Source of the DNA: Naegleria gruberi | Taxonomy: Eukaryota | Length of the DNA: 10,074 bases | Assembly (NCBI GenBank): GCA_000004985.1 | Contig: GG739029.1 | Strand: one strand, 5' to 3' | In this document: positions 1 through 10,074 of the stretch, one piece after another | How positions within the stretch are numbered: the first letter of the stretch is position 1 | Layout of the letters: each line of letters begins with the position of its first letter | Translations under genes and position numbers: made by a program | The notes under the pieces: model-generated | What the model saw: only the letters and a program-made list of their open reading frames with translations | Told to the model about the DNA's origin: nothing | The model's database searches: none

Positions 1-173
1 CAACCCTAATTTTGATTCCTTTTTCCTGATGATTTTCTTTTTAATTTGTAAATTTTCTCAAAGAATCTTGTTAATAAAATTTCAAAGATGATGAATTTTA
101 CTCAATTTCGTAATAATCTATTTTAGAATGTTAACATGACATGCTTAAATATCTTATAATTGAACAGTGAAGA

Positions 174-192
174 GGGAAGAGACATTAATTAC
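174..192 (+). repeat. 5' terminal inverted repeat (TIR) of the putative transposon
   Basis: GGGAAGAGACATTAATTAC; inverted match 17/19 to 2942-2960. A CAGTG motif lies 5 bp outside at 165-169. Confidence 0.5.
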
Positions 193-206
193 GCAACTTC
201 ATTTTG

Positions 207-223
207 ACCCCACTCGTATGTAA
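207..223 (+). repeat. Subterminal direct repeat, copy 1 (ACCCCACTCGTATGTAA)
   Basis: Perfect 17-mer, repeated at 239-255 with a 32-bp period. A GC-rich motif in an AT-rich leader. Confidence 0.8.
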
Positions 224-238
224 AATAATATGTTATCC

Positions 239-255
239 ACCCCACTCGTATGTAA
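239..255 (+). repeat. Subterminal direct repeat, copy 2 (ACCCCACTCGTATGTAA)
   Basis: Identical to 207-223. Confidence 0.8.
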
Positions 256-278
256 TGTAACTTTATTAAAAATTTTAA

Positions 279-316
279 GAAAAATCAAGCTTCGCTTTCA
301 GCTCGCTTGATTTTTC
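279..316. promoter_or_regulatory. Perfect 12-bp palindrome (GAAAAATCAAGC / GCTTGATTTTTC) with a 14-nt spacer, in the leader immediately upstream of the transposase ATG
   Basis: 279-290 is exactly the reverse complement of 305-316. It could form a DNA cruciform, a dimeric factor site, or a stable 5'-UTR RNA hairpin. Confidence 0.6.
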
Positions 317-369
317 TTTTTTGTAAGCTCAATAAAAAAATTAAAAAAATAATTAAAAAAAAAACCTCA

Positions 370-2838
370 ATGCAACTAACCCTCGACACCAAAACAAAAG
401 CAGTAGCTTCGAAGTGTTTCCACAATAACAGCAATAAAACACCTTACCTTCGATACATGAATGCCTATTGCTATTTCCATCTCACAAATACCAAAAAAGA
501 TATCAGAAGGGAAGCTCTGTTTGAGAAAGCAATTGGCTTTTATAGGAAGGAATTGAAGAGCAAAAATGATGAAATATTACATTTCGTGATCAAAAATTTG
601 GAAGACAATAATAAACAAATGTTTATTATTGATAATTTCCAAATAATTGAATTTTCACTTGAAGGGAGAGGTGTTTTTGACAGTGAAATTGCCAAATATG
701 CTACAACTCCTTCCCACCATTGTCCCAAGCAGGAGAGTTTGGCTAGTGAAATTGAACAACTTTCGAAACAAATTAGTGTTGCCCACACAGTCTATCAATC
801 TTGTGTCGATGTTGTGGGAATGGAATCTATTAAAGAGGAGGCAGAAATCAAACTCAGCAAACTATGTAGAAGTAAGATTGAAAAACAACAAAAACTTCAT
901 CAATATAAGGACAGAGCTTTATACATGAAATTATATAGAAGAAGAACAGTGGCTATCAAGCACAAAACAATAGGCAGGCCTAGTAAGGTTGGCAATATCG
1001 CAGAATTGTTAAAAACTACCCTGCCAGCAGATTACAGCGAAGCACATCCTCGCCGAAGAGATGGCCATATCTACACCTTGGCCAATGGTGTTGAGGTTAT
1101 CAAAGAAGGAATTGCTCTTATTAAGAACAAAACTGGGATAACGTACTCACCTTCTACTTTAAAACGTTTTTTTGTGGGGAAAAGAAAAACAAAAGCATTC
1201 AAGTTGAAGTCTAAGGATGCTTTTATTCGCGTAATGAAAATCAGAAGCAACAGAATGATTGAACACAAGGACAAACATATTGCGTGTGCGTTGATGAAAT
1301 ATATTCGTGAACTTGCTTTCAAATTAGATGATGATGTTACAGTGGTATCCGTTGACCAAAAGGCAAAGATTTATACTAAGGGTCCTGCTGTGAGTAAATC
1401 TACTGCTGTTGCTGTTGACTCATCATTAACAAGATCAAAACTACCAGCCCTTCCAGACCACAACTTCGGCAACACTAAGGAAAATAGTGTTACACCGAAT
1501 GTAATGTCAGTATTAAGAGTTTCTAAGGAAGGGAATAACATTACTTGGAAAAGACAATGCGTGCTTGTAAGGTTGCGCAGTAGTTGTAATGATGATAGAT
1601 TTTCGCATCTAGATGACCTTGAATGGTTTTTTGAAGAACTAAAACTCCGTAATTTATTACACGGAAACGTTATTATGATCACAGATAATGGGCCTAAAGT
1701 GCAACCAAGAAACAGGAAAGTTCAATCTGAAGCATATTACATTTTCAAAAAATACAATCTTGATTCATTAATTCAGTGCTCCTATAGTCCACATGCATCT
1801 GCTTTGAATCCAGTTGAGAAAGACCATTTCCCAATCTCAAAGAAGCTTGCTGGTTTATTCGATATAGATAAGGAGATATATGGATCGTCCAAAGAGCCCC
1901 AAAAAAGACAAAAGAATCACAATGTTGTGTTGAAGCAATTGTGTTTACTTATTAATGAAATACCATCATACCACTGCACATACGTCCCCACCAACCAAAA
2001 TTCAATTCCAAACACTCTGCCTTCTTGGCCAACTTGGGAAAATATTTTTTCCTTTTTGGAGGGAAAGGAAACAGAAGAGGATTGCTTGATCAAGAAATTA
2101 ATTAAGGATATTCATTACCTTAGTAGAGATGGTAATGGATTGTACACTTTTGTAATTAGAAAGGAAGATTCATCAACAACATTTTACCAACAGCTAGCAC
2201 AATACAATGGCTTCATACCTCACCCCATCCCTGACAAAAATAACCAAAGAAAAAACAATGAAGACTATCCCAACGACGATAATCTTCATTATTGTTTATT
2301 CGAAGATAGATTGAAAGATAATTCCATAGCCTTAAATTTACATTTCCCTTCATACCAACAATATGGAACCAAATTTATTTGCAAGTATTGTAAAAGATTT
2401 CATTATAGTGAGAAAGAATTGGAAGTTCATGCTAAATGTTGTGAAAAGACTTTATCAAATATAGAAGATGATTCATTGGAGTTACATGAAAAACAAACCA
2501 AACCAAACATTTTTTCAATTCCTGGACGAACATTGAATCATGCATTTTCACAATGTGTCACAGAAACTCTTCCGAGAAGAACAAAGAAGAGATCGTATAT
2601 TGATGTTGAAGAAGAACATGAAGAAGAATATCAAGAACAAGAATTGGAACAATCAGCAGATTATGATCAAGAACAAGAGAAGGAATTGGAACAAGAGAAA
2701 GAATTGGAACAAGAAGAGGAACCATTAAAGAAAAAGAAACGTGGTAGACCAAAGAAATCACAATTCAAAGAACCAATGAAATCTCAAGTTGAAGAAGCAG
2801 TAAAGAGAAAGCCTGGTAGACCACGAAAGAAGAAATAA
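370..2838 (+). CDS. Tc1/mariner-like DDE transposase, 822 aa from the first ATG. It has a C-terminal C2H2/C2HC-like zinc finger, an acidic E/Q-rich stretch and two AT-hooks.
   Basis: Uninterrupted ORF. The track ORF 307..2838 starts at a non-ATG upstream codon; the first ATG is at 370 after an A-rich leader. Motifs: KTIGRPSK (GRP linker), HTH-like GITYSPSTLKRFF, first D in VVSVDQKAK (GAC 1354-1356), second D in IMITDNGP (GAT 1684-1686), and SYSPHASALNPVE with E at 1816-1818 (compare Tc1 YSPDLNPIE). The D-to-E spacing is 43 residues by manual count. C-terminus: FICKYCKRFHYSEKELEVHAKCC (C-x2-C-x12-H-x3-C, about 2380-2448), acidic run EEEHEEEYQEQELEQ...EQEEE (2596-2724), and AT-hooks KRGRPKK (2737-2757) and KPGRPRK (2809-2829). 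Confidence 0.75.
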   Translation: MQLTLDTKTKAVASKCFHNNSNKTPYLRYMNAYCYFHLTNTKKDIRREALFEKAIGFYRKELKSKNDEILHFVIKNLEDNNKQMFIIDNFQIIEFSLEGRGVFDSEIAKYATTPSHHCPKQESLASEIEQLSKQISVAHTVYQSCVDVVGMESIKEEAEIKLSKLCRSKIEKQQKLHQYKDRALYMKLYRRRTVAIKHKTIGRPSKVGNIAELLKTTLPADYSEAHPRRRDGHIYTLANGVEVIKEGIALIKNKTGITYSPSTLKRFFVGKRKTKAFKLKSKDAFIRVMKIRSNRMIEHKDKHIACALMKYIRELAFKLDDDVTVVSVDQKAKIYTKGPAVSKSTAVAVDSSLTRSKLPALPDHNFGNTKENSVTPNVMSVLRVSKEGNNITWKRQCVLVRLRSSCNDDRFSHLDDLEWFFEELKLRNLLHGNVIMITDNGPKVQPRNRKVQSEAYYIFKKYNLDSLIQCSYSPHASALNPVEKDHFPISKKLAGLFDIDKEIYGSSKEPQKRQKNHNVVLKQLCLLINEIPSYHCTYVPTNQNSIPNTLPSWPTWENIFSFLEGKETEEDCLIKKLIKDIHYLSRDGNGLYTFVIRKEDSSTTFYQQLAQYNGFIPHPIPDKNNQRKNNEDYPNDDNLHYCLFEDRLKDNSIALNLHFPSYQQYGTKFICKYCKRFHYSEKELEVHAKCCEKTLSNIEDDSLELHEKQTKPNIFSIPGRTLNHAFSQCVTETLPRRTKKRSYIDVEEEHEEEYQEQELEQSADYDQEQEKELEQEKELEQEEEPLKKKKRGRPKKSQFKEPMKSQVEEAVKRKPGRPRKKK
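2641..2718 (+). repeat. Coding tandem repeat, 18-bp unit GAATTGGAACAAGAGAAA (E-L-E-Q-E-K), inside the acidic region of the transposase ORF
   Basis: GAATTGGAACAA occurs at 2641, 2683 and 2701. The copies at 2683-2700 and 2701-2718 are in perfect 18-bp register. Confidence 0.6.
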
Positions 2839-2927
2839 TTAAATAAATAATGTTGTTTACCCCCCCAATTATTTCGTAATTTTCTGGCCAACACCCCTAA
2901 ATAAAAAGTAAGATTTCTACCCCTCCT

Positions 2928-2939
2928 CCCCACTTGTAA
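2928..2939 (+). repeat. Degenerate third copy of the CCCCACTYGTA motif, just inside the 3' TIR
   Basis: CCCCACTTGTAA shares 10/11 with the CCCCACTCGTA core of the two 5' copies, in the same orientation. It sits 3 bp inside the 3' TIR. Confidence 0.35.
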
Positions 2940-2941
2940 CA

Positions 2942-2960
2942 GTAATTTGTGTCTCTTCCC
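2942..2960 (-). repeat. 3' terminal inverted repeat (TIR) of the putative transposon
   Basis: Plus strand GTAATTTGTGTCTCTTCCC; its reverse complement GGGAAGAGACACAAATTAC matches 174-192 at 17/19. Confidence 0.5.
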
Positions 2961-3069
2961 AGAATTGATAGGTCGAAATCCTTGGACAATTTATTGATGA
3001 ACACTGACGGATGTCTACCAAATAGTAGGCACAGGCAAGTACCTTACAATATGTGGCTAGTCAACTAAC

Positions 3070-3117
3070 ACTTGATTGATATGCTTCAAGAGACATAAAA
3101 CCTGTCATCAATCAAGT
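3070..3117. promoter_or_regulatory. 11-bp inverted repeat (ACTTGATTGAT / ATCAATCAAGT) with a 26-bp spacer in the IQG1-like promoter
   Basis: 3070-3080 is the reverse complement of 3107-3117. It lies about 180-220 bp upstream of the ATG at 3294. It shares the ATCAAG/CTTGAT core with the palindrome at 279-316. Confidence 0.4.
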
Positions 3118-3274
3118 TTCACAGCAAACAAGAAAACTCATCAAAAAAAAAACAAAATTGTTGTGGTGTTGGTTGTTGCCCATCCCAAAAACCTGTGCTG
3201 TACATTTTCCACATTAGAAACAAAGATTGACAAGTTAACCACTCGTCATTCAACAACAACACATTACAACAATA

Positions 3275-3283
3275 TATATAATA
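3275..3283 (+). promoter_or_regulatory. TATA-like element (TATATATAA) upstream of the IQG1-like ATG
   Basis: A TATATATAA run ends 11 bp before the ATG at 3294. Spacing is short for a canonical yeast TATA, so this is a weak call. Confidence 0.25.
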
Positions 3284-3293
3284 GATTTGTAAG

Positions 3294-3606
3294 ATGTCTG
3301 TCACCAAGATGGATCTCTCCATTGCGGAGAAGAAAGCCTACGACTTTCTTATTCGTCAGGAAGAAGCCAAACGTTGGATTGAAGAACTTATCCAAGAAAG
3401 TCTGCCTCCAGGCACTGCTAACTTTGGTGATAACTTGAGAGATGGTATTGCTTTGGCCAAGTTGGGTAAAATCTTTGCTCCAACAGCAATTAAGAAGATT
3501 AACACTCCAAAGTCAGGAAGTGTTTTGGAATTTATGGCTGTTGATAACATTTCCCAATTCTTTGAAGCATGTAAGAAGGTTAATTTCCCTGATCACTATA
3601 TTTTTG
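3294..3606 (+). CDS. IQG1: IQGAP-family protein (Iqg1-like), exon 1, encoding the first half of the calponin-homology (CH) domain
   Basis: Translation MSVTKMDLSIAEKKAYDFLIRQEEAKRWIEELIQESLPPGTANFGDNLRDGIALAKLGKIFAPTAIKK... aligns by eye with the IQGAP1 CH domain: EEAKRW, LPP, LRNGVYLAKLGNFFSP. The exon ends in phase 1 at G3606, immediately before GTATGT. Confidence 0.8.
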
Positions 3607-3836
3607 GTATGTGTTATAATAGTAACAGTTTTTATTCTAATCTATTATGTTCATATTGTTATTCAACTCGTATGATGATGATAATTTGTTGTTGTTATTC
3701 CTTACTTGCTGATTTCCCTCGCTTTTTTCATCAAATCACAAAAAATAATCATCACAAAAATAATGTTCTTCCTCCTATGATGATGGTGAATGATAATGTT
3801 ATTGTTGCTTGTTCTTGATAATATTAACTTTAACAG
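3607..3836 (+). other. Spliceosomal intron (230 nt) in the IQG1-like gene
   Basis: 5' GTATGT at 3607-3612, 3' ...TTTAACAG at 3829-3836. The candidate branch point TATTAAC at 3822-3828 is non-canonical against TACTAAC. The frame-0 continuation is low-complexity and stops at 3818. Splicing restores the conserved CH-domain sequence ...HYIF-E-VTDLWELKN.... Confidence 0.7.
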
Positions 3837-3952
3837 AGGTTACCGATTTGTGGGAATTGAAAAACGTTTGGAAAGTTGTTCACTGCTTACACACACTCTC
3901 CCTCCACTTGTATAGAAATGGCTTGGCCATTAGAATGCAAAACTTGCAAAAG
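3837..3952 (+). CDS. IQG1: IQGAP-family protein (Iqg1-like), exon 2 (partial), running into the N-run
   Basis: After splicing, g3606+ag3837-38 gives E, then VTDLWELKNVWKVVHCLHTLSLHLYRNGLAIRMQNLQK. This matches the second half of the IQGAP CH domain (human IQGAP1 ...DIYDRKNMPRCIYCIHALSLYLFKLGLAPQIQDL). The ORF continues into Ns at 3953. Confidence 0.75.
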
Positions 3953-5196
3953 NNNNNNNNNNNNNNNNNNNNNNNNNNNNNNNNNNNNNNNNNNNNNNNN
4001 NNNNNNNNNNNNNNNNNNNNNNNNNNNNNNNNNNNNNNNNNNNNNNNNNNNNNNNNNNNNNNNNNNNNNNNNNNNNNNNNNNNNNNNNNNNNNNNNNNNN
4101 NNNNNNNNNNNNNNNNNNNNNNNNNNNNNNNNNNNNNNNNNNNNNNNNNNNNNNNNNNNNNNNNNNNNNNNNNNNNNNNNNNNNNNNNNNNNNNNNNNNN
4201 NNNNNNNNNNNNNNNNNNNNNNNNNNNNNNNNNNNNNNNNNNNNNNNNNNNNNNNNNNNNNNNNNNNNNNNNNNNNNNNNNNNNNNNNNNNNNNNNNNNN
4301 NNNNNNNNNNNNNNNNNNNNNNNNNNNNNNNNNNNNNNNNNNNNNNNNNNNNNNNNNNNNNNNNNNNNNNNNNNNNNNNNNNNNNNNNNNNNNNNNNNNN
4401 NNNNNNNNNNNNNNNNNNNNNNNNNNNNNNNNNNNNNNNNNNNNNNNNNNNNNNNNNNNNNNNNNNNNNNNNNNNNNNNNNNNNNNNNNNNNNNNNNNNN
4501 NNNNNNNNNNNNNNNNNNNNNNNNNNNNNNNNNNNNNNNNNNNNNNNNNNNNNNNNNNNNNNNNNNNNNNNNNNNNNNNNNNNNNNNNNNNNNNNNNNNN
4601 NNNNNNNNNNNNNNNNNNNNNNNNNNNNNNNNNNNNNNNNNNNNNNNNNNNNNNNNNNNNNNNNNNNNNNNNNNNNNNNNNNNNNNNNNNNNNNNNNNNN
4701 NNNNNNNNNNNNNNNNNNNNNNNNNNNNNNNNNNNNNNNNNNNNNNNNNNNNNNNNNNNNNNNNNNNNNNNNNNNNNNNNNNNNNNNNNNNNNNNNNNNN
4801 NNNNNNNNNNNNNNNNNNNNNNNNNNNNNNNNNNNNNNNNNNNNNNNNNNNNNNNNNNNNNNNNNNNNNNNNNNNNNNNNNNNNNNNNNNNNNNNNNNNN
4901 NNNNNNNNNNNNNNNNNNNNNNNNNNNNNNNNNNNNNNNNNNNNNNNNNNNNNNNNNNNNNNNNNNNNNNNNNNNNNNNNNNNNNNNNNNNNNNNNNNNN
5001 NNNNNNNNNNNNNNNNNNNNNNNNNNNNNNNNNNNNNNNNNNNNNNNNNNNNNNNNNNNNNNNNNNNNNNNNNNNNNNNNNNNNNNNNNNNNNNNNNNNN
5101 NNNNNNNNNNNNNNNNNNNNNNNNNNNNNNNNNNNNNNNNNNNNNNNNNNNNNNNNNNNNNNNNNNNNNNNNNNNNNNNNNNNNNNNNNNNNNNNN
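3953..5196. other. Run of 1244 N (assembly gap or masked sequence)
   Basis: Literal n characters. Every track ORF crossing it (3809..5230, 3876..5216, 3880..5223 and 3887..5305) is an artefact of translating N as X. Confidence 0.99.
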
Positions 5197-5250
5197 GAAA
5201 GAGATTATTAAAGTGATGAACAAATCTTGACAATATTAAATCAGTATAGC
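5197..5250 (+). repeat. Copy 1 of a duplicated segment, the paralog of 10021-10074
   Basis: GAAAGAGATTATTAAAGTGATGAACAAATCTTGACAATATTAAATCAGTATAGC vs GAAAGAGATTATTTAAGTGATGAACAAATCTTGACAATATTAAATCAGTATAGC. The single difference is A5210 vs T10034. The duplication probably extends in both directions, beyond the N-run and beyond the window. Confidence 0.85.
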
Positions 5251-5763
5251 CAGTCAATTTTGGATAATGACAATTCCTTTGGAATAGCATGTCAACTATT
5301 AACAAGACTTTTCCAAGAAGTCGAGTGCAACAAACTGAGTGATGTTATTGTAAAATTAAGTGAAAAGTATTATAAGGAAATATCACCTGACATTTTAAGA
5401 ACATACACTAATTGTTTCACATTAAGAGAAGGAGTAGAACTTACTAATATTAAAGATTTTGAAGGGAGACTAAAACTCGATAACGCTATACAAAAATTTA
5501 TGGACATGATTATTGATCCTAAATGGGGAATCAAAAATACTTTCACAAACTTATTAATTACATCGATTAGTGTTTATGAAAGGAAAGTTTTGGATTGCGA
5601 TAAATTCAAGAAAGTGTTGACTCATATCACTGATCGATTAGAAAATCCATCAATGAATCCTACAACCTCATTCAGTTTTCTGGAACCCTCAACAGACTTC
5701 CCCGATTACTGGGAACTAGTAAAAACCATTGAAGAACTGAAAAAGCTAACGAAAAAGCTATGA
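5197..5763 (+). CDS. 3' end of kinase-like paralog copy 1 (its 5' part is lost in the N-run). A 184-aa C-terminal extension region, interrupted by an in-frame TAA at 5209-5211.
   Basis: In frame 1, 5197-5208 encodes E-R-D-Y, then TAA, then an open frame to TGA 5761-5763 (SDEQILTILNQYSQSILDND...KKLTKKL). 5197-5250 is 53/54 identical to 10021-10074, the tail of the kinase-like gene at the window end. There the same codon is TTA (Leu) and the frame stays open. The track ORF 5227..5763 starts at TTG, which is not a eukaryotic start. Confidence 0.5.
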
Positions 5764-6424
5764 AAACTTTCTACCTTTTACGGATGTGGTTAAAACTATT
5801 TCGATCAATTGTAATGAAACAATTTGTAAAGGTTAGAATTTAAATCAATTTTTCACAATTTTTTGGTCACTGTTTTAAATTACCTTAAGCCTATTTTTAA
5901 TGAAACTTCCTTGTTTTGTAATAGTTATGTTTCTAACTTGATTAGTGAGCTGTGAGCCTGGAATTTTGATTTCTGACGATGCAAGGTAATCAGTCTTGCA
6001 AACACTAGTGGAGGCTGACAAATCATCTTAATAGTTTCATACCTTTTTGGACAGAGGTTGGCTCTTCCAATACTTCTTCAGATTCCTCCTTTCTAGGTTT
6101 CTTACCAGACTTTCCATAAACCTTAGCAGATTTCTTTTCTTCAAATAGTCCAGTTACTAGTCCTAAGAGTTACCTTCATAGCAATGCAAGGTTGAATAAA
6201 CCAAACTTGCTTTATCGAATTGAGTTGTGAGTAACTTCTCAAATCGGACGGGGTGAGTGCATGAATCGGGATATGGTCGTACCAATTCATCTTTTGAAGG
6301 AATTTGATATGGCCTTTTTATATTATATTTATATTAATTATAATAAATTCTGAAGCAATATACTTGTATCACCAAATTAATTGCGATCATCAATTGTTGA
6401 AAGAGTGGCACTAACAATCATTTA

Positions 6425-9106
6425 TTACCTCTTTAATACACAATCACTGAAATCAACATCTTTAACACTGTACTTAATATGAGTGATGGAATCTTGATCT
6501 CTTCCTCCATTAGTTGTGAAGAATCCATTCTCTTTGACTCCTGTAGAATCAAAAGTAAGACAAATTTCATCCTCCCCAACCAAAACAAATGACCTATCAA
6601 ATGCCTTCAAAAGCCAAAAATCACTTTGACCTGCCTCAATGTCAAAATATTTGATATGTTCAAGAAAATGACAAAATTCATCCAACGATTTTCTATTCTC
6701 GAATGTAATGTTCTTCAAACCAATATAAGGGTTTGTAATGTTGCATGTTTTAAATAATGTTGCCAAATTTTCATTCACAAAGAAAGTTCTGTCAGTTTCT
6801 CCTCTTTTCAATTTGTCAAAATAAATTTTGAAAGATTCACTCACTGGAAGTGTCAAATTCAATGCCTCTAATAAATCTGAAACGAAATGTTGGCAATTAG
6901 CCCCTAATAATGAATAATTCTTGGTTGCATTGTAATTGCATGAAATTTTTGTAATCAATTCGAATGCCTTCTTGACATTGTCAGCTCCAGCAATTTCTCC
7001 AATATCAATGGCTGCAATGGTATTATTAGTATCAAGTTTCTGGTCTGAATCGCACTCAACTCTCACCAATGAATTATCATACCATTCAATTTTCCATTCT
7101 CCAATTAAGATTCCTGTGTGAACAACGCCATAATTATTTACATTAAGAATGGCTGCGAATGTAGCCATTGCCTTCTTGGTTAATTCGTGTTTTCCTAAAG
7201 ATGAAACCAATAACTTGACTCTCACAACTGCAGGAATATTGGAAACAATTCTTGAATTTTTCTTCATTGTAGGACGAACAAAGTGAAAATGCATGAATCT
7301 GTCTTCACAGACATATCTTTGAGCTTCCAAATCTAAACTTTCACTGTATCCGACCTTCTCTGGTGTAATGTTGAATTCTTTAAGGCATACTCTAATCTTT
7401 TTCTTGGCCATCTCAACACCTTTAAATTCGGCTTGTGATAATCTCCAGCTTTCTATTGGAATTTGAACATCATATTCTTGATTTTCATTCTCTACACCAT
7501 AAGATTCAGAGGTAACATATGGCCTAGTACTATTATTACATAACTTTAAGAAAGTACTTGTAGTTGTTGGACCATTGGAATCTCTTAAAGTTTTAGAGAA
7601 TGCTCGGTCAACCTTGCCATTCCTTAAATTATCAAAATACTTGTCAAAGCATTCACTCTTTGGAAGTTGCAAATTCAAAGCAGATAGTACCTCAGATGTG
7701 AAATGTTGGCAATTGGCTTTGAATTGGTGATATTGAACTGATCCATTATATTTACAAATAATTTCTGTCAACTTTCTAAATGTTTGCTTAACATTTTCAG
7801 CACCACGTATTTCTCCAATGTCAATTATTGCAAGTGTCTTGTCAGATTCGATTTGTTCACTCCTTATACTAACAGTTGATGAGTTGACCCATTCAATCTT
7901 CCATTCACCAATTAAAAGGCCAGTATGAACAATTCCCATATCAGCATTTGAAAAGTAGCTCATTAACTTGGTCATAAAAGGACTATTACCTAAATCAGAA
8001 ATCAACAACTTGACTCGCAGAAATGGTTCACAATTAACTTTGTTTGATTTTAGGTTTACAATAGAACTCATAAATTCCCTATTTAGTAATCTATCTTCAC
8101 AGACCAAGTTTTGGGCATCCACTTCCAAATCGCCTGTCATTCTAGCATCTTTGGGAGTTCTATTATTCTTTTTCAAGAAATCATAATATTTCTCTAACTT
8201 TTTCTTGACCGTTTCAACCCGATCCCTTTCTAAAAATGTTAGTGCAGTTTTAATAACAGCAGGTGGTGGAATACCTGCCTCTGATGGATTTGTAACTGAC
8301 AACAAAGCTTTTAAGTGTTCGAGAAGGTTAGAATGTAAACCCATTATCTCCTTCGTTGTTTCGTCAATATATTTTCCCACCCCAATCCGGCGCTTTTCAC
8401 GAATCATCATTTGAGCAAAAGTTTCTCCCTTAATCCTAAGAGGCTGTCTAGTAAGCAATTTGAATAATATACATCCCAAACTAAATAAGTCTGCAGATTT
8501 ATCCACTATTTGAGATGCCAATAATACCTCTGGAGCTGTATACTCATTGCTGTGTCTGAATTCTGATGGCTGGTTGTCTAGCACAGAATATTTGAAATCG
8601 AATAATTTAAATGTAAAGTCCTCTTCGAAAAATAAAATGTTTTCAGGTTTTAAATTTCCATGAATAATATTCATGGAATGTAATTTAAGAAGTCCTTTTT
8701 CTATTTGACTATAAATTTTCAAAGATTCTTCCAAATTAGGTTCATAATAAGTTAAATATTCATTCAAATTACAGGTTCCTTTGGGAGAAATTGAATATTT
8801 CAAAAACATGTCATAATCACCTGTATCCCATATTGGGACAATTTCATGTTGATTTACAATTTGTTGTCTTATTTTTTCATGCTTATTGCATTCGTATTCA
8901 GTTAGTATTGTCATTATTATTTCAGAATTGCCATTACCCGAAACTTGTCTCACTCCATAAAATTTCTCTCCTATAGGAACTTCATATTGTCCAATTTTTT
9001 CAATATTTGCGCAATTTTTTAGCTTCAATATTGATGGATTTTCTTTGATCAAATCCTGTTTGGTTGATACTATTATTTTGGTTTGTGAAGAATGTGACGA
9101 CCCCAT
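6425..9106 (-). CDS. 893-aa multidomain protein with an N-myristoylation motif (MGSSHSS), a degenerate kinase domain, two tandem PPPDE/DeSI-like putative Cys peptidase domains, and a C-terminal region of unknown function
   Basis: Single uninterrupted minus-strand ORF. Kinase-like core: ...NIIHGNLKPENILFF (catalytic-loop HRD replaced by HGN, minus-strand codons 8654-8662), FDFKYS (DFG replaced by DFK), EYTAPEVL (APE), DLFSLGCILFKLL. Two repeats of about 270 aa each carry the PPPDE (PF05903-like) hallmarks: VRVKLL[IV]S.LG, VHTG[IL]LIGEWKIEW (compare DeSI GVFHSGIEVYGREFAYGG), IDIGEI, and ANCQHF (compare DeSI HKNCNHFSSAL). Both retain His, at nt 7925-7927 and 7118-7120, and Cys within NCQHF, at 7700-7714 and 6884-6898. 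Confidence 0.85.
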   Translation of the reverse strand: MGSSHSSQTKIIVSTKQDLIKENPSILKLKNCANIEKIGQYEVPIGEKFYGVRQVSGNGNSEIIMTILTEYECNKHEKIRQQIVNQHEIVPIWDTGDYDMFLKYSISPKGTCNLNEYLTYYEPNLEESLKIYSQIEKGLLKLHSMNIIHGNLKPENILFFEEDFTFKLFDFKYSVLDNQPSEFRHSNEYTAPEVLLASQIVDKSADLFSLGCILFKLLTRQPLRIKGETFAQMMIREKRRIGVGKYIDETTKEIMGLHSNLLEHLKALLSVTNPSEAGIPPPAVIKTALTFLERDRVETVKKKLEKYYDFLKKNNRTPKDARMTGDLEVDAQNLVCEDRLLNREFMSSIVNLKSNKVNCEPFLRVKLLISDLGNSPFMTKLMSYFSNADMGIVHTGLLIGEWKIEWVNSSTVSIRSEQIESDKTLAIIDIGEIRGAENVKQTFRKLTEIICKYNGSVQYHQFKANCQHFTSEVLSALNLQLPKSECFDKYFDNLRNGKVDRAFSKTLRDSNGPTTTSTFLKLCNNSTRPYVTSESYGVENENQEYDVQIPIESWRLSQAEFKGVEMAKKKIRVCLKEFNITPEKVGYSESLDLEAQRYVCEDRFMHFHFVRPTMKKNSRIVSNIPAVVRVKLLVSSLGKHELTKKAMATFAAILNVNNYGVVHTGILIGEWKIEWYDNSLVRVECDSDQKLDTNNTIAAIDIGEIAGADNVKKAFELITKISCNYNATKNYSLLGANCQHFVSDLLEALNLTLPVSESFKIYFDKLKRGETDRTFFVNENLATLFKTCNITNPYIGLKNITFENRKSLDEFCHFLEHIKYFDIEAGQSDFWLLKAFDRSFVLVGEDEICLTFDSTGVKENGFFTTNGGRDQDSITHIKYSVKDVDFSDCVLKR
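6845..7228 (-). other. PPPDE/DeSI-like domain 2 (aa about 627-754)
   Basis: VVRVKLLVSSLG...GVVHTGILIGEWKIEW...AAIDIGEIAGADNV...GANCQHFVSDLLEALNL. Confidence 0.7.
7661..8023 (-). other. PPPDE/DeSI-like domain 1 (aa about 362-482)
   Basis: FLRVKLLISDLG...GIVHTGLLIGEWKIEW...AIIDIGEIRGAENV...KANCQHFTSEVLSALNL. Confidence 0.7.
8207..9001 (-). other. Degenerate (pseudo)kinase domain of the 893-aa protein
   Basis: Roughly aa 36-300. Candidate G-loop remnant IGEKFYGV, HGNLKPEN, DFK, APE. The catalytic Asp of HRD is Asn and the DFG glycine is Lys. Confidence 0.65.
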
Positions 9107-9168
9107 TTTTTTGCAAAATTATTGCTTAAATCTAATAATTATCTAGGACGTGATCAGCAAAAAACAAA

Positions 9169-10074
9169 ATGCCTGTAAATCCGCTAGATTACATTCTATT
9201 AAAACTTGTCTCGTTGTCAATATTTAAAAACGTGGATCATATCAAAACTGTACATTTGAGTGCATCTTGTTACTCTTCTAATTATTTTAGAAAAGTAATG
9301 AGAGTCTATTCGGATAAAGAGGAAACTTGTGTTGTTGTAAAATTTTGCACATCCAACATGCCTAATGATGTTATGAAAGTTTATGATAGAATATGTAATA
9401 TAAACTGTGAATATCTTGTCAAACCAATGTACCGTGGCGAAATAGGTGAATATTATTACTTTATTTTCCCACAAGCAAAATGTGATTTAAAACAATTTCT
9501 TGAATCCTATACGACAGCAAAACAAAAATTACTGATATTCCGTGATGTTTGTTCAGGAGTGAAAGCTCTCCATCTAAATAATATCACTCATTGTGATTTA
9601 AAATCGGAAAATGTTTTAATATTTGAGGAGAATGGTCAAATAATTGCCAAGTTGACAGATTTCGATGAAGCCCAAATTTTCGATGAAAATATCACTTCAT
9701 CAACTATTCCGTGCCAGTCGCATTTCTTTAGATCGCCTGAATCTTTTCGTGATGAATTGGAATGCCATAATTTCCCATTGATGGATATGTTTAGTTTGGG
9801 ATGTATTTTGTTTGATTTGTTTCGAGTAACAGAGAGAAAACCATTAGCAGCAATATTTATCAAGTCCAATACAGAAGCAGAAAAATGTGTTAAAGAATCA
9901 ATAGTTGACAATAATCTAAAAGAGCTACTGGTTACTATTTTACTTAAATTAATTACAACCATGGAACAAAGGTTAACTATTAGCGATCTGTTAATCGAAA
10001 TTACACAATTAATCAAAGAAGAAAGAGATTATTTAAGTGATGAACAAATCTTGACAATATTAAATCAGTATAGC
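9169..10074 (+). CDS. Kinase-like protein, a paralog of the N-terminal domain of the minus-strand 893-aa protein. 3'-truncated by the window end. Alternative start at ATG 9298.
   Basis: Frame 1 is open from 9154 to the window end, so no ORF-track entry exists because there is no stop. ATG at 9169 (MPVNPLDY...) lies only 62 bp from the divergent gene's ATG. ATG at 9298 (MRVYSDKEETCVVVKF...) lies 191 bp away and may be the true start. Motifs: HCDLKSENVL (9589-9612, catalytic Asp retained), TDFDEA (DFG replaced by DFD, 9658-9666), RSPESF (APE-like), DMFSLGCILFDLF (compare DLFSLGCILFKLL in the minus-strand gene). No recognisable glycine-rich loop. Confidence 0.75.
   Translation, partial: MPVNPLDYILLKLVSLSIFKNVDHIKTVHLSASCYSSNYFRKVMRVYSDKEETCVVVKFCTSNMPNDVMKVYDRICNINCEYLVKPMYRGEIGEYYYFIFPQAKCDLKQFLESYTTAKQKLLIFRDVCSGVKALHLNNITHCDLKSENVLIFEENGQIIAKLTDFDEAQIFDENITSSTIPCQSHFFRSPESFRDELECHNFPLMDMFSLGCILFDLFRVTERKPLAAIFIKSNTEAEKCVKESIVDNNLKELLVTILLKLITTMEQRLTISDLLIEITQLIKEERDYLSDEQILTILNQYS
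10021..10074 (+). repeat. Copy 2 of the duplicated segment, the paralog of 5197-5250
   Basis: See 5197-5250. Truncated by the window end. Confidence 0.85.

Follow-up and report, generated by a model that had tools for sequence, protein, structure and literature searches.

Few eukaryotic DDE superfamilies are as rare or as little studied as Zator. To our knowledge, none of its transposases has been biochemically reconstituted, nor is such work described in the literature searched. Zator is a superfamily of eukaryotic DNA transposons reportedly introduced by Bao et al. in 2009, with Zator-1 of Branchiostoma as an example. Zator is related to ISAzo13, and 3-bp target-site duplications occur in both (PMC10045372; PMC5718144). 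In amphioxus Zator-1, the terminal inverted repeats (TIRs) measure 33 bp and the duplications 3 bp (PMC12905397), and according to some authors, Zator belongs to a wider IS630-Tc1-mariner group (PMC7386202).

The window that we analyzed, a 10,074-nucleotide stretch of Naegleria gruberi DNA, contains at 174–2960 what is very likely an autonomous-type, cut-and-paste transposon of the Zator superfamily, a placement made by homology to ISAzo13 together with literature descriptions of Zator. The superfamily is known; the element is a new member of it. Its extent and ends are as follows.

174–2960: whole transposon, 2,787 bp, with one gene
171–173 (unstranded): left target-site duplication AGA, read from the sequence and equal to 2961–2963
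174–192 (plus strand): left terminal inverted repeat GGGAAGAGACATTAATTAC, inverted repeat I5
2942–2960 (minus strand): right terminal inverted repeat, reverse complement GGGAAGAGACACAAATTAC
2961–2963 (unstranded): right target-site duplication AGA

A preliminary description of this DNA had proposed an apparently intact transposon with 19-bp TIRs. We found the TIRs in place but imperfect, with 17 of 19 positions identical and an exact core of 11 nt. A pair matching at this level was reached in 2 of 200 shuffles of both ORF flanks, and a degenerate TIR pattern had only two sites in the 10-kb window (two matches in 0/200 shuffles). The window TIR is also identical at 16 of 19 positions to GGGAAGTGCCACTAATTAC, the left terminus of a Naegleria lovaniensis element. 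Because that terminus is defined empirically, from an element present in several copies, the homology between the two rules out a chance match, which the preliminary description had named as fatal to its reading. Metagenome contigs scanned for the TIR pattern gave seven matches, which we took as chance because none had a partner TIR, similarity to the element or a transposase. Directly outside both TIRs the bases read AGA, a 3-bp target-site duplication rather than TA; a 3-bp flank match on its own has a chance probability of about 2%. This duplication had been overlooked in the preliminary description. With TIRs, a 3-bp duplication and an uninterrupted ORF all present, the element is structurally complete, as first supposed. 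In an AT-rich protist genome, it occupies an intergenic, promoter-proximal site, with a CH-domain gene lying about 330 bp downstream of it. A kinase gene is another of its neighbors.

The closest relative of the encoded protein, P0001, is a N. lovaniensis protein annotated as 'hypothetical/C2H2' (KAG2382213.1 and identical copies), with an E value of 6.6e-71 over aa 16–723 and 33% identity. The element that encodes it occurs at five loci (L001–L005) in different gene neighborhoods, and its copies, which start with the terminus given above, differ from one another by 0 to 4 nt over 2,545 bp. Each of the five is flanked by a perfect 3-bp duplication, and each duplication is different (ATA, TCT, ACA, TTG and AAT); the TA duplications that had been anticipated at other copies were therefore not what this relative displayed. 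The N. lovaniensis TIRs likewise carry two mismatches between the ends, and the untranslated ends are of similar length in the two elements, with 201 versus 196 nt upstream of the ATG and 127 versus 122 nt downstream of the stop (N. lovaniensis versus window).

The single gene of the window element comprises these features.

370–2838 (plus strand): transposase ORF, 822 aa, uninterrupted, with ATG at 370 and stop at 2836–2838
973–1179 (plus strand): GRP motif (aa 202–204), then helix-turn-helix region (aa ~233–270)
1327–1869 (plus strand): RNase H-like DDE catalytic core, with D329 at 1354–1356, D363-H364 at 1456–1461, D439 at 1684–1686 and E483 at 1816–1818
1870–2379 (plus strand): conserved C-terminal domain, model pLDDT mostly 85–95
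2380–2442 (plus strand): C2H2-like zinc finger CKYCKRFHYSEKELEVHAKCC, C671-x2-C674-x12-H687-x3-C691
2602–2721 (plus strand): acidic E/Q-rich low-complexity tract, aa 745–784, repeats D1–D3
2728–2835 (plus strand): two AT-hook-like motifs, KKKKRGRPKK (aa 787–796) and KRKPGRPRKKK (aa 812–822)

The intact 822-aa ORF, the DDE motifs, and the C-terminal finger, poly-E/Q tract and two AT-hooks noted in the preliminary description are all present. The catalytic residues lie in VSVDQK (D329), ITDNGP (D439) and NPVE (E483), and the spacing between D439 and E483 is exactly 43, as had been counted, and indeed outside the 34–41 of described Tc1/mariner families. In the AlphaFold model (pTM 0.80), the core has RNase H topology, with the triad located on strand 1, after strand 4 and in the helix that follows strand 5. 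Zator transposases share this combination of a DDE triad and an RNase H-like fold. PDB sequences gave no match to the ORF and only weak coiled-coil and C2H2 matches to the family profile, so there is no solved homologue at the sequence level. The GRP motif and helix-turn-helix region are predicted to form the TIR-binding domain: the G and R are nearly invariant across the family alignment, a Pfam scan gave a weak HTH_33 match (aa 249–268, E 0.22), the region aligns by hhalign with the GRK and helix-turn-helix region of bacterial ISAzo13 transposases, and it is helical in the AlphaFold model.

The preliminary description had also called the protein atypical, a claim that stands in part. A search of 1.84 billion representative proteins returned 161 homologues at E ≤ 1e-3, eukaryotic relatives; the viral contigs scanned contained none. 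Great length, the finger and the DD43E spacing all proved usual in this family: relatives reach about 800 aa (of 246 fetched, 85 are longer than 550 aa), and the spacing is 43 in 49 of 50. The C-terminal C2H2 finger is part of the family profile, which weakly matches solved C2H2 fingers, and is found in the closest relatives and some others, with equivalents in P0001, P0002, P0005 and P0006; some relatives match Pfam C2H2 models. The sole features truly peculiar to the window copy are the acidic tract and the two AT-hooks. A C-terminal motif of this kind occurs in 0 of the 246 relatives, and the closest of them, P0001, has no acidic tract. The AT-hooks score below threshold against Pfam AT_hook (E 0.042), as expected for a motif of only 13 residues. 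One may speculate that the tail serves as a nuclear-localization signal, as a tether to AT-rich DNA, or as both.

We assessed how the family relates to described transposases using models of single families and profile-profile comparison. Pfam PF07592 (DDE_Tnp_ISAZ013) was matched by 11 of 51 relatives (best E 1.8e-7), and the NCBIfam model of the ISAzo13 transposase, NF033519, by 18 of 51 (best E 1.7e-11). Given that the best relatives score 17 to 39 bits on NF033519 against a curated cut-off of 200, and the window protein nothing, we read these matches as distant homology and not as membership in the bacterial family. A tblastn search with one relative against 7.3 Gb of plasmids returned only two matches, both in annotated ISAzo13 transposases. 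By hhalign, the subclade of the window protein aligned with seven bacterial ISAzo13 transposases at 97.1% probability (E 7.2e-11, 249 columns), with the GRP, D, DH, D and NPxE motifs all in register, and the broader family did so at 99.3% (E 2e-20), whereas comparisons with IS630 transposases were insignificant (0.4% probability for the window subclade, and 1.1%). The alignment of the DDE region that had been suggested for assigning a family thus gave a spacing shared across relatives and a link to ISAzo13 (97–99%), not to IS630. Neither the window protein alone nor its closest relatives (P0001, P0002 and P0004) matched any Pfam or NCBIfam transposase model, and the ISAzo13 link of the window subclade is therefore one of profile-profile comparison and transitive homology. 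ISAzo13 homology, a 3-bp duplication and TIRs around a single transposase gene are together the features of a Zator element.

The untranslated ends carry further features.

207–260 (plus strand): two subterminal direct repeats ACCCCACTCGTATGTAA (207–228 and 239–260), direct repeat D9, 91% identical
277–318 (plus strand): stem-loop of the 5' untranslated part, with a perfect 14-bp stem (inverted repeat I10, 100% complementary)
2927–2941 (plus strand): right subterminal C-rich motif CCCCACTTGTAACAG, read from the sequence, related to the left subterminal repeats

The direct repeats are candidate transposase-binding sites, and a motif related to them, CCCCACTTGT, adjoins the right TIR. Folded as DNA, the stem-loop has a free energy of -13.5 kcal/mol (z -3.7), reached in 0/200 shuffles. 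At a comparable position in the N. lovaniensis element lies another perfect hairpin, whose sequence is unrelated (z -8.9), and G-rich blocks occur 25 to 48 nt from each end of that element. In the mechanism that we propose, the N-terminal GRP and helix-turn-helix would bind the 19-bp TIRs and probably also the subterminal RAGTGGGG motifs. The RNase H-like core (D329, D439 and E483, with the family-specific, invariant K331 and D363-H364) would coordinate metal ions and excise the element. The same core would join the 3' ends to the target DNA at positions staggered by 3 bp, and repair of the stagger would produce the AGA/AGA duplication.

The classification could be right and the window copy nonetheless an immobile relic, its ORF open by chance and its transposase crippled by loss of a cysteine cluster or by other substitutions. 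The cluster in question, H...KCxDxxCC, is conserved in most full-length relatives and missing from the window protein (aa ~583–606), where the alignment shows VIRKEDSSTT and a deletion of about 8 residues relative to P0001–P0004 and most others; because of this loss, the window copy may be impaired. The window holds a single copy, no recorded protein is identical or nearly so, and the TIRs mismatch at 2 of 19 positions. However, P0022, P0009 and P0005 also have no cysteine cluster, and the obviously recent N. lovaniensis copies have as many TIR mismatches. The reading frame runs for 2.5 kb without a stop or frameshift, the C-terminal domain is still modeled at high confidence, and the invariant family residues (D329, K331, D363, H364, D439 and E483) are all kept. 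On balance, we consider a relic rather unlikely.

Intact ends and an intact triad bear equally on the suggestion, made in the preliminary description, that the protein is pogo/CENP-B-like or domesticated. On such a reading, it would be the product of a transposase-derived host gene which gained chromatin-binding AT-hooks. The ORF is intact and single copy within the window, and its acidic tract and AT-hooks recur in none of the relatives retrieved, yet the element ends in TIRs homologous to those of a mobile, multicopy relative, has lost nothing of its target-site duplication or catalytic triad, and lies at the intergenic, promoter-proximal site described above. Pfam scans found no pogo or CENP-B domains (no DDE_1, HTH_Tnp_Tc5 or CENP-B_N match), and we regard domestication as highly improbable.

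Least probable of all, to the point of being barely tenable, is the original assignment to Tc1/mariner, as a member whose DD43E spacing is unusual and which carries additional C-terminal domains. We reject it given the 3-bp duplication and the insignificant comparison with IS630 profiles. A resemblance does exist: the motifs are alike (DNxP following the second D, and YSPxxxxLNPVE), Mos1 is the closest solved fold, ahead of SETMAR and Sleeping Beauty, bacterial ISAzo13 and IS630 are detectably related (hhalign 97.5%, E 6e-12), and the wider grouping favored by some authors would take in Zator as well. Against it, the duplication is a varied 3 bp and not TA in the window and in all five relative copies, and the IS630 probabilities are negligible beside the 97–99% for ISAzo13. 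The window protein matched none of the Tc1-like transposase models in Pfam or NCBIfam, and neither it nor its relatives matched DDE_1, DDE_3, Transposase_1, HTH_Tnp_Tc3 or Tc5. The only Tc1/mariner, pogo or IS630 match among the 51 relatives was a weak one of a single protein to the NCBIfam IS630 model, NF033545 (E 0.006).

We therefore return to a Zator transposon, and genome annotation should treat the window ORF as a Zator transposase and mask it, rather than carry it as a host zinc-finger or AT-hook gene or as Tc1/mariner. Many protist and animal proteins labeled 'hypothetical' or 'C2H2 domain' could likewise be annotated as transposases. For mutagenesis, a complete copy and a recent multicopy relative in N. 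lovaniensis offer defined ends, a 3-bp target signature and a set of conserved residues (D, K, DH, D, E; DD43E), and the two elements are a plausible source of a new transposon tool. The window protein, its N. lovaniensis counterpart and a few metagenomic proteins form a subclade in which an N-terminal extension of about 190 aa is conserved. As a tentative and somewhat doubtful proposal, the two elements may represent a separate heterolobosean Zator lineage, marked by this extension, by GGGAAG...TAATTAC termini and by a conserved 5' hairpin, and currently mobile, given the 0 to 4 nt that separate the N. lovaniensis copies; the window copy would have lost the cysteine cluster and gained the acidic/AT-hook tail, which perhaps retargets it to AT-rich chromatin. 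If this is true, the lineage could be an experimentally tractable Zator system.

Among known systems, Tc1/mariner and IS630 (Mos1, Sleeping Beauty, IS630) share with the window element an N-terminal helix-turn-helix followed by DDE, an NP(I/V)E motif and a relationship via the ISAzo13-IS630 link, but differ in duplication (TA versus 3 bp), spacing (34–41 versus 43) and protein length (~340 versus 822 aa), with no significant direct profile similarity. Bacterial ISAzo13 is closer, with a homologous GR(P/K) and helix-turn-helix, a homologous DDE core in the order D(x)K, DHDF, D(G/N)G, NP(V/I)E, a D-to-E spacing of 42 in a Nostoc example versus 43 in the window, and 3-bp duplications reported in the literature. 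Its proteins, however, are about 390–400 aa and lack the N-terminal extension, the C-terminal domain and the zinc finger of the eukaryotic proteins, which score far below the curated family cut-off. The N. lovaniensis element shares the window element's architecture, untranslated-end lengths, 16/19 terminus and 3-bp duplications, as well as the transposase over aa 16–723, the perfect 5' hairpin and the C-terminal C2H2 finger. It differs in its 33% protein identity, in having the cysteine cluster, no acidic tract and no AT-hooks, and in the inverted orientation of its G-rich subterminal blocks. Relative to the Zator superfamily at large, the window protein is too diverged for a direct PF07592 match, its TIRs are 19 bp rather than the 33 bp of amphioxus Zator-1, its subclade has the ~190-aa N-terminal extension, and the copy itself has the acidic tract and two AT-hooks without the family cysteine cluster. 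What it shares with the superfamily is a transposase related to ISAzo13/TP36 (PF07592), variable 3-bp duplications, short TIRs, a single gene for the transposase and an RNase H-like fold bearing a DDE triad.

The preliminary description had read the element at 174-2960 (2,787 bp) as an intact Tc1/mariner-like transposon with an atypical long transposase. All the features that it described (ORF, terminal inverted repeats, motifs, 43-residue spacing, finger, acidic tract and AT-hooks) could be read from the sequence, and the element is indeed a DDE transposon, intact and with a distant kinship to Tc1/mariner. The family assignment, however, has to be changed: the window element belongs to the known Zator superfamily, as a new member. 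Features of the element are as follows.

171-173 and 2961-2963, directly outside the terminal inverted repeats (TIRs): flanking triplets AGA/AGA, missed in the preliminary description
174-192, plus strand: left TIR, GGGAAGAGACATTAATTAC, found by inverted-repeat detection
2942-2960, minus strand: right TIR, an inverted copy of the left, with 17/19 bases matching and an exact 11-base core
207-260, plus strand: subterminal repeats ACCCCACTCG, two units of a 22-nt direct repeat, with the motif CCCCACT(C/T)GTA near the left end
2927-2941, plus strand: third CCCCACT(C/T)GTA copy, adjoining the right TIR
277-318, plus strand: stem-loop with a perfect 14-bp stem, located after the left TIR and ahead of the start codon (z -3.7; 0/200 shuffles)
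370-2838, plus strand: transposase ORF, 822 codons without interruption (ATG at 370, stop at 2836-2838)
Within the ORF, plus strand: catalytic motifs VSVDQK (D329), ITDNGP (D439) and NPVE (E483)
Within the ORF, plus strand: C-terminal finger C-x2-C-x12-H-x3-C
Amino acids 745-822, plus strand: E/Q-rich acidic tract together with two (R/P)GRP AT-hook-like motifs at the C-terminus, the latter under the Pfam AT-hook score threshold
2116-2190 (amino acids ~583-607), plus strand: site of a lost H...KCxDxxCC cysteine cluster, located by alignment with relatives

When the two segments flanking the ORF were shuffled, a 17/19 TIR match was reached in only 2 of 200 trials; a degenerate TIR pattern was found at no other site in the window, and two matches to it arose in 0/200 shuffles. 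We also compared the window with five loci of Naegleria lovaniensis (L001-L005; GCA_003324165.2) that encode a related protein and whose neighboring genes are unrelated. Comparison of the five set the bounds of the N. lovaniensis element empirically at 2,545 bp (locus coordinates 2800-5344), starting GGGAAGTGCCACTAATTAC and ending GTAATTAGTGGCTCCTCCC. The copies differ from one another by 0-4 nt, and each is flanked by a different perfect 3-bp duplication (ATA, TCT, ACA, TTG and AAT). This terminus is identical to the window TIR at 16 of 19 positions, and the layouts are alike, with 201 nt (N. lovaniensis) versus 196 nt (window) ahead of the ATG and 127 versus 122 nt past the stop. We conclude from this match that the window TIR is a genuine transposon end, that the bounds are 174 and 2960, and that AGA/AGA, found in place of the expected TA, is the target-site duplication. 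The N. lovaniensis element, a Zator-like transposon, has been active recently, and its proteins bear only hypothetical or C2H2-domain annotations; it and the window element probably represent one heterolobosean lineage.

Ordinary Tc1/mariner transposases are readily detected by the Pfam, NCBIfam and PDB-sequence libraries. The direct profile search proposed in the preliminary description gave no transposase-family match, as the window ORF alone matched no entry in any of the three, which speaks against its being a transposase of that ordinary kind. When 1.84 billion representative proteins were searched exhaustively with HMMER, 161 relatives were recovered at E<=1e-3, the best of them a 738-aa protein (E 6.6e-71, 33% identical, aligned residues 16-723). 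These unannotated relatives, labelled "hypothetical" or "C2H2-domain" proteins, come from N. lovaniensis, insects, a springtail, molluscs, a fish and many metagenomes. Across the family alignment D329, K331, D363 and H364 are invariant, and D439, N480 and E483 nearly so. The D-to-E spacing, exactly 43 residues in the window protein, is 43 in 49 of the 50 aligned sequences; the closest relatives and some others share the C-terminal C2H2 finger, which also forms part of the family profile; and the relatives recovered reach lengths of up to about 800 aa. The double length, finger and "DD43E" spacing once considered atypical are therefore family characters rather than oddities of this copy. The acidic tract and AT-hooks, found in none of 246 fetched relatives, are treated as a putative lineage-specific appendage.

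Among 51 relatives, 18 matched the NCBIfam model for ISAzo13 family transposases (NF033519; best E 1.7e-11) and 11 matched Pfam PF07592 (DDE_Tnp_ISAZ013), while only one matched IS630 (E 0.006). A tblastn search of 7.3 Gb of plasmids with one relative gave only two weak matches, both within annotated ISAzo13 transposase genes. We then compared profiles with hhalign, using alignments of seven ISAzo13 and five IS630 transposases from bacterial plasmid records. The window subclade (the window protein with relatives P0001-P0004 and P0022) matched ISAzo13 with a probability of 97.1% (E 7.2e-11, 249 columns) versus 0.4% for IS630 (E 0.14), and the broader eukaryotic family behaved similarly (99.3%, E 2e-20, versus 1.1%, E 0.051). 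Motifs of the window subclade and ISAzo13 fell in register: GRP/GRK, SVDQK/SIDTK, PDHNF/DHDF, TDNGP/CDGGG and NPVE/NPIE. Bacterial ISAzo13 and IS630 are themselves related (97.5%, E 6e-12, between these small alignments), which explains why Tc1/mariner-like motifs had been seen, and the eukaryotic Zator-like family has drifted past detectable similarity to IS630.

An AlphaFold2 model of residues 185-705, built with 54 homologues (mean pLDDT 78.8, pTM 0.80), has its secondary-structure elements in the canonical order of an RNase H-like fold, strand1-strand2-strand3-helix-strand4-helix-strand5-helix. The triad maps to strand 1 (D329), the position directly after strand 4 (D439) and the start of the helix that follows strand 5 (E483), while the invariant pair D363-H364 falls in a low-confidence loop ahead of strand 2. 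The window transposase most likely works by classical DDE cut-and-paste. By analogy with known DDE transposases, the GRP and HTH region would bind the ends, and metal-dependent hydrolysis and transesterification would occur at the element 3' ends; integration would then proceed with a 3-bp stagger.

The window copy may itself be competent, with its ORF, both ends and duplication intact and every invariant residue kept, although the H...KCxDxxCC cluster of most full-length relatives has been replaced, with ~8 residues deleted. That cluster is also absent in a few other relatives, the C-terminal domain of the window protein still models confidently, and the downstream C2H2 finger is kept. In metagenome contigs the TIR pattern turned up seven times, never with a partner TIR, element similarity or a transposase, and these matches were attributed to chance; a scan of viral contigs recovered no relatives.

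The three CCCCACT(C/T)GTA copies all lie on the plus strand and so are mutually direct, unlike the G-rich blocks of the N. lovaniensis element, which are inverted and lie 25-48 nt from each end. The N. lovaniensis relative also has a perfect hairpin, comparably placed but unrelated in sequence (L001 2845-2877; z -8.9). Retention of a hairpin in both elements without sequence conservation suggests a function, possibly in regulating transposase expression or as a protein-binding palindrome.

The surrounding genes show an AT-rich (33% GC) eukaryotic genome. A calponin-homology-domain gene (3294-3953), with a 230-nt GTATGT...AG intron (3607-3836), begins ~330 bp downstream of the element; it runs into an assembly gap of 1,243 N bases (3954-5196), which leaves it incomplete in the window. 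On the minus strand, an 893-aa ORF (6425-9106) starts MGSSHS, a possible myristoylation signal, and its domain make-up is unusual, a protein kinase domain joined to two PPPDE (Peptidase_C97)/LRAT-like domains.

Zator elements are rare and have been little investigated. A complete one whose sister family is demonstrably recent therefore makes a useful lead, but nothing in the window element lies outside known transposon biology. The traits by which Bao et al. (2009) reportedly defined Zator are its 3-bp duplication and an origin from "transposase 36" (Pfam07592) elements. Zator is the eukaryotic counterpart of ISAzo13, and both make 3-bp duplications (PMC10045372; PMC5718144); amphioxus Zator-1 has 33-bp TIRs and 3-bp duplications (PMC12905397). 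Some authors place Zator within the wider IS630-Tc1-mariner group (PMC7386202; PMC8533490), a placement that the relatedness of ISAzo13 and IS630 fits.

Follow-up and report, generated by a model that had tools for sequence, protein, structure and literature searches.

The apparent duplication of a kinase-like gene on this Naegleria gruberi scaffold, with an in-frame stop in one of the two copies, is probably an assembly-edge artefact, in which a contig wraps around onto itself and an error, or a variant that belongs to neither copy in particular, stands at its edge. The window, i.e., the whole stretch of 10,074 bp analysed here, is an entire scaffold of the Sanger draft of N. gruberi NEG-M, and the public record stops at its last base (10074). 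This draft of 40.9 Mb (35% G+C) was assembled from Sanger reads and consists of 1,977 contigs in 784 scaffolds (PMC9928731 Table 1; PMC6125883 Table 1). An earlier note, made from the letters of the window, had described two copies of the kinase-like gene on either side of a gene that fuses a kinase-like domain with PPPDE domains, one copy carrying TAA where the other has TTA. The features on which our re-examination is based are collected in Table 1.

Table 1. Features of the 10,074-bp scaffold, in window coordinates
Feature	Position	Strand	Remark
Contig A	1-3952		
Assembly gap, 1,244 N, between contig A and contig B	3953..5196		
Contig B, 4,878 bp	5197-10074		
Left end of contig B ("copy 1"), 54 nt	5197..5250	+	53/54 identical to scaffold right end
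In-frame TAA	5209..5211	+	A5210, 14 nt from gap edge
Tail ORF, 183 codons + TGA (5761-5763)	5212..5763	+	Coding-type codon usage; without Pfam family
Spacer, 661 nt, tail ORF to fusion-gene 3' end	5764..6424		No convincing ORF
Fusion gene: kinase-like domain + two PPPDE/Peptidase_C97 domains, XP_002668523.1, NAEGRDRAFT_54750, 893 aa	6425..9106	-	
Divergent intergenic region, 62 nt, fusion-gene start codon to kinase-head start codon	9107..9168		
Head ORF, 302 codons, runs off record end	9169..10074	+	Pkinase domain
Right end of contig B and scaffold ("copy 2"), 54 nt	10021..10074	+	TTA (Leu) at 10033-10035

The position of the two copies is the first piece of evidence. Copy 1 opens at the very first base of contig B, directly after the run of N, and copy 2 closes at the last base of both contig B and the public record. 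The two ends of contig B therefore share 54 nt, which gives the contig a period of 4,824 bp. Since the repeat has assembly ends on both sides, it is bounded by the assembly and not by biology. An ungapped alignment of both ends gave 53 identical positions out of 54, a match for which the chance expectation within the window is about 6e-21, and the sole mismatch is A5210 vs. T10034. Thus the identity and the exchange of a leucine codon for a stop were seen by us exactly as they had been noted before. Read in the same frame as the kinase ORF (start codon ATG 9169), copy 2 translates as ERDYLSDEQILTILNQYS and copy 1 as ERDY*SDEQILTILNQYS. The observation that this frame stays open beyond the TAA holds as well: 183 sense codons follow before the TGA is reached.

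The second piece of evidence is that head and tail fit together. If the head (9169-10074) is continued through the overlap into the tail (5251-5763), an ORF of 1,419 nt results, which equals 472 codons with a single terminal stop. Judged from its sequence, this composite ORF would be one intact gene that encodes a divergent protein kinase extended by an orphan C-terminal domain. Because head and tail fit one 472-codon gene, the drawn order of copy 1, fusion gene and copy 2 cannot be taken as established, and the proposed duplication of the kinase gene on both sides of the PPPDE-fusion gene comes down to 54 nt. Elsewhere in the window, neither head nor tail found a second match.

The head itself is recognizable as a kinase. 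Its residues 42-273 match Pkinase (PF00069) with 76.1 bits, the gathering cut-off being 31.7, and its catalytic loop HCDLKSEN aligns with HCDLKPEN of DYRK2, so that the catalytic-loop Asp and Asn (HRDLKxxN) are present. Among solved structures, DYRK2, MAPKAPK2/3 and CDK4 are the best matches. In contrast to typical eukaryotic protein kinases (PF00069), the head carries DFD instead of DFG and is followed by the 183-residue orphan C-terminal domain; in addition, SPE replaces APE, and no GxGxxG glycine loop was seen on reading residues 1-60. The head thus belongs to the eukaryotic protein kinase superfamily, as a divergent member whose activity is uncertain given that the canonical DFG and the glycine loop are absent. 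The exact 302-aa head sequence is absent from the protein collection, and exact look-ups of the 302-aa head and of a 178-aa tail ORF found neither of them annotated as the real kinase gene.

The tail is coding sequence. While its frame is open, the remaining five frames of 5197-5763 contain 8-21 stops each; the probability of 183 codons without a stop is about 8e-7, and none of 20,000 shuffled sequences stayed open. Codon usage of 5212-5760 scores +0.19 bit per codon in frame against -0.18 to -0.65 in the remaining five frames, and the other genes of the window range from +0.12 to +0.33 in their frames. An exhaustive HMMER scan with the tail (5212-5760) against 1.84 billion representative proteins delivered one real hit, XP_002668522.1, which derives from this very scaffold. 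A second match, a repeat protein with 37 bits, was taken as spurious. The word-index protein search with tail plus junction as query likewise returned XP_002668522.1 alone. By these searches, the tail is an orphan C-terminal domain without homologue outside this scaffold. An AlphaFold2 single-sequence model of the composite protein is unusable (mean pLDDT 36.7), and it is the only source for a helical tail.

For the end of a contig to repeat its beginning, there must be a tandem repeat, a circle or a pair of near-identical copies on either side of the middle segment. We suggest that a near-identical repeat (the 4.8-kb unit in a tandem array, or one gene copy on each side of the fusion gene) was piled up in one layout, whereupon the right end of contig B would meet its own left end and the collapsed layout would be cut at its weakest overlap. 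Such a repeat collapse, read here from the consensus, is the best reading of the scaffold. Known signatures of this type of mis-assembly are wrap-around reads and mate pairs and the excision of the sequence between two collapsed copies (PMC2397507). With the collapsed repeat as treated in 'Genome assembly forensics' (Phillippy et al. 2008, PMC2397507), the scaffold shares a consensus that wraps around, one contig end continuing into the other, a gap and a scaffold end at the very points at which the repeat should go on, and a neighboring gene content that does not fit the estimated gap. However, collapsed repeats are defined there by doubled depth, by compressed or mis-oriented mate pairs and by partially aligning reads, whereas the present case is known from the consensus. 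In addition, contig B spans the two gene boundaries (5763/5764 and 9168/9169) unbroken, and its break falls inside a gene; this would suit an arbitrary cut in a cyclic layout rather than a break at a repeat boundary.

The single mismatch can be explained within the same scenario. The reads beneath both ends of contig B would be a mixture of copies, alleles or haplotypes, and with mixed reads under either end even a real variant is not assignable to copy 1. Most likely, the A5210/T10034 difference is either a base-call error or a variant that can be assigned to neither copy. We read A5210 as an error because it lies so close to the gap edge and at the boundary of a T/A run; the local context is TTATTAAAG at 5210 vs. 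TTATTTAAG at the other end, i.e., the run boundary is shifted. Contig ends in a Sanger assembly are typically covered by one or a few read tails, and the coverage of the NEG-M assembly is presumably about 8x. Coverage and quality would be lowest near the gap edge and thus around A5210. Furthermore, 14 of the 162 single substitutions that are possible in the 18 codons of the overlap (8.6%) give a stop, so that a random error yielding one is unremarkable. Among the three readings previously offered for the TAA (a very recent nonsense mutation, a sequencing or assembly error beside the gap, and tolerated readthrough), the error fits best, given the distance to the gap, the T/A run boundary and the fact that both sequences are ends of the same contig.

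Two points nevertheless speak against the artefact. First, T10034 is located near an end as well, 41 nt from the end of the record. Second, separately assembled copies that break near the same homologous point would also yield a 54-nt overlap; by a rough estimate, the chance of independent breaks coinciding within 54 nt of a 1.4-kb gene is about 4-8%. Besides, N. gruberi NEG-M has been reported to be heterozygous (PMC9928731), and consequently a real SNP, be it allelic or between paralogues, is plausible.

The gene at the other side of the gap does not fit the scaffold as drawn either. A calponin homology (CH) gene occupies 3294-3952 (+) of the window, runs into the gap at 3952 and constitutes the 5' end of an IQGAP-like gene. 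At the homologous locus of a related organism (L003, 93-5365), the CH gene opens an ORF of about 1,750 aa and continues into an ORF of 1,608 aa with Filamin, RasGAP and RasGAP_C domains. Judged from this homologue, about 4.8 kb of the CH/IQGAP-like gene are absent from the scaffold, and a gap of 1,244 N is too small for this remainder together with the missing 852 nt of a kinase head. Either the gap size is wrong, or the join between contigs A and B is wrong, or the CH gene is a truncated copy.

The annotation has bridged this gap. The protein XP_002668522.1 / EFC35778.1, a 'calponin homology domain-containing protein', is a chimeric gene model, in which the CH exon 3309-3606 is spliced over the 1,244 N to 5288-5763 (+) and thereby to the final 158 codons of the kinase tail. 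In reality, the CH gene has its intron at 3607-3836, and its exon 2 starts with EVTDLWELKN. Two ENA metagenome contigs match the CH region, namely L001 (653 bp, ERZ929261) with 99% nucleotide identity, where the intron and the stretch before the start codon have small indels, and L002 (787 bp, ERZ27250632) with 95% amino-acid identity. These matches indicate N. gruberi-like amoebae in both samples, while the contigs do not cover the kinase locus.

The scaffold has further features. The kinase domain of the fusion gene is 29% identical to the head (E = 2e-13). In its N-terminal kinase-like domain, NAEGRDRAFT_54750 has HGN for HRD, and hence lacks the catalytic Asp, and DFK for DFG; from these motifs, the domain is probably a pseudokinase. 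The region between the divergent start codons of fusion gene and head contains 24% G+C and presumably acts as a very compact bidirectional promoter. On contig A, an ORF of 822 codons (370-2838, +) without Pfam family shows a Cys/His zinc-finger-like motif (CKYCKRFHYSEKELEVHAKCC), acidic EQELEQ repeats and C-terminal GRP AT-hook-like motifs; the exact ORF is absent from the protein collection, and it may be derived from a mobile element. Upstream of it, at 207-260, two direct copies of ACCCCACTCGTATGTAA lie 32 nt apart. The Rfam scan of the window for RNA families gave no matches.

If the layout is taken as drawn, two recent kinase copies flank the fusion gene and copy 1 is a nascent pseudogene caused by a very recent change from TTA to TAA, an explanation that we consider rather unlikely. 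It requires the head of copy 1 to lie inside the gap and the tail of copy 2 beyond the scaffold end, and the nonsense mutation would truncate the protein at residue 288 of 472. The 53/54 identity and the otherwise open and codon-biased frame past the stop agree with this, the missing head of 852 nt would by itself fit into the 1,244-N gap, and N. gruberi possesses many lineage-specific families (626 OrthoMCL families are specific; PMC6125883). However, the reading hinges on one base that stands 14 nt from the gap edge, and it demands that two independent assembly breaks coincide within 54 nt. No second head or tail is visible, neither in the window nor, for the tail, among the 1.84 billion representative proteins, and a first head placed in the gap leaves no room for the rest of the CH/IQGAP-like gene. 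Moreover, copies that are about 98-100% identical are normally not separated by a Sanger whole-genome assembler, and if such copies are not kept apart, a base is not assignable to a particular one.

Known nascent duplicated pseudogenes likewise show a single premature stop, an open and codon-biased frame and a near-identical sequence with a sense codon nearby. In the present case, however, 'parent' and 'pseudogene' share just 54 observed bases, and the putative disabling base sits at a contig end. Downstream of the TAA, the 183 codons contain no further stop and resemble intact genes in codon usage, so that neither relaxed constraint nor additional lesions are visible. A lesion-free tail would be expected after an error just as much as in a very young pseudogene; no pseudogene is demonstrated. 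Still, the recent duplication that had been proposed may be right in substance, as a tandem or flanking duplication is the likeliest cause of the wrap-around.

Alternatively, A and T could be a true heterozygous polymorphism of one gene or repeat unit, one haplotype having the premature stop and each contig end representing reads of a different haplotype. In line with this view, NEG-M is reported to be heterozygous (PMC9928731). Alternative haplotypes also often end up on small leftover scaffolds when a heterozygous genome is assembled from Sanger reads. We nevertheless regard the view as improbable, because errors at contig ends are a priori commoner than a nonsense allele in a gene whose codon bias is otherwise intact, and because a tandem or circular wrap-around would still be needed to bring head and tail to opposite sides of the fusion gene.

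A circle has been considered as well: contig B might be a circular extrachromosomal element of 4,824 bp that was assembled linearly and wrongly scaffolded to contig A. We know of no such 4.8-kb circular element. Overlapping contig ends usually signal a circle, and Naegleria does have an extrachromosomal circular rDNA plasmid (PMC6125883); however, contig B contains two ordinary protein-coding genes, no replication or rDNA features and no Rfam hit, and it is linked to contig A by mate pairs, which makes this origin very improbable.

Finally, the TAA could be tolerated, either through programmed readthrough or as a sense codon, and copy 1 would then give a full-length protein. Apart from the long open frame after the stop, which a very recent change or an error explains fully, nothing points to this, and we practically dismiss it. 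The two longest ORFs of the window both end in TAA (2836-2838, 6425-6427), and no TAA, TAG or TGA occurs in frame within the 2,120 other codons of four ORFs; on the same grounds, a variant code with sense TAA was rejected, since TAA ends both the ORF 370-2838 and the fusion gene. An A follows the stop; in eukaryotes, TAA-A is regarded as a context of efficient termination, and a stop followed by A is not known to be leaky. Programmed readthrough and ciliate-type TAA reassignment share with our case an in-frame TAA followed by a long open frame, but here TAA is a normal terminator, stands in the TAA-A context and is not conserved, the other end having an ordinary Leu codon. Readthrough, which had already been ranked as the less likely option in the earlier note, is thus unlikely. 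An intron that removes the TAA need not be invoked, as this sequence is open in frame without interruption at the other end. No recoding is needed.

We also searched for an independent sequence across the junction of head and tail. None was found in an index of 5.8 billion proteins, in JGI metagenome contigs (protein-guided and DNA-pattern scans), or in viral contigs and prokaryotic genomes (DNA-pattern scans). Exact look-up of the fusion protein and of XP_002668522.1 in a gene-position index gave no junction-covering sequence, and the word-index protein search with the composite kinase returned distant kinases of at most 48 bits and no junction match. This word-index search missed XP_002668522.1 for two queries that share 95-162 identical residues with it, while a third query recovered it; its negatives are consequently weak, especially for paralogues of the head. 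In the literature, the locus tag, the accession numbers and PRJEB11402 are not mentioned in any paper that we found.

Taken together, the chief import of these results concerns data quality: no biology should be read into the apparent pseudogene or into the order copy 1, fusion gene, copy 2. We would class the finding as a draft-scaffold artefact, which possibly masks a real but unremarkable recent duplication. A practical by-product is the recognition that RefSeq XP_002668522.1 is a chimera, the CH exon and the kinase tail in it coming from unrelated genes. Should reads confirm the repeat, it would add one more recent duplication to the lineage-specific signalling genes of N. gruberi, a modest result. 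There is also some chance, albeit a small one, that the 4.8-kb unit is truly tandem-amplified in NEG-M and that one copy has newly changed from TTA to TAA. In that case, the tandem unit would consist of a Naegleria-specific kinase with an orphan domain, arranged divergently from a gene that fuses a pseudokinase with two PPPDE domains, and the birth-and-death evolution of a lineage-specific signalling gene pair would have been caught at its first step.

What the first reader, a model, noticed from the sequence alone, without database searches (positions are those of the whole stretch)
6425..9106. Unrecognised fusion: myristoylated pseudokinase plus two tandem PPPDE/DeSI-like thiol-peptidase domains in one 893-aa protein
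Seen in sequence: one uninterrupted minus-strand ORF. Its N-terminal kinase fold has lost the catalytic Asp (HGN for HRD) and the DFG glycine (DFK). Two roughly 270-aa repeats follow. Each has the full PPPDE signature with the His...Cys dyad intact (HTG[IL]LIGEWKIEW ... NCQHF).

Established knowledge: PPPDE/DeSI proteins are permuted-papain isopeptidases (deSUMOylating or deubiquitinating). Pseudokinases commonly act as scaffolds or allosteric regulators. MGxxxS is the consensus for N-myristoylation.

Inference: this may be a membrane-tethered scaffold that couples a phospho-signalling-like recognition module to two isopeptidase modules. I do not recognise this architecture from characterised proteins, so it is a candidate new signalling/deconjugation system, together with its divergently transcribed active-kinase-like paralog.
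Basis: partly seen in the sequence, partly recalled or inferred. Interest (0 to 1): 0.85.

Follow-up and report, generated by a model that had tools for sequence, protein, structure and literature searches.

The report
Mosaic pseudokinase with two PPPDE-like hydrolase domains
This Naegleria gruberi gene really does encode a lipid-anchored dead kinase followed by two PPPDE-like cysteine-hydrolase domains, but it is a very young, one-off mosaic of paralogous genes from a large, uncharacterised amoeba family of membrane-targeted hydrolases, not a conserved new signalling system.

Summary
Window 6425-9106 (-) is one 893-aa ORF, identical to Naegleria gruberi NAEGRDRAFT_54750. It has an MGSSHS start and a kinase fold lacking the beta3 Lys (Thr), alphaC Glu (Gln), HRD Asp (HGN) and DFG Gly (DFK). 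Two modules follow, 41% identical, each keeping a His-Tyr-Cys set (H394/Y459/C466; H663/Y731/C738).

- The modules are divergent PPPDE relatives. Each alone falls below Pfam's threshold. PPPDE1/DeSI-1 are nevertheless the best structural matches.
- They belong to a large family: 1,194 cluster representatives, and every named one is from Naegleria or Willaertia.
- Family members usually carry membrane or signalling partners: MG starts, SAM, PH, PX, C2.
- Only this protein has two cores. Only one other has a kinase.
- The gene is a mosaic. Residues 289-509 resemble NAEGRDRAFT_47674 (84%). Residues 509-893 match NAEGRDRAFT_72064 (97%; about the last 200 aa identical).
- Module 1 lacks the family's conserved C-terminal subdomain.
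- No orthologue was found. The scaffold is small, gapped and unplaced.

Likely chemistry is a membrane-tethered thiol acyl-hydrolase. S-deacylation fits the family's context at least as well as deSUMOylation or deubiquitination.

The parts
6425..9106 (-). Complete single-exon gene, 893 aa plus stop (NAEGRDRAFT_54750 / XP_002668523.1 / UniProt D2W575)
   Evidence: ORF list. 100% identity and coverage to the deposited protein.
9086..9106 (-). N-terminal MGSSHSS, an N-myristoylation-type motif (Gly2, Ser6)
   Evidence: Read from the sequence. The pattern test was met. 48 of 143 Met-starting family representatives begin with MG and 31 fit the pattern.
8297..9004 (-). Pseudokinase domain (about aa 35-270)
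   Evidence: Pfam Pkinase E 3.5e-22. AF2 model pLDDT 69.5, with the C-lobe above 90. Foldseek gives kinase hits at E about 1e-12. beta3 Lys->Thr and alphaC Glu->Gln.
8654..8662 (-). HGN (aa 149-151) in place of HRD; the catalytic Asp is replaced by Asn
   Evidence: Alignments to SNRK and to 14 kinases.
8591..8599 (-). DFK (aa 170-172) in place of DFG
7580..8242 (-). Module 1 (aa 289-509): N-terminal helices plus PPPDE-like core (core aa 358-498). It lacks the family's C-terminal subdomain. It is 84% identical to NAEGRDRAFT_47674 (P0002).
7709..7927 (-). Module 1 catalytic residues: His394 (7925-7927), Tyr459 (7730-7732), Cys466 (7709-7711)
   Evidence: Positions. The Tyr-to-Cys spacing of 7 matches PPPDE1 Tyr101/Cys108 (PMC9012467).
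7535..7585 (-). Mosaic junction ...KTLRDSNG|PTTTSTF... (around aa 508-513), where similarity switches from the P0002-like to the P0182-like parent
   Evidence: The sequence is contiguous here, with no gap.
6428..7579 (-). Linker plus complete module 2 (aa 510-893). It is 97% identical to NAEGRDRAFT_72064 (P0182), and about the last 200 aa are identical.
   Evidence: AF2 model of aa 555-893: pLDDT 82.4, pTM 0.84.
6893..7120 (-). Module 2 catalytic residues: His663 (7118-7120), Tyr731 (6914-6916), Cys738 (6893-6895). In the model the Cys opens a helix and the His lies in a strand.
   Evidence: His 146/147, Tyr 149/150 and Cys 147/149 are conserved among family representatives.
6428..6724 (-). 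Family-specific C-terminal subdomain (about aa 795-893), with near-invariant F802, D809, L833, K834, D837, R838. It is present only after module 2.
9107..9168 (.). 62-bp head-to-head spacer shared with the neighbouring kinase-like gene
9169..10074 (+). Neighbouring, divergently oriented kinase-like gene, cut off by the scaffold end. It is 29% identical to the pseudokinase domain and keeps the beta3 Lys, the HCD Asp and the catalytic Asn. It has DFD for DFG and no Gly-rich loop.

Best explanation
NAEGRDRAFT_54750 is a young, lineage-specific mosaic member of a large family of membrane-targeted, PPPDE-like (circularly permuted NlpC/P60 papain-fold) cysteine hydrolases that is expanded in heterolobosean amoebae.

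Shown:
- The protein has a myristoylation-type N-terminus.
- It has a kinase fold that has lost the beta3 Lys, the alphaC Glu, the HRD Asp and the DFG Gly, so it is almost certainly non-catalytic.
- It has two hydrolase cores, each keeping the His-Tyr-Cys residues that the whole family conserves.
- Its hydrolase half was assembled from copies of two paralogous genes. Module 1 came from a 47674-like gene and lost its C-terminal subdomain. The linker and complete module 2 came from a 72064-like gene.

Inferred:
- The Gly2 myristate holds the protein at a membrane.
- The dead kinase domain replaces the SAM/PH/PX/C2 partner found in relatives and acts as a docking or regulatory module.
- Cys738 (and possibly Cys466), activated by His663 (His394) and assisted by Tyr731 (Tyr459), attacks an acyl-type bond through a thioester intermediate.
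- The most likely substrates are acyl groups on membrane-associated proteins (S-depalmitoylation-like thioesterase activity), or ubiquitin-like conjugates on membrane proteins.
- Only module 2 is a complete catalytic unit. Module 1 may pair with it as an intramolecular pseudo-dimer, or it may be a decaying remnant.

The confidence of 0.55 is for the whole statement. It is about 0.85 for 'divergent PPPDE-type thiol hydrolase modules behind a pseudokinase, of mosaic origin', and about 0.4 for the specific membrane S-deacylase reading.
For: - Identity and ORF.
- Pseudokinase. No close homologue of this domain was found.
- Catalytic conservation: His 146/147, Tyr 149/150, Cys 147/149.
- Family size and taxa: 1,194 representatives at E<=1e-3, and every named one is from Naegleria or Willaertia.
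- Membrane bias: 34% of representatives start with MG. Partners are SAM 14, PH 5, PX 3, C2 2.
- Mosaic origin.
- Uniqueness of the two cores and rarity of a kinase partner.
- Thioesterase precedent for PPPDE1/2 and CLN5, with the same His-Tyr-Cys geometry: PMC9012467.
Against: - No biochemical, expression or localisation data exist for any family member.
- Sequence similarity to canonical PPPDE is weak. Each domain is below Pfam's cut-off. The family profile hits no DeSI chain in PDB sequences; the best hit has E 0.24.
- DeSI1 has also been reported as a genuine deubiquitylase acting on hydrophobic or membrane proteins (PMC13596326), so isopeptidase activity is not excluded.
- The membrane-substrate argument rests on domain partners, not on any assay.
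- The gene may not be functional. It is very young, has no orthologue, and lies on a 10-kb gapped scaffold.
- I could not obtain paralogue DNA to test for purifying selection.
Confidence: 0.55

Rival explanations
1. One reading: a membrane-tethered scaffold whose two PPPDE domains are SUMO or ubiquitin isopeptidases, forming with the neighbouring kinase a new signalling/deconjugation system.
For: - PPPDE proteins are the best sequence and structural matches.
- DeSI-1 and DeSI-2 are described as deSUMOylase/deubiquitinase (PMC10318531).
- DeSI1 was reported as a kinase-regulated deubiquitylase for hydrophobic or membrane proteins (PMC13596326).
- The catalytic residues are intact in both modules.
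- A 62-bp shared upstream region suggests co-regulation with the neighbouring kinase gene.
Against: - PPPDE1/2 had very low isopeptidase but high palmitoyl-thioesterase activity in one direct comparison (PMC9012467).
- Family partners are lipid- or membrane-binding modules rather than SUMO/ubiquitin-binding ones.
- The architecture is not conserved anywhere.
- The neighbouring kinase is only 29% identical and atypical.
- Module 1 is incomplete.
Confidence: 0.25
2. The modules act on lipids, like LRAT/PLAAT phospholipase-acyltransferases or CLN5, and not on proteins. They would remodel membrane phospholipids at the site where the myristoyl anchor (or the PH/PX/C2 domain in paralogues) places them.
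For: - NCQHF resembles the NCEHF motif of LRAT/PLAAT (my own knowledge).
- There are weak Pfam LRAT hits on both modules.
- Family partners are phosphoinositide- or Ca-lipid-binding domains.
Against: - LRAT scores are below its cut-off: 23.9 for the whole protein and 14.5/15.3 per module, against 24.3.
- The third catalytic residue follows the PPPDE/CLN5 His-Tyr-Cys pattern and not the LRAT Cys-His-His triad described in PMC10318531.
Confidence: 0.12
3. The two-module architecture is not a functional gene. It is either an assembly chimera on a small unplaced scaffold, or a very recent rearrangement product that is evolving neutrally and will decay.
For: - The scaffold is 10,074 bp with a 1,244-N gap.
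- About the last 200 aa are 100% identical to NAEGRDRAFT_72064, which lies on a 500-kb scaffold.
- There is an abrupt switch of parent at aa about 509.
- Module 1 lost a subdomain that is near-invariant in the family.
- The kinase domain has no close relative.
- No orthologue was found in N. fowleri, N. lovaniensis or Willaertia among the hits.
Against: - The junction lies in contiguous sequence, in frame, 2.3 kb from the gap.
- The module 1 part is only 84% identical to its nearest paralogue, so it is not simply that locus.
- Twelve substitutions distinguish the module 2 part from 72064.
- All core near-invariant residues are kept in both modules.
- Codon composition is uniform along the ORF.
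- An intact ORF says little, though, for a gene this young.
Confidence: 0.2

Closest known systems
DeSI-1 / DeSI-2 (PPPDE2 / PPPDE1; Pfam PF05903 Peptidase_C97; PDB 2wp7, 3ebq)
   Same: - Circularly permuted papain-like core with the His upstream of the Cys.
- The Cys opens a helix.
- The Tyr lies 7 residues before the Cys (His38/Tyr101/Cys108 in PPPDE1, against His663/Tyr731/Cys738 here).
   Different: - Sequence identity is only 17-19%, and each domain is below Pfam's cut-off.
- The module is about 340 aa, against about 150 aa. It adds a four-helix N-terminal region and a conserved C-terminal subdomain (F802...LLKAFDRSF) that canonical PPPDE proteins lack.
- Two copies occur in one chain, fused to a pseudokinase.
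CLN5 (PDB 6r99) and the reported cysteine-based S-depalmitoylase activity of CLN5/PPPDE1/PPPDE2
   Same: - Same His-Tyr-Cys arrangement (PMC9012467).
- The activity concerns lipid-modified, membrane-associated substrates, which fits the family's membrane-targeting partners.
   Different: - CLN5 is a soluble lysosomal glycoprotein with its own C-terminal domain.
- There is no detectable sequence similarity.
- No activity data exist for the Naegleria family.
LRAT / PLAAT (H-RAS-like suppressor) phospholipase-acyltransferases (PF04970; PDB 7zot)
   Same: - Permuted NlpC/P60 fold.
- NC-x-HF motif around the nucleophile.
- Action at membranes.
   Different: - Scores are below the Pfam cut-off.
- The third catalytic residue is Tyr (PPPDE-type) and not the second His of LRAT.
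- There is no C-terminal transmembrane helix.
Paralogues NAEGRDRAFT_47674 (P0002: myristoyl motif, SAM-like region, module, C2) and NAEGRDRAFT_72064 (P0182: myristoyl motif, SAM-like region, module)
   Same: - Module 1 is 84% identical to P0002.
- The linker, module 2 and C-terminus are 97% identical to P0182.
- All three have an MGxxxS start.
   Different: - The paralogues have one module each and a SAM-like N-terminal region.
- The window protein has a pseudokinase instead, and two modules.
P0089 (metagenome-derived; kinase, SAM, module; 969 aa)
   Same: It is the only other family representative with a protein-kinase domain upstream of the module.
   Different: - Its kinase keeps the catalytic Asp (HGD).
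- It is not detectably closer to the window's kinase than to generic kinases.
- It has a SAM domain and a single module, so it looks like an independent fusion.

Membership tests
PPPDE / Peptidase_C97 (PF05903) | Match to the Pfam model above the curated gathering score | tested here: inconclusive
   The whole protein scores 43.4 bits against a cut-off of 29.2, but only because two domains add up. Each module alone scores 24.8 and 23.0 bits (E 2e-5, 8e-5), below the cut-off. Several close relatives have no Pfam hit at all.
PPPDE / Peptidase_C97 (PF05903) | Circularly permuted papain-like fold: catalytic His on a strand upstream of a Cys that opens a helix | tested here: met
   [not shown]
PPPDE / Peptidase_C97 (PF05903) | His-Tyr-Cys catalytic residues, with the Tyr 7 residues before the Cys | tested here: met
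   H394/Y459/C466 and H663/Y731/C738. PPPDE1 has His38/Tyr101/Cys108 (PMC9012467). These residues are conserved in 98-99% of 150 family representatives.
PPPDE / Peptidase_C97 (PF05903) | Isopeptidase activity (deSUMOylating or deubiquitinating) | not testable with these tools
   This needs an enzyme assay. The literature on canonical members is itself divided.
Pseudokinase | Protein-kinase fold | tested here: met
   Pfam Pkinase E 3.5e-22. PDB kinases match by sequence, E 4e-15, and by fold, E about 1e-12 with TM about 0.6.
Pseudokinase | Loss of at least one of the essential residues: beta3 Lys (VAIK), catalytic Asp (HRD), Mg-binding Asp (DFG) | tested here: met
   Lys->Thr (IIMT) and Asp->Asn (HGN). 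The DFG Asp is kept but Gly->Lys. The alphaC Glu is also changed to Gln, and the Gly-rich loop is reduced to GEKFYG.
Pseudokinase | No phosphotransfer activity | not testable with these tools
   This needs nucleotide-binding and kinase assays.
N-myristoylated proteins | Gly2 after the initiator Met, and the NMT recognition pattern (small residue at position 3, Ser/Thr at position 6) | tested here: met
   MGSSHSS fits the pattern. The start codon is constrained by the 62-bp spacer. MG starts are enriched in the family: 48 of 143. Actual lipidation was not tested.
LRAT / PLAAT (PF04970) | Match to the Pfam model above the gathering score | tested here: not met
   23.9 bits for the whole protein and 14.5/15.3 per module, against a cut-off of 24.3.
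LRAT / PLAAT (PF04970) | Cys-His-His triad | tested here: inconclusive
   The conserved third residue fits the PPPDE/CLN5 Tyr position.

The most novel reading that the evidence does not exclude
- Heterolobosean amoebae possess a large, previously undescribed family of membrane-anchored cysteine hydrolases. They have a PPPDE-like core plus family-specific N- and C-terminal subdomains. They act as S-deacylases (or membrane-protein deubiquitylases) and are wired to different membranes by myristate, PH, PX, C2 and SAM modules.
- In this reading the window protein is a functional new gene. Its tandem cores form an intramolecular pseudo-dimer, and a pseudokinase domain controls it. That would parallel the reported dimer-to-monomer, kinase-driven switch of DeSI1.
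Probability: 0.2. Interest if true: 0.6.

Novelty: new variant of a known kind. Interest (0 to 1): 0.35.

Why it matters
- The physiological chemistry of PPPDE/DeSI enzymes is still disputed: deSUMOylase, deubiquitylase or S-depalmitoylase.
- This family has over a thousand cluster representatives, near-invariant His-Tyr-Cys residues, and systematic fusion to lipid- or membrane-targeting modules. That gives independent, comparative evidence that this fold often works at membranes. It also offers many natural constructs for testing substrate class.
- The window gene itself is mainly of interest as a caught-in-the-act example of new-gene formation by shuffling paralogous modules onto a degenerate kinase domain.
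- It is not evidence for a conserved new signalling pathway.

Tried and rejected
- Full-length or aa 1-560 structure prediction with a mixed alignment: MAFFT stacked the kinase homologues onto the hydrolase module, with HRD aligned to HTG (alignments A5-A7). I therefore modelled the kinase domain and module 2 separately. No model of module 1 or of inter-domain packing was obtained.
- The afdb50 fold library was unavailable.
- Paralogue DNA for dN/dS and for a DNA-level junction comparison: N. gruberi is not in the contig index. P0001, P0002, P0025 and P0182 were all 'not on record'.
- Family profile against PDB sequences: only a non-significant hit to a 'PPPDE domain-containing protein', 7whm, E 0.24. 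The link to PPPDE therefore rests on the Pfam HMM and on fold.
- Search with the kinase domain alone: two weak hits only, so no pseudokinase family could be defined.
- Context of the relative P0003 (locus L001): its neighbours have no Pfam hits, which was uninformative.
- Literature searches for PPPDE with Naegleria or with pseudokinase found nothing specific.
- The idea that the two repeats reflect an assembly collapse or duplication artefact within the ORF was rejected. The DNA copies are only short and 78-86% alike.
- The 843-aa upstream ORF gave no Pfam or PDB sequence hit.
Full report
**1. What is in the sequence**

The window is a 10,074-bp unplaced scaffold of Naegleria gruberi.
- The best database hit to the ORF is a 100%-identical, full-length 'predicted protein [Naegleria gruberi]' whose longest contig is 10,074 bp. 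Its accessions are XP_002668523.1, NAEGRDRAFT_54750 and UniProt D2W575.
- The ORF runs from 9106 to 6425 on the minus strand, uninterrupted, 893 aa.
- A 1,244-N gap lies at 3953-5196, 1.2 kb from the 3' end of the ORF and 2.3 kb from the module junction.

**2. The N-terminus and the kinase-like domain**

The protein starts MGSSHSS, which fits the N-myristoylation pattern.

The kinase-like domain is well supported:
- Pfam Pkinase matches residues 66-268, E 3.5e-22.
- Against PDB sequences the C-lobe aligns to SNRK and many other kinases, E 4e-15.
- An AF2 model has a confident C-lobe (pLDDT above 90) and a weaker N-lobe (mean 69.5, pTM 0.70). It matches solved kinases at E about 1e-12 and TM about 0.6.

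In a 15-sequence kinase alignment the following residues are changed:

| Element | Window protein |
|---|---|
| Gly-rich loop | reduced to GEKFYG |
| beta3 Lys | Thr (IIMT) |
| alphaC Glu | Gln |
| HRD | HGN |
| DFG | DFK |

The catalytic-loop Asn, the DFG Asp and the APE motif remain. This meets the usual definition of a pseudokinase. A search with this domain alone found only two weak relatives, so it has no close homologue.

**3. The two modules**

- Residues about 297-540 and 564-805 align at 41% identity, E 2e-57.
- At DNA level only short, 78-86% matches remain, spaced 795-801 nt apart. This rules out a trivial duplication artefact.
- Pfam Peptidase_C97 (PPPDE) scores 43.4 bits for the whole protein against a cut-off of 29.2. 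Each module alone scores 24.8 and 23.0 bits (E 2e-5 and 8e-5), below the cut-off. LRAT is a weaker second hit.
- The catalytic residues are His394/Tyr459/Cys466 and His663/Tyr731/Cys738. The Tyr-to-Cys spacing of 7 is that of PPPDE1 His38/Tyr101/Cys108 (PMC9012467).

**4. Fold of module 2**

An AF2 model of aa 555-893, built on 15 family sequences, is confident (pLDDT 82.4, pTM 0.84).
- The His lies in a beta-strand and the Cys opens a helix, as in papain-like enzymes.
- Foldseek finds only two credible matches: PPPDE1 3ebq (E 0.013, prob 1.00) and 2wp7 (prob 0.94).
- A family sequence profile does not reach DeSI chains in the PDB; the best hit has E 0.24.

The module is therefore a divergent PPPDE-type member of the permuted NlpC/P60 group. 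About 110-145 residues superpose on known structures. A four-helix N-terminal region and a helical C-terminal subdomain are family-specific.

**5. The family**

A profile search of 1.84 billion cluster representatives gave 1,194 proteins at E<=1e-3, 782 at <=1e-10 and 211 at <=1e-30.
- Every representative that carries a name is from N. gruberi, N. fowleri, N. lovaniensis or Willaertia magna. UniProt labels several of them 'PPPDE domain-containing protein'. The rest are unnamed metagenome or SRA assemblies, so a wider range is not excluded.
- Across 150 representatives the His, Tyr and Cys are 98-99% conserved.
- Residues of the C-terminal subdomain are conserved to the same degree: F802, D809, L833, K834, D837, R838.
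- Among 56 long members the Pfam partners are SAM (14), PH (5), PX (3), C2 (2) and Pkinase (2).
- 48 of 143 Met-starting representatives begin with MG, and 31 fit the myristoylation pattern.

The family is thus systematically joined to membrane/lipid-targeting and signalling modules.

**6. How unusual the window protein is within the family**

- Of 160 family sequences only this one has two cores.
- Only this one and P0089 contain a kinase domain.
- P0089 (kinase, SAM, module) keeps its catalytic Asp and is not specifically related to the window's kinase. It looks like an independent fusion.
- No orthologue with the window's architecture was found in the other heterolobosean genomes among the hits.

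**7. Mosaic origin**

- Residues 289-527 are 84% identical to NAEGRDRAFT_47674 (P0002: myristoylation motif, SAM-like region, module, C2).
- From residue 509 the similarity switches to NAEGRDRAFT_72064 (P0182: myristoylation motif, SAM-like region, module). Identity there is 373/385, or 97%, to the end of the protein. All 12 differences lie before residue about 700, and about the last 200 residues are identical.
- The linker between the two modules is the linker that precedes the module in P0182.
- Module 1 therefore ends at the junction (…KTLRDSNG|PTTTSTF…) and lacks the conserved C-terminal subdomain.

The gene is best read as a very recent chimera: a degenerate kinase domain, then a truncated 47674-like module, then a complete 72064-like module.

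An assembly chimera cannot be excluded on a small gapped scaffold. Three points argue against it. The junction is in frame and in contiguous sequence. The module 1 part is not identical to any known locus. The module 2 part differs from 72064 at 12 positions. I put the chance that the architecture is artefactual or non-functional at about 0.2. I could not fetch paralogue DNA to test selection.

**8. Mechanism**

Shown: an intact, family-conserved His-Tyr-Cys centre in a PPPDE-type fold; a dead kinase fold; a myristoylation-type start.

Inferred: a membrane-tethered thiol hydrolase that works through an acyl-thioester on Cys738, and perhaps on Cys466.

The substrate class is open.
- Canonical PPPDE proteins have been described as deSUMOylases or deubiquitinases (PMC10318531).
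- They have also been described as efficient S-depalmitoylases with only weak isopeptidase activity (PMC9012467).
- DeSI1 has been described as a kinase-switched deubiquitylase for hydrophobic or membrane proteins (PMC13596326).

The family's myristoyl, PH, PX and C2 partners place the enzyme at membranes. This favours lipid-modified or membrane proteins as substrates. I rank S-deacylation slightly ahead of isopeptidase activity, and both ahead of LRAT/PLAAT-like phospholipid chemistry. LRAT fails its Pfam cut-off and has a different third catalytic residue.

The pseudokinase most plausibly substitutes for the SAM or PH partner as a docking or regulatory module. My own recollection is that DeSI-1 crystallises as a homodimer, and the 2026 preprint describes a dimer-to-monomer switch. 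On that basis the tandem cores could form an intramolecular pseudo-dimer. This is speculation that I could not model.

**9. The neighbouring kinase gene**

It starts 62 bp upstream on the other strand (9169) and runs off the scaffold.
- It is only 29% identical to the pseudokinase domain.
- It keeps the beta3 Lys, the HCD Asp and the catalytic Asn.
- It has DFD for DFG, no Gly-rich loop and no alphaC Glu in the alignment.

'Active-kinase-like paralog' is only partly apt. Beyond the shared spacer, nothing ties the two genes together.

**10. Verdict**

The fusion is real in the deposited sequence and rare. It is a young, lineage-specific mosaic inside a large shuffling-prone family and not a conserved new system, and 'isopeptidase' is not the safest functional call. 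The more interesting result is the family itself: a divergent, membrane-targeted PPPDE-like clade that is abundant in Naegleria and Willaertia and largely invisible to Pfam.

Noticed in passing
window 307-2838 (+): An 843-aa ORF with no Pfam hit and no PDB sequence hit. Its C-terminus has acidic E/Q-rich repeats followed by AT-hook-like KRGRPKK and KPGRPRKKK, and a C2H2-like FICKYCKRFHYSEKELEVHAKCC motif. It may be a mobile-element or DNA-binding gene, which would fit a repeat-rich unplaced scaffold.
   Followed up: partly
window 3294-3952 (+) and 5227-5763 (+): A calponin-homology (CH) domain gene (Pfam CH, E 2e-12) with a probable intron around 3600-3810. It is then cut by the 1,244-N scaffold gap at 3953-5196. 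The 178-aa ORF after the gap may be its 3' part.
   Followed up: no
window 9107-9168 and 9169-10074 (+): A 62-bp head-to-head spacer to a second, atypical kinase-like gene (HCD, DFD, no Gly-rich loop) that is truncated by the scaffold end. It is 29% identical to the pseudokinase domain.
   Followed up: partly
window 6428-7030 (-): About the last 200 residues of the protein are 100% identical to NAEGRDRAFT_72064, which lies on a 500-kb scaffold. All 12 differences lie further upstream. This pattern suggests gene conversion, an alternative haplotype, or an assembly issue.
   Followed up: partly
family member P0117 (metagenome, 1001 aa): It carries an intein-like Hom_end_hint plus homing-endonuclease insert downstream of the hydrolase module (Pfam E 2e-30 and 5e-18).
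   Followed up: no
family member P0030 (JGI metagenome, 442 aa): A SAM-plus-module protein with Arg in place of the catalytic His, and TCHEF for NCQHF. It may be a naturally inactive member.
   Followed up: no
kinase hits P0009 and P0180: The closest sequence matches to the pseudokinase C-lobe also carry IIHGNLKPEN, that is, HGN in place of HRD, while keeping the VAIK Lys. The Asp->Asn change therefore recurs in unrelated lineages.
   Followed up: no

Follow-up and report, generated by a model that had tools for sequence, protein, structure and literature searches.

A tightly spaced head-to-head pair of divergent kinase-superfamily genes, one encoding a predicted pseudokinase fused to putative peptidase modules, in Naegleria gruberi

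Within the protein kinase superfamily (PF00069), domains that have lost at least one of three residues, the VAIK lysine, the HRD aspartate or the DFG aspartate, are classed as pseudokinases. HER3/ErbB3 is a pseudokinase of this kind, with an asparagine at the position of the HRD aspartate (HRN). In the pairings STRAD-LKB1, HER3-HER2 and JAK JH2-JH1, the partners demonstrably interact or share one chain. Two other described systems bear on the locus presented here: the peptidases of permuted papain fold, which include the PPPDE/DeSI-type (Peptidase_C97) and LRAT-like families, and the bidirectional-promoter pairs, recognised as head-to-head genes whose starts lie less than 1 kb apart and which share a short promoter region. 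To our knowledge, the promoters of Naegleria are essentially uncharacterised, and the literature searched yielded no account of core or bidirectional promoters in this genus.

The DNA analysed, hereafter the window, is a complete scaffold of 10,074 bp from the amoeboflagellate Naegleria gruberi, AT-rich with a G+C content of about 30-35%. Two genes lie back to back in its right-hand part. The minus-strand open reading frame (6425-9106) begins with MGSSHSS at 9106, is closely preceded by an in-frame stop at 9121 and forms a complete single-exon gene. Its 893-aa product matches NAEGRDRAFT_54750 (XP_002668523.1, UniProt D2W575), annotated just as "predicted protein", at 100% identity from end to end. 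On the plus strand, the frame of the second gene has a stop at 9151, a first ATG at 9169 and a next in-frame ATG at 9298, and remains open for 302 codons through to the end of the window with no stop, a length expected by chance with a probability of about 1e-9 given the local density of stop codons. Translation, Pfam, AlphaFold and Foldseek indicate that this unannotated partial gene (9169-10074) encodes a divergent kinase domain and the start of a C-terminal extension. The two genes are thus oriented head-to-head, with ATGs at 9106 (minus) and 9169 (plus), a spacing within the 1-kb limit for bidirectional-promoter pairs; they are separated by a spacer of 62 bp (9107-9168, 24% G+C), a putative promoter region, which would extend to 191 bp (9107-9297) if the ATG at 9298 were used. 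A previous sequence-only reading had placed a divergent pair of kinase-like genes at this position, and its open reading frame starts and both of its spacers were reproduced. It had also assumed a yeast, in which 62 bp seemed implausibly short for two promoters; the minus-strand product is 100% identical to a Naegleria gruberi protein and, the DNA being from Naegleria and not from a yeast, the argument on yeast promoters has no application here. The gene identifiers of the locus are absent from the literature searched, and the gene likewise goes unmentioned in the supplementary material of the N. gruberi methylome study.

The remainder of the scaffold carries other coding sequences. A calponin-homology (CH) domain exon at 3294-3818 on the plus strand (Pfam, E = 2e-12) is followed by an assembly gap of 1,244 N at 3953-5196, and an open reading frame past this gap, at 5227-5763 and with no Pfam match, may belong to the CH-domain gene as a later exon. 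A long open reading frame at 307-2838 on the plus strand (843 aa from TTG, or 822 aa from its first ATG at 370) contains a C2H2-like CKYCKRFH...H motif, an acidic EQE/KELEQ repeat tract and, at its C-terminus, AT-hook-like RGRPKK/PGRPRKKK motifs. It gave no Pfam or PDB match, its exact sequence was absent from the protein collection searched, and it could be a gene of transposon or DNA-binding type.

The minus-strand product matches the PF00069 profile with 79.5 bits (cut-off 31.7; E = 3.5e-22) over residues 66-268. The kinase-like domain, delimited at residues about 40-270 (8297-8989, minus strand), also aligns to the solved structure of SNRK with 59 bits, and its AlphaFold model has a C-lobe with pLDDT values of 86-94 and an N-lobe below 60. 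In its catalytic loop, HGNLKPEN (8639-8662), Asn151 takes the place of the catalytic aspartate of HRDLKPEN in SNRK, as the sequence-only reading had noticed for one of the two proteins. The DFG motif is replaced by DFK (8591-8599) in the alignments to SNRK and to a second solved kinase, KLFDFK being aligned on the KLTDFG of a solved kinase, so that the Mg-binding Asp170 is kept and the glycine is changed to lysine. The predicted strand β3, IIMTIL (8903-8920; AlphaFold strand 62-67, of low confidence), has no lysine at the VAIK position, and the stretch between residues 49 and 74 of the protein is free of lysine. With the HRD aspartate changed to asparagine and the DFG aspartate retained in DFK, the domain is predicted to be a pseudokinase, catalytically dead by the field's sequence definition. 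The N-terminus MGSSHSS, with Gly2 and Ser6, fits the N-myristoylation motif Met-Gly-x-x-x-Ser/Thr, and from this match the protein is probably N-myristoylated.

The pseudokinase is followed in the same protein by two tandem PPPDE/LRAT-like cysteine-peptidase modules of about 250 aa with 41% identity to each other, delimited by Pfam, by the internal repeat and by a family alignment. Module 1 spans residues 297-540 (7487-8218, minus strand), with its VHTG motif at 7919-7930 and its NCQHF motif at 7700-7714, and module 2 spans residues 564-804 (6695-7417, minus strand), with the corresponding motifs at 7112-7123 and 6884-6898. The Pfam profile PF05903 (Peptidase_C97) is matched with 43.4 bits (cut-off 29.2; E = 4e-11), the LRAT profile scoring just under its own cut-off, and no solved structure was matched by the sequence of the module. 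The histidine of VHTG and the cysteine of NCQHF are invariant in the four modules aligned, which comprise both copies and relatives, and the assignment to PPPDE/Peptidase_C97 is therefore backed by a profile score above cut-off together with a conserved His/Cys dyad. These two residues match the His and the NCNHF-type Cys motifs of the DeSI proteins and are, we presume on this basis, the catalytic dyad; the modules would then be putative active peptidases.

The same module occurs apart from kinases. It is found in an N. gruberi protein with a C2 domain, NAEGRDRAFT_47674, which has 78% identity over the aligned module region and lacks a kinase domain. A metagenomic relative of the peptidase module has no kinase domain and unrelated neighbour genes, and on another metagenome contig the module is encoded by two tandem genes, again with no kinase. 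The metagenome scan with the peptidase module returned just three short contigs, none of the three with a kinase. The proteins bearing the module begin with MG and have myristoylation-like N-termini, and the fusion of a pseudokinase to two PPPDE modules was met in no other case in the searches made.

The plus-strand product also belongs to the superfamily, with 76.1 bits against PF00069 (cut-off 31.7) over residues 42-273, and presents a different set of residues. In a MAFFT alignment of 30 kinase domains, supported by the AlphaFold strands, the segment 9241-9351 (IKTVH-LSASCYSSNY-FRKVMRVYS...TCVVVKFCT) corresponds to β1, a degenerate nucleotide loop, β2 and β3, and Lys58 (VVVK, 9331-9342) falls at the VAIK position. 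The catalytic loop HCDLKSEN (9589-9612) aligns to HRDVKPEN of MAPKAPK3 and HCDLKPEN of DYRK2 and keeps the catalytic Asp143, in agreement with the sequence-only reading, which had given this aspartate to one member of the pair. Its remark that both proteins have a non-canonical DFx motif also stands, the plus-strand domain having DFD (9658-9666) aligned to the DFG of solved kinases, with Asp164 kept and the glycine changed to aspartate. A glutamate follows this motif (LTDFDE), as it does in N. gruberi relatives (DHDE), and the SPE of the plus-strand product aligns to the APE of solved kinases. The positions given for HGNLKPEN, DFK, HCDLKSEN and DFD were confirmed by translating the DNA. The loop columns of the alignment are occupied by SASCYSSNY, with zero glycine, and residues 31-36 of the model have pLDDT values below 50. 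The AlphaFold model as a whole is bilobal (pTM 0.81) and is recognised by Foldseek as a generic kinase fold. The residues expected of a competent kinase are thus present as regards the β3 lysine, the catalytic aspartate and the Mg-binding aspartate, and missing as regards the GxGxxG glycine-rich loop and the glycine of DFG, a combination from which the product may be a weak or atypical kinase.

Read from either 9169 or 9298, the plus-strand product finds no identical or nearly identical counterpart in the protein collections searched. Its gene is unannotated, most simply because the end of the scaffold cuts it off, a truncation that is enough to account for the missing gene model. A scan of viral contigs, made to test an origin from a giant virus or another virus, gave no viral relatives of the plus-strand product or of the peptidase module. 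The best single-domain match of the plus-strand product, at 76 bits, is a protein kinase from a metagenome-assembled genome of Candidatus Paceibacterota, which may be a mis-binned eukaryotic contig or a genuine bacterial eukaryote-like kinase.

The choice of the start codon sets the length of the spacer. AlphaFold predicts strands at residues 25-29, 40-48 and 53-61 of the plus-strand product, which places Met44, encoded by the ATG at 9298, in the middle of β2, and residues 25-43 fill the β1, loop and β2 columns of the 30-domain alignment. A start at 9298 would remove β1, the position of the nucleotide loop and half of β2, and the ATG at 9169, the first one past the stop at 9151 and with an A at position -3, is thus favoured together with the 62-bp spacer. 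By completeness of the predicted domain, translation most likely begins at 9169. The option of 9298 as the true start, left open by the sequence-only reading, finds no support, Met44 lying in mid-β2 both in the alignment and in the AlphaFold model.

Considering these features together, we regard the locus as likely to be an ordinary case of two closely set, head-to-head genes of the kinase superfamily, each highly divergent and evolving independently: one codes for a pseudokinase-peptidase and the other, partial in the window, for an atypical kinase. In the gene-dense N. gruberi genome, two separate and divergently transcribed genes would be near neighbours on a small scaffold, and the 62-bp A/T-rich spacer would accommodate the two core promoters along with a very short 5' leader for each gene. 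The pseudokinase of the minus-strand protein would most plausibly be a binding or regulatory module of its own peptidase protein. The adjacency would be due to chance or, at most, to an old and now unrecognisable duplication, and the two genes would be independent in function.

Alignment of the two kinase domains, which the sequence-only reading had proposed as a check, pairs 205 aa at 29% identity (57.8 bits, E = 2e-13). The part of its claim of paralogy that concerns similarity is therefore sound, and the part that concerns a specific kinship is not, the resemblance being merely of superfamily level with better-scoring relatives elsewhere. The motifs on which the claim was built belong to the general consensus of subdomains VIb and IX, 14 unrelated kinases giving NIIHRDLKPENIL and DxWSLGCILF. 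The D.FSLG variant, with phenylalanine in the place of the subdomain IX tryptophan, was examined as a possible shared derived character and discarded, as it is frequent among the matches; the pattern D.FS.G was counted 53 times in the kinases fetched, being present in 39 of the 172 proteins.

For specific paralogues, the closest relative of each member, whether in the genome or in the databases, should be the other member; the scores of the two domains do not place them in this position. An exhaustive HMMER search with the plus-strand product against 1.84 billion cluster representatives yielded 18,921 matches at E <= 1e-3, including 127 at E <= 1e-10 (at least 57.7 bits). The minus-strand neighbour, with 46-48 bits by phmmer, falls below all of these 127 and below two other N. 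gruberi proteins, NAEGRDRAFT_59622 and NAEGRDRAFT_76437 (67 and 64 bits, respectively), which have the unusual D(F/H)DE motif of the plus-strand product, the scores of other kinases reaching up to 76 bits. In a BLAST matrix, the plus-minus comparison gave 60 bits against 75-86 for the plus-strand domain and its best matches and 66-73 for the minus-strand domain and its own, which are CAMK-like and foreign kinases scoring 52-55 bits by phmmer. The best identities of either domain anywhere are about 30-44%, over partial domains, and no orthologue of either was found in other Naegleria or elsewhere in the collections searched. By these comparisons the two domains appear to be related just as members of the eukaryotic protein-kinase superfamily, a sister relationship being lacking. 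Closer paralogues, or other pairs of this kind, may sit in the N. gruberi genome, the searches having covered protein collections.

An old local inverted duplication, after which one copy would have lost its catalytic residues and become fused to the peptidase modules with no need for any present coupling, is an alternative that we consider unlikely. It would explain the significant pairwise similarity, the lack of a canonical glycine-rich loop in both domains and the ...EN(I/V)L.FEE... and D.FSLGCILF variants common to them, and the difference in score from other relatives is small (60 against 66-86 BLAST bits); these variants are, however, frequent among unrelated matches, and either domain scores higher with other kinases, which for the plus-strand product include proteins of the same genome. 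At the DNA level, a 33-nt inverted repeat joins the two genes (8453-8485 and 9790-9822), 82% complementary and covering the codons of FSLGCILF. This identity would be expected of an inverted duplication, but it concerns a single conserved motif written in AT-biased codons, with no other inverted DNA similarity between the genes, and it is more in keeping with codon bias at a conserved motif than with a recent duplication.

The spacer argues for some link between the two genes. The N. gruberi genome is compact, with 57.8% of coding sequence and a mean gene length of 1,677 bp (published genome statistics), and 62 bp is far under the mean spacing of about 1 kb that these statistics imply. With starts 62 bp apart, the core promoters of the two genes have to overlap, and there is room for very short 5' leaders only. 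Such an overlap favours some transcriptional coupling and in this respect counts against the preferred reading of two independent genes, which may well share their promoter. The octamer GCAAAAAA stands just upstream of each ATG (minus strand, 9107-9114; plus strand, 9157-9164), and the middle of the spacer is occupied by a palindromic TATA-like ATAATTAT (9135-9142), 27-29 bp from each ATG. In the whole window GCAAAAAA has two sites, both in the spacer and one per strand. The placement of these motifs is symmetric; their counts in the window are not above chance as judged from shuffles, and an A-rich leader is also found upstream of an unrelated open reading frame.

The roughly symmetric spacer, the starts only 62 bp apart and the combination of a dead partner with a potentially active one, by residue criteria, could also be read as the signature of a functional pseudokinase-kinase module, in which the genes would be co-expressed from a shared bidirectional promoter and the pseudokinase-peptidase would regulate allosterically, scaffold or be a substrate of the neighbouring kinase. 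The sequence-only reading had suggested such a regulatory module, and we judge it quite unlikely. Conserved co-occurrence of the partners, by synteny or by fusion, was the evidence sought, and the protein and metagenome searches returned no head-to-head orthologous pair, no conserved synteny and no fusion, so that the suggestion receives no support from them and the pair appears to be conserved nowhere in the searches made. The spacer motifs, as indicated above, are no more frequent in the window than expected by chance, and the plus-strand kinase, being without a glycine-rich loop, may itself be inactive. NAEGRDRAFT_59622, the relative of the plus-strand product in which a degenerate kinase-like domain precedes the kinase domain, was considered as a "Rosetta stone" fusion of the two partners and rejected: its first domain scores 37-42 bits against the minus-strand pseudokinase, its second domain 53, and the first domain thus shows no specific likeness to this pseudokinase.

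Adjacent kinase genes are, moreover, expected in this genome by chance. From the 265 kinases reported among roughly 15,700-16,600 N. gruberi genes (PMC9928731), we computed an expectation of about 4.2-4.5 adjacent kinase-kinase pairs per genome, including about 1.1 head-to-head.

A bolder proposal would combine the spacer and the domain composition: the 62 bp, with the palindromic TATA-like element in their centre, would be a minimal bidirectional promoter producing near-leaderless, co-regulated transcripts, and the membrane-anchored pseudokinase-peptidase and the atypical, glycine-loop-less kinase would constitute a lineage-specific signalling module. We hold it to be very doubtful. If the two genes were co-regulated from 62 bp, the spacer would nonetheless provide a convenient minimal bidirectional promoter for Naegleria.

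That the plus-strand open reading frame is no functional gene as read, being either a decaying or unexpressed relic or a gene started at 9298, with 191 bp for the promoter region and a kinase-like protein truncated at its N-terminus, is highly improbable: it was left unannotated by the genome project, its nucleotide loop is degenerate with poorly modelled residues 31-36 and no close homologue was found in the collections searched, but it runs free of stops for at least 302 codons in DNA of roughly 30% G+C, has a complete kinase fold in a confident model and starts at the first ATG after the 9151 stop, with an A at position -3 and residues 25-43 aligned to β1/loop/β2, and truncation at the scaffold end is enough to explain the missing gene model.

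The ordinary head-to-head pair that we prefer brings several gains for the annotation of N. gruberi. An unannotated kinase gene, truncated by the end of its scaffold, is added together with its likely start codon, and NAEGRDRAFT_54750 receives a domain composition of a predicted pseudokinase and two PPPDE/LRAT-like modules.

Of the described systems, the two genes resemble bidirectional pairs with a short promoter region by their divergent orientation and start codons 62 bp apart, a likeness in gene positions. The modules of the minus-strand protein join the PPPDE/DeSI-type (Peptidase_C97) and LRAT-like permuted papain-fold peptidases by profile score and by their invariant histidine and cysteine, and differ from them in being tandem-duplicated and fused to a predicted pseudokinase, their activity being putative. 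Both kinase-like domains fall in the PF00069 superfamily, CAMK/CMGC-like but unclassifiable, and align to solved kinases across subdomains VIb-IX, whereas they are very divergent from its typical members, without a canonical GxGxxG loop and with the glycine of DFG replaced. Unlike STRAD-LKB1, HER3-HER2 and JAK JH2-JH1, with their demonstrated interactions or common chain, the two partners are linked here by genomic adjacency alone. The minus-strand domain nevertheless shares with the pseudokinases that have an asparagine in HRD, such as HER3/ErbB3, the loss of the catalytic aspartate (HGN), and is apparently also devoid of the β3 lysine.
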